NCBI GenBank assembly: GCA_049970635.1 | Contig: JBMFMO010000001.1 | Coordinates: 1 to 40,594 of the forward strand | DNA: 40,594 bases | Reading direction: 5' to 3' | Origin: Minisyncoccia bacterium | GTDB lineage: Bacteria > Patescibacteriota > Minisyncoccia > UBA6257 > HR35 | Shown here: positions 1 through 40,594 of the stretch, in pieces | How the letters are laid out: each line of letters starts with the position of its first letter | Numbering within the stretch: position 1 is the stretch's first letter | Notes under the pieces: generated by a model | The model's database searches: none | What the model was told of the DNA's origin: nothing | Seen by the model: the letters and a program-made list of their open reading frames with translations, nothing else | Made by a program: the position numbers and the translations under genes

Positions 1-31
1 AGTAAAATATAAAAACATAAAATTTGCTTTT

Positions 32-53
32 CTAATTTTCTATAGAAAATTAG
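32..53. repeat. Perfect 22-bp palindrome CTAATTTTCTA|TAGAAAATTAG
   Basis: Read directly: 11+11 nt arms with no spacer. The AT-rich background limits significance. AAATTAGAAATT recurs at about 34068. Confidence 0.6.
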
Positions 54-101
54 AAATTAACATTTAAGATAGAGAAGATATAGATGAATATTAATAACTT
101 T

Positions 102-139
102 ATTCGTGACTAATTCGTGTAATTCGTGAATAATTCGTA
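102..139 (+). repeat. Phased word array: ATTCGTG x4 (last copy ATTCGTA)
   Basis: Word starts at 102, 113, 122, 133 (spacing 11, 9, 11). Confidence 0.85.
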
Positions 140-142
140 TAC

Positions 143-232
143 CGCGGATTAACCAACCACGGATATACGCGGATAGTGTTAATAAGCCGCGGATTAACGC
201 GGATAAATAATAAGCCGCTGATTAACGCGGAT
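143..232 (+). repeat. Phased word array: CGCGGAT/CACGGAT/CGCTGAT x7, including a 28-bp tandem duplication (181-208, 209-236)
   Basis: Word starts at 143, 158, 168, 188, 198, 216, 226. Three pairs are exactly 10 bp apart, with 18-20 bp between pairs. The two 28-mers differ at one base. Confidence 0.85.
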
Positions 233-249
233 AAATATATTTAGTCATT

Positions 250-280
250 ATTCGGGTAATATATTCGGTTTTTATTCGGG
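250..280 (+). repeat. Phased word array: ATTCGGG/ATTCGGT x3
   Basis: Word starts at 250, 263, 274. Confidence 0.75.
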
Positions 281-308
281 CAGTTTATAATTATAATAAT
301 GGAAAAAT

Positions 309-366
309 TTCGCATCAGTTCGCGTATTGTTCGCATTGGTTCGCATATTGTTCGCATTGATTCGCG
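309..366 (+). repeat. Phased word array: TTCGCA/TTCGCG x6
   Basis: Word starts at 309, 319, 330, 340, 351, 361 (spacing 10, 11, 10, 11, 10). Confidence 0.9.
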
Positions 367-371
367 TAGCT

Positions 372-382
372 TATAATATAAT
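372..382 (+). promoter_or_regulatory. Overlapping TATAAT -10 boxes (372-377, 377-382) just upstream of the iorA ATG
   Basis: The sequence is TATAATATAAT, then 6 nt, then the ATG at 389. No Shine-Dalgarno is present. The -35 is unclear: TTGTTC at 348-353 gives an 18-nt spacer to the first box. Confidence 0.45.
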
Positions 383-388
383 ATATTA

Positions 389-2005
389 ATGGAAAAAGAT
401 TTGTTTAAAAATAAAGGAGAAAAGGCTTTTCTTTTGGGGAATGAAGCAATAGTAAGAGGAGCATTAGAATCAGATGTAAGATTTATAACAACATATCCTG
501 GAACACCTACTTCTGAAATAGGAAATATTTTTTATGAATATAAAGATAAATTTGATTATTATTTTGAATTTTCTACAAATGAAAAAGTTGCTATGGAGTC
601 TTCTGCTGGCGCAAGTTTATGTGGTTTAAGATCTCTTGTTGCTATGAAAAATTTTGGATTAAATGTAGCATCTGATTTTTTATATCCATTAGTATATACT
701 GGTGTTAAAGGTGGAATGGTAATTGTTGTAGGAGATGATCCTTCTTGCCATAGCTCTGCTCAATCTGAAGATAATACAAGATTTAACATATTAAAAGCAC
801 ATATCCCAGCTTTAGAGCCATCAAATCCTCAGGAATGCAAAGATTTTACAAAATTAGCTTTTGAAATATCTGAAAAATTTTCTATACCAGTTATTATAAG
901 AGGGACAACAAGAGTTTTGCATCAATCAGGAATTGTTATTTTAGATGAGATTAAAAAGATAGAACAAAAAGCAAAGTTTGAAAAAGATCCATTAAGATTT
1001 TCTACAATGAATGCTGTTTTAAAACATAAAGAATTATTAGAAAAAATTGAGAGGATAAAAAATTTTGTAGAAAAATTAAAAATTAATTTTATAAAAAATA
1101 AAGATAAATCTAAGTTTGGTATCATAGCATCTGGGATTTCATATCAATATATTTTAGAAATTTTGGATGAATTAAATTTAAAAATCCCAATATTAAAATT
1201 AGGAGTTTTTTATCCTTTACCAGAAAAATTAATCAAAAATTTTATAAAAAATTTGAAGGAGGTTTTAGTTTTAGAAGAGCTTGATCCTATATTAGAAAAA
1301 GAGGTTGAAAGATTAGCGAAAGATTCAAATTATAAATTAAAAGTTTATGGAAAAGATTTAATAAATGAATTTGGCGAGATAAGGCCTGAAGATATCTTAA
1401 TTGCTTTATCAAAAATTTTAAATATAAAATTAGATTTTGATTATAAAAAGCATAAGGAGGAGATAGAAAAAATTAATATACCAAAAAGAACACCAAGTTT
1501 TTGTCCGAATTGTCCATATCATTTTGTTTTTTCAACAATAAAAAGAATTTTTCCAAATTTTATATTTGGTGGCGAAATAGGTTGTTATATGTTAGCATAT
1601 TACCCTCCTTATAATATGCAAGATTATCTTTATTGTATGGGATCAAGTGTTGGTGTTGCTCATGGTATTAATAAGTCATCAAAAGAGAAAGTTATAGCAT
1701 TTGTTGGTGATTCTTCATTTTTCCATGCTGCTATCCCAGAAATAATAAATGCTGTTTATAATAAATCAAATATTTTAATAATAATTTTAGATAATATGAC
1801 AACTGCAATGACGGGCCATCAACCTCATCCAGGAGTAGATGGAATAAAAATAGAAGATGTTTTAAATGGAATTGGAATAAAAAATTTAAAAGTTGTAGAT
1901 CCAATAGACATTAAAGAGTTTGAAAAAACATTAAAAGATTTTTCAGAAAAAGATGGTGTTTCAGTAATTATTGCAAGGCATCCTTGTGCATTTATAAAAA
2001 GATGA
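389..2005 (+). CDS. iorA: Indolepyruvate:ferredoxin oxidoreductase, alpha subunit (TPP-binding)
   Basis: 538-aa ORF. N-terminus LLGNEAIVRGALE..YPGTPTSEI. CPNCPYH motif. C-terminal TPP motif GDSSFFH...LDN..TGHQ. ATGA overlap with the beta subunit. Confidence 0.85.
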   Translation: MEKDLFKNKGEKAFLLGNEAIVRGALESDVRFITTYPGTPTSEIGNIFYEYKDKFDYYFEFSTNEKVAMESSAGASLCGLRSLVAMKNFGLNVASDFLYPLVYTGVKGGMVIVVGDDPSCHSSAQSEDNTRFNILKAHIPALEPSNPQECKDFTKLAFEISEKFSIPVIIRGTTRVLHQSGIVILDEIKKIEQKAKFEKDPLRFSTMNAVLKHKELLEKIERIKNFVEKLKINFIKNKDKSKFGIIASGISYQYILEILDELNLKIPILKLGVFYPLPEKLIKNFIKNLKEVLVLEELDPILEKEVERLAKDSNYKLKVYGKDLINEFGEIRPEDILIALSKILNIKLDFDYKKHKEEIEKINIPKRTPSFCPNCPYHFVFSTIKRIFPNFIFGGEIGCYMLAYYPPYNMQDYLYCMGSSVGVAHGINKSSKEKVIAFVGDSSFFHAAIPEIINAVYNKSNILIIILDNMTTAMTGHQPHPGVDGIKIEDVLNGIGIKNLKVVDPIDIKEFEKTLKDFSEKDGVSVIIARHPCAFIKR

Positions 2006-2574
2006 AAAAGTTTAATTTAATAATAGGAGGAGTAGGAGGGCAAGGGCAGATAACATTGATGCAGATTTTGGCTAATGCTTGTTTATTAAAAAATTTTGAT
2101 GTTAAATCTTCTGAAGTTCATGGATTATCACAAAGAAGAGGTTCTGTTGAGGTACATTTAAGATTTGGGAAAAATATTTTTTCTCCATTAGTAAAAGAAG
2201 GTGATGTGGATTTAGTAATAGCATTAGAAAAACAAGAAGCATTAAGATTAATATATTATGGTAATAAAGATAAAACAATATTTTTAATAAATGATTTTAA
2301 TATTCCTATTATTGGTGGAAAAAATTTGGAAGATGAATATATTAAAGAAAACTTAAAAAAATTTTCAAAAGATTTTATCTTTGTTCCTGCAACAAAAATT
2401 TGTGAAGAAAAATTAAAAAATCAAATTGTAGCTGGAACTTATCTCATCTCTTATGCATCTTACAAAAAATTAATTCCTATAGAAATAGAATATATTGAAA
2501 AATCAATAAAAGAAATCATAAAACCAGAATTTATTGATATAAACTTAAAAGCATCTGAATTAGCAAAATCTTAA
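2002..2574 (+). CDS. iorB: Indolepyruvate:ferredoxin oxidoreductase, beta subunit
   Basis: MKKFNLIIGGVGGQGQ N-terminus. I chose the ATG at 2002, which overlaps the iorA TGA (ATGA), over the ORF-track start at 1984. Confidence 0.8.
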   Translation: MKKFNLIIGGVGGQGQITLMQILANACLLKNFDVKSSEVHGLSQRRGSVEVHLRFGKNIFSPLVKEGDVDLVIALEKQEALRLIYYGNKDKTIFLINDFNIPIIGGKNLEDEYIKENLKKFSKDFIFVPATKICEEKLKNQIVAGTYLISYASYKKLIPIEIEYIEKSIKEIIKPEFIDINLKASELAKS

Positions 2575-2750
2575 TCCTCAATTGCTTGCATTGGACAGTT
2601 TTCTTTTGCTTTTTCTATACAATCTCTATTTTTTTCAATATCAGCATCTTCTTTAACTTTTGCTGTTCCTTCTTCAACTTCAAAAACTTCTGGGCATAAG
2701 CTTTGGCACATTCCGCATCCTATACATTTTTCTCTATTAACTTTTATCAT
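2571..2750 (-). CDS. Small single-cluster 4Fe-4S/3Fe-4S ferredoxin (59 aa), not in the ORF track
   Basis: Hand translation: MIKVNREKCIGCGMCQSLCPEVFEVEEGTAKVKEDADIEKNRDCIEKAKENCPMQAIED. It has CxxCxxCxxxCP plus a distal CP. It lies 6 nt downstream of the nitroreductase gene. Confidence 0.8.
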   Translation of the reverse strand: MIKVNREKCIGCGMCQSLCPEVFEVEEGTAKVKEDADIEKNRDCIEKAKENCPMQAIED

Positions 2751-2756
2751 TTTATT

Positions 2757-3272
2757 TTATTCAATAATTTCGACTGCTTCTCCTTTTGAAACCCTTTTTG
2801 GAGGTTCTGGTTTTTCATCTGGATAACCAACAGGAATTATTGCTATTGGAATTAAATTTTTATCTAAATTTAAAATTTTACTAACTTCATCATTATTAAA
2901 TGCTCCAACCCAACACGTTCCTAAACCAAAACTTACTGCTAATAACATTAAATTTTCTATTGATGCAGAAACATCACAAGCTAAATATAAATTTTCTCCT
3001 CTTTCTCCATAATTTTTTGAAATAGTTCTATCTCCACAGCAAACAATAACTAATGGTGCTTCTTTTACAAAACTTTGATTATAGCTTGCTTTTGCTAATT
3101 TTTCTCTTATATCTTTATTAAAAACAAAATAAAATCTTCTTTTTTGTAAATTCCCTGCTGATGGTGCCCAAATTAAAGCATCTATCAATTTATCAATTAT
3201 TTCTGGCGAAATCTCTTTATCTTTAAACTTTCTTATACTTCTTCTTTTTAATATTGCTTCATATATATCCAT
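2757..3272 (-). CDS. Nitroreductase-family flavoprotein
   Basis: 171 aa. N-terminal ILKRRSIRKF motif, then WAPSAGNLQ, typical of the nitroreductase fold. Confidence 0.8.
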   Translation of the reverse strand: MDIYEAILKRRSIRKFKDKEISPEIIDKLIDALIWAPSAGNLQKRRFYFVFNKDIREKLAKASYNQSFVKEAPLVIVCCGDRTISKNYGERGENLYLACDVSASIENLMLLAVSFGLGTCWVGAFNNDEVSKILNLDKNLIPIAIIPVGYPDEKPEPPKRVSKGEAVEIIE

Positions 3273-3278
3273 TATTGG

Positions 3279-3307
3279 ATTTTAAATTATTTTGAAAATA
3301 AAATCAA
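3279..3307 (-). promoter_or_regulatory. Sigma70-like promoter TTGATT-17-TAAAAT, 6 nt upstream of the nitroreductase ATG
   Basis: The minus strand reads TTGATT (3307-3302), 17 nt, TAAAAT (3284-3279), CCAATA, ATG. Confidence 0.5.
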
Positions 3308-3319
3308 GTTTTATAAAAT
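3292..3319 (+). promoter_or_regulatory. Sigma70-like promoter TTGAAA-16-TAAAAT for tRNA-Ser
   Basis: -35 at 3292-3297 and -10 at 3314-3319. The tRNA 5' end lies 7 nt downstream. It overlaps the divergent nitroreductase promoter. Confidence 0.5.
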
Positions 3320-3326
3320 TTAATAA

Positions 3327-3412
3327 GGAGGGTTGGGCCGAATGGTAAGGCAACGGCCTGCTAAGCCGTGCTCCTTTTTTGGAGCTTGCGGGTTCGAGTC
3401 CCGCACCCTCCG
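3327..3412 (+). tRNA. tRNA-Ser(GCU), type II with long variable arm
   Basis: Acceptor GGAGGGT/ACCCTCC. Anticodon stem ACGGC/GCCGT with loop CTGCTAA. Variable arm GCTCC-TTTTTT-GGAGC. T arm GCGGG-TTCGAGT-CCCGC. No CCA is encoded. Confidence 0.9.
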
Positions 3413-3437
3413 CTATTTTATCTTATAATTTAATATA

Positions 3438-4862
3438 ATGAAACTTATTCCAAAAATTGGCTTAGAGATACATTTAGAATTAAAGACAAAAACAAAGATT
3501 TTTTGTAGATGCCCTAATGATCCTAATGAAATTCATCCAAATACAAATATATGTGAAATTTGCACAGGACAGCCAGGAACACTACCTTCTTTTAATAAAA
3601 AAGTTTTAGAATATGCTATTATGCTTGGCAAGGCTTTGAATTGCGAGATTAATAAATTTAGTTATTTTGTAAGAAAAAATTATTTTTATCCAGACCTTCC
3701 TAAAAACTATCAAATATCTCAATATGAATTGCCTTTATGCAAAGATGGTTATTTAAAGATTAAAAATGGAAAAAAGATAAGGATAAGAAGGGTTCATATA
3801 GAAGAAGACACTGGAAGATTGGTTCATATAGGAAATGAAAGTTTTGTTGATTTTAATAGGGCTGGAATACCATTATTAGAAATAGTTACAGAGCCAGATA
3901 TAGAATCTTCTGAAGAGGCAAAAAGTTTTGCAGAAGAATTAATTTTAATAGCTAAATATTTAGGAATATCTGATGCAAGCCCTGAAAAAGGTGAAATAAG
4001 ATTTGAAGCAAATATTTCTATTGCGCCTGAAGATTCAAAAGAATTAGGAACAAAGGTTGAGGTTAAAAATTTGGGCTCCTTAAGATCATTAAGAGATGCT
4101 ATAGATTTTGAGATTGAAAGACAGATGAAATTATTCAAAGAAGGAAAGGAAATAATAAGAGAAACAAGAGGATTTGACGAGGGAAAAAGAATAACATTTT
4201 CGCAAAGATGGAAAGAAGAAGCAGAAGACTATAGATATTTTCCTGAACCAGATTTACCTCCTATAATCTTATCTGATGAATATATAGAATCAATACAAAT
4301 AAAAGAATTACCAGAAAAAAGAAGGGAAAGATTCCAAGCTGAATATAATTTAAGTCCTGATGAAACAGAGATTTTTATAAAAAATAAAGAGCTTGGAGAT
4401 TTTTATGAAAAAACCTATTCTGAATTAAAGGCTATGATGGAAATTTTTGATACTAAACTTCTTTATAATATTTTGGTAAATGATGTTTTAGGGCTTTTAG
4501 AAAAATATGAAAAAGAATTAATAGATTTAGATTTTAAACCATATGACCTTGCATTACTTTTGAACAAATTACAAAAAGATGAAATTAGTATTAAAATTTT
4601 AAAAGATATATTAAAAGAAGTTATAGAAAAGAATGAAAGTGTTAAAAGTTTATTAGAGAAAAAGAAAGTTTTAAAAGATGAGAATATGATATTAGAATTA
4701 ATTGAAGAAGTTGTAAAAGAAAACCCAAAAGCTGTTGATGATTATAAAAAGGGGAAAGAAGGTGTTTTACAATTTTTCATAGGAGAATTATTGAAAAAAA
4801 CAAAGGGGCAGATTGATATAAATATAGCAAAAGATTTATTAATTAAAAGATTAAAAGAATGA
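3438..4862 (+). CDS. gatB: Asp/Glu-tRNA(Asn/Gln) amidotransferase subunit B
   Basis: 474 aa. IGLEIHLEL..CxC..CxxCTGQPGTLP N-terminus and a C-terminal YqeY-like tail. gatA and gatC are not adjacent. Confidence 0.9.
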   Translation: MKLIPKIGLEIHLELKTKTKIFCRCPNDPNEIHPNTNICEICTGQPGTLPSFNKKVLEYAIMLGKALNCEINKFSYFVRKNYFYPDLPKNYQISQYELPLCKDGYLKIKNGKKIRIRRVHIEEDTGRLVHIGNESFVDFNRAGIPLLEIVTEPDIESSEEAKSFAEELILIAKYLGISDASPEKGEIRFEANISIAPEDSKELGTKVEVKNLGSLRSLRDAIDFEIERQMKLFKEGKEIIRETRGFDEGKRITFSQRWKEEAEDYRYFPEPDLPPIILSDEYIESIQIKELPEKRRERFQAEYNLSPDETEIFIKNKELGDFYEKTYSELKAMMEIFDTKLLYNILVNDVLGLLEKYEKELIDLDFKPYDLALLLNKLQKDEISIKILKDILKEVIEKNESVKSLLEKKKVLKDENMILELIEEVVKENPKAVDDYKKGKEGVLQFFIGELLKKTKGQIDINIAKDLLIKRLKE

Positions 4863-5695
4863 TTAAAAGAAGGTATATTTTTTACATCCTATCAACAATA
4901 ATTTTTTTATTTGGTGGGTTTGCTCCTAATATCTTTAATATAAATTATGGGATAGATTTAAAGGGAGGGCAATTGATTGAAATTAGAACGAGTTTAAAAG
5001 ATATAAATTTTATTTTAAAGGAGATGAATATAAGCGGTGATTTGACAAAAACAAAAGATAGCATAATATTAAAAACAAGAAATGTTGATCCAAACCTTCT
5101 TTTAAACGAGATAAAAAGATATGATCAAAACGCAAAGATAGTAAAATTAGATGAAATTAGCCCTTCATTAAGCGGAGAACTTGTTAAAAAATCACATCTT
5201 GCAATATTATTTGTTTTATTAGGTATAGGAATTTATATAACAATAGCATTTTGGGAAAAAAGAGGATTAATAAGTGGTTTTTTGTTTGGGATTGTAACGG
5301 TTATAACATTGTTTCATGATGTTATAGGAAGTTTGGGGGTCTTTACATTACTTTCTCATATATACAATTTTGAATTTAATATAAATATAATAATAGCATT
5401 TTTACTTGTCGCATCTTTTTCAACACATGATACAATAGTTGTTTTTGATAGATTAAGAGAAAATTTAAAAAGAGCTGGGAAAATATCTGAAGATATTTTT
5501 GAAAATTCTATAAGGCAAACAATTGTAAGATCTACAAATATTTCTTTAACAATAATATTATCAATATTACCTCTATTATTTTTGATTGAAAATATAAAAC
5601 CATTTGCTTTAGTTTTAATAATAGGAACAATAATAGGAACTTATTCTTCTTTATTTTTAGCAACTCCACTTGTTTATGATTTAACAAGAAAATGA
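4859..5695 (+). CDS. secF: Protein-export membrane protein SecF
   Basis: 278 aa. NYGIDLKGG motif and a six-helix hydrophobic profile. ATGA overlap with gatB. No adjacent secD. Confidence 0.8.
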   Translation: MIKRRYIFYILSTIIFLFGGFAPNIFNINYGIDLKGGQLIEIRTSLKDINFILKEMNISGDLTKTKDSIILKTRNVDPNLLLNEIKRYDQNAKIVKLDEISPSLSGELVKKSHLAILFVLLGIGIYITIAFWEKRGLISGFLFGIVTVITLFHDVIGSLGVFTLLSHIYNFEFNINIIIAFLLVASFSTHDTIVVFDRLRENLKRAGKISEDIFENSIRQTIVRSTNISLTIILSILPLLFLIENIKPFALVLIIGTIIGTYSSLFLATPLVYDLTRK

Positions 5696-6333
5696 AAATT
5701 ATACCTGCTATAAATACTAGAAGTTTTGATGAGGCTAAAGAAAGGATAAATTTATTAAAAGATTTGACAAAAGATTTTCATATAGATATTTCTTCAATTG
5801 ATTTTTCAAATTATGAAACTTGGCAAAATCCTAAAGAAATTGATAAATTAGACGACGATTTAAAACTTCATCTGCATTTAATGATAAGATTAAAACCACA
5901 AGAAATTTTAAAATGGGATAACAAAAGAATTAAATCTTTTATCTTGCATTTAGAAGGAACAAATTTACCAGATGCTTTATTAAAATTTTCTAAAAAAACT
6001 AAAAAAAGTATATTTGTTGCATGGAGCCCTAAGATAGAAAAAGAATTTATTGAAAGATATATAAAATTTGTAGATGGAATTTTAGTTTTAGGAGTTGAGC
6101 CTGGAAAATCTGGACAAAAAATTTTGGAAGATACATTTGAAAGAATAAAAATAGCAAAAAATTTTTTAAATAATAAACAAAAACTAATAGTAGATGGAGG
6201 AATTAATATGGAAAACATCAAAGATATAATAAAGCTTAATGTTGATATTATAGTTATAGGATCAGCAATATTTGAGGGAAATAACCCAAAAGAAAACTAT
6301 TTAAAGTTTTTAAAAGCCGCTGATGAACGCTGA
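5692..6333 (+). CDS. rpe: Ribulose-phosphate 3-epimerase family protein
   Basis: 213 aa. IIPAI, HIDIS, LHLHLM, GVEPGKSGQKI and VDGGIN..VIGSAIF match the Rpe barrel signature positions. The sequence is divergent. Confidence 0.65.
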   Translation: MKIIPAINTRSFDEAKERINLLKDLTKDFHIDISSIDFSNYETWQNPKEIDKLDDDLKLHLHLMIRLKPQEILKWDNKRIKSFILHLEGTNLPDALLKFSKKTKKSIFVAWSPKIEKEFIERYIKFVDGILVLGVEPGKSGQKILEDTFERIKIAKNFLNNKQKLIVDGGINMENIKDIIKLNVDIIVIGSAIFEGNNPKENYLKFLKAADER

Positions 6334-6362
6334 TAAATAATGAACCACGGATTTACGCTGAT
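6318..6362 (+). repeat. Phased word array: CGCTGAT/CACGGAT x4, starting inside the rpe 3' end
   Basis: Word starts at 6318, 6328, 6346, 6356 (spacing 10, 18, 10). The rpe stop TGA (6331-6333) lies inside the second word. Confidence 0.8.
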
Positions 6363-6367
6363 ATTAT

Positions 6368-6409
6368 ATTCGTGAATAATTCGTATAGTTTATTCGTGAT
6401 TAATTCGTG
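6368..6409 (+). repeat. Phased word array: ATTCGTG x4 (one copy ATTCGTA)
   Basis: Word starts at 6368, 6379, 6392, 6403. The last word abuts the TATAAT at 6410. Confidence 0.85.
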
Positions 6410-6415
6410 TATAAT
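6410..6415 (+). promoter_or_regulatory. TATAAT -10 box 8 nt upstream of the trpS ATG
   Basis: GTATAATATAATAAAATG. No Shine-Dalgarno is present. Confidence 0.4.
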
Positions 6416-6423
6416 ATAATAAA

Positions 6424-7404
6424 ATGAAAAGGATTTTAACTGGAATAAAGCCAACAGGAGAGATACAGCTTGGAAATTATTTAGGAATGATAAAAAACAT
6501 TATTGATATGCAAAATAAATATGAAATTTTTTTAATGGTTGCTAATTTGCATGCCCAAACAGTTCCATTTGACCCAAAAGAGATAAAAAGATTAACTTAT
6601 GATTTAGTTTCATCTTTTATAGCTCTTGGGATTGATCCTAAAAAAACAACAATATTTCTACAATCTGATGTTCCTGCTCATCTATATTTATATTGGATTT
6701 TAGGATGTATTTCTCCATTAGGAGATTTAATGAGAATGCATGAATTTAAGGAGCAAAGTCAAAGATATAAAAAAGAAGGAGTTGGGGCTGGAATTTTAAT
6801 GTATCCTGTTTTAATGGCTGCTGATATTTTAATTTACAATGCTGATTTAGTACCAGTTGGTGAAGATCAGAGACAGCATGTTGAGCTTACAAGAGAATTA
6901 GCAAGAAAATTTAATAGATTATTTGGAAAAACATTTAAAATTCCTGAAATTTTTATACAACCAGAAACAGCTAAAATAATGAGTTTAGATAATCCAAATA
7001 AAAAAATGTCTAAGTCTTTACCGGAGGGATGTTTAGAAATATTTGCAGATGAAAAAGTTATAAAAGAAAAGATATTAAAAGCTGTTACTGATTCAGGAAA
7101 AGAGATAAAATATGATCCAGTAAATAAACCAGCTATAAGTAATTTAATGACAATCTATAAATATTTAACTAAGAAAACATATTCTGAAATTGAAGAAGAA
7201 TTTAAAGGAAAGGGATATTATGAATTTAAAAATGCTATAATAGATGCATTCTTCAAATATTTTGATAAAGTAAGAAAAATTAAAAAGAAAATTAATAAAA
7301 ATTTTGTAAAAAAGATATTAAAACAAGGAGCAGATAGAGCAAACAAAACAGTAAACAAAAACCTAAAGCTCATATTGAAAAGAACAGGGTTAATTTTAGA
7401 TTAA
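6424..7404 (+). CDS. trpS: Tryptophan--tRNA ligase
   Basis: 326 aa. N-terminal GIKPTGEIQLGNYLG (class I HIGH region), GEDQRQH, and a KMSKS motif. Confidence 0.9.
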   Translation: MKRILTGIKPTGEIQLGNYLGMIKNIIDMQNKYEIFLMVANLHAQTVPFDPKEIKRLTYDLVSSFIALGIDPKKTTIFLQSDVPAHLYLYWILGCISPLGDLMRMHEFKEQSQRYKKEGVGAGILMYPVLMAADILIYNADLVPVGEDQRQHVELTRELARKFNRLFGKTFKIPEIFIQPETAKIMSLDNPNKKMSKSLPEGCLEIFADEKVIKEKILKAVTDSGKEIKYDPVNKPAISNLMTIYKYLTKKTYSEIEEEFKGKGYYEFKNAIIDAFFKYFDKVRKIKKKINKNFVKKILKQGADRANKTVNKNLKLILKRTGLILD

Positions 7405-7469
7405 AATATAAGAATATATAAAAAGTGGTTTAAAATAACAAATTAAAGCATTAGTATCAAAAGTAAACA

Positions 7470-7625
7470 TTAAATTACCTTCCTATCTTTCCTAATTCTT
7501 CTTTGCCACTTCAATGGATTTATTATTTTTTTATTTTTCCATAAACCAGCAGCTTTTTCCCAAATTTTCCAATTTTTCTTCAAAACCAATCTTTTTTCTT
7601 TTTTTATTTCTACTATTTTAGTCAT
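7470..7625 (-). CDS. Hypothetical small basic protein (51 aa), not in the ORF track
   Basis: Hand translation: MTKIVEIKKEKRLVLKKNWKIWEKAAGLWKNKKIINPLKWQRRIRKDRKVI. It lies downstream of the GC-rich island. No family was recognised. Confidence 0.3.
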   Translation of the reverse strand: MTKIVEIKKEKRLVLKKNWKIWEKAAGLWKNKKIINPLKWQRRIRKDRKVI

Positions 7626-7647
7626 AGTTTAATTACAACATAAATTA

Positions 7648-7733
7648 GCCTGCCTGCCCTCCCTGCCCTGCCTGACGGCAAGGCAGGGAGCGGGCCTGCC
7701 TCGCCTGGTCAAGGCAGGCAAACTTGCTTTGCC
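7648..7733. repeat. GC-rich island built from GCCTGCC/GGCAGGC words; three potential hairpins
   Basis: Hairpins: CCCTGCC (7666-7672)/GGCAGGG (7682-7688); GCCTGCC (7694-7700)/GGCAGGC (7713-7719); GGCAAA (7717-7722)/TTTGCC (7728-7733). Composition contrasts sharply with the AT-rich flanks. Confidence 0.7.
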
Positions 7734-7748
7734 AAAACCGAATAGAAT

Positions 7749-7823
7749 ATCCGCGTTCATCCGCGGTTTTTATTAGAGATCAGCGTATATCCGCGGCTGA
7801 AAATATATCCGCGTTAATCAGCG
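7749..7823 (-). repeat. Phased word array: ATCCGCG/ATCAGCG x6 (reverse complement of CGCGGAT/CGCTGAT)
   Basis: Word starts at 7749, 7759, 7779, 7789, 7807, 7817 (spacing 10, 20, 10, 18, 10). The array ends 1 nt from the dnaJ stop. Confidence 0.85.
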
Positions 7824-7824
7824 G

Positions 7825-8853
7825 TTATTGTTTTTCTATTTCTTCTTTGATTTTTTTTAGTAGTTCTTTGATTTTTGGAGTTAATTTTTTGATTGGTTTT
7901 ATATTTACTTTAATTATTAAATCTCCTCCATGTATACCATATCCAGGTATTCTTATATAATCTTCAGTAAAGTTTTCAGGAATTTTTACATTAATATCTT
8001 TGCCAAAAAAGTTTATCTTTAAATCTTTCCCCAATATTGCATCAATTATATTTAAATCTATAGATGTTATAATATCCCTTCCTTTTACATCATATTTTGG
8101 ATGTTTTTGTATATTTATTCTTATCAAAAGATCTCCGCTCTTTTTTGTTTTTGGATTTTGGTCACCCAAGCCTGCTATTCTTATAATTTCATATGGATTA
8201 AAGTTTTTGGGCAAATTTATCTTTACAACCTCATCTTTTATAATATATCCTCTTCCTTGGCAATTTTTACATACTTTTTCAGGAATTTTTCCTGTTCCAT
8301 TACAATTTCTACAAATTTTGCTAGTTTCAAAGATAAATCCTGTAAAGAAGCTTGATTTTGATCTTATTTTTCCATAACCATTACAAATAGGACATTTTAT
8401 TAATCTTTTAGTTTCGCTTCCTGTTCCATCACAATTTGGGCATATAACTTTTCTCTTAAAATTTATAACCTTTTCTATTCCATTTAAAATTTCTGGAATT
8501 GTAACATCAATATCTAAAATAATATCCTTACTTTTTTCTTCAGGATAAAAAGAAAAAAAATCCTCTAATAAATCAGATAGTAAATCATCAAAATCTTGTC
8601 TTCTAAAAAAGCTTTCCAAATCTTCAAATCCAAATCCAGGAAACTCAAATCTTCCCATCTTTCTTTTCATATCATACTCTTGCCTTAATTTTTTATCTGA
8701 CAAAATTCTATATGCTTCTAAAATTTTTTTAAATTTTTCAGCATCTCCACCCATATCAGGATGGTATTTTTTAGCAAGCTCCCTAAACCTTTTCTTTATC
8801 TCTTCTTCAGATGCATTCTCTGGTACTCCTAATATTTGATAATAATCTTCCAT
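7825..8853 (-). CDS. dnaJ: Molecular chaperone DnaJ
   Basis: 342 aa. J domain with YHPD. Four CxxCxGxG zinc-finger repeats: [32 protein letters not shown]. Confidence 0.9.
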
Positions 8854-8854
8854 C

Positions 8855-9784
8855 TTATATTTTGATTAATTCTTTTTCTTTTGTTTCTTTTTCTATCTTA
8901 ATAATTTTTATTTTTAAAAATATAAGGTAAATAAGATAAGATAAGATTGAAATAAATATTCCTAAAAAGTAAAGTATTGATTGGGCTGTTAGAAAAACAA
9001 AAACTCCGAAGATAATCTTTGTCGCCATCTCTTTTTTCTTATCATTTTTCAATAATTGTGTTTGATTATATAGATATTCTGAAATTGCTGTTTTTAATGT
9101 TGAATCTTCATTTAGATTTAATGAAAATTTTTTGTTTAATTCATTTATATAAAGCTTAATTGCTAATTTTTTCCCTTCTTCATCTAAATTTGAGTTTAAA
9201 TTTTTTAAAATAATATCAGAAAGTTTATTATTTAAATAATCTTCCTTTGTAAAAAATGCAGATGCTTTTCCTATAAAACTAACAATATTTTCTATCTTCT
9301 CTTTTTCTAAACCACTTATATTAAAAACAAAAACAATGTAAGAGAACAAAATTAATAAAATTATTAAAGAATAAAAATTCCATATTGTTCTAAAATAATT
9401 TGTCCATTTTATCCTCAATGAATTCTTATAATCTTCTATTAGATAAATTATAGCAATTGAATTTAAAATTAAAAATGAAACCAATGAAGAAATTATAAAA
9501 TTTAGATTAAGTTTATAAATAAAGCTATATAAAATAGATGATTCTAATAAAAGAAGGATTAGGATCTGAACAAAATTAAAGTTTAGAAAAGAGACAAGAG
9601 AAAGGTTTAAAAATAAGATAAAAATAAAAAATGATAAGATAAAATTTTTGAGATTAAAAACTGGTTGTTTTAAAACCAAAAACAAAAAAGAGAAGAAAAG
9701 TATTAATATGATAATTAAAAATAAAGAATAAAATTTTCTTTCTGTTCTATAGATCTTTGAAATATCTTCTAATCTTAAAACCAT
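8855..9784 (-). CDS. Hypothetical polytopic membrane protein inserted between dnaK and dnaJ
   Basis: 309 aa with several long hydrophobic segments. It is tightly packed, with no gap to dnaK and a 1-nt gap to dnaJ. No family was recognised. Confidence 0.5.
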
Positions 9785-11599
9785 TTATGTTTGTTGTTGT
9801 CCATAAAATTGTTGACCTATTTGTGAAATGATTGATGAAAGTTCTTTTATTTTATTATCAATCTCATCAGGATCATTGCTTCTATTTTTTATATCTTCTA
9901 ATTCCTTAATCTTATCTTCAATTGTCTTAACTAAATCTTCCGATATTTTATCTTTATAATCATTTAATATCTTTCTTGTCTGATAAATAATATTATCTGC
10001 CTGATTTTTTGCTTCTGCCAATCTTCTTTTTCTTAAATCTTCTTCTGCATGCATTTCTGCTTCTTTTTTCATCCTTTCTATCTCTTCTTTTGAAAGATTT
10101 GTTGATCCCTCAATTCTCACAGATTGTGTTTTACCAGTTGCCTTATCTTTTGCAGTAACAGTTAATATTCCATTAACATCAATATCAAATGTAACTTCAA
10201 TCTGTGGAACTCCTCTTGGAGCTGGTGGTATTCCATCTAAAATAAATCTTGCTAGTGTTTTATTATCATCTGCTATTGGTCTTTCTCCTTGGACAACATG
10301 AATTTCTACTGATGTTTGGTTATCTGCTGCAGTTGTAAATATTTCTGTCTTAGAATATGGGATCGGTGTATTTTTAGGAATCATAGGGTGAGCAATATTT
10401 CCTAATGTTTCAATAGATAATGTTAATGGTGTTACATCTAAAAGCAAAACTTCTCTAACCTCTCCTTGTAATATTCCTGCTTGAATTGCTGCTCCTATTG
10501 CTACAACTTCATCTGGGTTTATATCTTTTCTTGGTTCTTTTCCAAAATAATCTTTCACCATTTTTTGAATTAATGGCATTCTTGTTTGTCCTCCAACTAA
10601 AATGATCTCATCAATATCTTTTGGTGTTAATCCTATCTCTTTCAAAGTTTTATCAACTATCTCCATTGATCTTTCTACAAAATGTTTTGTTAAATTTTCT
10701 AATTGTGCTCTTGTAAGTTTAAAGTATAAATGCTTTGGCTGGCCTTCATAAGAAGTTATAAATGGAAGATTAATTTCTGTTTCATATAAAGTAGAAAGTT
10801 CTTGTTTTGCTTTTTCTGCTGCTTCTTTTAATCTTTGTAATGCTAAAGGATCTTTGCTTAAATCTATTCCTTCTTGTTTTTTATATTCTTCTATTAAAAA
10901 TTTAATAATCTCTTGATCAAAATCGTCTCCACCCAAAAATGTATCTCCACCTATCCCTTTTGTTTCTATAACATTATCTCCTATTTCTAAAACAGATACA
11001 TCAAATGTTCCGCCACCAAAATCATAAACTAAAATTTTTTGATTAACATTTTTATCTAATCCATATGCTAATGCTGCTGCTGTTGGCTCTGGTAATATTC
11101 TTCTAACATTAAATCCTGCTATTTCTCCTGCTGCTTTTGTTGCTGCTCTTTGTGAATCATTAAAATATGCTGGTACTGTTATAACTGCATCTGTTATTTT
11201 TTCTCCCAATTTTTGTTCAACATCTAATTTTATCTTTTGTAAAATCATAGCAGAAATTTCTTCTGGCCTATACCATTTATCTCCCATCTTAACTTCAACT
11301 CCTCCATTTGCAGATTCTCTTATTTCATATGGCAAAATTTTTTTAGCTTTTTGAACTTCTTCATCACTATATCTTCTACCAATCAATCTTTTTATAGAAA
11401 ATATTGTATTTTGAGGATTTGTTATAGCTTGTCTTTTTGCTAAAATCCCAACAATTCTTTCACCAGATTTTGAAATAGCAACAACAGAAGGAGTTAATCT
11501 CCCTCCTTCAGGATTTTCAATAACACGGGGAGTTCCAGCTTCAACAATCGCAGCAACTGAATTTGTTGTTCCTAAATCTATTCCTAAAATCTTTTGCAT
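9785..11599 (-). CDS. dnaK: Molecular chaperone DnaK (Hsp70)
   Basis: 604 aa. [19 protein letters not shown], and a full substrate-binding domain and lid. Confidence 0.95.
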
Positions 11600-11617
11600 T
11601 TTATTATTAATAATTAT

Positions 11618-11872
11618 TTAATTAATGTTAAAAAATTCTTTTAAATAATAATTATTTAATATTTCCTTATAATGGGATTGTTGGGAAATTTTTCTGTTAA
11701 CAGGAGATAAAAATTTTTTGAAGATAAAAATTTTGTTTAACAAAAAATTGTTATCCTTATAGGCTAAAAATCCCTTTATTTTCCTATATTTTTCAACATT
11801 ACAAAACCTTTCTTCAAAATTTTTTATTCTTCTATTTGTTGTTCCTAAACCTATTCCTAAAATCTTTTGCAT
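11618..11872 (-). pseudogene. Duplicated dnaK 5' end (first 13 codons) fused to an 84-codon open frame spanning an AT-rich insert
   Basis: 11834-11872 matches 11561-11599 at 38/39 nt. The ATG at 11872 sits 1 nt after the grpE stop. The frame stays open to 11618, 19 nt before the real dnaK ATG. Confidence 0.6.
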
Positions 11873-11873
11873 C

Positions 11874-12386
11874 TTAATGAACAATTACTTTTACTTTTGC
11901 TGGTCTTAATAATTGATCATTTAATTTATATCCTTTAGCCAAAACTTCTATTATTAAATTATCATCACTTTTATCGCAATTTTCTTTATCGCATTTTTTT
12001 GTTGAAATAGCTTCATGAAACTTTGGATCAAATTTTTCTCCCTTTGGATCTATAACTTCTAATCCATATCTTTTTAAAATCCCCCAAATTTGTGCTTGTA
12101 TCATATAATATCCTTTTCCTAAATTTTTTTCCTTTTCATCATCACTTAAAGAATTTGTAGCCAAATCTAAACTATCCAAAACTGGCAATAATTCTAAAAT
12201 CAATCCAGCATTTGCAAAATATATTATATTTTTCATCTTTTCCTCAGCCTCTTTTTGATAATTTAAATGTTCAACCTTCATCTTTTTTAAATTAGCAATC
12301 AAATCCTCATTTTCTTTCTTTAATTTTTCAATTGTCTCTTGCAATTCTTTTACTGTTTCGTCTTCTGTTGGTAATTTTTCATCCAT
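11874..12386 (-). CDS. grpE: Nucleotide exchange factor GrpE
   Basis: 170 aa. An N-terminal coiled-coil is followed by a C-terminal beta domain (FDPKFHEAIS...RPAKVKV). Confidence 0.85.
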   Translation of the reverse strand: MDEKLPTEDETVKELQETIEKLKKENEDLIANLKKMKVEHLNYQKEAEEKMKNIIYFANAGLILELLPVLDSLDLATNSLSDDEKEKNLGKGYYMIQAQIWGILKRYGLEVIDPKGEKFDPKFHEAISTKKCDKENCDKSDDNLIIEVLAKGYKLNDQLLRPAKVKVIVH

Positions 12387-13032
12387 TTTTAATTAAATAA
12401 TTTAATAATCCATATAATTTTGGGTAATCCAATCTTTTTAATGTTATAACTAATATTTTGTTATCTCCATAATTCCCAATAACCATAGAAAAGTTTTTAT
12501 ATCTCTTAAATGGGATTTCACTTCCTATAAATATTTTCAACTCATCCCTAAAACTATCAAAGATTTCTATATTTTCTTTTACATCCTTTAATAAGCCAGC
12601 AAATTCTCTTGTTATATTTATATCCCAAAATTCACGATTTCGAAATAAGTTTTCTAATCCCATTTCATATAAACTTTTCTTTCTTTTAAGTATACAATAA
12701 CATTTAAATTCTTCTGAGATACCATCAATTATATCAAACAAATCATTTATCTTATTGAAGAAATCATCATAATTGTACTCATTAATTTTATCAATATTTT
12801 TTTCAAGATAGAATCTCCATCCAAGATCAGTTGGAATTCTGCCAACAGAAAACTTAATATTTTCTAACAATCTTTCCAAAACAAGATCAGAAAGGTATAA
12901 TCTTATTGTTGAATCTGCTAAATTCTTAAAATATCTTCTCTTTAATATTTTAGACCCAACAGGTTTTGCTGTTTTTATATATGTTTTTACTAATTTATCA
13001 AAAACTTTTTCTTTTAATTCTTCTGAATTCAT
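12379..13032 (-). CDS. hrcA: Heat-inducible transcription repressor HrcA, short form
   Basis: 217 aa. N-terminal winged-helix with KPVGSK..STIRLYLSDL..VGRIPTDLGWRFY. It is shorter than typical HrcA proteins. Confidence 0.7.
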   Translation of the reverse strand: MNSEELKEKVFDKLVKTYIKTAKPVGSKILKRRYFKNLADSTIRLYLSDLVLERLLENIKFSVGRIPTDLGWRFYLEKNIDKINEYNYDDFFNKINDLFDIIDGISEEFKCYCILKRKKSLYEMGLENLFRNREFWDINITREFAGLLKDVKENIEIFDSFRDELKIFIGSEIPFKRYKNFSMVIGNYGDNKILVITLKRLDYPKLYGLLNYLIKNG

Positions 13033-13442
13033 TCTATCTTAACCTCCTTCCCTTCTTTTTTAATCTCAGGCTTTGGAAATACTACTTTTAATACACCATC
13101 TTCTAATTTTGCCTTTCCTTTTTCAGGATCAACCTCATATGGTAATGCAATAACTCTTCTAAACTCACCTTTTCTTATCTCTTTCCTATAATAATTCTTC
13201 TCTTTAACTTCTTTCTCTTCTGATTTTTTTCCTTCAACAATTAATCTATCTTCTTCAATTCTAATCTTAATATCATCCTTTTTCATTCCAGGAACTCCAA
13301 CCTCAACAATCAATTCTTTATCTGTTTCATAAATATCGACTGGCAAATGTTGCAAAGAAAATGTTGGAACTAATGCAGGGAAAAATTCTTCTGAGAAAAA
13401 TCTCTCTAAATCTTTAAAAGGATCCCATTTGATTATCTCCAT
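13029..13442 (-). CDS. Hsp20/alpha-crystallin small heat-shock protein
   Basis: 137 aa. Alpha-crystallin core: PVDIYETDKELIVEVGVPGMKKDDIKI ... DGVLKVVFPK. ATGA overlap with hrcA. Confidence 0.9.
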   Translation of the reverse strand: MEIIKWDPFKDLERFFSEEFFPALVPTFSLQHLPVDIYETDKELIVEVGVPGMKKDDIKIRIEEDRLIVEGKKSEEKEVKEKNYYRKEIRKGEFRRVIALPYEVDPEKGKAKLEDGVLKVVFPKPEIKKEGKEVKIE

Positions 13443-13478
13443 TTTTATCTATTAAAATTAATTCCGACCTATATAATC

Positions 13479-13507
13479 ATTATAACAAATTGTCACCCTC
13501 TTGTCAA
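13479..13507 (-). promoter_or_regulatory. Consensus sigma70 promoter TTGACA-17-TGtTATAAT for the hsp20-hrcA-grpE-dnaK operon
   Basis: The minus strand reads TTGACA (13507-13502), 17 nt, TATAAT (13484-13479), with TG at the extended -10 position. Confidence 0.7.
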
Positions 13508-13516
13508 GGGTGCTAA
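13490..13516 (-). promoter_or_regulatory. CIRCE-like HrcA operator TTAGCACCC-N9-GGGTGACAA
   Basis: Compare the CIRCE consensus TTAGCACTC-N9-GAGTGCTAA. The arms pair at 7 of 9 positions. The -35 hexamer lies inside the N9 spacer. The operator overlaps the stop codon of the upstream 402-aa gene. Confidence 0.7.
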
Positions 13517-14721
13517 GGTCCTCCTAAAATTGATTTTAATAAAGATACTACACCTGTTATTACAAGAAGCAAGAAATATCCTATTACAGCCCATTTTATA
13601 ATCTCATTTCCCTTTTTAATTTGCTCAGACACAGGAGTGAAGAGATACAATAATCCTCCTATTATAAGTAAGATAGAGAAGATATACGGTGCTAATTTAA
13701 ATAAAAAATCTTTTACAGCCTTAAATATATCTTCTGGTCCTATCTCTGAAAATTCTTTTCCAAAAAATCCTGTAGGTTTTACAGCAATAGGAATTTCAGT
13801 TGTTGCAGTCCAAATTCTTCCACCATATTCTGTTATTGAAAGATTACCAACGTTTTTTGCAGCGTCTTGGGTTATTTTTGTTATACTTGCACCTCCTGAA
13901 TCCCAGAAATTACATTTTGTAGCAATAGATCTTATAGCAGCATAAATGCGGTTTATATTATTAGAAACATCTATATTAAGTTTATTTAATAATTCTTTAT
14001 TTGAAAAATCATCAAAATCATAATAACAGATAGCATTGTATTTACTTATTCCAGGAATTCCATTTAAGCACTTTTGTGGCTGGAGTAATCCAAATAGTTT
14101 TTGTTCTGTAAGTACATTATTATTAAGAGATATTAAAGAGTTATTTAAATTTTCTAGAGCTGTTGTTATGGTTGGATCATTAGGATTTTTTATACTACAA
14201 TTATTCTCTGCTAAAAACTGCCCTAAATTATTTAAATTATTCTTTATTTTCTCGAGATTCTTATAAATTTTATTAATAGTTGTTACTAAGTTTTGTAAAA
14301 TCTGAACAGTATTTTTTATATCCGCAGCCCTTGAACTTAAGGCACTATAATAAGCATCATACTCGCTCTCACTTGGATTTCTTATTATCCTTTCTTTCCA
14401 TTCTCTTTCTTGATTATCTAATACAAAAATTAAATAACTTTCCCCTATTTGTAAAGAAAGGGGCCAAGGTATTTGATCGACATATTTATCAATATAATAC
14501 ATCGGTAGATTATTGGTGGTATACAAATGATTCCCTATAGTGCCACGCGGATTATCTAGTACAGAAAAGAATGTATTAATATTACCATTCCACTGAATAC
14601 GTGGTTTATTATCTATAATTGTAGAAAGGGTAATCTGAACTTTACTTATTGTTTCTTCTCCATAACAAAAGTTTATTGATGCTAAACTTATTAAAATTAT
14701 TAGTAAAATTATTTTTTTCAT
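13513..14721 (-). CDS. Secreted protein with a C-terminal TrbC/VirB2-like (T4SS-pilin-like) two-helix module
   Basis: 402 aa. Signal peptide MKKIILLIILISLASINFCYG. A ~310-aa N/S/T-rich ectodomain with several Cys. C-terminus is TM - SEQIKKGNEIIK loop - TM. Confidence 0.55.
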   Translation of the reverse strand: MKKIILLIILISLASINFCYGEETISKVQITLSTIIDNKPRIQWNGNINTFFSVLDNPRGTIGNHLYTTNNLPMYYIDKYVDQIPWPLSLQIGESYLIFVLDNQEREWKERIIRNPSESEYDAYYSALSSRAADIKNTVQILQNLVTTINKIYKNLEKIKNNLNNLGQFLAENNCSIKNPNDPTITTALENLNNSLISLNNNVLTEQKLFGLLQPQKCLNGIPGISKYNAICYYDFDDFSNKELLNKLNIDVSNNINRIYAAIRSIATKCNFWDSGGASITKITQDAAKNVGNLSITEYGGRIWTATTEIPIAVKPTGFFGKEFSEIGPEDIFKAVKDFLFKLAPYIFSILLIIGGLLYLFTPVSEQIKKGNEIIKWAVIGYFLLLVITGVVSLLKSILGGP

Positions 14722-15155
14722 TTTGTTAATTCTTCAATTAATTTTAATATTTCATCTGCTACAAAGATTATTATAAAACCTAAAAATGTATATAATAAAG
14801 CTTTTTTCCCTTTTTCAATTAATTCTTTTTTCATTGGAGAAAATATAAAAAATCCTGCTACAACAACTATCATTAAAACAAATATTATTGCTGAAAAATA
14901 TTTTAATGCATTTGTTACTTTTTCTACACAAGCAGTTATTTTACCAAGCGCAGTATCTTTGCCTTCTGCACATTTTGGTATAGCTGAAGGTGCTATTTGT
15001 TTATAAAAATATCCCCATGCTTCTGGTTTTAGAGGATTTAAATAATCTTGATTTTGTTGTCCATTTGGAGGATTTAAATAATCTTGATTTTGTTGTCCAA
15101 ATGTAAAAAATATAGGTATTAAAATTAAAGATAAAATAACTATTATCTTTTTCAT
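14718..15155 (-). CDS. TrbC/VirB2-like (T4SS-pilin-like) small membrane protein with a 12-aa tandem repeat
   Basis: 145 aa. Signal peptide, GQQNQDYLNP x2, then TM - MKKELIEKGKK loop - TM. ATGA overlaps on both sides. Confidence 0.55.
   Translation of the reverse strand: MKKIIVILSLILIPIFFTFGQQNQDYLNPPNGQQNQDYLNPLKPEAWGYFYKQIAPSAIPKCAEGKDTALGKITACVEKVTNALKYFSAIIFVLMIVVVAGFFIFSPMKKELIEKGKKALLYTFLGFIIIFVADEILKLIEELTK
15032..15103. repeat. 36-bp tandem repeat x2 inside the 145-aa gene
   Basis: Units 15032-15067 and 15068-15103 are identical at 34/36 nt. They are in frame and encode GQQNQDYLNP(P/L). Confidence 0.9.
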
Positions 15156-15505
15156 TGTGGTATATATAACTTTGGTTTAATAAAATCTAAAAATAAATCA
15201 AATATAATTCCTGCTGATAATAAAATTGCATAACCAATTGTTGCTGTAAATAAAATTTTTTTTCCTGTTTCCAAAGTTTTCATAGCTCCACCAAGCATCA
15301 TCATAATTGCTCCTACGATACCAAGAATAGATGCTAACCAAAAAGCTAAAATTAATATTGCTCTTATGGCCTTTTGAACTGTTGCTATAAAATCAGCCCA
15401 AGTACATTGACCCATTTCACAAGATGTTGTGACTATCGGAAATGGAGATGTTTGTGCAAAAACTATATTAGAAATTATTAAAATTATAAATATTAAATTT
15501 TTCAT
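15152..15505 (-). CDS. TrbC/VirB2-like (T4SS-pilin-like) small membrane protein
   Basis: 117 aa. Signal peptide ending VFAQ, a CxxxxxC pair, then TM - GGAMKTLETGKK loop - TM. This is the architecture of VirB2-type pilins. Confidence 0.6.
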   Translation of the reverse strand: MKNLIFIILIISNIVFAQTSPFPIVTTSCEMGQCTWADFIATVQKAIRAILILAFWLASILGIVGAIMMMLGGAMKTLETGKKILFTATIGYAILLSAGIIFDLFLDFIKPKLYIPQ

Positions 15506-16704
15506 TTTTTAAAAAAATTATAAATTTGTGATTGTAACAATCTTTTAATATCTTCTTTCCTATAAATCCAATCTTCAATATCCTTTTTTAATGCATCTTC
15601 TAAATATTTCTTATTAAACTCTAAAAACATATCACTATTTAAAATACTTTGGAAAACAATTTTTCCTTCTTTATCTAATTTATCATAGAAAGATTTTTTT
15701 GCTGGAATAAGATTTACTGATTTTACAAATTTTTCATATTTTTTATCTAATGATTCTATAAACATCCAAGCAAATTTTGTTTTACCTTGTTTTGGAACAG
15801 CAAAGAAATATCCATAGAAATAATTTAAACTTCTTGGATTATCTTTAAATTTTGGTAATAATGCTATATCAAAATTCAATCTATTATTTTTCTTTAAAAT
15901 ATCATTCTTTTTAGAATAAAAATCTATAATCATTGCAACATTTCCATTAGAAAATTCTTCTAATTGATCATCCATGTTTGGGTTCCAAGAATAATATTCT
16001 GAATCTTTATTAGCAAATTGAGTATAGAAATCTAATGTTTTATAAAATGAAGGTGGTAACTGATAGTCTCTGTTTAATAATTTATGAAAGACTAAAAATA
16101 TCTTTGAGAAAGGTTTTATATTATTTGCTGTTCCTAATGCTATTGGGCTTGTTTTTATCTTATCAAATTCTAATATCCTAACTTGTTTAATTAAATTTTG
16201 CATATCTTCAAATGTTTTTGGTGGTTCTATATAACCAGCAGAATATAATAGATCTTTGTTCCAAAATAAAACTAATGGATCATATGTTACTGGATAAGCT
16301 AAGATTTTATTATTAAAAATCTTTGAAATAATATCTGGATAATCATCTAAATTAATATTTTTCCCTTTATATTGAGAAAAGATTTTAATATTATCAATTA
16401 AGAATTCTGAATCTACATAAACAACATCAGGAATATTTCCTGCACTAATTTCAGAGAAAAGAGAATTTCTAATCTCATCAATACTTTTTTCTACAACTTT
16501 TATCTTTAAGCAATATTTTTTAAGCTCATTAGAAACCTCAGGATATTTATAATTTTTAAAAGGAGACCAAACTATTATTGTTTGATTGTAGCATGGTAAT
16601 TCTTGTTTTTTCTTTTGAGATGAAACTGATATTGAAATAGCAATAATTAAAATAAATAGAAAGAAAGCTGCTCCTCCGATTATAAATAATTTTTTGTCTT
16701 TCAT
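15502..16704 (-). CDS. Membrane-anchored extracellular solute-binding protein (ABC SBP family 1-like); no permease or ATPase nearby
   Basis: 400 aa. N-terminal anchor helix. MalE-like features: IIVWSP..., AYPVTYDPLVLFWNKDLL, PKTFEDM. Confidence 0.65.
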   Translation of the reverse strand: MKDKKLFIIGGAAFFLFILIIAISISVSSQKKKQELPCYNQTIIVWSPFKNYKYPEVSNELKKYCLKIKVVEKSIDEIRNSLFSEISAGNIPDVVYVDSEFLIDNIKIFSQYKGKNINLDDYPDIISKIFNNKILAYPVTYDPLVLFWNKDLLYSAGYIEPPKTFEDMQNLIKQVRILEFDKIKTSPIALGTANNIKPFSKIFLVFHKLLNRDYQLPPSFYKTLDFYTQFANKDSEYYSWNPNMDDQLEEFSNGNVAMIIDFYSKKNDILKKNNRLNFDIALLPKFKDNPRSLNYFYGYFFAVPKQGKTKFAWMFIESLDKKYEKFVKSVNLIPAKKSFYDKLDKEGKIVFQSILNSDMFLEFNKKYLEDALKKDIEDWIYRKEDIKRLLQSQIYNFFKK

Positions 16705-17219
16705 TTTTTAATAACTGCTAAATAATAATTATCATTAAATTTTTTTTGAAACTCCATCTCCTTCCCTTTAACTTCAAAATAAGTTTTTAAAATATCAAAA
16801 CTTATTGGATTTCCAAAGATAAAAGGAATTTTTTTGTTTGGTTCTAAGATAATCAAATATCCACCATCTTTTAAAATTCTTAATCCTTCTTCTAAAATTT
16901 TTTCATATTCTTCATTCTGGAAAAGTAATTGGCTTATAAAAACTACATCAAAACTATTTTCATCATATGGTAATTTTTTAACATTCGATTTTAAATATAC
17001 AACATTTTTATATCCAAATAAATCTATTAATTCTTTTGTCTCATTTATAGCATCTTCTAAAATATCTATAGCATAAATTTTCCCTTCTGCTCCAACTTTT
17101 TCAGCTAATAAAACTGTAAAATATCCACCACCGCAACCAAATTCAGCAATCTTATCACCTTTTTTTATAAAGAAATTTTGAGTTAAAATATCTATTACTT
17201 CTTTTGGTTTTATTACCAT
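16701..17219 (-). CDS. Class I SAM-dependent methyltransferase
   Basis: 172 aa. Motif I is IAEFGCGGGYF. An acidic residue follows after beta2 (YAIDI), and motif IV-like is DVVFIS. Confidence 0.8.
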   Translation of the reverse strand: MVIKPKEVIDILTQNFFIKKGDKIAEFGCGGGYFTVLLAEKVGAEGKIYAIDILEDAINETKELIDLFGYKNVVYLKSNVKKLPYDENSFDVVFISQLLFQNEEYEKILEEGLRILKDGGYLIILEPNKKIPFIFGNPISFDILKTYFEVKGKEMEFQKKFNDNYYLAVIKK

Positions 17220-17226
17220 TATAAAA

Positions 17227-17811
17227 TTATAAGATAAGATTTAATAAAAGATCAACAATTTTAATTATTAAAGGAAATGCAAAAAAGATAAAGATGAAGA
17301 TAAAGATTATCCCAAATTGTTCTAAATAGATCTGTTTTTCTAATGGTAAAAAGCTTAAAAATACCCTTGAGCCATCTAATGGTGGTATTGGTAAAAGGTT
17401 AAATATTGCTAAAATTAAGTTTATTCTTATTATTGTGAAAAATATATCTTGGTTTAATGGAATATTTAAAAATAATAATAATTTAAAAAATAATGCAAGG
17501 ATTAAAGCTAAAACAATATTTGTTAATGGACCAGCAATTCCAACTAATGCCATATCCCTTTTAGGATTTTTAAAATTAAATGGATTTATTGGAACTGGTT
17601 TTGCCCAGCCAAAGATAAAACCACCTGTTAAAAAAGTAAAAATAGGTAACATTATTGAACCTATTGGATCTAAATGCATAATTGGATTTAATGTTAATCT
17701 TCCTGAATATCTTGGAGTATAATCACCTAAAAAATCTGCCACATAACCATGCGCCAATTCATGGAAAATTATTGAATATAAAACTGCAATTATTATAACT
17801 AAACCTTCCAT
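17227..17811 (-). CDS. Site-2 protease family (peptidase M50) membrane metalloprotease
   Basis: 194 aa. HELAHG zinc motif in the first helix, a polytopic profile, and a distal LPIPPLDG motif. Confidence 0.8.
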   Translation of the reverse strand: MEGLVIIIAVLYSIIFHELAHGYVADFLGDYTPRYSGRLTLNPIMHLDPIGSIMLPIFTFLTGGFIFGWAKPVPINPFNFKNPKRDMALVGIAGPLTNIVLALILALFFKLLLFLNIPLNQDIFFTIIRINLILAIFNLLPIPPLDGSRVFLSFLPLEKQIYLEQFGIIFIFIFIFFAFPLIIKIVDLLLNLIL

Positions 17812-18656
17812 TATAAAATCTCTTTTATCTTATCTTTGTATCTATTAAATAAACTTAATTTTAGTTTTCCAATGTATTCTTCTCCTATTGAATATTTTGC
17901 CCTAAAAGAGATTGTTAATTCATAAAAATCTTGTGAAATATTAATATTATCTTCAACCCCACATCTTACAATTTGTTGATTTTCTTCTTTAAACTTTTCT
18001 AAAAAATTATTAAGATCTTTAAGGAATTCATCAAAATCAACATTCTTATCAAGCTTTATTTTGAAAGAAAATTTTTTTGTTTCTCTGCTTAAATTAATTA
18101 TTGATAATATTTGGCTGTTTGGGAAAAATATTAAATTTCCTTCTTTATCTTTTAAAACAATATATCTTAAATTAATTTTTATAACCTTTCCTGTAAATTG
18201 TGGAGTATTGTTTATCATTATCAATTCTCCTTTTCTTATTTGATCTTCAAATAATAAAAGCCATCCTTTTATAATATCTTGAATTGTACTTTGAAAAATA
18301 ACAACAAAAGCTGCACCTATAAATCCTAAACCAGTAATAAATGGAATTAATTTTATTTCAAATTCTCTTAATACCAAAAAGAAAAATATTAAAAAAATTA
18401 TTACCTTTAAAATAGAATCCAAAACAGAAGAAAGCGTTGATATCCTTTCTGCCTGTACCTCTTCTCCTTTAATATTTTTTATCTTAACTCCAATCTTTAC
18501 AGATTTATAAATTATCTTTCTGAATAAAATATAGATTATAAGAAGAATAATAAAATAAATCCCTATATTTAAAAATTTTTCCCTGCTTTCTTCCAAAAAT
18601 ATCCTAAAAAATTTAAGATATAAATTTAAGCTTTTTTCCATTTTAAAATTATACAA
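17811..18656 (-). CDS. Small-conductance mechanosensitive channel (MscS family)
   Basis: 281 aa. N-terminal TM helices, then the MscS beta domain (IIKGWLLLFEDQIRKGELI...GKVIKINLRYIVLKDKEGNLIFFPNSQI). Confidence 0.8.
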   Translation of the reverse strand: MYNFKMEKSLNLYLKFFRIFLEESREKFLNIGIYFIILLIIYILFRKIIYKSVKIGVKIKNIKGEEVQAERISTLSSVLDSILKVIIFLIFFFLVLREFEIKLIPFITGLGFIGAAFVVIFQSTIQDIIKGWLLLFEDQIRKGELIMINNTPQFTGKVIKINLRYIVLKDKEGNLIFFPNSQILSIINLSRETKKFSFKIKLDKNVDFDEFLKDLNNFLEKFKEENQQIVRCGVEDNINISQDFYELTISFRAKYSIGEEYIGKLKLSLFNRYKDKIKEIL

Positions 18657-19260
18657 AAATCTTATTTTGCTTACTAATTTTAATTGCCTTATTTAAAATT
18701 TTAATTGTTTCATCATATGTTTTTCTATCAACAAAATATGGTGTTCCATCTTTACCACCATGAGTAAATGTATATCTTGCAGGATCTATCTTTGATGTAT
18801 CCTTATTATAAATTAATTCTCCTACTAAAGAAATCGCCCTTATTGTTTTTGGACCAACTCCTTCTATTAAAAGTAAATCTTCTATTGTTTTTGGTTCTAA
18901 AAATGATGCTTTATAGATTGTTTTTTTCAATCTTTTTATATCAAATTTTTCTTCCAAGACAGGATGATACTTAAATTCTATATCTGGTAAAAATAGATTT
19001 TTTATCTTTTTATCATCTTGTTTCTTGTTTACTATATTTAGATCTTTTATAAGTTCATATGGTTGATTTACCATTTCAACAATAAGATTTTTATTCTCTA
19101 AACTATCTTTATGTGTAAGATTTAAAACTCTTTTAAATTTAATCTCTGAAACTATTCCTGAATGTGGTTCTAATGTCATATCTTTTACATTTTTTGAAAA
19201 CCAATGGTATCTTCTTGCCAATCCATAACTTGTATTCATTCCTTGCTGTATTACTCCCAT
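18649..19260 (-). CDS. DUF763 family protein, C-terminal part (contains a helix-hairpin-helix)
   Basis: 203 aa, starting GVIQQGMN..ARRYHW. HhH-like LIEGVGPKTIRAISLVGELI. It continues the upstream ORF in another frame. Confidence 0.6.
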   Translation of the reverse strand: MGVIQQGMNTSYGLARRYHWFSKNVKDMTLEPHSGIVSEIKFKRVLNLTHKDSLENKNLIVEMVNQPYELIKDLNIVNKKQDDKKIKNLFLPDIEFKYHPVLEEKFDIKRLKKTIYKASFLEPKTIEDLLLIEGVGPKTIRAISLVGELIYNKDTSKIDPARYTFTHGGKDGTPYFVDRKTYDETIKILNKAIKISKQNKIFV

Positions 19261-19715
19261 ATTTTATCTTTATAAAATATAAAAGCATGGTGGTAAATAT
19301 TAAATCCATCTTGAATTAATGAATTATCTACTTTTGCTACTAATCTTGAAATTTTTATATAGTTTTTTGGATCAAAACCAATTTTTTCTCCAAATATAAC
19401 TAATTCTTCTGGGGTTTTTCTTGATGTTTTTCCCTTTCCTCCACAGATATAAATTCCTAAATTTTTTTCTTTTAATGCTTGCTTTAATGCTGCTGTTGTT
19501 ACAACTGTCAAGCCGCTACTGTTCCAATCAAATGCTAATGCACAACCAAAGGCTTGAAACCAGTAAGGATCCGATAATTTTTTAATAAACTCTTCTGCAC
19601 CAAATTCTTCTATTATTATTTCAGCCATAATACCAGAAAGTTTTTTCATTCTTTCAAAGAGCCATTTAGGACATCTTCCTTCATCTAAAGTAAAAGTTGC
19701 TATTCCTGTTCTCAT
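19251..19715 (-). CDS. DUF763 family protein, N-terminal part
   Basis: 154 aa. RTGIATFTLDEGRCPKWLFERMKKL...YWFQAFGCALAFDWNSSGLT is the conserved DUF763 N-terminus as I recall it. It ends 10 nt inside the next ORF. Confidence 0.6.
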   Translation of the reverse strand: MRTGIATFTLDEGRCPKWLFERMKKLSGIMAEIIIEEFGAEEFIKKLSDPYWFQAFGCALAFDWNSSGLTVVTTAALKQALKEKNLGIYICGGKGKTSRKTPEELVIFGEKIGFDPKNYIKISRLVAKVDNSLIQDGFNIYHHAFIFYKDKIWE

Positions 19716-20515
19716 TATAAATAACCTATTTCTTTTAATATATCCTTATTCTCCCATTCCCATAATTTTTTACAGCTTAAAAATGCTTCAAAATCCTCTT
19801 CATGATTTTCAAATTCTTTTAACTCCCATTCACCAATTATCTCTCCAAATTCGTGTTCGCAATTTGGATCACCACCAATTATTTCATCTCCCATCCTTCT
19901 TAACAATTTTTTTGCTCCACATTTATTACAAATCCTTACTTGAGATATTCTTAGTATGTATCTTTTCTCGATATCCTTAGGAATCAATATTTTATTTCCA
20001 CTTTTATCGATTAACCATGTTTCATCTTTTAATGCATACATATAAGCTGCTGTTTGTAATGCATAATCATTATAAACAGATTTTGATGTTTTAATATCTA
20101 TAATAGAAAATTTACCATCTAATTCAGCAACTATATCGAATGTTCCTACATATCTATGCTCTCTATGTAAAACTTTTTTTTCAAGCCATTCTTTTTGAGA
20201 ATAAAAATAATAACTTTTTAAAAATTCATCAAATGATTTTTTTATCCCAATATATTCATCTGGAATTGTAACTTCTCTTCCTGAAATAATTGATTCTAAA
20301 ATTTCATGAATATATCTCCCTTCATCTCCTGCTTTTGATAATTTGCTTTGGGCTACTGAATAACTTTCTTGATTAGCATAAAATTTATAAAGCCCAGGTT
20401 TGTTTTTTATCTTACAAATAGCAGTAACACGAGGATACCAAGCTCCATTTAAATAATATCCATTTTCTCTTAAAAATTTTTCTATCTTAAAATGATTTAT
20501 TTTTTCCCCATTCAT
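19715..20515 (-). CDS. PD-(D/E)XK superfamily nuclease with an inserted Cys-rich zinc-ribbon-like segment
   Basis: 266 aa. GTFDIVAELDGKFSIIDIKTSK gives D...D-x-K, followed by QTAAY. CNKCGAKK...CEHEF lies near the C-terminus. Confidence 0.6.
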   Translation of the reverse strand: MNGEKINHFKIEKFLRENGYYLNGAWYPRVTAICKIKNKPGLYKFYANQESYSVAQSKLSKAGDEGRYIHEILESIISGREVTIPDEYIGIKKSFDEFLKSYYFYSQKEWLEKKVLHREHRYVGTFDIVAELDGKFSIIDIKTSKSVYNDYALQTAAYMYALKDETWLIDKSGNKILIPKDIEKRYILRISQVRICNKCGAKKLLRRMGDEIIGGDPNCEHEFGEIIGEWELKEFENHEEDFEAFLSCKKLWEWENKDILKEIGYL

Positions 20516-20521
20516 AATAAT

Positions 20522-20529
20522 ATTATAAT
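20522..20529. promoter_or_regulatory. Overlapping divergent TATAAT boxes in a 20-bp intergenic region
   Basis: The intergenic sequence is AATAATATTATAATATTTTT. Plus-strand TATAAT at 20524-20529 lies 6 nt before the def ATG. Minus-strand TATAAT at 20527-20522 lies 6 nt before the nuclease ATG. Confidence 0.5.
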
Positions 20530-20535
20530 ATTTTT

Positions 20536-21015
20536 ATGTATAAAATTATAGAATATCCAAATAAAATTTTAAGAAAAAAAGTTAAAAAGGTTGAAAAATT
20601 TGATAAAAATTTGAGAAATATTGTTAATGAGATGAAGAAGATTTTAATAAGAGAAAATGCTATTGGGTTATCTGCTAATCAAATAGGGTTAGATGTAGCC
20701 ATTTTTATAGCAAGACCAAAGGAAAAATTTTATGTTTTTATCAATCCAGAAGTTAAATTATTAAAAAAACCAGAATTAAAAGAAGAAAGTTGCTTGAGTG
20801 CTATAACAAAGATAGGATTAGTGCCAAGATATCCTGAAGTAAAAATAGTTTATCAAGATTTAACTGGTAGGAAGAAAAGAATGAAAGCTAAAGGATTACT
20901 AGCTCATATAATTCAGCATGAGTATGATCATTTAAATGGAATTTTGTTTTTAGATAAGGCTAAGAAGATTTATGAATTAAAAGAGGGAGAAGAATTTGAA
21001 TTAAAGGGAATATAA
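20536..21015 (+). CDS. def: Peptide deformylase
   Basis: 159 aa. GLSANQIG, EESCLS and HEYDHLNG motifs. Confidence 0.9.
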   Translation: MYKIIEYPNKILRKKVKKVEKFDKNLRNIVNEMKKILIRENAIGLSANQIGLDVAIFIARPKEKFYVFINPEVKLLKKPELKEESCLSAITKIGLVPRYPEVKIVYQDLTGRKKRMKAKGLLAHIIQHEYDHLNGILFLDKAKKIYELKEGEEFELKGI

Positions 21016-21971
21016 TGGTAAAAGAATTAAATTTTTGTTTTTTTGGATCTAGCGATTTTTCTGTTTATGTCTTAAAAAATATATTAAAAAAATATAAACC
21101 AGAAGTTGTTTTTACATTGCCAGCAAAAAGAAAAGGAAGAGGTATGAGGATTGAACCAAATGTAGTTTTTTCTTTTGCACTTAAAGAAAAATTACCAGTA
21201 ATAGAGATTGAAAACTTCAATAATTTTAATTACAAGTTTTTATTTGGTGTTGTTACTGGTTTTGGAAAAATAATCCCCAAGGATATATTTAAAAATTTTG
21301 AAAAGGGTTTAATAGGTATCCATCCATCATTATTGCCTAAATATAGAGGGGCAAACCCTATTAGAGAGGTTATATTAAATGGGGAAAAAGAAACAGGTGT
21401 AACAATATTTTTATTAGATGAATTAGTTGATCATGGACCTATTATAAAAATGGAGAAATATCCCTTAAAGGGCAATGAAAATTATAAAGATCTTGAAAAA
21501 GAATTGGGAATTTTAGGAGGTAAAATTTTTAATGAAATATTAGAAGATTTTTTAAATAATAAGATAATTTTAAAAGAGCAAGATGAAAAACTTGCTACTT
21601 ATACAAAAAAGATAGAGAAAGAAGATGGATTATTAAAAATTAATGAAGAATTTATCTTATGGGAGAGAAAGATTAGAGCCTTGAATCCATGGCCAGGAAC
21701 TTTTATATATTTAAAATTTTTAAAAAATAATGAGATAAAATTGTTGAAAATTTTTGAAATAGAGAGGATAGATGAAAAAGAAATTTTAAGCTTAAAAATT
21801 GATCCTAAAAAGATAAAGGTTGGCGAATTTTTTTCATTTAAAAATTATTTAGCTTTAAAAATAAAAGATTCTTTTGTTTTAATAAAAGAATTACAAATTG
21901 AAGATAAGAAAAGGATGAATTCAAGAGAATTTTTAAATGGATACAGATTAGGAAGTTTTGTTTTAGCTTAA
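21015..21971 (+). CDS. fmt: Methionyl-tRNA formyltransferase
   Basis: 318 aa. HPSLLPKYRGANPI motif plus a C-terminal domain. 1-nt overlap with def. Confidence 0.85.
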   Translation: MVKELNFCFFGSSDFSVYVLKNILKKYKPEVVFTLPAKRKGRGMRIEPNVVFSFALKEKLPVIEIENFNNFNYKFLFGVVTGFGKIIPKDIFKNFEKGLIGIHPSLLPKYRGANPIREVILNGEKETGVTIFLLDELVDHGPIIKMEKYPLKGNENYKDLEKELGILGGKIFNEILEDFLNNKIILKEQDEKLATYTKKIEKEDGLLKINEEFILWERKIRALNPWPGTFIYLKFLKNNEIKLLKIFEIERIDEKEILSLKIDPKKIKVGEFFSFKNYLALKIKDSFVLIKELQIEDKKRMNSREFLNGYRLGSFVLA

Positions 21972-23248
21972 ATCTTATATTCTCTTGCGCTTAATTCAGC
22001 TTCTATCTGTTTCATTGTTTCAATTGCAACTGCCACTAAAATCAATATTGATGTACCTCCTATCCCAACAAATTTTAATCCTGTCAATGATTGTGTTATA
22101 TATGGCAATATTGCTACAAATCCTAAAAATACTCCTCCTAAAAAATTAATTCTATTTACAATATTTTTTAGATATTCTGCAGTTTCTTTTCCTGGCCTAA
22201 CACCTGGAATAAATGCACCTGCCCTTTGTAAATTTAGGGCAAGTTCATTTGGTTCAAATGTTATTGATGTATAAAAATATGTAAATGCAAAGACTAAAAT
22301 AAAGTATAGAAAAGAGAAAATAAATTGGTTTTGGAAAAATTTATTAACATCAAGAGCAAGATCTTTAAAAAAGCCTATCCCTGCTGCTGATAGAAATTGC
22401 AAAAATGTTTGTGGGAAGAGTAAAACTGATATGGCAAATATTATAGGAATTACCCCTGCTTGGTTAATTCTTATTGGTAAATATGTAGAAACCCCTCCAT
22501 AAAGCCTTGTTCCTCTAACTCTTTTTGAATAATTTAAACCTACTCTTCTTTCTGCTTCATTTACATAAACAATTGCCCCTATTATAATTAATGCTGTTAC
22601 AAACAAAAGTATATAATTGTTTATTTTATCGATAGAAAAAGTAAGAATACCTTGTTGAACCAATTTTGGAAACCTTGCAACAATTCCTGAAAATATTAAT
22701 AATGAGATTCCATTTGCTAATCTTTGTTCTGTTATTAATTCTCCAATCCACATTAAAAACATTGCACCAGCTGTTACTAATATAATATCTCTTAATAATG
22801 CAAATTGAGAGCTAAAAAATATTACGCCTTGAGATTCTAAAAATCTTAAAAATCCAAAAGATTGTAACATACAAAGTGGCACTGTTAAAATTCTACTATA
22901 TTGATTAAACTTTGCTCTACCAGCTTCACCTTCTTCATAATACATTTCTTTTATCTTTGGATAAACCAATGTCAAAAGCTGCATAATAATTGTAGCTGTA
23001 ATATATGGTCCTAATCCTAATAAAGCTATGGAAAAGTTTTCAAATGTATTTCCTGTGAATATATTTAACAATCCAAAAAATTGGTTTGATTGCAACAAAG
23101 CTTTTAATCTTTCTAAATCAACATCTGGTAAGGGTATATTTGCTGTTAATCTAAAAACAAGCAACAATCCTAATGTTATCAAGGCTCTTTTTTTAAGATC
23201 TTTTAATTTAAAAAGTAAAGCAATTTTTTTAAAAAAATCTCTAATCAT
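21968..23248 (-). CDS. secY: Preprotein translocase subunit SecY
   Basis: 426 aa with a ten-helix profile. It occupies the canonical position after rplO. Confidence 0.9.
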   Translation of the reverse strand: MIRDFFKKIALLFKLKDLKKRALITLGLLLVFRLTANIPLPDVDLERLKALLQSNQFFGLLNIFTGNTFENFSIALLGLGPYITATIIMQLLTLVYPKIKEMYYEEGEAGRAKFNQYSRILTVPLCMLQSFGFLRFLESQGVIFFSSQFALLRDIILVTAGAMFLMWIGELITEQRLANGISLLIFSGIVARFPKLVQQGILTFSIDKINNYILLFVTALIIIGAIVYVNEAERRVGLNYSKRVRGTRLYGGVSTYLPIRINQAGVIPIIFAISVLLFPQTFLQFLSAAGIGFFKDLALDVNKFFQNQFIFSFLYFILVFAFTYFYTSITFEPNELALNLQRAGAFIPGVRPGKETAEYLKNIVNRINFLGGVFLGFVAILPYITQSLTGLKFVGIGGTSILILVAVAIETMKQIEAELSAREYKI

Positions 23249-23670
23249 TCTATATTTGATCCTGAATTAATTATTTTTTCTTTTGCTTTATTTGAGAATA
23301 ATAATTTTGATGAAAATACAAATTTTTTTGTTAATATTCCATTGCCCAATATTTTAATCTTTGGGTTCTTTTCACTCTTTCTAATCTTTATCACTTTTCT
23401 TAATGAATTAATATCTATATAATCTCCTTCATTAAATTTTTCATTAATATCTTTTAAATTAATAACATATGGTTTTTCTTTTAATGGCCTAAATCCTTTT
23501 CCTCTTAATTGTGGGAATTTCAAAATTATATCTCTTAATGCTGGTCTTATTTTTCTTCCTGCTCTTGCTTTTTGGCCCTTCATTCCTCTGCCAGAATAAT
23601 TTCCTCTCTTACCACCTCTTCCTATCCTCTTTTTCTTTTTTAATTTAAATTTTAATTCATTTATTAACAT
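23245..23670 (-). CDS. rplO: 50S ribosomal protein L15
   Basis: 141 aa. RIGRGGKRGNYSGRGMKGQKAR N-terminus. Confidence 0.9.
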   Translation of the reverse strand: MLINELKFKLKKKKRIGRGGKRGNYSGRGMKGQKARAGRKIRPALRDIILKFPQLRGKGFRPLKEKPYVINLKDINEKFNEGDYIDINSLRKVIKIRKSEKNPKIKILGNGILTKKFVFSSKLLFSNKAKEKIINSGSNIE

Positions 23671-24124
23671 TTTCTTTAGTATATTTATTTAATTTTTTTA
23701 ATGCCTCTATCGCACATAGTGCATTTGTTAATGAGTTTTTTGTAACACCTAAAATTTTTGAAGATGCATCCTTTACACCAGCTAATTCTAGAACAACTTT
23801 TACTGATCCGCCTGCCCTTAATCCTAAACCACTTTTTATAGGTTTTATTAAAACCTTACTCGCTCCTTTTTTACTATATGTTTCATATGAAATTGTTCCA
23901 TTAACTATAGGAACATTTATTGAATTTTTTATTGCTGAATTTAATGCCTTAGAAACAGCTTGAGAAATATCAATGCCTTTTTCAATTCCTATTCCAACCC
24001 TTCCTTTTCTATTGCCAGCAACAACAACAGCTCTTACTTTAAATCTTTTTCCTCCTCTTGTTACCCTAGCTACTCTTTTAATCTCTAAAACTTTATATGA
24101 CCAACCAGTTTTTTTATCTATCAT
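23657..24124 (-). CDS. rpsE: 30S ribosomal protein S5
   Basis: 155 aa. VARVTRGGKRFKVRAVVVAGN, and operon position. It overlaps rplO directly, so no rpmD lies between them. Confidence 0.9.
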   Translation of the reverse strand: MIDKKTGWSYKVLEIKRVARVTRGGKRFKVRAVVVAGNRKGRVGIGIEKGIDISQAVSKALNSAIKNSINVPIVNGTISYETYSKKGASKVLIKPIKSGLGLRAGGSVKVVLELAGVKDASSKILGVTKNSLTNALCAIEALKKLNKYTKENVNK

Positions 24125-24125
24125 C

Positions 24126-24479
24126 TTAAAATTCTAAACCCTTTTCTCTTAATGCTTCTGCTAATTTTTTAACCCGACCAGTATATTTATAACCACCTCT
24201 ATCAAAAACAATTCTTTTAATTCCTAAATTTAAAATTCTTTCTCCAATAATTTCTCCAACTCTTTTTGCTTTTTCAATGCCGCTCATCTTTTCTTTTATC
24301 TCTAAAGAAGAAGCAGATGTTAATGTTCTTCCCTCTTCATCATTAATCAATTGAGCATATATATGAAGGTTTGTTTTATAAACAGATAATCTTGGCCTTT
24401 CTTTTGTGCCCTTAACTTTTTTTCTTATTCTTCTATGTCTTATCTTTCTTCTATTTTTTTTACTTAATTTTAATATCAT
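24126..24479 (-). CDS. rplR: 50S ribosomal protein L18
   Basis: 117 aa. [34 protein letters not shown]. Confidence 0.9.
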
Positions 24480-25027
24480 TTTGTTGCTAATTTTTTAACT
24501 GGTTTTGTTTTGACTACTTCATCAATATATCTGAATCCTTTTAATTTATAAACATCTCTAGGCTTTATTTTTCTTATATCAGCAGCAAATTTTCCAACTT
24601 TTTCTTTGTCTATCCCTTTAAATTTTATATAAAATCTACCCTTTTCTTGTTTTATCTCTACATTAATACCTTCTGGAATCTTAATTTTTACTGGATGCGA
24701 AAAGCCTAATTTAAAAATCAATTCATTTTTAGATAATTCAGCTGCGTAACCCAAACCTTCAAGAATTAAAGTTTTCTCAAAGCCATCTTTTACACCAATT
24801 ATTTTATTATTTAATAATGCCCTTGTTGTTCCCCATAATTTTTTTGTTAATTTATTTAAAACCTCAGGCTCAACCTTTAAAACATTATCTTCTTTAATAA
24901 CCTTCATTTTGTATGGAATATCAAAATCTATTTCACCTAATGGTCCCTTTATAAAAATCTTTCCATCCTTAATATCAACATTCACATCCTCTGGAATAAT
25001 TATTGGTCTTTTCCCAATCTTTGACAT
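24476..25027 (-). CDS. rplF: 50S ribosomal protein L6
   Basis: I chose the MSKIGKRPI start (ATG at 25027-25025), which overlaps the rpsH stop by 1 nt. The ORF-track start at 25042 adds 5 residues. Confidence 0.85.
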
Positions 25028-25419
25028 TATATTACTTCGCAAATTACTTCTCCGCCCAATTTTCTTTTTTTAGCTTCATTATCTAACATAATCCCCCTTG
25101 ATGTTGAAATTATTCTAAAACCAAATCCTTGCCTTACTGGTTTTAAATCTTTTACCTTAAAATAAACCCTTCTTGATGGTTTTGAAACCCTAATTATATC
25201 TTCATATGGTGGTTCATCATTTAAATAATTTAAATAAACAATTAAAAATTTTTTATTTCCTTCTTCCTTAACTTTAAAATCTTTAACAATATTTTTTTCT
25301 TTAAATATCTTTAATATAGCAACCTTAACTTTTGAATATGGAACTACAAATCTTTCTTTTTTTACCTTCCAATTATTTTTTATTCTTGCAAATAAATCTC
25401 CTATTGGATCTGTAATCAT
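25027..25419 (-). CDS. rpsH: 30S ribosomal protein S8
   Basis: I chose the MITDPIGDLFARIKN start, 1 nt after the rpsN stop. The longer ORF-track start would overlap rpsN by 77 nt. Confidence 0.85.
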   Translation of the reverse strand: MITDPIGDLFARIKNNWKVKKERFVVPYSKVKVAILKIFKEKNIVKDFKVKEEGNKKFLIVYLNYLNDEPPYEDIIRVSKPSRRVYFKVKDLKPVRQGFGFRIISTSRGIMLDNEAKKRKLGGEVICEVI

Positions 25420-25420
25420 T

Positions 25421-25609
25421 TTACCAACTTGATTTTTTAATTCCTGGTATCTCTCCTTTATGAGCAAGTTCTCTAAAACATATTCTGCATAAGCCAAATT
25501 TTCTTAAAATTCCTCTTGCTCTTCCACATCTAAAACAATAATTGACCTTTCTTGTTTTATATTTTTTATCTGATCTTTCCCAACGTATTCTTTGAGCTTT
25601 GCTTGGCAT
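25421..25609 (-). CDS. rpsN: 30S ribosomal protein S14, zinc-binding type Z
   Basis: 62 aa. CFRCGRARG...CRICFRE gives two CxxC pairs. Confidence 0.9.
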
Positions 25610-25610
25610 T

Positions 25611-26165
25611 TTAAATTTTTATTGGGAAGCCTAATTTTTCCCATAACTTAATATTTTCTTCTTTGGTTTTTCCTGTTCCTACTATTGTTATTCCAATCCC
25701 AAAGTTATTTTTAATTTTATCAGATATTGCTTCAGGAAATATATTTATCTCTTTTAATCCTAAATTTAAATTTCCCTTATCATCAATATTATTTTTTCTA
25801 ATTCCCTTAAAATCCCTTGCTCTTGGTAATGCATATGTTACAAGCCTTTCTATAAAATCTAAAAGCTTTTTTCCTCTTAATGTTACTAAAACTGAAACTG
25901 GCATATTTTTTCTTAATTTAAATCCTGCTACAGATTTTTTTGCCTTAACTACTTTTGGCTTTTGTCCTGTTACCATACTCAAAACATATTCTGCTTCTTC
26001 CAAAATCTTATCTTTATTTTCATAATGGGCTGTTACTAATTTCCCTATCCCTATATTAACTACGGCAAACTTTGGGACTGGGACCCTTAAATCATTTTCA
26101 ATCTTTAATTCTTTTTTCAATTCTTTTTTTATCTTTTTAAATTCTTCTCTTAACATTTTAATCAA
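25611..26165 (-). CDS. rplE: 50S ribosomal protein L5
   Basis: 184 aa, supported by operon position and typical conserved blocks ([15 protein letters not shown]). The start could be the Met 3 codons in. Confidence 0.9.
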
Positions 26166-26466
26166 AAGAAGATTTACATTTTTTACATAATCTTTTTTTC
26201 TTATCTCCTTCTTTTATATATCCGACCCTTGTTGGTTGTTTGCATATTGGACAAATTAATTTTACATTCGAAACATAAACAGCTCTAGGGATTTCAACAA
26301 TTTCTCCCTTTTCACCCATTCTTCTTGGTTTTATATGCTTTTTAACTAAATTTAAACCATCAACAATAACTTTATTTTCTTTAGGCAATGCTTTAATAAC
26401 AATACCACTTCTTCCTCTATCTTTCCCCTTTATCATAATAACTGTGTCTCCTTTTTTAATTTTCAT
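26158..26466 (-). CDS. rplX: 50S ribosomal protein L24 with a C-terminal CxxC...CxxC
   Basis: 102 aa. KOW motif IKKGDTVIMIKGKDRG. The tail is CPICKQPTRVGY...CKKCK. Confidence 0.9.
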   Translation of the reverse strand: MKIKKGDTVIMIKGKDRGRSGIVIKALPKENKVIVDGLNLVKKHIKPRRMGEKGEIVEIPRAVYVSNVKLICPICKQPTRVGYIKEGDKKKRLCKKCKSSFD

Positions 26467-26467
26467 T

Positions 26468-26836
26468 TTAAACTAATTCTAATGCTAAATTTGCTATTTT
26501 ATCATAACCCTTTTCTTTTATCTCCCTTGGTATTGGCCCAAATATTCTATTCCCTATCAATTCTTTATTATCTTTTATTAAAACACAAGCATTTTCTTCA
26601 AATCTTATCCAAGTTCCATCTCTTCTTTTAAATGGTTTTTTTTGTCTGACAACAATTGCTTTTACCACATCCCCTTTTTTGATTTGTTTATTTGGCTCTG
26701 CTTTTTTTACAGAACAAACAATAATATCTCCTATCGTTGCATAATTTCTATTTCCTAATCCAACAAATCCTATACATTGAAGTTCTATTGCCCCAGAATT
26801 GTCTGCTGATTTTAAAATTGTTCTTCTTGTAATCAT
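26468..26836 (-). CDS. rplN: 50S ribosomal protein L14
   Basis: 122 aa. LKSADNSGA...GDIIVCSVK. Confidence 0.9.
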
Positions 26837-27084
26837 TTCTTCTCAATTATTTTTACTAATCTCCATCTTTTTAATTTTGAAATCGGCCTTGTTTCTTCAA
26901 TTAAAACTTTATCTCCTATCTTTGCTTCCTCTTTTTCATCATGAACATAATATTTTGTTCTATGCTTATAATATTTTTTATATAATGGATGCTTTCTTAA
27001 TTTTTCAGAAACAACAACAATAGTTTTTTTCATTTTATCTGATATAACTATTCCCTCAACTCTTTTTCTCATTTCTTTTTTCAT
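26833..27084 (-). CDS. rpsQ: 30S ribosomal protein S17
   Basis: 83 aa. [14 protein letters not shown]...YYVHDE...[14 protein letters not shown]. Confidence 0.9.
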
Positions 27085-27268
27085 TCATAATTGTTAATAT
27101 CCGAGCTATTATCTTTTTTGTTTCTTTTATTAAATGTGTCTGTTTTAATTTTTTTAAATCTTTTTCTAATTGTAATTTATACAAATTATTTCTTTGCTGT
27201 TTTAATAAATTTTCCAATTCTTTCAATGTTTTTATTCTTAAATTTTCTGGGCTAAATTCTTTATTCAT
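27056..27268 (-). CDS. rpmC: 50S ribosomal protein L29
   Basis: 70 aa of helical K/E-rich sequence, at the operon position between rplP and rpsQ. Confidence 0.8.
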
Positions 27269-27674
27269 TTGAAACTATCTTAGTCTTAATTGGCAATTTA
27301 TAAGATGCTGATTTTAATGCTGAAATTATTAAATCTTTATCTCTTCCCTCTACTTCAAATAAAATTGTTCCTGGCTTTACTAAAACAGCATAATGATCTA
27401 TATCTCCCTTACCACCCCCCATTCTAACTCCTTCTGGTTTTTTTGTTCTTGTTAAATGGGGAAAAACCCTTAACCATACTCTTCCTTTCTTTCCTAATAT
27501 TCTCTTCATCTCCTTTAAGCATGTTTCTATATGTTTATCTTTAATATAAGATGTTTCTAAGCTTTTCAATCCATAATCGCTAAATGCTAAATAGCATGCC
27601 TTTGTTGTTACCTCTCTATTCAATCTTTTTCCTTTTTGCCATTTTCTATATTTTAATTTTCTTGGCTGTAACAT
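27261..27674 (-). CDS. rplP: 50S ribosomal protein L16
   Basis: 137 aa. MLQPRKLKYRKWQKG, RMGGGKG. Confidence 0.9.
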   Translation of the reverse strand: MLQPRKLKYRKWQKGKRLNREVTTKACYLAFSDYGLKSLETSYIKDKHIETCLKEMKRILGKKGRVWLRVFPHLTRTKKPEGVRMGGGKGDIDHYAVLVKPGTILFEVEGRDKDLIISALKSASYKLPIKTKIVSNE

Positions 27675-27675
27675 T

Positions 27676-28347
27676 TTATTCTTCTATTTCTTCTGAATCT
27701 CCTTTGTATAACCAAACTTTAATTCCGATTTTTCCATATTTACATAAAGCTGTTTCTTTTGCAAAATCTATTTTTGCTTTTAGTTTTGATAATGGAAGCC
27801 TTCCCCAGGTTATATTTTCTGAACGATGAATATTCGCTCCTCCCAATCTACCTGAAACCCTTACCTTTATTCCTAATATATTTTTATTCTGCTTTGCTTT
27901 TTCTATGATTTTTTTAATCACTCCTCTTACTGATTTATTTTTCTCAATATCTATAGCTGCAAGCTGTGCTAAATAAGAAGCACATGCTGTAGGTTTTCTA
28001 ACTTCTTCAACTATTACTTCCAATGTTGGTTTTTCAAGCTTATGCTTTTTAAATAAAATACTTAATCTTTCATCAATCTTTTCTTGAAGATTTTTTAATC
28101 TTTGCCCTTCTCTACCAATTAAAACTCCTGGTTTTGCAGTTTTTATAATAACCCTTGAGTTTTCAGGGCTTTTTCTTTCTATAATAACATCAACTATTCC
28201 ACTTTTAGGAAACATCTCTTCTATTGTTTTTCTAATTATATAATCTGCTTCCAAATAAACTCTAAATTTTTTACTAAAATACCACCTTGATTTCCAATAT
28301 TCATTTATTCCCAATCTTAAGCCATATGATGAAATTTTTTTACCCAT
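27676..28347 (-). CDS. rpsC: 30S ribosomal protein S3
   Basis: 223 aa. [15 protein letters not shown] domain, GVLIGREG. Confidence 0.9.
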   Translation of the reverse strand: MGKKISSYGLRLGINEYWKSRWYFSKKFRVYLEADYIIRKTIEEMFPKSGIVDVIIERKSPENSRVIIKTAKPGVLIGREGQRLKNLQEKIDERLSILFKKHKLEKPTLEVIVEEVRKPTACASYLAQLAAIDIEKNKSVRGVIKKIIEKAKQNKNILGIKVRVSGRLGGANIHRSENITWGRLPLSKLKAKIDFAKETALCKYGKIGIKVWLYKGDSEEIEE

Positions 28348-28676
28348 TATTTTTTATCTAATTCTAATTCTATATGCGACGTTCTTTTAATTATTCTTCC
28401 GACATGACCCCTTCCCATTGGAATATATCTTTTATATTTTGGTCCTTCATTAACAATTATATTCTTTATTTTTAATTCTTCTTTTTTAATCTTTTTTTGT
28501 TTTTCGGCAATGTCTATTGCTGATTTTAATAACTTTAATATTGGTTTACTTGCTCTTTTATTTAAATATAAAAGTTGTTTTTCAGCTTCTTCAATATCCA
28601 TTCCTTTTATCAATTTTGCAACCAATCTAACTTTTCTTGGTGCTATATTTAATCTTCTTAATTTAACTTTAATCAT
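28347..28676 (-). CDS. rplV: 50S ribosomal protein L22
   Basis: 109 aa. [15 protein letters not shown]-like N-terminus, and operon position. Confidence 0.9.
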
Positions 28677-28984
28677 TGTGTCTTACCTGCTTTTGCTTCT
28701 AATTCCCTTTGTAATTTACCACCATGTTTAATAAATTTCTTTGTTGGTGCAAATTCGCCAAGTCTATGCCCTACCATATCTTCTATTACTTTAACTCTTA
28801 CAAATTGTTTTCCATTATGAACATCAAAAACCATTCCTACCATCTCAGGAATTATCGTTGAATCTCTTGACCAAGTTTTTATTGGATACTTATCTCTTTC
28901 TTCTAATGGGAATTTTAATATCTTTTCAATTTTCTTCATTAATTTTTTATTAACATAAACTCCCTTTTTTAAACTTCTTCCCAT
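28673..28984 (-). CDS. rpsS: 30S ribosomal protein S19
   Basis: 103 aa. MGRSLKKG...VHNGKQFV...[12 protein letters not shown]. Confidence 0.9.
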
Positions 28985-28986
28985 TT

Positions 28987-29823
28987 TTATTTTCTTCTTT
29001 TAATAATTAATTTGCTATATGGTTTTTTCTTTTTTCTTGTTTTTCTACCACCAGTAACCTTACCCCATTTTGTTTTAGGTCTTCTTGTGCCTCTTGTTGT
29101 TTTTCCTTCTCCTCCACCATAAGGATGATCTCTTGGATTCATAGCAGATCCTCTTACGTTTGGTCTAAATCCTTTCCATATCTTTCTTCCTGCTTTTCCT
29201 AAAATAATATTCTTATGATCAATATTTGAAACAGTTCCTATTGTAGCATAACATTCTTTTGAAACCTTTCTTATCTCTCCTGAAGGCATCTTTAAAATAG
29301 CATATTTCTCATCACAACCCATTAAGATAGCCTTTGTGCCAGCAGATCTTACTAATTTTCCTCCTCCTTTTGGAACAAGTTCTATCTCATAAACTTCTGT
29401 TCCTGGTAATATATTTTTTAATGGCAACCTATTTCCGATTTTCATCTGTGCATTTTCAGAACAAATAATTTCATCACCAACCTTTATTCCTTCTGGCGCT
29501 AAATGATACCTTCTTTCACCATCTTTATATTTAACAAGCATTATAAAAGCTGTTCTATTTGGATCATACTCAATTGTTTCAACAACTGCTGGTATATCTT
29601 TTTTATCCAATCTAGAAAAATCAATAACCCTTAATAATCTTCTATGCTCAGGATTTTTTCTAAATCTTGTGGTTATTCTTCCATAAGAATTTCTTCCCCT
29701 TCTTTTTTTAATAGCAACTAAAAGGGGTTTATATGGCTCATCAGTAGTCAATATCTTTTTATAATCAACCAAAACAGAAACTCTTTTTCCTTCTCCTTTT
29801 GATTTTACTATTTTTAATGCCAT
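28987..29823 (-). CDS. rplB: 50S ribosomal protein L2
   Basis: 278 aa. [19 protein letters not shown]. No rplW, rplD, rplC or rpsJ lies upstream. Confidence 0.95.
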
Positions 29824-29878
29824 AATAAAAATAAAATTAATTTAAAATTTGCCTTAATAAAAAGTTTTAATATAATAT

Positions 29879-29907
29879 ATTATAGCAAAATTTAAAAAAA
29901 TTTTCAA
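29879..29907 (-). promoter_or_regulatory. Sigma70 promoter TTGAAA-17-TGcTATAAT upstream of rplB
   Basis: Minus strand: TTGAAA (29907-29902), 17 nt, TATAAT (29884-29879), with an extended -10 TG. It lies about 55 nt upstream of the rplB ATG and abuts the divergent tRNA-Trp. Confidence 0.6.
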
Positions 29908-29981
<74 letters not shown>

Positions 29982-30524
29982 CTAATTAACCTTAATAATT
30001 TTTCCTTTTCCTGTTTTTTTAGATATTTTTACTCCTTTATTTGTCTTTTCAAAAATTTTTTTGAAATTTTCTGAAGGCTTAAAAAATGAATATCCTATAC
30101 TTAAACTTGATTTAAACTTTTCAATCTTCCCATCTATATATTCTTTAATTTCTTTTATCTTTTTAGGAAAGTTTTTTTTATTAACATTTAATGCTAATAT
30201 CAAAAACTCATCACCTCCCCATCTACATATAATATCTTCTTTCCTAAATTTTCTTTTAAGATTTGATGCAACAGTTTTTATTAATTTATCTCCCTTATTG
30301 TATCCAAAGTTATCATTAACATATTTTAGATTATCAATATCAGCAAGGATTATACAATGAAAAATTTTTCTCTTTTCCCTATTTTTTTTACTAAATAAAT
30401 TAAGTTCATTTGCTCTCCATTTAAACCCTCTTCTATTTAAACATTTTGTAAGTTCATCATAAAAAGCATAATCTATTAATTTTTTTATTGTATCAATTAT
30501 TTCATTTATCTTTTTCATCCTCAA
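29982..30524 (-). CDS. Stand-alone GGDEF-domain protein (putative diguanylate cyclase) with an RxxD I-site
   Basis: 180 aa. DELTKCLNRRGF, ADIDNLKYVND, and RKEDIICRWGGDEFLIL, in which the RxxD lies 5 residues before GGDEF. No sensor domain is present. Confidence 0.75.
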   Translation of the reverse strand: MRMKKINEIIDTIKKLIDYAFYDELTKCLNRRGFKWRANELNLFSKKNREKRKIFHCIILADIDNLKYVNDNFGYNKGDKLIKTVASNLKRKFRKEDIICRWGGDEFLILALNVNKKNFPKKIKEIKEYIDGKIEKFKSSLSIGYSFFKPSENFKKIFEKTNKGVKISKKTGKGKIIKVN

Positions 30525-31920
30525 ATTTGATTCCTAATTCATCTAATTGTTCTTTTTCAACCTCAGATGGAATATCCATCATAGGATCTCTTCCTTCACC
30601 TGTCTTTGGAAATGCTATAACCTCTCTTATTGATTCTTCATTTAATAATATCGCCAATAATCTATCTAATCCTAATGCTATTCCACCATGTGGTGGTACT
30701 CCATATTTAAATGCTGTTAACAAATGATTAAATTTTTTAATAACATCTTCTCTTTTATTCCCCATAGTTTCAAAAACTTTAATTAATAATTCTGGATTAT
30801 AAATCCTTAAACTCCCTCCTCCAATCTCAAAACCATTCAAAACAAGATCATATTGTTCACTTAATAATTCTTCTGGTTTTTCTTTTAAATATTTAATTAA
30901 AATCTCAAAATCTTTTTCTCCATCTTTTGTTTTAGGTTGTGTAAATGGATGATGAACTGCATCCCATCTATTTTCTGATTCTTTCCATTCAAACATAGGA
31001 AAATCAATTATAAAGGCAAAAGAAAGATTATCTTTATCTTTTTCCTTTCTCAAATCTGGTTTATCAGAACCATATTTTTCAATTGCAGATTCATATTTGA
31101 TCTTTGGGAATGGTATATTTTCTATCTTTTTTTCTGGAAAGACGTTTTTTACTAAATCTATTATTAGTTCCTCAATTAAATTTAAAATATCATCTCTATC
31201 AATAAAACTCATCTCTAAATCTAATTGGGTAAATTCTGGCTGCCTATCTCCTCTTGGATCCTCATCCCTAAAACATCTTGCTATTTGAAAATATTTTTCA
31301 AAACCAGAAATCATTAAAAGTTGTTTATATTGTTGAGGAGATTGTGGTAATGCATAAAATTTTCCTTTATAAATTCTCGATGGAACCAAATAATCTCTTG
31401 CTCCTTCTGGGGTTGATTTTGATAATATTGGAGTTTCAATCTCTACAAACCCTCTTTTATTTAACCAATTTCTAATAAAAAATATAGCTTCATTTCTTTT
31501 AATCAAATTCTTTTGTAATCTTTTTCTCTTTAAATCAATATACCTATATTTCAATCTTAACTCTTCATTAATTTCATACCCATCTTTATCAATTGGGATT
31601 GGTAATGTTTCTGCAGAATTTAAAATTTCTAATTCTTTTACTAAAAGTTCTATTTCTCCTGTTTCAATATTTTTATTAATTAATTTTGGCTCTCTTCTTT
31701 TAATAATTCCTTTAATTCTTACAACATATTCTGGTTTTAAATCATTTGCAATATCAAAATATTTTGAACTACTATCAACTAAACATTGTAATATTCCGCT
31801 TCTGTCTCTCAAATCAATAAAAATTATTTTTCCATGCTTTCTTAAAGAATTAACCCAACCAAAAATCTCAACCTCTTTATCAATATTATTTAATGTTTCT
31901 ATTATCTCTATTTTTTTCAT
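30502..31920 (-). CDS. aspS: Aspartate--tRNA ligase, short bacterial-type form
   Basis: 472 aa. N-terminal OB fold, QSPQQYKQLLM, FRDEDPRGDRQPEFTQLD, GGIALGLDRL. It is too short to hold the large insertion domain of typical ~590-aa bacterial AspRS. Confidence 0.85.
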   Translation of the reverse strand: MKKIEIIETLNNIDKEVEIFGWVNSLRKHGKIIFIDLRDRSGILQCLVDSSSKYFDIANDLKPEYVVRIKGIIKRREPKLINKNIETGEIELLVKELEILNSAETLPIPIDKDGYEINEELRLKYRYIDLKRKRLQKNLIKRNEAIFFIRNWLNKRGFVEIETPILSKSTPEGARDYLVPSRIYKGKFYALPQSPQQYKQLLMISGFEKYFQIARCFRDEDPRGDRQPEFTQLDLEMSFIDRDDILNLIEELIIDLVKNVFPEKKIENIPFPKIKYESAIEKYGSDKPDLRKEKDKDNLSFAFIIDFPMFEWKESENRWDAVHHPFTQPKTKDGEKDFEILIKYLKEKPEELLSEQYDLVLNGFEIGGGSLRIYNPELLIKVFETMGNKREDVIKKFNHLLTAFKYGVPPHGGIALGLDRLLAILLNEESIREVIAFPKTGEGRDPMMDIPSEVEKEQLDELGIKFEDEKDK

Positions 31921-32711
31921 TTTATTATAAGTGCTTTATTCAAATCAGTTCTCCAATATTTAATTTTAAATGATTTTAATAATTCTATAACTTCTTTATT
32001 TGGATGACCATATTTATTTTTGCCAACTTGAATTATTGCTAAAATAGGGCTTGTTATCTTTAAAAATTTTTCATCTAAAGAATATTTTGAGCCATGATGT
32101 GGGATCAACAAATAATCAACATCTAAAAAATCTTTGAATCTTTTAATTAAATATTCTTCAGCTTTTTTATCTATATCTCCTGTTAAAAGATAGGATCTAT
32201 TATCTTTATTAATTTTTAAAACTATAGAATTTTCATTATCTTTATTAAAGATATTAGGTTCAGGATTTAAAACAAAGATCTTTTCATAATTAGATTCTAT
32301 AAAATCTCCTTTTTCAAGTGTTATTATTGGAATATTTTTGTCTTTTATATATTTTAAAAGCTGCAAATATCCTGAATCCTGAGAATTTAATGGAGTAATA
32401 AAAACAATTCTTATCTTAAATCTATCTAATATATCAAATGCTCCACCATAATGATCTTTATCTGGATGTGAAATAATTAAAAAATCTATCCTTCTATCAT
32501 AAAATGGCAAAATCTTGTTTATTTCAGATATTGTATTAAATCCATATGGCCCAGTATCATATAAAATTTTAAATCTTGGATTGTATATTAAAACACTACT
32601 TCCTTCTCCAACATCAAAAAACGAAACAAGGCTTCCTCTTTTTGAAAAATCAAATATCAGATAAAAAACTCCTATATTAATACAAAGTAAAATTAAAATC
32701 AATTTTTTCAT
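31917..32711 (-). CDS. ComEC-type metallo-beta-lactamase domain protein (separate ORF)
   Basis: 264 aa. N-terminal anchor helix, FFDVGEGSS, ISHPDKDHYGG, LIPHHGS. 35-nt overlap with the upstream ComEC membrane part. Confidence 0.75.
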   Translation of the reverse strand: MKKLILILLCINIGVFYLIFDFSKRGSLVSFFDVGEGSSVLIYNPRFKILYDTGPYGFNTISEINKILPFYDRRIDFLIISHPDKDHYGGAFDILDRFKIRIVFITPLNSQDSGYLQLLKYIKDKNIPIITLEKGDFIESNYEKIFVLNPEPNIFNKDNENSIVLKINKDNRSYLLTGDIDKKAEEYLIKRFKDFLDVDYLLIPHHGSKYSLDEKFLKITSPILAIIQVGKNKYGHPNKEVIELLKSFKIKYWRTDLNKALIIK

Positions 32712-33951
32712 CCTTATTAAATTTATAAATCATATAAAAGATTAAGATATAAAGTATAAGAGTTAAAAATAATGGTAATGGAAGATAAATTTTTGGTAAT
32801 TTTGATAGATTATTAACAGCAAGAGTAAAAAGCTCAAATGGAATATTCATTATTTGATTTATTGGATAAAATATAATTAAAAATATTGAAATAAATCCTA
32901 AAAGCATCAAGATAGGGATGAATGGCACTAACAATATATTATTTAGAAATGAAAATAGATTAAATTCTCCAAATTTGTACCATATTAATGGAATAACCAT
33001 TAATTGAGCAGAAAATGTTTCTGAAATAGTTTTATACCTTAAAAATCTTCTAAAATATTCTTCTAAATATAAAATTCCTACAACAGCTAAAAATGATAAT
33101 TGAAATCCTAAATCAGAAATTAATGCCTTTGGATCAAAAATTGTTATTAATAAAACTGAAAGCAAAATTATATTTCTACTTAATGGTATCCTACCAATTG
33201 TTTTACAAAATATTAAAGATATTGTCATTATCCCAGCTCTTATAACTGAACTTTGAAATCCTGTAAATATAATAAAGACAAGAATTAAAATAATTGAAAA
33301 AATGTTTACTATTGGTATTGGTAAAAAAGAAAATCTTAATAGATTAAAAACTGCTGATGATAGAATAGTTAAATTAAAACCAGACATAGCAGTTATGTGG
33401 GACAGGCCAGAATTTTTAAAACTATCTTTCAAATCTTTAATTTTTATATCTTCTCCATACAAAATCCCAGAGATGACTTCAGATGAATTTATTGAGTAAG
33501 AATTTTTTATTATATTATTTAAATAATCTTTAAATCTATAAATTTTGTAAAATTTTGATCTTTCAACTTCTTTAACTTCTTTTATATACAATCTATCTTT
33601 ATAGATATCAAAACTTCCATTAATTCTATCTCCAATGTAAAAATTTTCGTAATATGGAGCATAAACAATATATTCCTTTCCATTATAAAATCCTAAATAT
33701 TTTTTATAGTAAGATGGAGAGTAGATCTTTAAAATTTTTAATTCATTATTAGAAGAATTTAACTTTAAATTTTCTCTAAAATTAGAATAAAGACCACCTA
33801 AAATAAAAGCTAAAAATAAGATTAAAATTATCTTTGGTTTTCTAAATAATAAAGAAAATAATGCTAAAAATGGCCAAAATGGTGTAAGATAATATGATAA
33901 AACACCTAATAAGAAAAATAACGAAGTAAAGAAAAAATAATTTGCTAACAT
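32677..33951 (-). CDS. comEC: ComEC/Rec2 DNA-uptake channel, membrane (competence) part
   Basis: Polytopic, with GLSHITAMSGFNLT and SSVIRAGIM motifs. I chose the start at MLANYFFF (33951), because the ORF-track start at 33981 runs into tRNA-Thr. Confidence 0.75.
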   Translation of the reverse strand: MLANYFFFTSLFFLLGVLSYYLTPFWPFLALFSLLFRKPKIILILFLAFILGGLYSNFRENLKLNSSNNELKILKIYSPSYYKKYLGFYNGKEYIVYAPYYENFYIGDRINGSFDIYKDRLYIKEVKEVERSKFYKIYRFKDYLNNIIKNSYSINSSEVISGILYGEDIKIKDLKDSFKNSGLSHITAMSGFNLTILSSAVFNLLRFSFLPIPIVNIFSIILILVFIIFTGFQSSVIRAGIMTISLIFCKTIGRIPLSRNIILLSVLLITIFDPKALISDLGFQLSFLAVVGILYLEEYFRRFLRYKTISETFSAQLMVIPLIWYKFGEFNLFSFLNNILLVPFIPILMLLGFISIFLIIFYPINQIMNIPFELFTLAVNNLSKLPKIYLPLPLFLTLILYILIFYMIYKFNKDEKIDFNFTLY

Positions 33952-33954
33952 TTG

Positions 33955-34026
33955 AGCCAGAGGTGGGATTCGAACCCACAACCTGCCGCTTACAAGGCGG
34001 CTGCTCTGCCATTGAGCTACTCTGGC
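33955..34026 (-). tRNA. tRNA-Thr(UGU)
   Basis: The reverse complement reads GCCAGAG TA GCTC AATGGCA GAGC A GCCGC CTTGTAA GCGGC AGGTT GTGGG TTCGAAT CCCAC CTCTGGC T. Confidence 0.9.
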
Positions 34027-34036
34027 TTATTAAATA

Positions 34037-34065
34037 ATTATAAGATAAAAGAATAAAGAGTTCAA
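34037..34065 (-). promoter_or_regulatory. Sigma70 promoter TTGAAC-17-TATAAT for tRNA-Thr
   Basis: -35 at 34065-34060, which lies in the unique insert. -10 at 34042-34037, which lies in the duplicated segment. The tRNA 5' end is 10 nt downstream of the -10. Confidence 0.55.
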
Positions 34066-34309
34066 GGAAATTAGAAATTTTCTATTTATAACCCAAGGTT
34101 CAAAAATTATTTATTTTCCTATATTTTTTATGATCTATCTTTAAATAGGATTTGGAAAAAAATTTTGTGAATATAAAAATAAAGTAAAGTTTTTCCATTA
34201 ATAGAAGAAGATCTTTTAAAAAAAATTTTAATCTCTTATCTTAAAAATAGAGTATATGAAAAAATATTGAATTTTCCTATATTTTTTAATATTAAAAATT
34301 TTTTAATAA

Positions 34310-34364
34310 AAGGCGGCTGCTCTGCCATTGAGCTACTCTGGCTTATTAAATAATTATAAGATAA
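34310..34364 (-). pseudogene. Duplicated tRNA-Thr 5' half (nt 1-33, 34310-34342) plus 22 nt of its upstream flank, including the TATAAT
   Basis: A 55-nt exact copy of 33994-34048. The identity ends inside the anticodon. Confidence 0.85.
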
Positions 34365-34444
34365 CACGGACTTAACACGGACAAGAACGGACTTAACGCA
34401 GACAGACGCCGACTTAACACGGACATACACGGACCAAAACGGAC
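34364..34444 (+). repeat. Phased word array: ACACGGAC and variants x8
   Basis: ACGGAC-type cores start at 34366, 34377, 34387, 34398, 34408, 34419, 34429, 34439 (spacing 11, 10, 11, 10, 11, 10, 10). Units 4 and 5 are ACGCAGAC and ACGCCGAC. Confidence 0.9.
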
Positions 34445-34540
34445 ATAAAAATGATATATCTGAACAATCAGTGTCAAGCCCAAACTGTCTGTGTTAAGTC
34501 TAGTATTTTTTAAAAATTAATTCGACCTTATTTAATTATA

Positions 34541-36301
34541 CTAAACTTTTATTATAACTGGTATAATAACTGGTCTTCTATGGGTTTTTCTGAATAAAAA
34601 TTCTGCTATATCTTCTTTTATCCTATATTTTATCTGCTCTTCTTGTATTATAGGTGCTTCTTCTCCTAAATGTAATGTATTTTTTTTAACAATCTGTGCT
34701 ATTAAATTTCTAACTTCTTTTAATAATTCTTTTGACTCCCTTAAATATACAAACCCTCTTGAAATAATATCTGGGCTTTTCTTAATTTTTCCTGTTTGAC
34801 TATCAATTGTAACAATAATAACAAACATTCCTTCTTCTGCTAATGCTTTCCTATCTCTTAAAACAACATCTCCAACATTTCCTAAACCTAATCCATCAAC
34901 ATAGATTAAGTTGCTTGGTACTTTTATATTTTTTATCTCTGGAATATCATTTTCTATCTCTAAAACATCCCCATTTGATAAAATTATCACATTCTCTCTC
35001 TTCATCCCAAGATCAACAGCTATTTCTTCTAATGCTTTCATCATATAAAAATGACCATGAATAGGAATAATATAATTTGGCTTTACTAAATTTATAAAAA
35101 GTTTAATATCATCAGAAAATGCATGTCCTGATGCATGAATATCCATCATTTGATAATGATAAATTTTTGCACCTTGTTTTGCTAATGAATCTTTTAAATT
35201 TTGAACAATTCTTTCATTACCAGGAACAATTGAAGAAGAAAATATTAAAGAATCACCAGGAGTTATTTTGAAATATTTATGTTCTCCATTTGCTATCCTC
35301 ATTAATGCTGAACCTTCTTCTGCTTGTGATCCAGTGCAAATTATCAAAACTTTATTTGGTGGAAGTTTAAATGATTCTTCTGGTTTTATAAATATTCCTT
35401 TACTATATTTTAAATATCCAAGCCTTTTTGTTACTTCAACATTTATCTTCATTGTATGACCATCAATAACAATTTTTCTTCCATATTGTTCTCCTAAATA
35501 TATTAATTGCTGTATTCTTTCAATTAATGATGCAAATGTAGATGCTATTATTCTTCCTTTTGCTCTTTTAAATATCTCCTCAAGGTTTTCCATAATCTTT
35601 CTTTCTGATATTATGTGTCCTTGCTCAGGTGCATTTGTTGAATCTATCATTAATATATCCGTTCCTCTAAATGCTAATTTTACTATTCTTGAAAGATCTG
35701 CTGGCTTATCAAAGACAGGATTAAAATCAATTTTAAAATCACCAGTATGCATAATATTACAAGCAGGAGTTTGAATATAAAAACCTATTGAATCTGGAAT
35801 ATTATGATTAACATGGAAATAATCAATTAAAAATGATCCTAATTTAATAGGTTTATATTCATCTTTTTTTATCTCTACTATATTTAACTTTTGCGATTTT
35901 GGAAAATCTTCTTGTCTTTTAATAATTAAACCTCTTGAGAGGGGGGTTGCATATATTATTGGATTGTTTATCTTTGGTAATATATATGGAATGGCTCCTA
36001 TATGATCATAATGGCCATGCGTTATTAAAATTCCTAAAATATTATTTTTTATCTTTTCTAAATATTCAAAATTTGGAATTGTATAATCAACCCCAAGCAT
36101 ATTTTCAACTTCAGGGTATCCTAAGCCCATATCAACAATTATTGCTTCTATTTTATTATTTTTTTCAAATTCAAAAACAGTAAGATTTCTCCCAATCTCT
36201 TCAAGTCCTCCTAAGGGAATAATTCTTAATTTACCTTCTTTTATCTTTTTAGGAGCGACTTTTGTTTTTTTGACTGTTTCTAAAACAGTACCCTTAATCA
36301 T
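34541..36301 (-). CDS. rnj: Ribonuclease J (beta-CASP metallo-beta-lactamase)
   Basis: 586 aa. LGGLEEIGRN, ITHGHYDHIG, HTGDFK, ASGH. Typical length. Confidence 0.9.
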   Translation of the reverse strand: MIKGTVLETVKKTKVAPKKIKEGKLRIIPLGGLEEIGRNLTVFEFEKNNKIEAIIVDMGLGYPEVENMLGVDYTIPNFEYLEKIKNNILGILITHGHYDHIGAIPYILPKINNPIIYATPLSRGLIIKRQEDFPKSQKLNIVEIKKDEYKPIKLGSFLIDYFHVNHNIPDSIGFYIQTPACNIMHTGDFKIDFNPVFDKPADLSRIVKLAFRGTDILMIDSTNAPEQGHIISERKIMENLEEIFKRAKGRIIASTFASLIERIQQLIYLGEQYGRKIVIDGHTMKINVEVTKRLGYLKYSKGIFIKPEESFKLPPNKVLIICTGSQAEEGSALMRIANGEHKYFKITPGDSLIFSSSIVPGNERIVQNLKDSLAKQGAKIYHYQMMDIHASGHAFSDDIKLFINLVKPNYIIPIHGHFYMMKALEEIAVDLGMKRENVIILSNGDVLEIENDIPEIKNIKVPSNLIYVDGLGLGNVGDVVLRDRKALAEEGMFVIIVTIDSQTGKIKKSPDIISRGFVYLRESKELLKEVRNLIAQIVKKNTLHLGEEAPIIQEEQIKYRIKEDIAEFLFRKTHRRPVIIPVIIKV

Positions 36302-36305
36302 ATTT

Positions 36306-36388
36306 TGCCCCTAGGAGGATTCGAACCTCCACCCCAAAAAGGGACATACCTCTGAAGTATGTGCGTCTACCAATTCCGCCATAGGGGC
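36306..36388 (-). tRNA. tRNA-Leu(CAG), type II
   Basis: The reverse complement reads GCCCCTA TG GCG GAATTGGTAGA CGC A CATAC TTCAGAG GTATG TCCCTTTTTGGGGT GGAGG TTCGAAT CCTCC TAGGGGC A. Confidence 0.9.
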
Positions 36389-36825
36389 TATTTTGGTTGT
36401 AATTGTAAACTCCTAATCGTCCCTGAGGCTGTTGTTGCTGAAAATTCAAAATTCAAATTTAATTGTGTAAATGGATTATAGGAACCAAAAAAACCTTTTT
36501 TCTGATATTCTACTTCAACTCCATATATTGGTGCTACTTGTGGAATATTAAAATATGCTATTGGATTATATGGGTCTGTTCCAAAAAATGAAAATGGGAT
36601 TGTTGATGTACCATTGGTATATCCTCCTCTACTTAATTCATATAAACTATAATTTAAAGAAGATAATGTTCCACTAAAAACTCCTGGCAATTTATTTATA
36701 AAATTTGCCATCTTAATCTCTTTCCCCATAATATTTCCTATTGTTATAACAATGACTAAACCTAAAATAGCTAAGACAACTAAAATTGCAAACAATACTT
36801 CACCCTTCTTTTTTAAAAACCCCAT
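36388..36825 (-). CDS. Pilin-like membrane-anchored protein (degenerate prepilin motif)
   Basis: 145 aa. MGFLKKKG-EVLFAILVVLAILGLVIV, then a beta-rich domain. It is the third gene of the pilin-like trio. Confidence 0.45.
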   Translation of the reverse strand: MGFLKKKGEVLFAILVVLAILGLVIVITIGNIMGKEIKMANFINKLPGVFSGTLSSLNYSLYELSRGGYTNGTSTIPFSFFGTDPYNPIAYFNIPQVAPIYGVEVEYQKKGFFGSYNPFTQLNLNFEFSATTASGTIRSLQLQPK

Positions 36826-37316
36826 TTATAAATTGTTGATGTTAATGAATAATCTTGTGTCCTTCTCTTATTTTCTAATTTTATAAAAACATTTATAAAT
36901 TTTCCACTTGTTGATACATTAAAACTTGTAAGATCAATCCTGTCTGAAATAAACCTATCTGATGAATTTTGATTTTCTATATATAATGTTGTATCTGTTG
37001 AAAACAATCTTTCATAAGTACCATCATTGAATATAAATTTTATACTATTTGCAGCAATCTCTGTTGATGAACAATATGTATTATTATAATATATTTTTTG
37101 TAAAATCTTAAAACTCTCATTTCTTAATAATAATTTATCATAGTATTCTCCTGTATAAAAAATTATAGCATAAAAAATAGCAATTACAAGAAGGAAAACA
37201 AAAGAGATAATCCCTACATATAAGATAAACTCTATTACAGTAAAACTTTTGTTATGGTAACCAAATTTTTCCTGATGTTGCTTCAACAGCTGGTGATTTT
37301 GTTGCATATTCTCCAT
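36813..37316 (-). CDS. Type IV pilin-like / pseudopilin protein
   Basis: 167 aa. A long leader, then S-FTVIEFIL (Glu at +5) and a hydrophobic helix. The start is uncertain because of a 65-nt overlap with the upstream ORF. Confidence 0.5.
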   Translation of the reverse strand: MENMQQNHQLLKQHQEKFGYHNKSFTVIEFILYVGIISFVFLLVIAIFYAIIFYTGEYYDKLLLRNESFKILQKIYYNNTYCSSTEIAANSIKFIFNDGTYERLFSTDTTLYIENQNSSDRFISDRIDLTSFNVSTSGKFINVFIKLENKRRTQDYSLTSTIYKWGF

Positions 37317-37803
37317 TAATTGTTGTTAATGGACCTTCTATATTTGGGGTTGTCCAATTTTCTTGTAAAAAAGCTTTTATATTCCATCTTGTTAAAATCA
37401 GATTAGATTTATAAAGAAGGCTTGGTGTTTGAATAAATATAGCCATAAGTTTTTTGTTTGGATCTTCATCCAAACTTAGATCTAAAATCTGAAACCATAT
37501 ATAATATTTCTCTCCCCTTACATCAATTTCTTCTCTTCCTTCTTGGATATCAAAACCTGTTGATGTTGGAACAAAATAATAATCTATATTATCAACTAAT
37601 TCATCAAATTTTGAAAAGTTTTCCCTTGCTATTCCATATAAAATATTTTGATAATTTAAGTTTAGGTTGTAAAAAATTAAAGATTCTTCAGAATATCTTA
37701 ATACATTTGGGATTGTATTAAATATTATAAAAATTGATAAAGAAAGTAAAATTACCAAAAGTATACTTAGTAAAGCTTCGATTAAAATTTGTCCTTTATT
37801 CAC
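37252..37803 (-). CDS. Type IV pilin-like / pseudopilin protein with a class III signal peptide
   Basis: 183 aa. [20 protein letters not shown] has Gly at -1 and Glu at +5. It overlaps the fusA stop by 8 nt. Confidence 0.6.
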
Positions 37804-39931
37804 TTTTTCTTTGTAATTGTTTATTATTAATTATTGATTCAAAGATATATCTTGGAACTTCTTGATAATGAGAAAATTCCATTAAACTAAACCCCCTTCC
37901 TTGTGTTAAAGACCTTAAAACAGTTACATAGCCAAACATCTCTGCTAATGGGACCTTTGCTAATATTATTTTTGTATCTCCTTTATCAATAACTTCTTCA
38001 ATTTTTGCTCTTCTTGATGCTAAATCACCTGTAACATCTCCTAAATATTGAGAAGGAATAATAACTTCAAGCTTCATAATAGGTTCTAAAAATATTGGAT
38101 TAGCTTTTTTAACGGCATCTTTAAATGCTATCTCTGCTGCTATTTTAAATGCTAAATCAGATGAATCAACTTCATGAAAAGATCCATCAAACAATGTTAC
38201 CTTAACATCGCTCACAGGGTATCCTGCTATAACTCCTTTTTCCATTGCTTCTCTTATTCCTTTTTCAACTGCAGGAATAAAGTTGTCTGGAATTACACCT
38301 CCCTTAATAGCATTAACAAATTCAAATCCCTTATCTCTTTCCAATGGTTCAACCTTTATAATAACATGACCATATTGTCCTCTACCACCACTTTGCCTTA
38401 TATATTTTCCTTCAGCTTCAACAGCTTTTGTTATTGTTTCTCTATATGCTACTTGCGGTGTTCCAACATTTGTTTCAACATTAAATTCTCTTTTTAATCT
38501 ATCAACCATTATCTCTAAATGTAATTCACCCATCCCACCTATTAATGTATCACCAGTTTCATTATCTACTTTAATCTGGAATGTTGGATCTTCATTTGAT
38601 AAAGCTTTTAATGCAAGCCCCATTTTTTCTTGATCCTGTTTTGTTTTTGGTTCTATTTTCATCCATATAACTGGTTCAGTAAACTTAATTCTTTCTAAAA
38701 CTATGGGATGTTTTGGATTACAAATAGTATCTCCTGTAGACAAATCTTTTATTCCAACAAGTGCGCCTATATCACCAGCAAAAAGCTCTTTAATTTCTTC
38801 TCTGTGATTAGCATGCATCCTTGCAATTCTTCCTGCCCTAAATGTTTGTCCTGTTCTCGTATTTAAAACTGTATCTCCTTCTTTTAAGATTCCAGAATAT
38901 ACCCTCACATATGATAATGTCCCAATAAATGGATCAATTGCTATTTTAAAAATTAAACCGCAAAATGGTTCTTCATCTAATGGTTTTCTTATTATTTCTC
39001 CTGATGTTTTTGGATCAAATCCTTTAATAGGAGGTAAATCTAATGGAGATGGTAAAAAATCAACTATACCATCTAAAATTAATTGGACACCCTTGTTTTT
39101 TAATGCTGCTCCACAATAAACTGGAATAAATTGATATTTTAAAGTTGCTCTTCTAATTGCTGATCTAATATCATCTTCATTAAAATTTTTTTCAAAATAT
39201 TTTTCTAAAAAAACTTCATCACTTTCTGCTAATTTTTCTAACATTATATTTCTCCATTTTTCAGCTTCTTCTCTCATATCTTCTGGAATTTCTTCAACTT
39301 TTAATATGTCTCCCTTATCTCCCTCAAAATATATTGCCTTCATTCTTATTAAATCTATAACACCCTTAAAGTTTTCCTCTATTCCTATTGGGATTGTTAG
39401 TGCAACAGCGTTTTTTGTTAATCTATCATGAATAGATTTTAAAGAATCCTCAAAGCTTGCTCCCATTCTATCAAGTTTATTAATAAAGCATAATCTAGGA
39501 ACCTTATATTTATCTGCTTGTCTCCAAACTGTTTCTGATTGAGCCTCTACTCCTTGAACACCATCAAAAACAACAACAGCACCATCTAAAACCCTTAATG
39601 ATCTTTCAACCTCTGCAGTAAAATCAACATGTCCTGGAGTATCAATAATATTAATCTTATATTCTCCTTTTATCCTTTCTTCTTTTGTTTCTGCTTGTTT
39701 TTTATAAGATTGTGTCCAAAAGCATGTAACAGCAGCAGATGTAATTGTAATCCCCCTTTCTCTTTCTTGTGGCATCCAGTCAGTAACTGTTGTTCCTTCA
39801 TGAACTTCGCCAATCTTATAAGAAATTCCAGTGTAATATAAAATCCTTTCTGTAATAGTTGTCTTACCAGCATCAATATGAGCAATTATTCCAATATTTC
39901 TTGTTTTCTCTATTGGATATAGTCTTGGCAT
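37796..39931 (-). CDS. fusA: Elongation factor G
   Basis: I chose the start at [25 protein letters not shown], whose ATG lies 1 nt after the rpsG stop. DTPGH and NKLD are present. The ORF-track start at 39970 would overlap rpsG. Confidence 0.95.
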
Positions 39932-39932
39932 T

Positions 39933-40421
39933 TTATTTCTTTTTTCTTCCCCACCAAGCAAAATGAGCAAATGCTCTATTTAATTCTGCTAACCTATGCA
40001 TTTCTTGCTTCTTTTTAACTGCGTCTCCCTCATTATTTGCTGCCGATATTATCTCTTCAGCAAGTTTTATATACATTGGTTTTCCTTTTTTATTTCTTGC
40101 TGATTCAATTATCCATTTAACAGCTTTTGAAAATCTTCTTTGCGAAGAAACAACCCTTGGGACAAGATAAGTAGCACCAGCAATTCTTCTTGGCCAAACT
40201 TCTAAATTTGGTGCCACATTTTTTAATGCTTGCTGGAATAATTTAAAAGGATCATTTCCTGTTTTTTCTTTTATATAATTCATTGCTGAATAAAAAATTT
40301 TTTGTGCCTTCATCTTTTTACCATCTTTCATAATATTGTTAATAAACCTAGTAACTGCAACACTATTATAAACTGGATCTGGTTGCCATCTTCTTTCTAT
40401 TTTTATTTTTCTCCTAGCCAT
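39933..40421 (-). CDS. rpsG: 30S ribosomal protein S7
   Basis: 162 aa. MARRK...[21 protein letters not shown]. Confidence 0.95.
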
Positions 40422-40485
40422 TATTTTATTTTAACATAGAATTTACAGAATAAACGTAGAACAGGCAGAAGTATTTTCCTGTACT

Positions 40486-40515
40486 GTCCGTGTCTAGTCC
40501 GTGTCTAGTCCGTGT
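40486..40515 (+). repeat. 11-bp tandem GTCCGTGTCTA x3 (reverse complement of the ACACGGAC word)
   Basis: Word starts at 40486, 40497, 40508. The last unit abuts the rpsL stop codon. The array lies in the rpsL-rpsG intercistronic region. Confidence 0.9.
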
Positions 40516-40594
40516 TTATTTTTCTCTTTTAGCACCGTATAATGATCTACCTTGTTTTCTTCCTTCTACTCCACTAGCATCATAAACACCTCTT
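40516..40594 (-). CDS. rpsL: 30S ribosomal protein S12, C-terminal fragment (truncated by the window edge)
   Basis: Hand translation of the reverse complement: RGVYDASGVEGRKQGRSLYGAKREK, then stop. Confidence 0.85.
   Translation of the reverse strand, partial: RGVYDASGVEGRKQGRSLYGAKREK

Follow-up and report, generated by a model that had tools for sequence, protein, structure and literature searches.

Phased short-word arrays upstream of iorA in a Minisyncoccia contig as candidate members of a dispersed, expandable repeat family

Few known genomes are as compact as those of CPR bacteria (Patescibacteria), which are thought to be poor in regulators and repetitive DNA. The region of 265 bp upstream of iorA (positions 102-366) raises the question of what several stacked sets of short repeated words are doing in front of a single gene. 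The DNA analyzed here (hereafter the window) is an entire contig of 40.6 kb (40,594 nucleotides) from a MAG of Minisyncoccia (Patescibacteria), with a GC content of 26% and a CpG o/e of 0.30. A sequence-only reading had described the region as four separate word families, each repeated at helical phase. All 20 words that it listed were recovered at their starts, two of them in a degenerate form (ATTCGTA at 133 and ATTCGGT at 263).

Block 1 (102-139, plus strand) consists of ATTCGTG at 102, 113 and 122 and ATTCGTA at 133, with spacings of 11, 9 and 11 bp. This arm is in the '>' orientation and has no partner arm on its left. Block 2 (141-235, minus strand) comprises seven CRCKGAT words (CGCGGAT, CACGGAT or CGCTGAT, starting at 143, 158, 168, 188, 198, 216 and 226), which read ATCMGYG on the minus strand and are in the '<' orientation. 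The words are arranged as direct-repeat pairs, 10 bp from start to start, in three units of 28-30 nt (150-177, 180-207 and 208-235); the internal 28-bp tandem duplication noticed earlier was confirmed by Tandem Repeats Finder (180-237, 96% matches). Block 3 (250-280, plus strand, '>') carries ATTCGGG at 250, ATTCGGT at 263 and ATTCGGG at 274, with spacings of 13 and 11 bp, and blocks 2 and 3 together make up a '<<<<<<< >>>' unit. Block 4 (309-367, plus strand) contains six (G/A)TTCGCR words at 309, 319, 330, 340, 351 and 361, spaced by 10, 11, 10, 11 and 10 bp. Tandem Repeats Finder assigned a 21-bp period to it (309-368, 87% matches). The claim that every block keeps its words on one face of the helix thus stood for blocks 1 and 4. 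It failed for block 3 (13/11) and applied to block 2 within the pairs only, the pairs being 28-30 bp apart. Helical phase was not maintained from block to block.

The proximal iorA promoter (370-391, plus strand) shows a leaderless layout, with TATAAT at 373-378 and the ATG at 389. A distal duplicate of this promoter (284-309, plus strand; TATAAT plus ATGGAAAAA) opens an ORF of 25 codons (299-376), which runs through block 4 and is probably a by-product. Block 4 is bracketed by a direct duplication of TAATGGAAAAA (298-308 and 387-397), an exact duplication of 11 nt inside an imperfect one of about 25 nt, and copies of the iorA promoter and of its first three codons stand on either side of the block. 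A single iorA promoter was found in the related contigs L081 and L082. Since the relatives have a single promoter while the window carries the TAATGGAAAAA/promoter duplication around block 4, we counted the duplication as the signature of one insertion. In relatives with 88% and 77% identity, only 20-52 bp lie between iorA and the neighbouring gene, and this interval carries the leaderless promoter seen in the window but lacks an array. With arrays turning over in this way between close relatives, a dedicated upstream module of iorA, one of the roles proposed earlier, is unlikely.

The phasing of the words exceeds the expectation from composition. Region 102-366 holds seven chains in which an identical 6-mer recurs three or more times at intervals of 9-12 bp, whereas 1000 dinucleotide-preserving shuffles gave none. 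In the entire window, 12 chains of this type were found against a shuffle mean of 0.21 and a maximum of 2 (100 shuffles). The CpG-to-CpG distances within arrays peaked at 10, 11, 20, 21 and 30 bp. The window holds five arrays, which account for 1.4% of the DNA yet contain 57 of its 210 CpGs (27%). Clusters of CpG are confined to the arrays, the tRNAs and one hairpin, and 36 of the 48 RTYCGNR matches in the window fall inside arrays.

Recurrences of the words at 6318-6409 and 7749-7823, already listed in the earlier reading, proved to be real, but two further arrays (34364-34447 and 40486-40515) had been missed. The second array (6310-6409, plus strand) consists of two 28-nt units of CGCTGAT/CACGGAT pairs ('<<<<') followed by four ATTCGTG/ATTCGTA words ('>>>>'). 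It starts within the last codons of rpe, and its '>>>>' end adjoins the TATAAT of trpS. The third array (7738-7824, minus strand) contains, in the minus-strand reading, three CCGCKGAT-N3-CGCKGAT pair units and then ATTCGGT; it starts at the dnaJ stop codon and is 80% complementary to 187-232. The fourth array (34364-34447, plus strand) consists of eight copies of ACACGGAC with a 21-nt period, some of them decayed to ACGCAGAC or ACGCCGAC, and sits between the stop codon of RNase J and a duplicated tRNA-Thr promoter. The fifth array (40486-40518, plus strand) consists of three copies of GTCCGTGTCTA (GTCCGTG x3) with an exact 11-nt period, immediately 3' of the rpsL stop codon and about 65 nt before rpsG. 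The 28-nt unit TAATAAGCCGCGGATTAACGCGGATAAA, spacers included, is found at 150-235, at 6310-6365 (71-96% identity) and, inverted, at 7779-7824. It is the only unit common to three loci together with its spacers; other copies share the words alone.

A CpG-anchored alignment of 134 units from 11 arrays gave A (84%), T (87%), Y (93%), C, G, N and G (63%) with AT-rich flanks. The supposed four word families are therefore not independent; they are variants or opposite orientations of one oriented motif, A-T-Y-C-G-N-G. Typically, a word of 7 bp is followed by an AT-rich spacer of 3-4 nt, a layout that does resemble iterons and the direct-repeat sites of winged-helix regulators, as had been proposed. 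The words mostly form head-to-tail pairs 10-11 bp apart, and successive pairs either adjoin directly (21-nt period) or have 7-10 nt between them (25-28-nt period). Both orientations of block occur, usually with the CGRAT-type words first and the ATYCG-type words after them.

Neither curvature nor hairpin folding found support in the arrays of the window. Since there are just two A/T runs of four or more bases in the 265 bp, the spacers are AT-rich but are not A/T tracts, contrary to the earlier description. AA/TT has no periodicity of 10.5 bp, its power at 10-11 bp being within the range of shuffles, and the proposed role as curved A-tract DNA is not supported. The arrays of the window are non-coding, as already noted, and are not palindromic; their arms carry different words and form no TIR. 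They folded no better than shuffles (z = +1.5 for 6310-6412 and z = -0.2 for 140-285), which speaks against a hairpin or cruciform and agrees with the earlier statement that they are not REP-type palindromes (REP/BIME are imperfect palindromes of 20-40 nt with stable hairpins).

One explanation of the arrangement is that the words are regulatory or architectural sites of the host, bound cooperatively by a transcription factor (OmpR/PhoB-like or CtsR-like winged-helix) or a nucleoid protein, which would activate, repress or insulate the adjacent leaderless promoters or block read-through where intrinsic terminators are few. Direct repeats of the 7+4 type with pairs 10-11 bp apart are the classical layout of transcription-factor sites, and the OmpR/PhoB-type geometry of 10-11 bp is present here, with a conserved core and variable neighbouring positions. 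The arrays adjoin -10 elements, the '>' blocks ending 0-6 nt upstream of TATAAT at trpS, at both copies of the iorA promoter and at tRNA-Thr, and the '<' blocks begin at stop codons. Some arrays separate convergent genes, namely iorB from a lectin-like gene in L081 and trpS from dnaJ in the window. In a promoter/terminator scan, the counts were equal to those of shuffles, and terminator-like sites were not enriched (4 found versus 4.0 expected). However, the orthologous promoters of relatives with 77-91% identity carry no conserved array. The genes flanking the arrays (iorA, trpS, dnaJ, RNase J, tRNA-Thr and rpsG) have no functional theme in common, no regulator gene is linked to the arrays, and related elements lie inside pyrG, miaA and uvrB. 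Since compact spacers force tolerated insertions into the interval between a stop codon and the next promoter, array position alone is weak evidence. We consider regulatory sites unlikely, with some weight left to them.

Comparison with close relatives showed a rapid turnover of the arrays. In relatives whose proteins are 77-91% identical, arrays were found at other places and with other words. Overall, arrays occur about once per 8-13 kb, at non-orthologous sites. In L081, the iorA of which is 88% identical, there is no array before iorA, but an array of about 450 bp and about 40 units follows iorB. In L085 and L087 (RNase J 91% identical), the words that follow RNase J are of the CCGGAT type; at this place the window carries GTCCGTG, oppositely oriented. 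In L085, rpsL and rpsG abut, without a counterpart of the fifth array. Between L087 on the one hand and L085 and L086 on the other, there is a difference of one 26-bp unit (three independent assemblies). Two groups of 87-89% relatives, with about 21 kb covered in each, showed no arrays. The contig scan with TrpRS gave relatives of at most 49% identity, which were used only as control sequence, and an exact look-up of the TrpRS of the window gave no match.

Gain and loss of whole units could also be explained by neutral minisatellites, short units expanded within AT-rich spacers through slippage during replication or through unequal recombination, with neither protein binding nor function. The blocks are homogeneous inside (the 28-bp duplication at 96%; the exact 11-nt unit x3), one 26-bp unit separates two strains, and words decay by CpG-to-TpG or CpA changes (ACTGAAT, CCAGGAT, ACCAGAT). 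Over the roughly 40 units of L081, however, the ATYCG core is invariant while positions +2 and +3 vary freely. Moreover, the same core and polarity occur in distant lineages of differing GC content, the 10/11 spacing alternates in arrays with different words, and the arrays are CpG-rich though these genomes purge CpG. Neutral minisatellites are thus distinctly unlikely in our judgment.

An origin as an assembly artefact or a guide-RNA array was weighed on the same material. The iorA array starts 100 bp from the contig end, but the four others are contig-internal, and equivalent arrays occur in three independent assemblies. TIGR arrays, in which repeats are not conserved, are present in CPR bacteria (bioRxiv 10.64898/2026.09.09.750476). 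In addition, the second array holds CTGATGA and CTGA strings. A CRISPR array needs repeats of 23-50 nt and unique spacers of similar length, whereas the repeats here are 7 nt and the spacers 3-4 nt, and we agree with the earlier reading on this point. The units of 10-11 nt are likewise too short for tigRNA units of 36 nt, the periods being 10-11, 21 or 28 nt, and no Cas gene, Nop domain or Tas gene was matched among the scanned ORFs. The chance that either an artefact or a guide array explains the arrays is next to negligible.

Elements with the same core were also found elsewhere. Four CGAAT followed by three or four ATTCG occur in L090, L104, L128, L135, L155, L167, L170 and L180, and L175 has incomplete 4+2 and 1+4 versions. 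The hosts of the 4+4-type elements are Patescibacteria, Liptonbacteria and, in one contig, Elusimicrobiota. In L090, L104, L155 and L167, the elements have dyad ends such as TCGCYCGAAT...ATTCGRGCGA or TACCCGAAT...ATTCGGGTA. No consistent target-site duplication was found for these elements. A LexA box at the centre (CGAAT-N4-ATTCG) was rejected, the centre spacing ranging from 0 to 11 nt and beyond. The metagenome scan behind these matches had a bias towards ATTCG x4; of its 120 matches, most were 11-bp tandem repeats without relation to the family or a eukaryote-like repeat. A scan of viral contigs for ATTCG x4 matched only two contigs of giant-virus bins with TATTCGTTTTT arrays, and the 4+4 centre pattern gave zero matches there. 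Since the arrays of the window are neither palindromic nor folding, their link to the 4+4 elements rests on the core, spacing, polarity and taxon that both have in common.

The 4+4 elements fold well (z = -7.5 for L090, -4.2 for L104 and -3.9 for L155), and in 8 of 9 cases the mRNA-strand reading of words that follow a stop codon is NNCGRAU. Both observations would suit a role at the RNA level, in which 3'-end hairpins or protein-binding repeats stabilize or terminate mRNAs in a REP-like manner. This role is very unlikely, in that the arrays of the window do not fold, conservation is limited to the words without covariation, and the '>' blocks sit upstream of promoters. Furthermore, no Rfam family was matched: at the gathering threshold the matches in the window were four tRNAs only, and nothing credible was found in 7400-7830.

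Several of the related elements lie inside conserved genes and keep the reading frame. Comparison with solved homologues showed an insert of about 30 aa exactly at the element in the pyrG linker of L090, and in-frame inserts of about 21 aa in miaA (L155) and 27 aa in uvrB (L175). An ATCNGCG x3 insert was also found in pyrG and similar words in miaA, and these are the words of block 2 of the window. Such in-frame insertion was seen in these related elements outside the window, not within the window itself. Since related repeats stand in frame inside essential genes, the arrays look more like selfish insertion DNA than a dedicated control region of iorA.

In-frame copies, over-represented words, 'dialects' and inverted blocks after genes also resemble DUS and USS, and ComEC is encoded in the window. 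The words might then be uptake or recombination signals spread by molecular drive in competent CPR bacteria. However, several dialects coexist within one genome. Moreover, each DUS or USS is a lone dispersed site produced by point mutation, whereas the arrays here are inserted and hold 3-40 copies in tandem. We regard uptake signals as extremely unlikely.

The reading to which we give about even weight for and against is that three or four arrays have piled up in the 265-bp region and belong to a dispersed repeat family of Patescibacteria that is lineage-expanded and mobile or expandable, with the words as putative protein sites. Arrays of this family would expand or contract as whole units are duplicated or lost, and would reach new sites as insertions, at the few places that a very compact genome tolerates, right after stop codons or right before the TATAAT of leaderless promoters, and elsewhere in the phylum in frame within loops of essential proteins. 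At iorA, the insertion would have occurred upstream and duplicated the promoter and the first three codons. Since the core is invariant and the spacing is one turn, the words can be read as recognition sites for a protein that would bind head-to-tail along one DNA face, in a manner comparable to iteron, ParR or PhoB-type binding. The putative binder most plausibly mobilizes or maintains the repeats, and an effect on iorA transcription, if any, would be secondary. Among the ORFs of the window and at the loci examined, no rep, par, response-regulator, transposase or Tas gene was found near the arrays. Since neither a transposase or recombinase nor a binding protein was identified there, the mobility is deduced from the distribution of the arrays and was not observed directly.

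A broader version of the dispersed-repeat reading is possible, and we hold it tentatively. The arrays of the helically phased CpG pentamer ATYCG/CGRAT, typically four facing four, may be self-propagating, copied and expanded by a putative oligomeric protein in Patescibacteria and at least one member of Elusimicrobiota, and may form a previously undescribed class. Such arrays would colonize spacers by leaderless promoters and insert in frame into essential genes, and one hot-spring lineage of Minisyncoccia would have diversified the word 'dialects' and expanded the arrays to 100-450 bp. A repeat family that occupies about 1.4% of a contig yet contains a quarter of its CpGs would indicate an unrecognized DNA-binding or mobilizing activity, and the same would be implied by the turnover between 90%-identical relatives, the promoter duplication and the in-frame sites in pyrG, miaA and uvrB. 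The family would supply rapid variation of promoters and protein loops, and would account for some contig breaks in CPR assemblies. The words being short, phased and highly specific, a binding protein would be directly testable.

How do these arrays compare with known systems? A literature search on CPR repeats, MITEs, palindromic elements and the literal sequences found nothing relevant. Like the Rickettsia palindromic elements (RPE) and comparable selfish in-frame repeats, they are short (about 90-150 bp) dispersed repeats of a reduced genome, with no associated transposase, at intergenic sites and at in-frame sites in conserved genes, here pyrG, miaA and uvrB. RPE copies, however, are alike over their full length, whereas here the phased words of 5-7 bp alone are conserved and the arms are 3-8 direct repeats at 10-11 bp. 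The arrays of the window, moreover, are non-palindromic, grow to 265-450 bp and belong to another phylum.

The earlier verdict that the region is not a MITE was too strong, considering the dispersed units with conserved spacers, the presence/absence and copy-number polymorphism and the in-frame relatives. Like the Correia elements of Neisseria, the arrays are non-autonomous, dispersed and polymorphic in presence between close relatives, and they land by promoters and gene ends, where they can duplicate or create promoters. Unlike typical MITE copies, they share words alone except in the 28-nt unit, where the spacers are shared too. They vary in word, grow internally in tandem and show neither a consistent TIR-plus-TSD signature, a TSD of fixed length, full-length similarity of copies nor, in the window and at the loci examined, an autonomous partner IS.

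With CRISPR and TIGR arrays they share short interspaced repeats in CPR genomes; the spacers of 3-4 nt and the period of 10-11 nt, however, contrast with 36 nt or at least 55 nt in those systems. The low-affinity DnaA arrays of E. coli oriC, two oppositely oriented sets of four 9-mers with an 11-bp period, have a similar 4+4 geometry phased at 10-11 bp, and T-W-A-T-Y-C agrees with positions one to six of the DnaA box TTATCCACA. The last three positions, however, are GNG here and ACA in the box, and there are many copies per genome, some within genes, without a dnaA/dnaN context. With 6 of 9 positions shared and copy number and context wrong, the DnaA-box reading was rejected.

The arrays also resemble, in geometry, iterons, type II centromeres, pho boxes and P2 Cox boxes, in which a short word with an AT spacer is repeated head-to-tail one turn apart. 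The parC of R1 has ten 11-bp repeats and that of pSK41 has 20-bp units, and the pho boxes of PhoB/OmpR-type regulators are 7-bp repeats with a 4-bp AT spacer. Pairs are the basic unit there as here, and by analogy the geometry would imply cooperative binding along one DNA face. Known arrays of this type, however, occur once per replicon, regulon or att site, beside a rep, par or regulator gene, whereas five loci with several word variants and no linked rep or par gene occur here in 40 kb. A BLAST comparison of the array with plasmids and phages found no similarity, and an iteron or partition centromere was rejected despite the phased repeats. Taking these likenesses and differences together, we regard the repeats as MITE/RPE-like and iteron-like in character.

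The phased words that the sequence-only reading described at 102-366, upstream of iorA, start exactly where they were placed, and the copies hold except for two degenerate ones (ATTCGTA at 133 and ATTCGGT at 263). Tandem Repeats Finder recovered the internal 28-bp duplication (96% matches over 180-237) and assigned 309-368 a period of 21 nt. With a chain defined as three or more copies of one 6-mer spaced 9-12 bp apart, 7 chains were found in 102-366 against 0 in 1000 dinucleotide-preserving shuffles, and 12 in the window against a shuffle mean of 0.21 (maximum 2). The pattern is far above chance. The words do recur at 6318-6409 and 7749-7823, and two arrays had been overlooked: ACACGGAC x8 (34364-34447) and GTCCGTGTCTA x3 (40486-40515). 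The idea that every word lies at helical phase was valid in part. Strict one-turn spacing was found in blocks 1 (102-139) and 4 (309-367), within pairs only in block 2 (141-235), where the pairs are 28-30 bp apart, and not between blocks. The spacers, described as A/T tracts, are AT-rich without being A-tracts. Since AA/TT also lacks a 10.5-bp periodicity, intrinsic A-tract curvature, and with it the suggested curved-DNA element, is unsupported.

The four word families had been taken as separate. When units were aligned on the CpG, all of them proved to be variants or orientations of one motif. The words of blocks 1, 3 and 4 are ATTCGTG, ATTCGGG and (G/A)TTCGCR, those of block 2 read on the opposite strand as ATCCGCG, ATCCGTG or ATCAGCG, and the two overlooked arrays carry GTCCGTG. 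In the window and its relatives, 11 arrays supplied 134 units for this CpG-anchored alignment, and the consensus is A (84%), T (87%), Y (93%), C, G, N, G (63%) between AT-rich flanks. Each unit thus consists of a 7-bp word and a 3-4-bp AT spacer. The usual basic unit is a head-to-tail pair, 10-11 bp apart (e.g. CCGCGGAT-taa-CGCGGAT). Contiguous pairs give the 21-nt period of block 4 and of 34364-34447, and pairs with 7-10 nt between them give the 28-nt units of block 2.

This single CpG word is oriented block by block. If '>' denotes ATYCG and '<' denotes CGRAT, the order of elements is '>>>>' (102-139), '<<<<<<<' (141-235), '>>>' (250-280), a promoter copy plus ATGGAAAAA (284-309), '>>>>>>' (309-367), and, from 370 on, the promoter with iorA. 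At 6310-6409 the array reads '<<<< >>>>'; it starts within the last rpe codons, and its final word abuts the TATAAT of trpS. Insertion at iorA involved a target duplication: the exact 11-nt duplication TAATGGAAAAA lies on both sides of block 4, nested in an imperfect ~25-nt duplication of the promoter and the first three iorA codons. Units are also dispersed in this genome. With its spacers, the 28-nt unit TAATAAGCCGCGGATTAACGCGGATAAA occurs at 150-177, 180-207, 208-235, 6310-6337 and 6338-6365 (71-96% identity), and inverted at 7779-7824, a 46-nt stretch with 80% complementarity. Whole units, not words alone, were therefore copied between three loci.

The window is a complete contig (40,594 nt) from a Minisyncoccia MAG (Patescibacteria/CPR). 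Its gene content is bacterial (DnaK/DnaJ/GrpE/HrcA, EF-G, S7, SecY, RNase J, ComEC and GatB), the GC is ~26%, and CpG is strongly depleted (210 observed vs 709 expected; o/e in relatives 0.33-0.59). The arrays, 556 bp in all, hold 57 of the 210 CpGs; the other CpG clusters are only tRNAs and one GC-rich hairpin. The CpG richness of the words in a CpG-purging genome, together with their visible CpG decay, argues that the copies are young or continually renewed. A GC-rich patch of CCTGCC-type repeats (7649-7730), flanked by the array near dnaJ and a 51-aa ORF (7470-7625, minus strand), folds as a long hairpin (-56.8 kcal/mol, z = -3.8) and gave no Rfam match.

Genes that open a transcription unit carry TATAAT 6-11 nt ahead of their ATG and lack a Shine-Dalgarno sequence (starts at 389, 3438, 6424, 20536 and 20515(-)). 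This layout is a leaderless one and indicates that the mRNAs of such genes are mostly leaderless. The heat-shock operon order is hrcA-grpE-dnaK-X-dnaJ, X being a 309-aa ORF (8855-9784) with no Pfam match. DUF763 (18649-19715) is divided into two overlapping ORFs (19251-19715 and 18649-19260), either by a frameshift or as a genuine split gene. A TrbC/VirB2-like pilin gene (14718-15155, minus strand) contains a near-exact 36-nt tandem duplication (15028-15099, 97% identity) adding 12 codons in frame.

Close relatives, which come from hot-spring metagenomes (one record GBSCSSed77C), are polymorphic for the presence and unit number of arrays; ~120 kb of close-clade DNA was examined. The DNA upstream of iorA is 20 bp in contig L081 (iorA 88% identical) and 52 bp in L082 (77%); in both there is a single promoter like that of the window (…TATAATATAgaaATGGAAAAAGAT), and an array is lacking. 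L081 carries an array of ~450 bp and ~40 units (ATTCGNG, CACGAAT, ATCCGTG) between convergent iorB and a lectin-like gene, where the spacing alternates 10/11 and the orientation changes block by block. In contigs L085, L086 and L087 (RNase J 91% identical), arrays lie after rpmG (ACCCGAAT, ACCGGAT), next to a tRNA (ATCTGCG, ATCCGCG and others) and after RNase J (CCCGGAT/ACCGGAT pairs). At this last site the word in the window differs from that of the relatives and has the opposite orientation. The rpsL-rpsG junction bears an array in the window and is abutting in L085. No array was found around trpS in ~21 kb from each of two 87-89% relative groups, and among the 73-75% relatives L090 has two arrays, against none in L088, L089 and L091. 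Array distribution is thus patchy and turnover quick. Because L085, L086 and L087 are three independent assemblies (JGI and ENA), the arrays are not assembly artefacts, a concern of the sequence-only reading; an explanation by artefact, CRISPR or TIGR is hardly credible.

These comparisons bear on the view that the arrays are regulatory or insulator sites of the host. Their geometry fits it, as do their positions beside promoters, stop codons and convergent genes, but orthologous sites lack conservation and the in-gene insertions described below do not fit. We consider this explanation unlikely. L087 and L085/L086 differ in a single pair unit of 26 bp, and some words also show CpG-to-CpA and C/T substitutions between them. 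Neutral minisatellites would account for such unit indels but would leave unexplained a core conserved across phyla, and seem rather improbable.

Related elements were found elsewhere by one metagenome scan (ATTCG x4 at 10-11 bp, hence biased to one word), in which the matches listed were mostly unrelated tandem repeats. A subset, together with L090, a syntenic 73% relative of the window, shares a recurrent design: 3-4 CGAAT words at 10-11 bp, then 3-4 ATTCG words, often with the centre CGAATATTCG, and with dyad-symmetric ends. The design is complete in L090 and in the metagenome contigs L104, L128, L135, L155, L167, L170 and L180; L175 has an incomplete 4+2 copy and a 1+4 copy with the same centre. 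The taxonomy of three outside contigs names Patescibacteria group, Candidatus Liptonbacteria and Elusimicrobiota. CGAAT comes first in 8/8 complete elements and in the L175 copies, and the reverse polarity occurs only in one unrelated ATTCGAAGGTT tandem-repeat family. As single strands, the L090, L104 and L155 elements fold into word-with-word hairpins (z = -3.9 to -7.5), and the window arrays form no hairpin (z = +1.5 and -0.2). A role at the RNA level appears very unlikely, and drive through uptake signals more remote still.

Two complete elements and the 4+2 copy are in-frame insertions in essential genes. The L090 element (16988-17070) forms a ~30-aa extra segment in the interdomain linker of CTP synthase, where residues 269-305 (nt 16978-17088) do not align to structure 3nva. 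L155 MiaA has ~21 extra aa between GTAK and HHLID, and L175 UvrB has 27 between DYF and DF(I/L). All three use one common frame across the centre, giving …RIF…. In L090 pyrG, GTCTGCGTCA ATCAGCGTCA AGTCCGCGCG encode a second extra segment, of 11 aa, and MiaA has a similar stretch. These words are the ATCNGCG of block 2, and the syntenic L090 ties the window arrays to this family.

In L175 uvrB a second array (765-825, CGAATATTCG + ATTCG x3) overlies coding sequence of native length. The first CGAAT of this array is formed by the conserved Arg-Ile codons in the FGDxIxRI motif, a hint that existing CGAAT words may serve as seeds for arrays. Two contigs binned in giant-virus MAGs have a similar phased-word design in an unrelated setting, AT-rich intergenic stretches with 8-9 copies of TATTCGTTTT(T) every 10-11 bp (L083 7428-7515, L084 500-580).

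Other repeats lie nearby. The tRNA-Thr promoter and 5' tRNA half are duplicated (33991-34048 and 34307-34364; 58 nt, 98% identity) around a 258-bp AT-rich insert, with a full tRNA only from the copy at 33954-34026. Between grpE and dnaK, an AT-rich insert of 230 bp without CpG (11604-11833) is bordered by two copies of the initial 43 nt of dnaK (11561-11603 and 11834-11876, 95% identity). Within it, 11778-11818 resembles 34271-34311 of the tRNA-Thr region, and 11635-11661 is complementary to 34028-34054. The inserts appear to form a second repeat family, in which 43-58 nt at the 5' end of the target gene become duplicated. The 91% relatives also carry a MITE-like element that ends in hairpins (AACGACATCNGATGTCGTT) and contains a palindrome (ttctatatttctatagaaatatagaaa), at L085 4930-5130 and 11975-12260 and at L087 4660-4960; related ttctatagaaa strings occur in the window at 28-58 (contig start) and 34056-34090 (tRNA-Thr insert).

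We give about an even chance to the reading that the arrays are a selfish, dispersed repeat family whose phased words are recognised by a protein. The invariance of the core beside freely varying neighbours, together with the 10-11-bp spacing, argues for such recognition; the putative binder would sit head-to-tail on one DNA face, as iteron-binding, ParR and PhoB-type proteins do. The search for a rep, par, regulator, transposase or Tas gene linked to the arrays found none. The family would spread as selfish DNA, with copies surviving only where they are tolerated: behind stop codons, ahead of -10 elements, or within protein loops. The regulatory and minisatellite explanations are compatible with this selfish family; a host protein could bind its arrays.

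No description of such elements was found in the searchable literature, and no similar DNA in plasmid and phage collections. In geometry the arrays are most like iterons, parC and pho-box-type arrays, but the window arrays are not confined to one locus and lack a linked gene and conserved regulon positions. Unlike Rickettsia palindromic elements (RPEs) and MITEs, they have no whole-length copy similarity, fixed target-site duplication or partner IS; in distribution and in-frame insertions, it is RPEs and MITEs that they most resemble.

Follow-up and report, generated by a model that had tools for sequence, protein, structure and literature searches.

A phased-heptad repeat array at the rpe-trpS junction of a Minisyncoccia genome: a probable gene-less palindromic element

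Introduction

In the genome of a Minisyncoccia bacterium, a block of short repeated words begins inside the reading frame of rpe and stops at the probable promoter of trpS. Is this block a regulatory site that serves trpS, or is it a repeat element that came to rest between two housekeeping genes? The question was approached by comparative analysis of one window, the 40,594 nucleotides of contig JBMFMO010000001.1 (positions 1 to 40,594, forward strand), to which all coordinates below refer.

Results

The block of repeats between rpe and trpS, 92 bases in all, is real and non-random. Its left arm (6318-6362, +) holds four "R" heptads, CGCTGAT at 6318, 6328 and 6356 and CACGGAT at 6346, with start-to-start spacings of 10, 18 and 10, exactly as the original prediction had placed them. 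A loop of 5 nt, ATTAT (6363-6367, +), separates it from a right arm (6368-6409, +) of four "F" heptads spaced by 11, 13 and 11. The original prediction had read all four of these as ATTCGTG, which holds at 6368, 6392 and 6403, while the word at 6379 is ATTCGTA. ATTCGTG has 7 copies in the window where 0.63 would be expected, and CRCKGAT has 19 where 2.8 would be, counts that none of 100 shuffles reached. Nearly all CRCKGAT copies fall within three arrays, at 143-232, 6318-6362 and 7749-7823.

Each arm is built of two copies of a two-word unit. On the left, the 28-bp unit CCRCKGAT-nn-ACGCTGAT (6317-6335 and 6345-6363) is also present at 143-232 on the forward strand and at 7749-7823 on the reverse strand. 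On the right, the unit is of 24 bp (6361-6384 and 6385-6408), and the 20-mer ATTCGTGAATAATTCGTATA of this arm is identical to 122-141. The latter positions belong to a composite array upstream of iorA (102-371, +), made of three ATTCGTG and one ATTCGTA, seven CGCKGAT/CACGGAT, three ATTCGGG-type and six TTCGCRT words, which is best regarded as the source or a sibling of the units at 6318-6409. Its word pairs start at 158/168, 188/198 and 216/226 with gaps of 20 and 18, and the pair-gap-pair arrangement of 6318-6362, which had been said to be that of 143-232, is indeed similar. The third array, six CGCKGAT words in two-word units (7749-7823, -), starts directly after the dnaJ stop and is inverted with respect to 6318-6362; a 19-mer is common to 7806-7824 and 215-233. 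In relatives, dnaJ overlaps the convergent rpiB without any array. The lineage-specific DNA between trpS and dnaJ contains an orphan ORF of 51 codons (7470-7625, -), which has no Pfam match and no counterpart 3' of dnaJ in relatives L303 and L304, and a GC-rich island of GCCTGCC/GGCAGGC words (7648-7733, strand not assigned). A short GCCTGCC...GGCAGG hairpin also precedes the word arrays of a murD element in relative L508, in an order that differs from that of the window.

The first two array words lie in rpe (ribulose-phosphate 3-epimerase, 213 aa; 5692-6333, +), which was assigned from its ORF, a match to Pfam PF00834 over residues 3-194 and synteny with relatives, where it is the final gene of a conserved gatB-secF-rpe run. 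Its frame ends in GCC GCT GAT GAA CGC TGA, and these two words are translated as part of AADER and the stop, in agreement with the original reading of the frame. The 30 Rpe homologues aligned have a short, mostly hydrophobic tail with the consensus xFxxLIxx, and the closest of them (83-84% identity) end in ...KFSKLVII*. DNA homology with relatives ends exactly at 6315/6316, and heptad words are absent from the rpe 3' end in all five relatives' loci read there. Protein and DNA alignments thus agree on an array-derived tail, AADER and TGA (6316-6333, +), in place of the native LVII and stop: the last four codons and the stop of rpe were overwritten by the first 18 nt of the array. Two possibilities had been put forward, that the array constrains the Rpe C-terminus or that it has overwritten it; the 30 homologues and the homology break at 6315/6316 speak for the second and against the first. 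Nor did the words arise by codon choice in a conserved tail, as the orthologue alignment sets an array-derived AADER against KLVII*. The new tail falls outside the PF00834 domain.

On the other side, the array occupies the entire spacer up to the TATAAT-N8-ATG of trpS (tryptophanyl-tRNA synthetase, 326 aa; 6424-7404, +), whose homology to relatives is confined to the ORF, beginning at the ATG and ending at the stop. The last ATTCGTG touches the TATAAT at 6410-6415, which is followed by 8 nt and the ATG at 6424, as had been predicted. TAnAAT-N6-8-ATG precedes 7 of the 12 window genes that have a free upstream region, and these geometry statistics mark 6410-6423 (+) as the probable -10 and spacer of a leaderless trpS mRNA. 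A promoter at the edge of the element is plausible because TATAAT-N8-ATG matches the leaderless promoter geometry of the window. No -35 element was found 5' of the TATAAT, and inside the array matches to sigma-70 -35/-10 elements or terminators are no commoner than in shuffles. Read in frame, 6410-6423 encodes YNIIK and a TGA overlapping the trpS ATG, comparable to the YNFLK* of murD. The 14 nt before trpS match murD-trpS junctions at 12 of 14 positions and tyrS-trpS junctions at 10 of 14, in AT-rich sequence, and the YNIIK* stretch may be a remnant of the tail of a former upstream gene of the murD type, a likeness that is only suggestive.

This neighbourhood is peculiar to the lineage. Relatives whose TrpS is 87-89% identical have a trpS that overlaps an upstream tyrS or murD (ATGA), without intergenic array, with efp or another gene on its 3' side, while after their gatB-secF-rpe run other genes come next, 0-10 nt away. 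Relatives lack the element after rpe and before trpS, but they differ in gene order there as well, and no rpe-trpS junction free of the element occurs in any relative found. A trpS search of genome contigs returned distant relatives only (at most 49% identity), which are of no use for synteny. By this comparison the rpe-trpS junction is specific to the lineage, its gene order being unlike that of every relative found.

The layout of the junction could suggest operator or activator sites, on which a DNA-binding protein, for instance a winged-helix response regulator that recognizes 7-bp direct repeats every 10-11 bp, would oligomerize and control the abutting promoters, including that of trpS. 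The heptads are indeed phased by 10-11 bp in a dimer-like two-word unit, the last word touches the probable -10, and an activator could substitute at trpS because no -35 is present. Moreover, at all three window loci the CGCKGAT words run in the direction of the next downstream gene, and the window arrays stop right at -10 boxes, two features that a purely selfish reading does not predict. Against such control, relatives show translational coupling of trpS to the gene before it, with no intergenic array, and the genes that adjoin the window arrays (iorA, trpS, a tRNA and the orphan ORF) share no obvious function. The elements of relatives, described below, bear on the same point.

Another possibility is that the words act in RNA or as single strands. 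CGCKGAU and AUUCGUG could pair through G-U, forming a hairpin that would process, terminate or stabilize the rpe-trpS transcript. On the plus strand only, inspection shows that all 7 positions of CACGGAU can pair with AUUCGUG and, with G-U pairs, 6 of the 7 in CGCUGAU; the predicted lowest-energy fold pairs the arms. Its stability, however, is ordinary: the plus-strand RNA folds at -15.2 kcal/mol, where shuffles average -16.6 (z +0.5), and the minus-strand RNA and the DNA both give z +1.5. There is no terminator-like site at 6300-6420, and an Rfam 15 scan of 5600-8000 returned only three sub-threshold chance matches, none at 6300-6420. Since the RNA folds of both strands and the DNA fold of 6310-6415 are no better than those of shuffles, the hairpin reading was rejected and we consider it very improbable.

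Words of the same kind are found far beyond this genome. We defined operationally a family of phased-heptad palindromic elements, or GxxExxY cassettes, whose general word form is CRCNRAT (R) on one arm and ATYNGYG (F) on the other, R being 5' of F, with at least three words per arm at 10-11 bp. Vocabulary and polarity recur at hundreds of loci in different phyla, and the range of the words extends from Verrucomicrobiota to an archaeon. The pattern ATTCGTG-N3-4-ATTCGTG-N3-17-ATTCGTG matches at least 120 genome loci in many phyla; among the matches listed, the usual form is three CACGAAT, 1-450 bp and three ATTCGTG, the polarity is R>F in 62 cases against F>R in 5, and the only recurrent neighbour gene is GxxExxY (TIGR04256, PF13366 PDDEXK_3). 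CGCGGAT arrays likewise occur at 120 loci or more; among the matches listed, R>F outnumbers F>R by 29 to 2, and one array encloses a GxxExxY gene. Full-length copies enclose a small (~125-aa) GxxExxY nuclease gene of the PD-(D/E)XK fold. Of 80 GxxExxY loci, collected by a profile scan from a 3-sequence alignment, 55 carry at least three exact phased heptads in their flanks. The flank words are CACGAAT, CGCGAAT, CACAGAT, CACGGAT and CGCGGAT with their complements; the arms of canonical cassettes are usually reverse-complementary and their words co-vary (CGCGAAT/ATTCGCG, CACAGAT/ATCTGTG, CACGGAT/ATCCGTG). ATTCGTG arrays are also present in viral contigs, mostly as single arms of mixed polarity (6 R>F against 7 F>R) and with one GxxExxY gene, which gives no clear link to carriage by phages. 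Searches of the accessible literature for GxxExxY, PF13366 and CPR repeats found no description of heptad elements or of GxxExxY cassettes.

The array at 6318-6409 shares most of these features. Its words, CGCTGAT, CACGGAT, ATTCGTG and ATTCGTA, conform to CRCNRAT and ATYNGYG, the R arm (6318-6362) lies 5' of the F arm (6368-6409), and the four words of each arm come in pairs, 2+2 and 2+2. The same gene-less 4+4 pair-gap-pair form is seen at two patescibacterial loci, L450 (three CGCTGAT and one CGCGGAT, then four ATCCGCG) and L448 (four CGCAGAT, then four ATCCGCG), and loops of 1-13 nt are seen in gene-less copies at other loci. Neither the window nor the 22 relatives' loci L081-L102 contain a GxxExxY gene. 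Reverse complementarity of the arms is lacking at 6318-6409: compared with CACGAAT, the reverse complement of ATTCGTG, CGCTGAT matches at 4 of 7 positions and CACGGAT at 6 of 7. This mismatch may reflect decay, because L448 and L450 also show single-position mismatches between their arms. The two blocks are best understood as the two arms of one palindrome-like element, of four words each in pair-gap-pair order. The original idea of modular word blocks keeps its value insofar as the arms are copies of dispersed two-word units, but free shuffling finds no support in an order that is the standard arm-loop-arm polarity.

Elements of this kind vary among close relatives. In murD they are found in frame, about 95 nt 5' of trpS (L096 and L508 are examples), at a site that is polymorphic, filled or empty, and empty in five orthologues; proteins 87% identical carry different word types there. 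MurD ranges from 451 to 684 aa in the clade, and the tail of one MurD homologue (P0223) reads RAADLRG. ATCMGCG arrays adjacent to a ferredoxin gene differ between L081 and L084, and L081 has duplicated R-F elements on both sides of a hicAB pair. The elements of close relatives thus occupy fixed sites with changing word type and copy number. This pattern is hard to reconcile with operator sites, given that the same arrays also sit in the murD reading frame and at the 3' ends of genes, that their word type and copy number vary at orthologous sites and that, from Verrucomicrobiota to an archaeon, the same words flank a nuclease gene and not a regulon. We therefore regard control by a DNA-binding protein at these promoters as unlikely. 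The array seems not to be a switch dedicated to trpS. There is no comparative evidence that the words regulate trpS, and the role in trpS control that had been proposed for the word blocks is unsupported, relatives having a trpS that overlaps its upstream gene and lacks the array.

The inverted orientation of 6318-6362 and 7749-7823 raises the possibility that they are the ends of a larger unit (6316-7824), which would have carried trpS, the orphan ORF and the GC island into the space separating rpe from dnaJ, with the ATTCGTG block as a nested second half-element. Both arrays are indeed built on the 28-bp two-word unit, inverted with respect to each other and in the R...F polarity of the family. 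All of the DNA between rpe and dnaJ is missing from those positions in relatives, only the trpS ORF is homologous to them, and the duplicated elements around hicAB in L081 offer a parallel. However, there is no empty site for such a unit because no relative has rpe next to dnaJ. Canonical arms hug their cargo gene, whereas here 345 bp of other DNA separate trpS from the right array, and in L508 the order of GC hairpin, R and F is not that of the window. Co-orientation of the arrays with converging genes would by itself yield an inverted pair. On balance a composite unit of this size seems improbable.

The junction might finally be artificial, two contigs having been joined at a repeated array during assembly, as it is unique among relatives and located exactly in repeated DNA. 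But the exact repeats that it has in common with other parts of the window reach at most 19-20 nt, and metagenome assemblers usually work with k-mers longer than this. The rpe frame, moreover, closes cleanly within the array and the geometry of the trpS promoter is ordinary. A chimera is hardly credible.

Discussion

The most probable explanation, in our view, is that 6316-6409 is a single gene-less and partly decayed phased-heptad palindromic element that arrived by insertion or rearrangement, grew in tandem and persists as a passenger. Its units are copies of those at two other window loci, and within each arm the words lie about one helical turn apart. Elements of like vocabulary and polarity are dispersed in this genome and are found in many prokaryotic phyla. 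The element would have reached the locus by insertion or by an array-associated rearrangement, and local tandem duplication of the 24-bp and 28-bp units would account for its growth. The phased words would be putative binding sites for a protein of the element family, for which the GxxExxY nuclease, as the only recurrent partner, is the candidate. At rpe-trpS the element would be a tolerated passenger whose main consequence is structural: trpS would be uncoupled from an upstream gene, so that its expression would now rely either on the -10 that borders the element or on transcripts reading through from rpe.

Several observations count against this interpretation. The arms are unlike reverse complements, no target-site duplication surrounds 6316-6409 (flanks TTAAAGTTTTTAAAA and TATAATATAATAAAA) and a GxxExxY gene is missing from the window and from the relatives' loci L081-L102. 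A clean insertion is not demonstrated because no relative has an empty rpe-trpS junction, and for these elements both mobility and protein binding are inferred.

A much bolder and doubtful proposal is that phased arrays are the cis sites of undescribed, very small selfish cassettes that span phyla, with GxxExxY as their sole own gene. Gene-less descendants in the reduced genomes of Patescibacteria would then be the main spacer material and drive changes in gene order; they would bound a trpS segment that had been translocated (6316-7824), replace the ends of genes, insert in frame into essential ones and leave the moved genes with minimal leaderless promoters at their edges.

The locus offers a clean, base-resolved case in which a repeat element has rewritten the end of a housekeeping gene and parted two genes whose translation is otherwise coupled in the lineage. 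It also connects the odd arrays of several words seen in an ultra-small bacterium with a repeat family of many phyla that travels with an unstudied nuclease family. Were the heptad family mobile, it would represent a new kind of small element and a likely cause of scrambled gene order and of variable gene lengths such as that of MurD. For annotation, there is a warning that odd C-terminal tails (AADER, RAADLRG) and low-complexity inserts in proteins of Patescibacteria can be translated words.

The nearest known relatives of 6316-6409 are the GxxExxY cassettes with CACGAAT/ATTCGTG arms. Both have the CRCNRAT/ATYNGYG vocabulary, the 10-11 bp phase and the R-then-F polarity, and both exist as short gene-less forms, with copies at the junctions of genes or, in frame, within them. 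The element studied here differs in that it lacks the nuclease gene, has four words per arm in two pairs where cassettes have three evenly spaced ones, has non-complementary arms and combines several word types at one locus.

REP/BIME sequences and REPINs, with their RAYT (Y1 HUH) transposases, belong to Proteobacteria and are hairpins of 20-40 bp with a conserved GTAG at the 5' end. Like them, heptad elements are short, dispersed, palindrome-like and mostly intergenic, form mosaics of units in both orientations and are tied to one small gene family, single per element type. In contrast, the phased-heptad arms of the locus have no significant hairpin stability and the partner is a PD-(D/E)XK protein, not Y1; 6316-6409, with no GTAG and a fold no better than that of shuffles, does not belong to this class. 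Rickettsia palindromic elements are units of ~100-150 bp with conserved sequence, restricted to Rickettsia. The likeness here is that of selfish-looking repeats in reduced genomes, tolerated in frame and at gene ends (murD in L096 and L508, the rpe tail), while heptad elements are unrelated in sequence, consist of word arrays and have a vocabulary that spans phyla.

MITEs such as the Correia elements of Neisseria create promoters or transcript ends where they insert. Heptad elements resemble them as gene-less derivatives of a larger element that lie at gene junctions beside a functional-looking -10 and can rewire the downstream gene. At 6316-6409, however, the terminal repeats are internally periodic, the arms are only loosely inverted and a target-site duplication is lacking, which sets it apart from classical MITEs; we know of no transposase family for heptad elements. 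The pho boxes of OmpR/PhoB regulators are two to a few repeats with 11-bp spacing, placed some 10 bp 5' of the -10, and are conserved across orthologous promoters. The window arrays also have 7-nt words upstream of genes at a similar 11-bp spacing but differ from direct-repeat operators of the pho-box type in that trpS orthologues have no intergenic array and array content varies at orthologous sites. In Beggiatoaceae, the accessible part of one report describes intergenic direct repeats of the heptamer TAACTGA (PMC4679880). There too 7-nt words are repeated upstream of genes, described in that part as direct repeats only, whereas the words of the window are phased by 10-11 bp.

The heptad array and the end of rpe

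The window has a G+C content of 27%; by its gene content and by the proteins it matches most closely, it is assigned to the Patescibacteria/Parcubacteria. Between rpe (5692-6333, +) and trpS (6424-7404, +), a composite word array was confirmed at 6318-6409. CRCKGAT-type words lie where they had been proposed (CGCTGAT at 6318, 6328 and 6356, CACGGAT at 6346), while three of the four proposed ATTCGTG copies are exact (6368, 6392 and 6403) and the one at 6379 is ATTCGTA, with one mismatch. In the window, ATTCGTG occurs 7 times for 0.63 expected and CRCKGAT 19 times for 2.8 expected, counts that no shuffled sequence reached. A repeat finder resolved the CRCKGAT block into a tandemly duplicated 28-bp two-word unit (6317-6335 and 6345-6363) and the ATTCGTG block into a tandemly duplicated 24-bp two-word unit (6361-6384 and 6385-6408), which explains the pair-gap-pair spacing. 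The 20-mer ATTCGTGAATAATTCGTATA at 6368-6387 is identical to 122-141, and a 19-mer is common to 7806-7824 and 215-233. Judged by sequence, the units at 6318-6409 have whole-unit copies at other places in the window, beyond mere word identity.

Placed on one strand, all words of the window are variants of ATYNGYG (F); with R for the complement CRCNRAT, the locus is made up of four R words, a 5-nt loop and four F words. The arms differ: compared with CACGAAT, CGCTGAT agrees in 4 of 7 positions and CACGGAT in 6. No target-site duplication was found at 6316-6409. Folding of the arms into an RNA hairpin with G-U pairing was rejected, as they are not predicted to fold better than shuffles (z of +0.5 and +1.5 as RNA, +1.5 as DNA), and the array has no Rfam match.

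At its 3' end, rpe has five codons and a stop (GCC GCT GAT GAA CGC TGA) that are made of the first two array words, giving a protein that ends in ...NYLKFLK-AADER. We aligned Rpe with 30 homologues: none ends in AADER, the consensus tail is short and for the most part hydrophobic, and the three closest homologues (83-84% identity) end in ...EYLKFSK-LVII. The rpe DNA of four relatives (loci L081, L084, L088 and L089) can be aligned to the window as far as ...TTTTYAAAA and breaks exactly at 6316, from where the relatives read TTAGTTATAATTTAA and the window GCCGCTGATGAACGCTGA. No array words were found at the rpe end in the relatives' loci examined. The LVII tails, the break and the word-free relatives together show the replacement of four native codons and the stop by the array. 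Of the two alternatives in the original prediction, a constrained or an overwritten C-terminus, the second is thus borne out, while an origin of these words by codon choice alone is ruled out by the homology break and the word-free relatives. The Pfam epimerase domain (residues 3-194) includes none of the replaced residues, which makes it probable that the change is tolerated.

A family of phased-heptad elements

We searched public genomes for the pattern ATTCGTG-N3-4-ATTCGTG-N3-17-ATTCGTG, which matched at least 120 loci. The listed matches have G+C contents between 30% and 70% and come, among others, from Verrucomicrobiota, Planctomycetota, Chloroflexota, Acidobacteriota, Nitrosomonas and a Thermoplasmata archaeon. 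Their usual layout is three CACGAAT words with a 10-bp period, 1-450 bp, then three ATTCGTG words, and adjacent arm pairs are R>F (R arm 5' of F arm) in 62 cases and F>R in 5. Arms about 400 bp apart enclose an ORF of 124-132 aa of the GxxExxY family (TIGR04256/PF13366, PDDEXK_3), the only protein family recurrent beside arrays among the matches listed. Conversely, 55 of 80 GxxExxY loci are flanked by three or more exact phased heptads; the left array overlaps the start codon and the right one lies 3' of the stop, and word variants co-vary between the two arms (CGCGAAT/ATTCGCG, CACAGAT/ATCTGTG, CACGGAT/ATCCGTG). CGCGGAT arrays matched at least 120 loci as well; among those listed, R>F outnumbers F>R by 29 to 2, and in one case a GxxExxY gene lies inside.

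Patescibacterial loci hold gene-less copies with the same layout as 6318-6409. Gene-less elements with pair-gap-pair arms are seen at locus L450 (CGCTGAT-CGCTGAT--CGCGGAT-CGCTGAT/four ATCCGCG) and, in two copies, at L448 (four CGCAGAT/four ATCCGCG). On the grounds of family layout, polarity and these gene-less copies, the most likely interpretation is that 6318-6409 comprises both arms of a single element. The array would then be a decayed, gene-less member of this widespread family, with diverged arms. Architecture and distribution suggest that the family may be mobile and that its words may be bound by GxxExxY proteins. We found no description of such elements in the accessible literature searched.

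In IMG/VR, at least 117 viral contigs (L510-L626) carry triple ATTCGTG arrays as well, often with an 11-bp period; most are single arms, and just one lies near a GxxExxY gene.

Gene order around rpe, trpS and dnaJ

In close relatives, a 47-codon membrane ORF stands 3' of gatB-secF-rpe, and convergent genes come next; in more distant ones, other convergent genes adjoin or overlap the rpe stop. In none of the relatives examined, close or distant, does trpS follow rpe. Where TrpS is 87-89% identical, trpS overlaps its upstream gene by ATGA, this gene being tyrS in L090-L095 and L098-L102 and murD in L096, L097, L508 and L509, with efp or another gene 3' of trpS. Homology between the window and these loci begins at the trpS ATG and ends at its stop. 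In relatives, a convergent rpiB overlaps dnaJ on its downstream side, where the array, the GC island and the small ORF are all absent. As all three contexts differ, 6316-7824 except the trpS ORF is, on this comparison, lineage-specific DNA. That a chimeric assembly brought rpe and trpS together is unlikely, the exact repeats shared with the rest of the window being just 19-20 nt. A weaker reading takes the arrays at 6318-6362 and 7749-7823 (-) as the two ends of a single unit with trpS as cargo, but no empty site was found and the internal order is unlike that of L508.

Several further features were observed. The 47-codon ORF is conserved in close relatives (L081, 6641-6784; L084, 4850-4993), where its -10-like TATAAT sits within the last rpe codons (TTA GTT ATA ATT), and is missing at the corresponding window position. 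Between trpS and the GC island, 7470-7625 (-) is a lysine-rich orphan ORF of 51 codons (MTKIVEIKKEKRLVLKKNW...) without Pfam match, which resembles small antitoxin-like proteins. Right after dnaJ, the CGCGGAT two-word unit at 7751-7766 (CCGCG-N6-CGCGG) is self-complementary with a 5-bp G+C stem, which the T-variant units at 6317-6335 are unable to form; it has a T-run 3' on the plus strand and a terminator-like score on both strands. A short ORF starting with a duplicated DnaK N-terminus (MPKIIGIDLG...) lies just upstream of dnaK in the window (11561-11872) and in the relative L303 (928-1209); the duplication seems old and conserved, since DnaJ is just 65% identical in such relatives. Two copies of the 5' part of tRNA-Thr with its upstream TATAAT region (33995-34050 and 34311-34366) enclose an AT-rich insert of about 260 bp, and an array of eight ACGGAC begins right at the distal copy.

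Arrays in close relatives

In L096 and L097, murD contains an in-frame element of four CACGAAT-type and four ATTCGTG words, which immediately precedes the conserved SPASASFEKF motif and is some 95 nt 5' of the trpS ATG. In a MurD alignment, this site is empty in five orthologues and holds differing inserts in others; MurD length in the clade ranges from 451 to 684 aa. At the same site, L508 (MurD 87% identical) has a GCCTGCC/GGCAGG hairpin, a degenerate CGCCGAT, two CGCAGAT and six ATCYGCG; at 7648-7823 of the window, a comparable GC island adjoins ATCMGCG words, in a different order. One MurD ends in ...VYNIFRAADLRG, and its tail RAADLRG looks, from the protein sequence, like translated CGCGGAT words, comparable to the AADER of Rpe. 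ATCMGCG arrays adjoin a ferredoxin gene at the orthologous spot in both L081 and L084, with different copy numbers and adjoining word blocks. The murD and ferredoxin comparisons thus show that arrays persist long at certain sites while their content turns over fast, and that they are tolerated within coding sequence.

In L081, a hicA/hicB-like toxin-antitoxin pair has duplicated R-F elements on both sides (280-530 and 1130-1345; CCCGGAT words, then ATCCGGG words), an arrangement that resembles insertion into an array accompanied by duplication of a long target. Alignment columns ~455-505 of MurD, just before SPASASFEKF, hold unrelated low-complexity inserts in several lineages. In L508, the murD-stop/trpS-start junction (GTTTATAATTTTTTAAAATGAA) is tandemly duplicated at 4516-4559, with the end of murD at the first copy and the start of trpS at the second.

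Transcription of trpS

Of the 12 window genes preceded by 20 or more free nt, 7 have TAnAAT 6-8 nt before the start codon, trpS among them (upstream of 389, 2757(-), 3438, 6424, 19715(-), 20536 and 39933(-)). For six genes, leaving out iorA, whose TAnAAT also fits 11 nt, the binomial P is ~1e-6 to 1e-8. The spacing is N8 at trpS, as at gatB. No -35 was found upstream of trpS, and no Shine-Dalgarno sequence is visible there or at any other window gene start inspected. The frequent TAnAAT and lack of Shine-Dalgarno sequences suggest widespread leaderless transcription, and with no -35 a leaderless trpS promoter at the right edge of the element is plausible. Read-through from rpe is possible, because no terminator-like site was found within the array. 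In frame, 6410-6427 reads YNIIK followed by a TGA overlapping the trpS ATG, resembling the murD tails of relatives (YNFLK*, YNLLK*); of the 14 nt before trpS, 12 agree with murD-type junctions and 10 with tyrS-type ones. In such AT-rich DNA, this weakly hints that trpS may derive from a murD-trpS junction.

The original prediction implied a possible regulatory role of the words for trpS. Their phasing, their orientation along the downstream genes and the contact of the array with the -10 would suit operator sites for the adjoining genes, but in relatives site content changes, arrays lie in coding sequence and trpS has no intergenic array. The comparative data thus speak against this role, which is unproven and less likely: arrays in close relatives do not behave as conserved operators do.

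Follow-up and report, generated by a model that had tools for sequence, protein, structure and literature searches.

The question raised by this locus is why the first codons of dnaK occur twice, on either side of an AT-rich segment that stays open as a reading frame, and whether that frame is a gene, a device serving dnaK, or an accident. The window, i.e., the whole stretch of 40,594 nt that was analysed, comes from a Minisyncoccia bacterium. Its grpE-dnaK junction, in which all genes lie on the minus strand, is composed of the following features:

11874..12386, minus strand: grpE, 170 aa, assigned from the ORF list, PF01025 matches, and relatives with 90% and 76% identity
11834..11876, minus strand: A1, the upstream copy of a 43-nt duplication, consisting of TAA-G-ATG and dnaK codons 2–13
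11604..11833, minus strand: the B_dnaK insert, 230 nt, made up of 71 sense codons, TAA, and 14 nt
11618..11872, minus strand: the 84-codon ORF (P0001) with its stop, 13 DnaK-head codons in frame with 71 insert codons
11778..11793, minus strand: the 16-mer AAAAATATAGGAAAAT, encoding (E)KYRKI
11561..11603, minus strand: A2, the downstream duplication copy, consisting of TAA-A-ATG and codons 2–13, which opens the intact dnaK
9785..11599, minus strand: dnaK, 604 aa, intact

The initial annotation described a duplication of the dnaK start around an insert (A-B-A); this arrangement was confirmed and its extent revised to a 43-nt repeat and a 230-nt insert. The direct repeat spans the grpE stop codon TAA (11876–11874, the first 3 nt of A1), one nucleotide, and dnaK codons 1–13. 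The two copies are identical at 41/43 positions and lie 273 nt apart from start to start, which corresponds to 91 codons and places the 84-codon ORF and dnaK in one frame. The frame runs for 84 codons from the upstream ATG, as first described, and is open from 11872 to 11621; its stop codon TAA (11620–11618) is followed by 18 nt, rather than the 19 nt originally given, before the dnaK ATG at 11599. The 3′ end of the cassette lies only 14 nt past this stop. [quoted passage not shown] No pair of terminal inverted repeats links both ends of B_dnaK, the longest arms being internal. Its RNA fold is no better than that of shuffles (z −0.59) and Rfam returned only sub-threshold noise for the insert, and a structured RNA, intron, or riboswitch was rejected on these grounds. 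The possibility that the insert arose by tandem duplication of dnaK codons 14–91 and subsequently diverged was likewise rejected, as no similarity was detected.

When compared to relatives, three related lineages show the order grpE-TAA-A-ATG-dnaK without the insert. These empty-site relatives comprise L022–L027, whose GrpE is 90% identical to that of the window, as well as L028 and L029, whose GrpE is 76% identical. All of them read CATTAAAATG at the junction, in agreement with the earlier view that the upstream copy preserves the ancestral grpE-TAA-N-ATG arrangement, and B_dnaK is missing from relatives L022–L030. A1 and A2 both align to the one copy present in the insert-free L022–L029; A2 keeps the ancestral states, and A1 bears two derived changes, TAAA>TAAG and GAT>GGT, the latter resulting in D8G. 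Additionally, A1 and A2 have in common the window-specific synonymous states CAA, GGA, and ACA, as opposed to CCA, GGT, and ACT in L022. Since both dnaK copies carry the synonymous states of the window lineage, the repeat was not imported from outside. Judged by these alignments, the dnaK duplication arose in place, both differences being derived and situated in the unconstrained upstream copy.

The stop-free run had been regarded as unexpected by chance, and the shuffling test bears this out (P 0.0003–0.0011): the probability of 71 stop-free insert codons was 0.0003 in mononucleotide shuffles and in the analytic calculation, and 0.0011 in dinucleotide-preserving shuffles. The remaining five insert frames contain 5–14 stops. 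The codon log-likelihood of the insert was +0.11 per codon in frame 0, compared to −0.70 and −1.41 in frames 1 and 2; a score of +0.11, which is gene-like, was reached by 0/300 off-frame gene windows and ranks among the bottom 3% of windows from real genes. When neutral drift was simulated to an amino acid identity of 59% or 52%, the frame remained stop-free in 2% or 0.9% of runs, respectively. On these statistics, the 84-codon frame is not a chance feature. The P0001 product is basic (pI 10), with approximately 20% Phe+Tyr.

A second insert in the window is located at a tRNA-Thr gene, in a comparable arrangement:

34307..34364, minus strand: upstream duplication copy, 22 nt of 5′ flank including a TATAAT box, plus tRNA nt 1–33/36
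34049..34306, minus strand: B_thr, 258 nt, decayed and rearranged, with B nt 19–175 followed by B nt 40–113
33954..34048, minus strand: downstream duplication copy with the intact tRNA-Thr(UGU) at 34026–33954

This duplication measures 55–58 nt and terminates in the anticodon loop, and relatives L031 and L032 have the site as a single copy with no insert. The comEC gene adjoins tRNA-Thr. B_dnaK and B_thr align collinearly and in the same orientation only (z 4.3; 2/500 shuffles), and the 16-mer listed above occurs exactly three times in 40.6 kb, always within B_dnaK and B_thr, with 0 occurrences expected (100 shuffles). B_thr retains the ORF remnants NIKKYRKIQYFFIY and DHKKYRKINNF, with 6–7 stops per frame. 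By this alignment and the shared word, B_dnaK and B_thr belong to one insert family; the ends of B_thr are unlike the 3′ end of B_dnaK, so the termini of the element are not cleanly defined. Another example concerns dnaJ of L022/L023, where an 82-nt duplication flanks a 213-nt insert and the corresponding dnaJ sites of the window and of L028 are empty. At dnaJ of L022, the frame extends for just 12 insert codons and ends approximately 190 nt before dnaJ, and the insert showed no similarity to those at dnaK or tRNA-Thr. Apart from L022/L023, no further gene-start duplications were found among 45 retrieved loci. As seen at these sites (dnaK, tRNA-Thr, and dnaJ of L022/L023), insertion with a long duplication is a recurrent process. 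Since the unrelated, non-coding L022 dnaJ insert also comes with a long duplication, the insertion machinery is probably not encoded by the 84-codon ORF.

When 1.84 billion representatives were scanned in full with HMMER and a profile search was added, three intact homologues (P0122, P0123, and P0124) with 49–67% identity and a core without indels were identified. All three belong to one distant Minisyncoccia MAG (NCBI), where they are situated on three contigs (locus tags ACP5JU_00645, ACP5JU_02040, and ACP5JU_02385, the last two with protein accessions MGC8981773.1 and MGC8981707.1), and the known intact family members number four in two genomes. Two of the three homologues are fused to another short N-terminal head with the junction N|RR(I/R)K found in P0001. 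The three headed copies carry this junction behind differing heads (MQKILGIGLGTTN, MAVKIGIDLGTAN, and MAKIVKQLELGIINN), which all finish in ...LG(T/I)(T/A/I)N immediately ahead of RR(I/R)K; the tRNA-Thr target is unrelated in sequence. The blocks KKFLSPVNRK and YK(E/Q)ILNN are kept between copies with different heads, and the C-terminus of P0123 is the same as in P0001, namely FNIN-stop. In-frame stops in relatives of the insert had been named as evidence against selection on the frame, and this check turned out in favour of the frame: the only known copies behind start codons (P0122, P0123, and P0124) are all open. Stops and frameshifts abound in the copy behind tRNA-Thr, a copy that never undergoes translation. 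From the sequence evidence, we infer that the ORF is translated and that its protein is functional.

No longer protein containing the 71 codons was found in the full HMMER scan, and a word-based protein search with the ORF matched the query alone. A profile-guided scan detected no family members in GTDB representative genomes, IMG/VR, or JGI metagenome contigs, and the protein family had no match in Pfam, NCBIfam, PHROGs, or the PDB profile search. Nuclease domains (LAGLIDADG, GIY-YIG, HNH, PD-(D/E)XK) yielded noise only, at E<=10 in the Pfam and PDB profile searches and E<=1 in NCBIfam and PHROGs; the heads, searched as short peptides against the PDB, gave no matches. AlphaFold returned a pLDDT of 42 for the ORF protein in two runs, and the model was unusable. 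A GIY-YIG mini-transposon was considered and rejected, given that neither a GIY-YIG signal nor inverted repeats nor a 4-bp duplication was present. The initial annotation had also offered a small gene born by insertion at dnaK, a suggestion that does not hold: a discrete cassette carries the ORF at other loci and in another genome, so the ORF was not born at dnaK. Rather, the ORF would be part of a small mobile cassette for which host genes supply the start codon.

With regard to expression, the following signal was identified:

13479..13516, minus strand: TG-extended operon promoter TTGACA-17-TATAAT (12/12), with which a CIRCE-like inverted repeat is interlocked

The promoter and the CIRCE-like repeat are located upstream of hsp20-hrcA-grpE-[ORF]-dnaK, and no terminator-like sites were found from the operon promoter to dnaK, including 11600–11880. 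An SD-like motif is present in only 5/49 window genes, and the new upstream sequence of dnaK (AATAATAAA-ATG) resembles ordinary start contexts in this window. A promoter within the insert was rejected, as the weak TTAACA-17-AATAAT ends 3 nt before the ATG and promoter-like sites correspond to the shuffle expectation.

These signals bear on the two functions initially proposed for the frame, i.e., a re-coupling device and a leader-peptide regulator of dnaK, in which the sole purpose of the open frame would be to pass ribosomes on from grpE to dnaK, or to serve as a regulatory leader peptide, its amino acid sequence being irrelevant. The geometry is consistent with such a role, given that the ORF uses the formerly coupled ATG as its start, that 18 nt separate its stop from dnaK, which is in the same frame, and that the cassette finishes 14 nt past this stop. 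However, termination–reinitiation relies on stop and start codons that overlap or lie within a few nucleotides of each other, and in E. coli and Haloferax (H. volcanii) a stop-to-start gap of approximately 20 nt nearly abolishes it (PMC10666635). Re-coupling is doubtful because SD sites are scarce and the gap measures 18 nt, and in this SD-less genome the new leader of dnaK looks like a normal start context. The early stop in the L022 dnaJ insert indicates that a ribosome relay is no general requirement, and the conservation of KKFLSPVNRK and YK(E/Q)ILNN behind differing heads, together with FNIN-stop in P0123, argues against an irrelevant amino acid sequence. As for a leader peptide or attenuator, the ORF comprises 84 codons, and neither a terminator-like site nor a significant attenuator-like fold was found. 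Re-coupling is thus unlikely to be the purpose of the ORF, and a relay or leader function as the sole reason for the open frame is quite improbable.

The reading that we favour, with a probability of roughly 0.6, is that a mobile cassette of approximately 230 bp entered dnaK after codon 13, produced a 43-bp target duplication, and placed its own 71-codon frame on the host start. Such a cassette is very AT-rich, lacks its own start codon, and consists almost entirely of one 71-codon frame. On insertion, 43 bp of target were duplicated, beginning with the stop codon of grpE and ending with codon 13 of dnaK; a complete dnaK is restored by the downstream copy, and the upstream copy represents the old grpE-coupled ATG with 13 codons, now heading the cassette frame. 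The basic cassette protein of approximately 8–10 kDa would be made from the host heat-shock operon signals, and 18 nt downstream of the cassette stop dnaK would start independently on a leader that is rich in AT and has no SD site. The cassette may move through template switching or through staggered breaks that are filled in, in the manner of other long-target-duplication insertions. No transposase, integrase, or reverse transcriptase was found in the window by Pfam scans of 30 window ORFs.

Tentatively, the cassette may also be seen as a sequence-directed, start-hijacking mini-element that targets genes of actin-fold ATPases and inserts in frame after the Asn of their phosphate-1 motif (DLGT-x-N). 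The targets would be dnaK in the window and, in the distant MAG, the sources of two heads, one MreB-type (GTAN) and one DnaK-like but drifted. A duplication of 40–60 nt would rebuild the host start, and the element would gain a promoter, a start codon, and the first codons with no expression signals of its own. The unequal drift of the heads (2 nt in the window, heavy in P0124) suggests independent insertions at the same site in distant lineages.

Other origins have to be weighed against a mobile cassette. Generic capture, in which a host pathway patches stray DNA (taken up, e.g., through ComEC) into staggered breaks or stalled forks and the insert is a passenger, would explain why the unrelated dnaJ insert of L022, which is unlike B_dnaK and B_thr, leaves the same footprint. 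It also fits a window without a mobility gene, the position of comEC beside tRNA-Thr, and the fact that published long-target-duplication insertions come mostly from naturally competent species (PMC2853133). In such a case the ORF would be a piece of another small gene that landed in frame by luck, yet three copies start at the common junction N|RR(I/R)K, each following a similar head without a break in the frame, the full HMMER scan revealed no longer source protein, and each of the two genomes, which are only distantly related, harbours copies at two or more sites. We consider the passenger origin of the insert unlikely, and the lucky landing of the ORF unlikely to the same degree.

Integration classically takes place at tRNA genes, and the termination of the tRNA-Thr duplication in the anticodon loop could point to the remnant of a site-specific or Campbell-type integration, whereby an element brought its own dnaK start, the repeats are att-like, and the insert is a residue; the combined length of B and A (273–316 bp) is also comparable to the size of a phage attP. 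Nevertheless, both dnaK copies have the synonymous states of the window lineage itself, the duplicated part is the 5′ rather than the 3′ side of the gene, there is no integrase in 40 kb, one insert family occurs at unrelated targets (dnaK and tRNA-Thr), and the duplications differ in length (43, 55–58, and 82 nt), which makes an integration remnant very improbable. An assembly artefact or chance, i.e., a mis-join of strain variants with a frame open by accident, is hardly credible. The contig is known from one assembly alone, but the repeat copies differ at two positions and are each joined to unique sequence, and 43 nt is below the typical read length. Moreover, two independent JGI assemblies/samples of a relative (L022 and L023) contain an analogous structure that does not differ between them, ORFs composed of a head and the insert are present in an independent NCBI MAG, and the homologues of a frame with a probability of being open of only ~0.0003–0.001 are open too.

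The favoured mobile cassette shares features with several known systems. In long-target-duplication insertions, foreign DNA lies between direct repeats of >30 bp, of which the empty site in relatives has only one copy (Nobusato et al. 2000; Furuta et al. 2010, PMC2853133), and the published inserts are mainly kb-sized restriction-modification gene complexes (PMC2853133). The loci described here resemble them in their repeats of >30 bp and variable length, which are single-copy in insert-free relatives (dnaK, tRNA-Thr, and L022 dnaJ), in the absence of a transposase or integrase from the window Pfam scans, and in the lower GC content of the insert. In contrast, the dnaK insert is 230 bp long, bears no restriction-modification genes and only one 71-codon ORF, and is situated in the first codons of an essential gene, with a start-less ORF fused to the duplicated head. 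IS1634/IS1549 (IS1634 family) likewise generate long, variable direct repeats (8–514 bp; PMC2266710) for which there is no mechanistic model. These elements, however, measure 1.5–2 kb and possess a DDE transposase and terminal inverted repeats, whereas this insert has neither, and no such transposase is present in the window.

Similarly to homing endonuclease genes, group I introns, and inteins, the insertion took place in DNA encoding a conserved motif (phosphate-1 GIDLGTTN, Hsp70), a homologue apparently occupies the corresponding position in an MreB-type head, and the ORF is in frame with an exon-like piece. It differs from them in lacking a splicing element, a fold above shuffles, or a nuclease motif, and in that the host dnaK is restored by duplication of its start and not by splicing. 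Rickettsia palindromic elements and bacterial MITEs are also short, multi-copy, apparently non-autonomous, and tolerated in or beside essential genes of a compact genome, but here a palindrome and terminal inverted repeats are absent, the duplications are neither short nor fixed in length (43 and 55–58 nt), and the insert is read as a separate small protein on a host start instead of as part of a host protein. Like IS elements and MITEs, the insert is multi-copy, with two copies in the window and three ORF copies on the three contigs of the distant MAG. As in tRNA integrative elements, the repeat at tRNA-Thr covers part of the tRNA, terminates in the anticodon loop, and leaves one copy intact; unlike in those elements, the 5′ half and promoter-proximal flank are duplicated rather than the 3′ half, and the insert is 258 bp long and has no integrase.

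Bacteria of the candidate phyla radiation have almost no intergenic DNA, and the Minisyncoccia source of this window is an ultra-small organism (Parcubacteria). The locus illustrates one route by which new DNA and genes may enter such compact operons: the long target duplication would allow an insertion into the essential and tightly coupled dnaK to be non-lethal, thereby giving the newcomer a ready promoter, start codon, and N-terminus. Since its frame is conserved, multi-copy, and decayed where it is untranslatable, the cassette is a candidate selfish gene of very small size, representing a new family. It adds a short, ORF-bearing case to the long-target-duplication class, which is documented mainly for restriction-modification genes, and would provide a natural example of a small protein gene gaining high, heat-shock-regulated expression, as predicted from its position in the operon.

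The heat-shock operon of this Parcubacteria/Minisyncoccia (CPR) bacterium, on a whole contig of 40.6 kb with a GC content of 26.8%, is preceded by a perfect TTGACA-17-TATAAT promoter and a CIRCE-like repeat interlocked with it, and contains an insert at the start of dnaK.

Heat-shock operon and duplicated dnaK start (window coordinates)
13442-13029, minus, hsp20
13032-12379, minus, hrcA
12386-11874, minus, grpE
11876-11834, minus, A1, upstream copy of a 43-nt segment
11872-11621 (stop 11620-11618), minus, 84-codon ORF between grpE and dnaK
11603-11561, minus, A2, downstream copy of the 43-nt segment
11599-9785, minus, dnaK
between dnaK and dnaJ, minus, 309-aa membrane protein gene
8853-7825, minus, dnaJ

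The 43-nt segment comprises the TAA stop of grpE, one nucleotide, and dnaK codons 1-13. A1 and A2 are spaced 273 nt apart and enclose 230 nt of 17.8% GC (B_dnaK), which, read in the frame of the A1 ATG, gives 71 sense codons, a TAA, and 14 nt. In relatives whose GrpE is 90% (loci L022-L027) or 76% (L028 and L029) identical, the junction reads grpE-CAT-TAA-A-ATG-dnaK without an insert, and by BLAST both A1 and A2 align to the single copy. Both carry the states CAA, GGA, and ACA of the window lineage, where L022 has CCA, GGT, and ACT, and their only two differences (TAAA>TAAG and GAT>GGT) are derived and lie in A1, which is free of the need to encode DnaK; the repeat was therefore copied from the lineage's own dnaK and not brought by the insert. 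The duplication around an insert described in the initial annotation is confirmed (41 of 43 positions identical), and we assign insertion with target duplication at dnaK a probability of about 0.85.

Similar footprints were found at a tRNA gene in the window and at dnaJ in a close relative.

Duplicated tRNA site (window coordinates)
33954-34364, minus, tRNA-Thr duplication with the insert B_thr, a decayed copy of the dnaK insert family
34026-33954, minus, intact tRNA-Thr(UGU), preceded by the 258-nt B_thr

B_thr is flanked by a 55-58-nt duplication that spans 22 nt of 5' flank, including a TATAAT box, and the first 33-36 nt of the tRNA, as far as the anticodon loop; this segment is single-copy in the related loci L031 and L032. 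In dnaJ of the relative (L022/L023, 7253-7629), an 82-nt duplication (81/82 identical) composed of 7 nt from the upstream gene, that gene's stop codon, a further 2 nt, and 23 codons surrounds a 213-nt insert unrelated to that of dnaK and leaves a 35-codon DnaJ-headed ORF. Two independent JGI samples show the identical structure, and the site is empty in the window and L028; as the DNA of the window and L022 is about 82-85% identical, the insertions are recent and differ between lineages. The dnaK insert bears no terminal inverted repeats, and the 40 kb of the window yielded no gene for a transposase, an integrase, or a reverse transcriptase. The 5' ends of all duplications fall within a few nucleotides of the upstream gene's stop codon, and their lengths vary (43, 55-58, and 82 nt) in a manner reminiscent of the long, length-variable repeats made by IS1634/IS1549 (PMC2266710). 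The shared footprint agrees with insertion with long target duplication, a published class of unsolved mechanism, most cases of which come from naturally competent species (PMC2853133). Since unrelated inserts leave this common footprint, a host or trans-acting activity, and not the insert ORF, probably makes the duplication, which could arise through staggered breaks with fill-in or template switching.

Directly downstream of tRNA-Thr are a ComEC-type competence channel (PF03772; 32677-33981, minus) and a separate metallo-beta-lactamase ORF (31917-32711, minus), so that DNA-uptake machinery adjoins this insertion hot spot; in L031, a further gene of about 1.1 kb (527-1662), missing in L032 and the window, separates tRNA-Thr from comEC and has a Cys-rich, radical-SAM-like CxxxCxxC motif at its N-terminus. 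The junction of B_thr and the downstream copy forms TTGAAC-17-TATAAT ahead of the intact tRNA-Thr. Arrays of GC-containing short words, built of ACACGGAC units or of CGCGGAT/CGCTGAT units, occupy intergenic gaps at 34364-34500, 150-235, and 6310-6365, one of them abutting the upstream tRNA-Thr copy exactly at the synteny break, where L031/L032 have rnhA and the window an array plus RNase J. Upstream of hsp20, one of three tandem TrbC/T4SS-pilin-like genes (145 aa) holds a 36-nt in-frame tandem duplication (35/36) at 15028-15099. DUF763 (18649-19715, minus) comprises two adjacent overlapping ORFs of 154 aa and 203 aa, matching profile positions 1-152 and 154-319, either a split gene or a frameshift.

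Of the three occurrences in the window of the exact 16-mer AAAAATATAGGAAAAT, which encodes KYRKI, one lies in the dnaK insert and the other two in B_thr; none is expected by chance. Alignment of the two inserts is collinear and confined to the same orientation (z 4.3; 2/500 shuffles), with B_thr corresponding to nt 19-175 and then nt 40-113 of B_dnaK and retaining the ORF remnants NIKKYRKIQYFFIY and DHKKYRKINNF amid 6-7 stops per frame and indels. Judged by sequence, they are one family, to which the open frame belongs. A complete HMMER search of 1.84 billion representative proteins, together with a profile search, recovered three homologues, all on different contigs of one NCBI Minisyncoccia MAG. 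The head denotes the N-terminal codons before the junction.

Homologues of the insert ORF
P0122, 81 aa, head MAVKIGIDLGTAN joined to RRRKDFEEKF...
P0124, 87 aa, head MAKIVKQLELGIINN joined to RRRKDFEKRF...
P0123, 67 aa, without a head of the P0122/P0124 kind

Pairwise identity among the four proteins is 49-67%, with a core free of indels; P0124 is nearest to the window ORF (67%), and the other genome's copies are mutually just 52-57% alike. Copies behind start codons are intact and the copy behind the tRNA is decayed, the pattern expected of a selected coding sequence dependent on a borrowed start. The initial annotation was right that the open frame exceeds chance: 71 stop-free codons have a probability of 0.0003 (mononucleotide shuffles, and analytically) to 0.0011 (dinucleotide shuffles), and the five other frames of B_dnaK contain 5-14 stops. 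With codon frequencies trained on 49 window genes, the ORF scored +0.11 bits per codon (real gene windows 0.44 +/- 0.14; off-frame windows -1.28 +/- 0.41), a value that 0/300 off-frame windows reached and that falls among the bottom 3% of true coding windows. In simulations of neutral drift of the window ORF to 59% or 52% identity, 2% or 0.9% of runs, respectively, kept the frame free of stops. Selection on the cassette's coding frame is reasonably probable. The protein is basic (pI 9.5-10.5) with about 20% Phe+Tyr, matches nothing in Pfam, NCBIfam, PHROGs, or PDB, and gave an AlphaFold pLDDT of 42; the insert RNA does not fold beyond shuffles and has no Rfam match.

DnaK starts in the fetched loci read GIDLGTT(N/F) in 23 of 23 cases. 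The GTAN of the P0122 head is the MreB form of the actin-fold phosphate-1 motif found in DnaK starts; DLGTANTLVY occurs in MreB sequences (bioRxiv 10.1101/2024.09.04.611326). The P0124 head (MAKI..LELGIINN) resembles a DnaK head that has drifted, by comparison with that of L028/L030. In the window ORF, P0122, and P0124 alike, the cassette is joined after the Asn codon, which hints at an insertion that may be directed by the target sequence and that preserves the frame. The target at tRNA-Thr has a sequence unrelated to that of dnaK. We regard sequence-directed targeting of the phosphate-1 motif as less likely than not. The sequence TTAGGAACAGCAAAT (encoding LGTAN; 16123-16137, minus), about 189 codons into a solute-binding-protein gene, matches the dnaK insertion point with one mismatch and is unoccupied.

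Between the operon promoter and dnaK there is no terminator-like site, so the 84-codon ORF should be transcribed as part of the HrcA/CIRCE-controlled operon, with translation beginning at the former dnaK start. Only 5/49 window ORFs carried an SD-like motif at most 20 nt from the start; gene starts are preceded by A/T runs, and in many first genes TATAAT stands 6-9 nt ahead of the ATG (389, 3438, 6424, 16701-17219, 19715-20515, 20536, and 30502-31920), suggesting leaderless or near-leaderless mRNAs. The new upstream sequence of dnaK, AATAATAAA-ATG, is typical of these starts, and dnaK therefore probably initiates on its own. The initial annotation had proposed re-coupling of dnaK translation as one possible function. 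The ORF and dnaK do share a frame (273 nt = 91 codons, one TAA between), a 1-in-3 prior needing no special explanation; the gap from stop to start is 18 nt, and a spacing of about 20 nt has been shown experimentally in E. coli and H. volcanii to all but eliminate termination-reinitiation (PMC10666635). Given this spacing and the typical start context in an SD-poor genome, we regard re-coupling as at most a side effect, and the unrelated L022 dnaJ insert makes no attempt at it. The earlier functional proposals give way to a start-hijacking cassette: a mobile element would bring a start-less, conserved small ORF that takes over the dnaK start, dnaK itself being rebuilt through the 43-bp target duplication.

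Follow-up and report, generated by a model that had tools for sequence, protein, structure and literature searches.

The window, by which we mean the whole stretch of 40,594 nucleotides that was analysed, has a G+C content of 27%, and its genes are densely packed. On its minus strand both ARAGORN and Rfam call a threonine tRNA gene with the anticodon TGT, and ComEC starts 2 nt past the 3′ end of this gene. The 5′ part of the tRNA, together with its -10 box and upstream flank, is one arm of a direct repeat, the second arm of which lies further upstream and is identical at 55 of 55 positions; allowing one mismatch, the repeat extends to 58 nt (33991-34048 and 34307-34364, 98% identity). Read on the coding strand, the repeat consists of TTATCTTATAATTATTTAATAA followed by tRNA nucleotides 1-33. 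An exact repeat of this length cannot have arisen by chance in 40.6 kb. One arm belongs to the intact gene, and the other is a stump at which ARAGORN finds no tRNA. Identity between the arms stops just past the first base of the anticodon, between CTT and GTAA. The original prediction had described a 55-nt repeat of this content, a very AT-rich spacer of 261 bp, and an identity break within the anticodon; sequence comparison, ARAGORN and Rfam agree with the first, direct measurement (261 nt, 16% G+C) with the second, and alignment of the two copies with the third. The coordinates of these and the other features discussed below are collected in Table 1.

Table 1. Features of the tRNA-Thr and dnaK loci in the window, of comparable events in relatives, and of the homologous proteins.
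Feature	Position or accession	Strand	Remarks
tRNA-Thr(UGU), intact gene	33954..34026	minus	ARAGORN; Rfam tRNA, 75.4 bits
Repeat copy A, working	33994..34048	minus	tRNA nt 1-33 and 22 nt of upstream flank; TATAAT 34042-34037
Repeat copy A′, dead stump	34310..34364	minus	-10 box and tRNA nt 1-33, without the 3′ half; TATAAT 34358-34353
-35 hexamer TTGAAC	34060..34065	minus	Predicted; inside the insert, 17 nt upstream of the working copy's TATAAT
ACACGGAC-type word array	34364..34444	.	Abuts the dead stump; context, outside the duplication
Insert B	34049..34309	minus	261 nt, 16% G+C; probable decayed member of the family also found in dnaK
Family motif AAAAATATAGGAAAAT, copy b	34113..34128	minus	Within internal 29-nt repeat 34102-34130
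Family motif AAAAATATAGGAAAAT, copy a	34271..34286	minus	Within internal 29-nt repeat 34260-34288
dnaK working repeat copy	11561..11603	minus	TAA-A-ATG and dnaK codons 1-13
dnaK dead repeat copy	11834..11876	minus	Adjoins the grpE stop; two A>G changes
dnaK insert, family member	11604..11833	minus	230 nt; motif AAAAATATAGGAAAAT at 11778-11793
84-codon frame	11618..11872	minus	From the duplicated dnaK ATG through the insert; stop 18 nt before the real dnaK ATG
dnaJ event in a relative	L031 7253-7629, also L032		213-nt insert between two copies of the dnaJ start with 11 nt upstream; copies of 82 nt with one mismatch
tRNA-Trp event in a relative	L027 6225-6385	minus	Dead copy of nt 1-40, to the anticodon-loop edge
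Three family homologues	MGC8981773.1, MGC8981707.1, MGC8981447.1		Locus tags ACP5JU_02385, ACP5JU_02040, ACP5JU_00645

For the working tRNA-Thr copy, a consensus scan predicts the promoter TTGAAC-17-TATAAT, with 10 of 12 matches, and the same scan calls none for the upstream stump. As predicted, the promoter of the working gene is a hybrid, with a -35 box from the insert and a -10 box from the duplicated target. It had indeed been proposed that the functional copy draws its -35 box from the insert and that the truncated copy has a -10 box alone and is flanked by an array; the scan bears this out, and the ACACGGAC array begins where the stump ends. The event would also have given the surviving gene a better -35 box.

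Some further features of the window may be recorded here. Arrays of CpG-containing words (CCGCGGAT and CGCTGAT types) with a phase of about 10 nt lie at 150-235, 6310-6365 and 7747-7826 and are of the same class as the array beside the stump. At 15028-15099 there is a tandem duplication of 36 nt in perfect register, 97% identical, which adds an in-frame repeat of 12 codons within an ORF. Between EF-G and tRNA-Leu (36388-37803), three consecutive ORFs of 145, 167 and 183 aa have no Pfam match.

The sequence between the two tRNA-Thr arms does not resemble a gene. It has six to seven stop codons in each forward frame and no ORF longer than 46 codons, with frameshifts and stops throughout, and it sits at an untranslated position. 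An internal partial duplication places copies a and b of the motif AAAAATATAGGAAAAT 158 nt apart. Several familiar kinds of inserted DNA were considered and rejected. A group I intron or other known RNA does not fit, since the Rfam search of the locus (E<=1) matched the tRNA alone, with no intron model matching the insert, and neither this insert (z = +1.18) nor the one at dnaK folds better than its shuffled versions. A decayed GIY-YIG gene does not fit either, as translations of the insert read through the stops had no match in Pfam; nor did Pfam disclose any ORF or remnant of an integrase, transposase or GIY-YIG protein in it. The neighbouring ORFs tested for an integrase or nuclease were housekeeping genes or had no match. 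Finally, an insertion sequence or MITE transposon was rejected because the insert lacks terminal inverted repeats, having only weak internal AT-rich arms that are 74% complementary, and because the duplications at the two loci, 55 and 43 nt, are neither short nor of fixed length.

A scan of the whole window for A-B-A structures found just two, the one at tRNA-Thr and one at dnaK. The claim that dnaK has the same architecture holds: a repeat of 43 nt with two mismatches encloses 230 nt that are related to the tRNA-Thr insert. In the relatives L031-L037, grpE and dnaK abut as grpE-TAA-A-ATG-dnaK, which represents the empty dnaK site; GrpE of relatives with the empty site is 90% and 76% identical to that of the window. 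Relatives' contigs from public sequencing runs likewise join position 11593 to 11874, skipping the insert. The two A>G changes of the dead dnaK copy distinguish it from both the working copy and the relatives. With this drift at 2 of 43 positions, the dnaK structure was not made by an assembler, and the drift also suggests that the insertion at dnaK preceded the one at tRNA-Thr.

The comparison of the two inserts makes it quite probable, if not certain, that they are homologous. Their best local alignment has a score of 34, where dinucleotide shuffles give 21.3 ± 3.6 (4 of 500 shuffles in one series, then 1 of 300). It runs colinearly for about 200 nt with both inserts oriented alike to their host genes, and the reverse complement scores at background. 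The 16-mer AAAAATATAGGAAAAT occurs three times in the window, where 0.0016 occurrences are expected, always within the inserts, and is not found among 30 relatives' loci. Homology was judged on the local alignment and the 16-mer and not on a gap-tolerant global alignment, in which the reverse complement scores nearly as high. It had been suggested that further copies of the insert be sought; in the window, the search returned the dnaK insert, 22 kb away, as the only significant match of the tRNA-Thr insert.

The 84-codon frame through the dnaK insert is open in only 11 of 20,000 shuffles (p ~5e-4), the stops per frame being 1, 7 and 14. Searched exhaustively with HMMER, a set of 1.84 billion representative proteins yielded two homologues; a third came from a profile search. 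These proteins, P0054-P0056, are 51-68% identical with E-values of 1e-10 to 1e-21 (BLASTP of P0053 against P0056 gives 3e-32); they are 'hypothetical proteins' from three contigs of one other Minisyncoccia MAG and are known here as proteins alone. The common core reads NRR(R/I)K.FE..F.N..KY(R/K)KI...FL.P.N(R/K)K..Q.S.YK.ILNN.Y, and two of the homologues open with other N-termini, MAVKIGIDLGTAN... and MAKIVKQLELGIINN.... In P0053, P0054 and P0056, those with an N-terminal extension, the junction to the core follows a '(D/G/E)LG(T/I)xN' motif; the extension here is the start of dnaK, and in the other MAG it resembles the start of MreB or DnaK. This junction motif could reflect a target preference, or spread between genes for actin-fold ATPases. 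The family proteins had no match in Pfam, PHROGs, NCBIfam or PDB sequences, and an AlphaFold model with a pLDDT of 44 was too poor for a fold search. Protein-profile scans of metagenome and viral collections, and tblastn of about 530 kb of relatives' loci, returned no further members.

Why the frame at dnaK has stayed open may be explained in two ways. The peptide itself may be selected, or selection may act on the open frame alone, for translational coupling. The latter is plausible because the genes here are coupled and ribosomes would still be delivered to dnaK by a frame that ends 18 nt short of it. The decay of the untranslated tRNA-Thr copy fits both readings. One may go further and view the inserts as an undescribed minimal mobile element of the Minisyncoccia/Paceibacteria, about 230-260 bp long and holding a frame for a basic peptide of about 70 codons without a start codon of its own. 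Such an element would enter the first ~13 codons (or 33 nt) of highly expressed genes, borrow the host promoter and ATG, and regenerate the host gene by a target duplication of 40-55 bp, and its frame would be kept either for a role of the peptide in spread or for translational coupling. We offer this view tentatively and consider it rather unlikely, but should the inserts prove self-mobile, an insert family whose open frame is conserved would represent a new type of element.

What the tRNA-Thr locus looked like without the insert can be read from relatives. These were retrieved via RNase J and are MAGs of Patescibacteria (Paceibacteria/Parcubacteria), many of them from hot springs. The closest ComEC homologues are 83% identical and lie on five independently assembled contigs (L025-L029), each with a single tRNA-Thr gene that is identical in sequence to that of the window and directly upstream of ComEC. 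Its flank is homologous, with TTATGATATAATTTTACTAA before the initial GCC where the window has TTATCTTATAATTATTTAATAA, and this homology includes the -10 region. Neither a stump nor an insert is found at tRNA-Thr in any of the five assemblies. Since the relatives have one uninterrupted tRNA-Thr with a homologous flank, the 55 nt are native and the 261 nt were added, and the claim of an insertion thus stands when compared with the empty site.

The relatives differ from the window on the other side of the repeat. The gene upstream of tRNA-Thr is RNase H in the relatives, whereas here it is RNase J with the word array. The sequence after RNase J differs in every relative examined, and synteny with the closest relatives stops at the upstream edge of the 55-nt repeat. 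With the upstream gene different, a rearrangement has to be placed at this point as well, and the empty site is that of the relatives and not the exact pre-insertion state. Two observations on the surroundings may be added. RNase J, an inverted word unit and the ACACGGAC array occupy 34365-34540, and the end of the array coincides with the duplication edge. At 33952/33953, between the tRNA-Thr 3′ end and ComEC, relatives' contigs from two public runs (X2 and X3) have about 0.9-1.1 kb of unmatched sequence where the window has 2 nt. A search of metagenome collections with the 33-mer of the tRNA-Thr 5′ half found one contig only, which was already in the set. Among public sequencing runs none was found to hold this genome, and the four listed hold relatives at about 90% identity with empty sites.

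Comparable events have taken place independently in the relatives. The start of dnaJ is duplicated in two separate JGI samples (L031 and L032), leaving a dead dnaJ stub of 35 codons, and the corresponding site is empty in L036 and in the window (8853/8855). The other case is the tRNA-Trp gene of L027, upstream of which lies a dead copy of the gene's 5′ part. This stump is split by a 20-nt GC palindrome, CCTGCCTGCCGTCAGGCAGG, and is followed by about 66 nt with a new TGATATAAT promoter; the tRNA-Thr stump has no GC-rich palindrome. The tRNA-Trp duplication amounts to 28 nt with one mismatch in 28; the working copy has a T in the D loop where the dead copy and the relatives have a C. Both L025 and the window (29908-29982) show this site empty. 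The dnaJ and tRNA-Trp inserts have no detectable relation to the family at dnaK and tRNA-Thr. Across the clade, the duplications of such events range from 28 to 87 nt (28, 43, 55 and 82 nt among them) and the inserts from 66 to 261 bp. Both tRNA events break at the anticodon loop, which hints at a structure-dependent break there, two cases being too few for more. In a more distant species (ten assemblies, 20 kb sampled), no such event was seen.

The structure at tRNA-Thr, which is known from the assembled contig alone, is a real and recent insertion scar. With moderate confidence we interpret it as an insertion with long target duplication, in which a member of the AT-rich family of about 260 bp was added in the course of repair or replication. 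In this scenario, a family member of ~260 bp that was already non-coding would have entered tRNA-Thr(UGU) at the anticodon loop. The -10 box, the 22-nt leader flank and tRNA nucleotides 1-33, 55 bp of target in all, would have been duplicated. The downstream copy would have stayed joined to the 3′ part of the tRNA and become the working gene with its hybrid promoter, and the upstream copy would have been left as a dead stump beside the old upstream sequence. As to the source of the insert, the perfect repeat around a sequence that is heavily decayed by comparison with the dnaK copy implies either that the source copy was non-coding or that gene conversion has taken place between the repeats.

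We infer that neither a transposase nor an integrase made the duplication and that it came from repair or replication. Captured DNA may have been sealed in as two nicks 55 nt apart were filled, or a replisome may have switched template into a family copy and returned upstream. A search for an enzyme or break signal at the locus identified none. In a tightly packed genome free of spacers, only insertions that regenerate the interrupted gene, or both neighbours, would be expected to survive, and it is in part through such survivorship that these insertions are seen at the 5′ ends of genes and at gene junctions. The host is probably competent, since ComEC is encoded beside the tRNA-Thr site.

A different account of the repeat is that a small mobile unit carried its own copy of the promoter-proximal 55 nt, within which a Campbell-type crossover, either site-specific or homologous, brought about its integration. 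This would mirror the replacement 3′ end that tRNA islands bring with them, and we regard it as doubtful, although parts of the data would suit it well. The anticodon loop is the classical crossover place of integrases that target tRNA genes, and the break falls within this loop at tRNA-Thr and at its edge in the L027 tRNA-Trp. The odd base in the D loop of the working tRNA-Trp would be explained if that copy had come from outside, and the family ORFs elsewhere bear other host-like N-termini, with the junction always after '..LG(T/I)xN'. The identity of the two 55-nt arms carries no information on whether the second was carried by the insert or copied from the target. However, no integrase or nuclease domain is present in the insert, the family proteins or the neighbouring ORFs that were tested, and a GC-rich palindrome of the kind that splits the tRNA-Trp stump is missing from the tRNA-Thr stump. 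Each new target would also need a new carried copy, which leaves the first duplication in each gene unexplained. Moreover, at dnaK the working copy is ancestral and the dead copy has drifted, as a simple target duplication predicts.

That the structure was produced during assembly, as a loop in the de Bruijn graph or as a chimera of strains joined through a shared 55-mer, is very improbable. The suspicion arises because the repeat is exact and its length of 55 nt is precisely the default largest k of metaSPAdes. The SPAdes contig of a distant relative (L019, 4102-4455) does contain an exact direct repeat of 127 nt, the copies 227 nt apart, which resembles a k-mer artefact and is probably one, 127 being a common assembler k. 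However, even a graph loop at a 55-mer presupposes genuine reads that run from tRNA nucleotide 33 into the insert and from the insert into the -10 flank. The sister structures are mismatched (2/43 at dnaK, 1/82 at dnaJ and 1/28 at tRNA-Trp), one of them recurs in two independent samples, and the same contig has, at dnaK, a second insert to which this one is related. The original prediction had also allowed for an aborted or partly deleted tandem duplication; although direct repeats are in tandem orientation and such duplications are common, a larger tandem duplication with a decayed or partly deleted middle can hardly be credited. Compared with the tRNA 3′ half and ComEC on one side, with the array and RNase J on the other, and with the DNA upstream in the relatives, the middle is no more similar than expected by chance; it would need to have decayed fully while the 55-nt arms stayed identical, and it matches the insert of another locus, dnaK.

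Insertion with long target duplication is thus the interpretation that we carry forward, and it has implications for how genomes of this kind change. The genomes of Patescibacteria are tiny, with abutting or overlapping genes, and the locus is a clear example of a poorly understood form of DNA entry into genomes so tightly packed. Short inserts at the very start of essential, highly expressed genes may be a recurrent route by which new DNA, spacers and promoters come in, with a duplication of 28-87 bp repairing the damage that the insertion does to the host gene. To our knowledge, the mechanism of long target duplications has remained unsolved ever since they were first reported, with restriction-modification genes. 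In a clade where such events are many, small, recent and easy to align, breakpoints can be mapped and models of their formation put to the test.

Among known systems, genomic islands and prophages in tRNA genes, which are bounded by the attL and attR sites of tyrosine integrases, duplicate the 3′ part of the tRNA and carry their integrase. The tRNA-Thr locus is like them in the break within the anticodon loop and in having an intact tRNA regenerated next to a displaced partial copy. In contrast, it is the 5′ part (nt 1-33) and the -10 box that are duplicated here, and the insert is of 261 bp and has no integrase. Bacterial MITEs and insertion sequences have terminal inverted repeats and fixed duplications of 2-15 bp. 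The inserts described here share with these elements their small size, non-autonomous nature, multiple copies and location near gene starts, but differ in having no terminal inverted repeats and variable duplications of 43-55 bp. Insertions are also known from the stable RNA genes of the same bacteria: the CPR rRNA ISs are intron-like, structured and encode LAGLIDADG enzymes (J Bacteriol 2024, PMC11270868). Both they and the present case indicate that Patescibacteria tolerate many insertions in stable RNA genes. However, the tRNA-Thr insert has neither structure, nor a match to an intron model, nor a nuclease domain, and the gene here is restored by duplication and not by splicing.

The closest counterpart is the class of insertions with long target duplication. 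As described by Nobusato et al. (2000), cited in Furuta et al. (2010, NAR 38:2428, PMC2853133), the repeats of this class are longer than 30 bp and variable in length, without mobility genes or other mobile elements. In the latter paper, long target duplications are placed mostly in naturally competent species, and DNA breakage is proposed as their cause (PMC2853133). Both direct repeats of the window, 55 nt and 43 nt, exceed 30 bp, and at tRNA-Thr and dnaK alike the repeat is single-copy, without an insert, in related genomes. The inserts here have no transposase, integrase or inverted ends, the duplication length differs between events (28-82 nt in those tested), and the host, with ComEC present, is probably competent as well. 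The differences lie in what is inserted and where. The published cases are kilobase inserts with restriction-modification genes, whereas those found here are 66-261 bp long, AT-rich and without a domain match. At least two of them appear to form a small family, distinguished solely by an open frame that spans about 70 codons, and the positions of the inserts fall within the first 30-70 nt of genes with high expression (tRNA, dnaK and dnaJ). The class of insertion with long target duplication is therefore a known one, and what is unusual in this instance is the small size, the position in the 5′ half of a tRNA with donation of a promoter element, and the kinship to an ORF-bearing family that is otherwise known from one other MAG.

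Follow-up and report, generated by a model that had tools for sequence, protein, structure and literature searches.

The window, by which we mean the whole 40,594-nt stretch of DNA that was analysed, is of Patescibacteria origin (Paceibacteria-like, about 27% GC) and carries an eight-unit phased array in the 3′ flank of its RNase J gene (34541-36301, minus strand), whose closest named relatives are found in Patescibacteria, Parcubacteria, and Paceibacter metagenome-assembled genomes. An exact-match lookup of this RNase J protein found no record. The array is a genuine sequence feature and belongs to a fast-evolving family of 'word arrays' that occupy intergenic DNA and are typical of its Patescibacteria lineage. 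Eight ACACGGAC-type units occupied 34364-34447 on the plus strand, organized as three 21-bp di-units (34364-34426) followed by two single units. Units 1, 2, 6, and 7 (starting at 34364, 34375, 34417, and 34427) were ACACGGAC; unit 3 was GAACGGAC (34385), unit 4 ACGCAGAC (34396), unit 5 ACGCCGAC (34406), and unit 8 AAACGGAC (34437). All eight had been recognized in an earlier, sequence-only reading, which numbered the same repeats from 34366 because it followed the ACGGAC 6-mer lying two bases inside each unit, and which correctly singled out units 4 and 5 as variants but did not mention that units 3 and 8 also vary. Unit-to-unit spacings, for the eight units as assembled, were 11, 10, 11, 10, 11, 10, and 10 bp, the di-unit pattern was xxxCGGACTTA + ACxCxGACxx, and TRF detected 3.9 copies at a 21-bp period as well as 8.1 copies at a 10-bp period. 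Beyond the array lay an AT-rich spacer (34448-34484) containing a small palindrome, CTGAACAATCAG, and TGTCAA at 34472-34477, and then, after a gap of 39 bp between direct array and inverted unit, a single inverted unit, CTGTCTGTGTTAAGTC (34485-34500, plus strand), whose reverse complement matches the junction within a di-unit, GACTTAAC(A/G)C(A/G)GACAG. Since this unit inverts the di-unit junction, the locus has a convergent, direct-then-inverted plan, and the inverted copy described earlier as bounding the array was recovered as arms of 16 nt each (34390-34405 and 34485-34500) that are 94% complementary.

At no more than one mismatch, ACACGGAC occurred nine times in the window, confined to the array locus and to 40486-40515, compared with 1.85 ± 1.37 occurrences in shuffled sequence, where none of 100 shuffles reached nine. 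All array words of the window, when written in one orientation, fit a C-N-G-A-Y or C-G-A-A-Y skeleton, and clusters of at least four skeleton units numbered four in the window versus 0.0 in shuffles. Comparable arrays with conserved flanks were present in independent assemblies from three samples. CRISPR repeats are 24-48 bp with unique spacers of similar length, whereas units here measure 10-11 bp and are separated by only 2-3 bp. A coding or known RNA identity was rejected, the incidental ORFs being up to 64 aa only; a permissive Rfam 15 scan of 33900-34600 returned the tRNA and chance-level matches only.

The spacing had been read as a strict 10.5-bp period, a description that does not survive closer inspection. 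The 11/10 alternation arises because three 21-bp di-units are duplicated, and the apparent period is a by-product of these plus two single units. Spacings in the sister arrays described below ranged from 9 to 13 bp, with super-periods of about 25 and 28-30 bp, and hence phasing on one helical face does not define the family. DNA bending by the array, for which that reading had suggested an assay, was estimated with a wedge model: the predicted curvature of 48 degrees was unremarkable (79th percentile of the window background), no strong bend was predicted, and intrinsic curvature was not supported, a phased A-tract control giving 144 degrees in the same model.

At least nine arrays of related words were distributed across the window. 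Four lay consecutively on the plus strand between 102 and 368, namely ATTCGTG ×4 (102-139), a CGCGGAT-type ×7 (143-232), ATTCGGG ×3 (250-280), and TTCGCAT ×6 (309-367). Between the stop of an rpe-like gene and the start of a class I (W/Y) tRNA synthetase, four CGCTGAT/CACGGAT units were followed by four ATTCGTG units (6318-6409, plus strand), and six ATCCGCG/ATCAGCG units were located just past the dnaJ stop (7749-7823, plus strand). Directly past the rpsL stop, ACACGGAC recurred three times on the minus strand (40486-40515), read on the plus strand as GTCCGTGT ×3 with 11-bp spacing, as had been pointed out from the sequence. The building block of the family is a di-unit of two GC-rich half-sites of ~8 bp, with the skeleton C-N-G-A-Y, placed 10-11 bp apart. 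The arrays at 158-232 and 7749-7823 had identical 10/20/10/18/10 di-unit spacing in opposite orientations, their di-units being 28-30 bp apart; those of the 34364 array were contiguous. Units in one orientation only were found at 40486-40515, 102-368, and 7749-7823, and in L013 at 4060-4210. In the rpsL-rpsG spacer the array and a small hairpin amounted to about 57 bp of extra DNA missing from relatives; in most relatives the rpsL stop overlaps the rpsG start, and L003 shares the 3′ 38 bp of the window spacer. AAAATAA at this insert is a weak target-site-duplication candidate in AT-rich DNA, and no clear target-site duplication was seen at the arrays. Outside the arrays, the two ACACGGAC loci had no sequence in common.

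Three other identities for the words were considered and rejected. ACACGGACGA fits the A/U-CA-N-GGA-N-G-U/A motif bound by CsrA; a CsrA-sponge RNA was dismissed given that whole arrays (CGCAGAT, CACGAAT, GCGAAC) and units 4 and 5 lack GGA and that arrays occur in both gene-relative orientations. CGCGGATAA resembles TGTGGATAA, and a cluster of DnaA boxes was dismissed on account of too many loci, no dnaA context, and loss of the CACA part. A DNA-uptake sequence, considered with ComEC adjacent, was rejected because words vary between arrays and are clustered, not dispersed.

At its left end the array abuts a dead copy of part of a tRNA gene, exactly as had been noted: the fragment (34307-34364, minus strand), comprising a -10-like TATAAT and the 5′ half of tRNA-Thr as far as the anticodon loop, ends at the array's first base. 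It duplicates 33991-34048 over 58 nt with one mismatch, located in the anticodon, and its parent is the intact tRNA-Thr(TGT) at 33954-34026 on the minus strand. The two copies lie 316 bp apart, each with one end in the anticodon loop, and are separated by an AT-rich 258-bp insert (34049-34306) containing tRNA-Thr promoter-like sequence and an internal repeat, TTTTCCTATATTTTTTA. Gene order in relatives placed this locus in context. In the 88% relative, RNase H, 30 bp, tRNA-Thr, and ComEC follow one another with neither array nor duplication. The 91% relative has an array and a MITE-like element between RNase J and tRNA-Ile. These differing orders indicate that the junction of RNase J, array, and tRNA-Thr is specific to the window's lineage, and the array locus is thus a lineage-specific rearrangement junction.

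The locus might be a remnant of site-specific integration at tRNA-Thr, with the 58-bp repeat representing attL/attR and the array supplying arm-type recombinase or excisionase sites. We consider such a remnant improbable, despite several matching features. As at att sites, a tRNA segment (58 bp) is directly repeated on either side of inserted DNA, and the repeat ends in the anticodon loop, the classic crossover site for tRNA integration; the array adjoins it, arrays also adjoin tRNA-Phe in L001 and L013, and the junction is missing from the 88% relative. However, the duplicated part is the 5′ half with its promoter, with no repeat of the tRNA 3′ part and no recombinase inside the element, merely 258 bp separate the repeats, and the 40 kb contain no integrase gene. 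At least eight sites would also far exceed known arm-site numbers, and most arrays are not beside tRNA genes.

The sequence-only reading had suggested that a TTGACA on the minus strand (34477-34472) could direct transcription through the array toward the tRNA-Thr locus, a proposal that was not supported: no acceptable -10 lies 16-18 nt away (TCATTT is found there instead) and a promoter scan did not report it. A role for the array itself as a promoter-upstream element, its phased direct repeats replacing the -35 in PhoB/OmpR style or acting as curved UP-like DNA for minus-strand tRNA-Thr, is also hard to credit. On the minus strand the last array unit is followed by TATCTTATAAT, with tRNA 5′ end sequence beginning 10 nt past the TATAAT hexamer, and TCCGTG takes up the -35 position of this TATAAT (34358-34353). 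The arrays at 309-367 and 6368-6409 likewise precede a TATAAT and a start codon, and the 10-11-bp direct-repeat geometry is, as generally known, like that of response-regulator boxes. Yet the 'gene' downstream is the truncated tRNA copy, which retains the -10 box only, whereas the intact tRNA-Thr has its own TTGAAC-17-TATAAT (34065-34037) within the 258-bp insert; the array is not the promoter of the intact gene. TATAAT is moreover frequent by chance at 27% GC, promoter-like matches were not enriched over shuffles, arrays elsewhere are located within operons, past stops, or in gaps between convergent genes, and the curvature that a UP-like role would call on was unremarkable.

Among relatives, two clades carried CCGGAT or GCGGAT word arrays, the 91% relative and Parcubacteria KatS3mg096, and relatives at about 75% RNase J identity had no arrays in about 20 kb each. 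In the 91% relative, recovered from three metagenomes, a CCGGAT-type array starting 10 nt past the RNase J stop varied among strains, with 10, 12, or 4 units, and an ATCCGCG/ATCCGT array adjoined the 3′ end of tRNA-Phe. At the equivalent tRNA-Phe position KatS3mg096 carried an ATCCGG/CCGGAT array with about 22 units; it also had 368 bp of array separating def from fmt, two genes that are neighbors in the window, and another array in a divergent promoter gap (L478 5177-5240). At the RNase J 3′ site, a 250-bp array element was present in L024 and the orthologous L013 site was empty; GRCAGCTGC flanking inverted repeats occurred in both L013 and L024. RNase J was followed by a single CGGACG/CGTCCG hairpin in L003, and by a different word, AATTCCAAA, again direct-then-inverted, in L019. 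In the 91% relative the single terminal inverted unit co-varied with a direct unit, CCAGGAT/ATCCTGG in L001 versus CCCAGAT/ATCTGGG in L199; L001 and L002 were 100% identical and their comparison was hence uninformative. Array words differed at orthologous positions, close strains differed by whole di-units, and orthologous sites were filled or empty, demonstrating that the arrays turn over fast.

Across Patescibacteria, all seven independent loci with both orientations were direct-then-inverted and none had the reverse order. When metagenomes were scanned for pairs of neighboring ACACGGAC units, at least 120 loci were retrieved, with a GC content from 29% to 72%. Among the matches listed, about half had at least three phased units, mostly at 10-bp spacing, and 24 loci were direct-then-inverted within 130 bp with none reversed, 17 of the 24 being independent after one repeated eukaryote-like family was dropped. 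Viral matches to ACGCGGAT gave eight direct-then-inverted loci and no genuine reversal, the one apparent reversal consisting of two adjacent elements. Words were mirrored between the arms, and spacer dinucleotides often were not. Arrays among the metagenome matches listed were mostly 7-40 nt past stop codons, according to crude ORF calls, one of them in a murD-downstream spacer of an acidobacterial contig, and all-against-all BLAST of 2563 ORFs around the 120 metagenome arrays listed revealed no common neighbor gene. In L060, ACAGAC/ACGGAC arrays made up the arms of an element of 140-170 bp whose core is conserved; at least four copies lay within 12 kb, alongside other word arrays. In L034 and L038 the metagenome arrays were inside GTAG...CTAC REP-like hairpins.

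The inverted and direct units could form a gene-end hairpin, acting as RNA or single-stranded DNA, in which a terminator-like or stabilizing stem ends the RNase J transcript and the extra units are one-arm expansions. On the RNase J strand a direct-type unit starts 41 nt past the stop, with eight inverted-type units beyond it. The 16-nt, 94% complementary stem gave RNA fold z-scores of -3.1 (minus strand) and -4.2 (plus strand). The related structures past the RNase J stop in L003 (a single hairpin) and L019 (arrays on the same plan), the co-variation between L001 and L199, the proximity of the listed metagenome arrays to stop codons, and the lack of enrichment of canonical terminators in the window all point in the same direction. 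We nevertheless regard the hairpin as rather unlikely, though a serious competitor to the reading that we prefer. Intrinsic terminators have a GC-rich stem, a loop of 3-8 nt, and a U-tract, whereas the loop here would be 39-79 nt with no U-tract, and no terminator-like site was found in 33800-34700. An inverted partner is missing from many arrays, the two arms frequently differ in non-complementary spacers, and some arrays, such as that at L478 5177-5240, are in a divergent promoter gap. Single-orientation arrays past stop codons had no sense bias (7 versus 7), and the reverse arrangement would be equally stable, yet it was never seen among the loci listed.

To place ACACGGAC in viral sequence, its counts were set beside those of two composition-matched control words. 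ACACGGAC gave 51 viral loci, 17 of which had at least three phased units; CAGGCACA gave 94 and AGCGACCA at least 120, with 14 and 56, respectively, having at least three phased units. Since control words also yield 10-11-bp arrays, the presence of ACACGGAC elsewhere is not evidence of function: a search for further arrays had been put forward earlier as a test, and more do exist, but their existence is uninformative. Some of the 10-11-bp viral control-word arrays are probably phage origin iterons, as, presumably, are the ACACGGAC ×4 and ×7 arrays of L170 and L196. That the window arrays are themselves replication-origin iterons of a plasmid, phage, or integrated replicon is very improbable. 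Iterons are phased tandem direct repeats of about 17-22 bp, the higher-order period of 21 bp (3.9 copies by TRF) resembles them, and phage contigs do carry 11-bp arrays, including those of L170 and L196. Against this, no initiator gene was detected by Pfam in the window, the neighbors are housekeeping genes, and iterons would have an adjacent rep or dnaA and few loci per replicon, whereas at least nine arrays with different words were packed into 40 kb. Only the orientation rule and a shared di-unit grammar look specific. The arrays at window 158-232 and 7749-7823 contain a composite di-unit, CCGCGGAT-N1-2-ACGCGGAT, that recurred in unrelated viral contigs of 54-63% GC.

Two broad readings of the family remain to be weighed. 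The arrays could be neutral minisatellites, whereby a chance pair of GC-rich words ~10 bp apart was expanded by slippage or unequal exchange under relaxed repair, without function, and their breakpoint position would reflect fragility. This is an unlikely explanation overall, albeit a serious competitor that accounts for much: strains vary in copy number by whole units, words differ at orthologous positions and are patchily distributed among relatives, duplication of a 21-bp di-unit yields the 11/10 alternation, and control words form comparable arrays elsewhere. It leaves unexplained the strict direct-then-inverted orientation, the C-N-G-A-Y skeleton common to independent arrays, the same composite di-unit in distant genomes, and insertions carrying unique non-repeat DNA. 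Because slippage does not explain the orientation rule, the skeleton, or the distant recurrence of CCGCGGAT-N-ACGCGGAT, we favor recognition by a protein.

We tentatively propose, at somewhat less than an even chance, that the array serves as a platform for cooperative protein binding, set in foldback-like DNA that is prone to insertion and located at the lineage-specific rearrangement junction. A putative sequence-specific DNA-binding protein reading the word is plausible; it would bind the array cooperatively, one head-to-tail dimer per di-unit, and the filaments that it may form on the two arms would face each other. Array DNA of this kind would be insertion-prone, foldback- or MITE-like, and may land in intergenic gaps, past stops, or beside tRNA genes, where arrays could lengthen or shorten by whole units via slippage or unequal exchange. 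At the RNase J 3′ flank, the 58 bp of tRNA-Thr (-10 box and 5′ half) was duplicated at the rearrangement junction. Several observations count against binding combined with mobility, including the many one-orientation arrays, the lack of a clear target-site duplication, and the fact that the two ACACGGAC loci share no non-array sequence. Annotated window genes were all housekeeping (ribosomal proteins, EF-G, the dnaK operon, SecY, tRNA synthetases, ComEC), with no integrase, transposase, or obvious small DNA-binding gene among them; the failure to find a binding protein, transposase, or integrase in the window also counts against the proposal. Several words per genome would demand either more than one protein or a single protein that reads only the loose skeleton. 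A strong roadblock bound to DNA is hard to reconcile with an array lying within the essential rpsL-rpsG operon, and the control-word arrays in viral contigs imply that tandem arrays as such are common.

More speculatively, convergent C-N-G-A-Y arrays might be the cis-element of an undescribed system spanning Patescibacteria, Acidobacteriota, and phage-like contigs, either a new foldback-type mobile element with a recombinase that would polymerize on direct-repeat di-units or a protein-based transcription-unit boundary; we rate this as unlikely. The boundary variant is envisaged for genomes poor in canonical terminators.

Patescibacteria genomes are tiny and compact, with hardly any DNA to spare, and arrays that invade the rpsL-rpsG and def-fmt junctions therefore call for explanation. 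Should a protein read the arrays, they would offer a handle on gene regulation, chromosome organization, or mobile DNA in a phylum not yet culturable alone, and a strict cross-phylum direct-then-inverted rule would indicate a common mechanism. If the arrays are slippage products only, they would still serve as strain markers. Their coincidence with contig ends and rearrangement junctions would also call for caution when genomes are assembled or compared for synteny.

Several known systems resemble the word arrays in part. Arrays bound by ribbon-helix-helix (RHH) proteins, such as the omega heptads of pSM19035 and the ParR/parC iterons of R1, consist of short sites that are direct and convergent, not divergent, and are bound cooperatively. 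Word arrays are likewise runs of short direct and convergent sites, and the parC unit is 11 bp. RHH arrays, however, are limited to a single word and to very few loci (one or a few), next to the par or regulator genes that belong to them, whereas word arrays occupy many loci with several words and no cognate gene. OmpR/PhoB boxes usually comprise 2-4 half-sites upstream of regulated genes and may overlap the -35. Word arrays share their head-to-tail half-sites 10-11 bp apart but reach about 22 units, often past stops or inside operons, while what follows the 34364 array is a dead tRNA fragment; no regulator is encoded in the window. Plasmid and phage iterons, as generally known, repeat directly and in tandem about every 21-22 bp, sometimes with inverted half-sites nearby, as here; word arrays differ in having no initiator gene, no context of an AT-rich unwinding element, and many loci per genome.

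Among mobile and dispersed repeats, BrickBuilt of Porphyromonas gingivalis is outlined as a MITE with an internal minisatellite (PMC4596501). Like BrickBuilt as presented there, and like eukaryotic foldback elements as generally known, word arrays are small non-coding insertions with a tandem-repeat body or arms, inverted arms, variable copies, and filled or empty sites. Unlike these, the 34364 locus lacks the hallmarks of a MITE, since neither a target duplication nor defined terminal inverted repeats are present, and the two ACACGGAC loci have no shared core; element-like ends were found only in L013/L024 and L060. REP/BIME/REPIN sequences, summarized as intergenic palindromic repeats (PMC3733652), are similarly intergenic, just past genes, lineage-specific, and abundant. 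As characterized in that account, REPs are single 20-40-bp palindromes with a GTAG/CGTC tag and one consensus per genome, whereas the 34364 array is composed of tandem 10-bp words and the GTAG or CGTC tag is absent from it. TAACTGA heptamer direct repeats of Beggiatoaceae and cyanobacteria, described in outline as having a 7-nt unit, one word, and a proposed RNA action (PMC4679880), are comparable as lineage-wide short intergenic direct repeats that possibly spread between phyla, in contrast to which word arrays have a 10-11-bp period, several words, and convergent arms. Literature searches by topic and by array strings yielded no description of these word arrays. The kind of element, intergenic tandem or palindromic repeats of MITE-like character, is already known; what is new, and fits no named family, is the combination of a 10-11-bp half-site di-unit, several related words per genome, and a strict convergent plan.

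Word arrays, intergenic runs of short GC-rich words about 10-11 bp apart, recur across the window and in the comparison loci. Two arrays within the window, at 158-232 and 7749-7823, follow one plan in inverted versions 7.5 kb apart. Each comprises three di-units (paired half-sites) of CCGC(G/T)GAT-NN-ACGC(G/T)GAT, with a spacing of 10/20/10/18/10 that is identical in both. The contig start (1-388) is itself occupied by serial arrays of four different words (ATTCGTG, CGCGGAT, ATTCGGG, and TTCGCAT), followed by a pyruvate:ferredoxin oxidoreductase-like gene at 389-2005, and these arrays may account for the contig ending at position 1. Genes converge at 7400-7830, a gap that includes a GC-rich CCTGCC-repeat hairpin region (7645-7735); because gene orientation and GC skew both reverse there, this gap may represent a replication terminus.

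Near the contig start, the palindrome TTCTAATTTTCTATAGAAAATTAGAA (29-56) is similar to one terminus of an element of 190-260 bp in comparison locus L001, where the sites listed with it lie at 5065-5095 and 12020-12051. The L001 element is present as two inverted copies (about 4925-5110 and 12000-12260) that bracket the segment from tRNA-Phe to RNase J, with word arrays immediately inside each copy. Comparison contig L060 (44% GC) carries a MITE-like element in at least four copies (5330-5468, 9470-9640, 11190-11375, and 11770-11936), consisting of a GTCATCGCTTCGCGAAAA core with ACAGAC/ACGGAC arrays as arms, along with arrays of CGCAAAA, CGCAGATTA, ATTCGTGG, and GGAGGAC. In Parcubacteria KatS3mg096 (L478), two regions (8510-8816 and 14022-14376) each hold a sequence judged by eye to be tRNA gene-like, followed by approximately 200 bp terminating in a second segment resembling a tRNA 3' end, and both are flanked by repeats of the word AACGAGTTCACGA(A/G)TTAACGA. 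These two regions may be tRNA-targeted insertions.

Two copies of the motif TTTTCCTATATTTT(TT) lie within the 258-bp AT-rich insert upstream of tRNA-Thr (34113-34130 and 34271-34288), and a third lies upstream of dnaK (11775-11793). The usual -35 box of this genome appears to be TTGAAC. The hsp20 gene is preceded by a perfect TTGACA-17-(TG)TATAAT promoter (13479-13512), and the inverted repeat CACCCTTGACAAGAGGGTG, which might serve as an operator, overlaps this promoter. On the downstream side of hsp20 is an HrcA-like gene. Elsewhere in the window, a DUF763 protein (18649-19715) is divided between two overlapping ORFs, matching the N-terminal (19251-19715) and C-terminal (18649-19260) halves of the profile; the gene could be frameshifted or a pseudogene, or the split could stem from a sequencing error.

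Long GC-rich inverted repeats at comparison loci L034, L038, and L168 carry ACGGAC arrays in their loops. The stems at L034 and L038 start with GTAG and end with CTAC, a likeness to REP elements.
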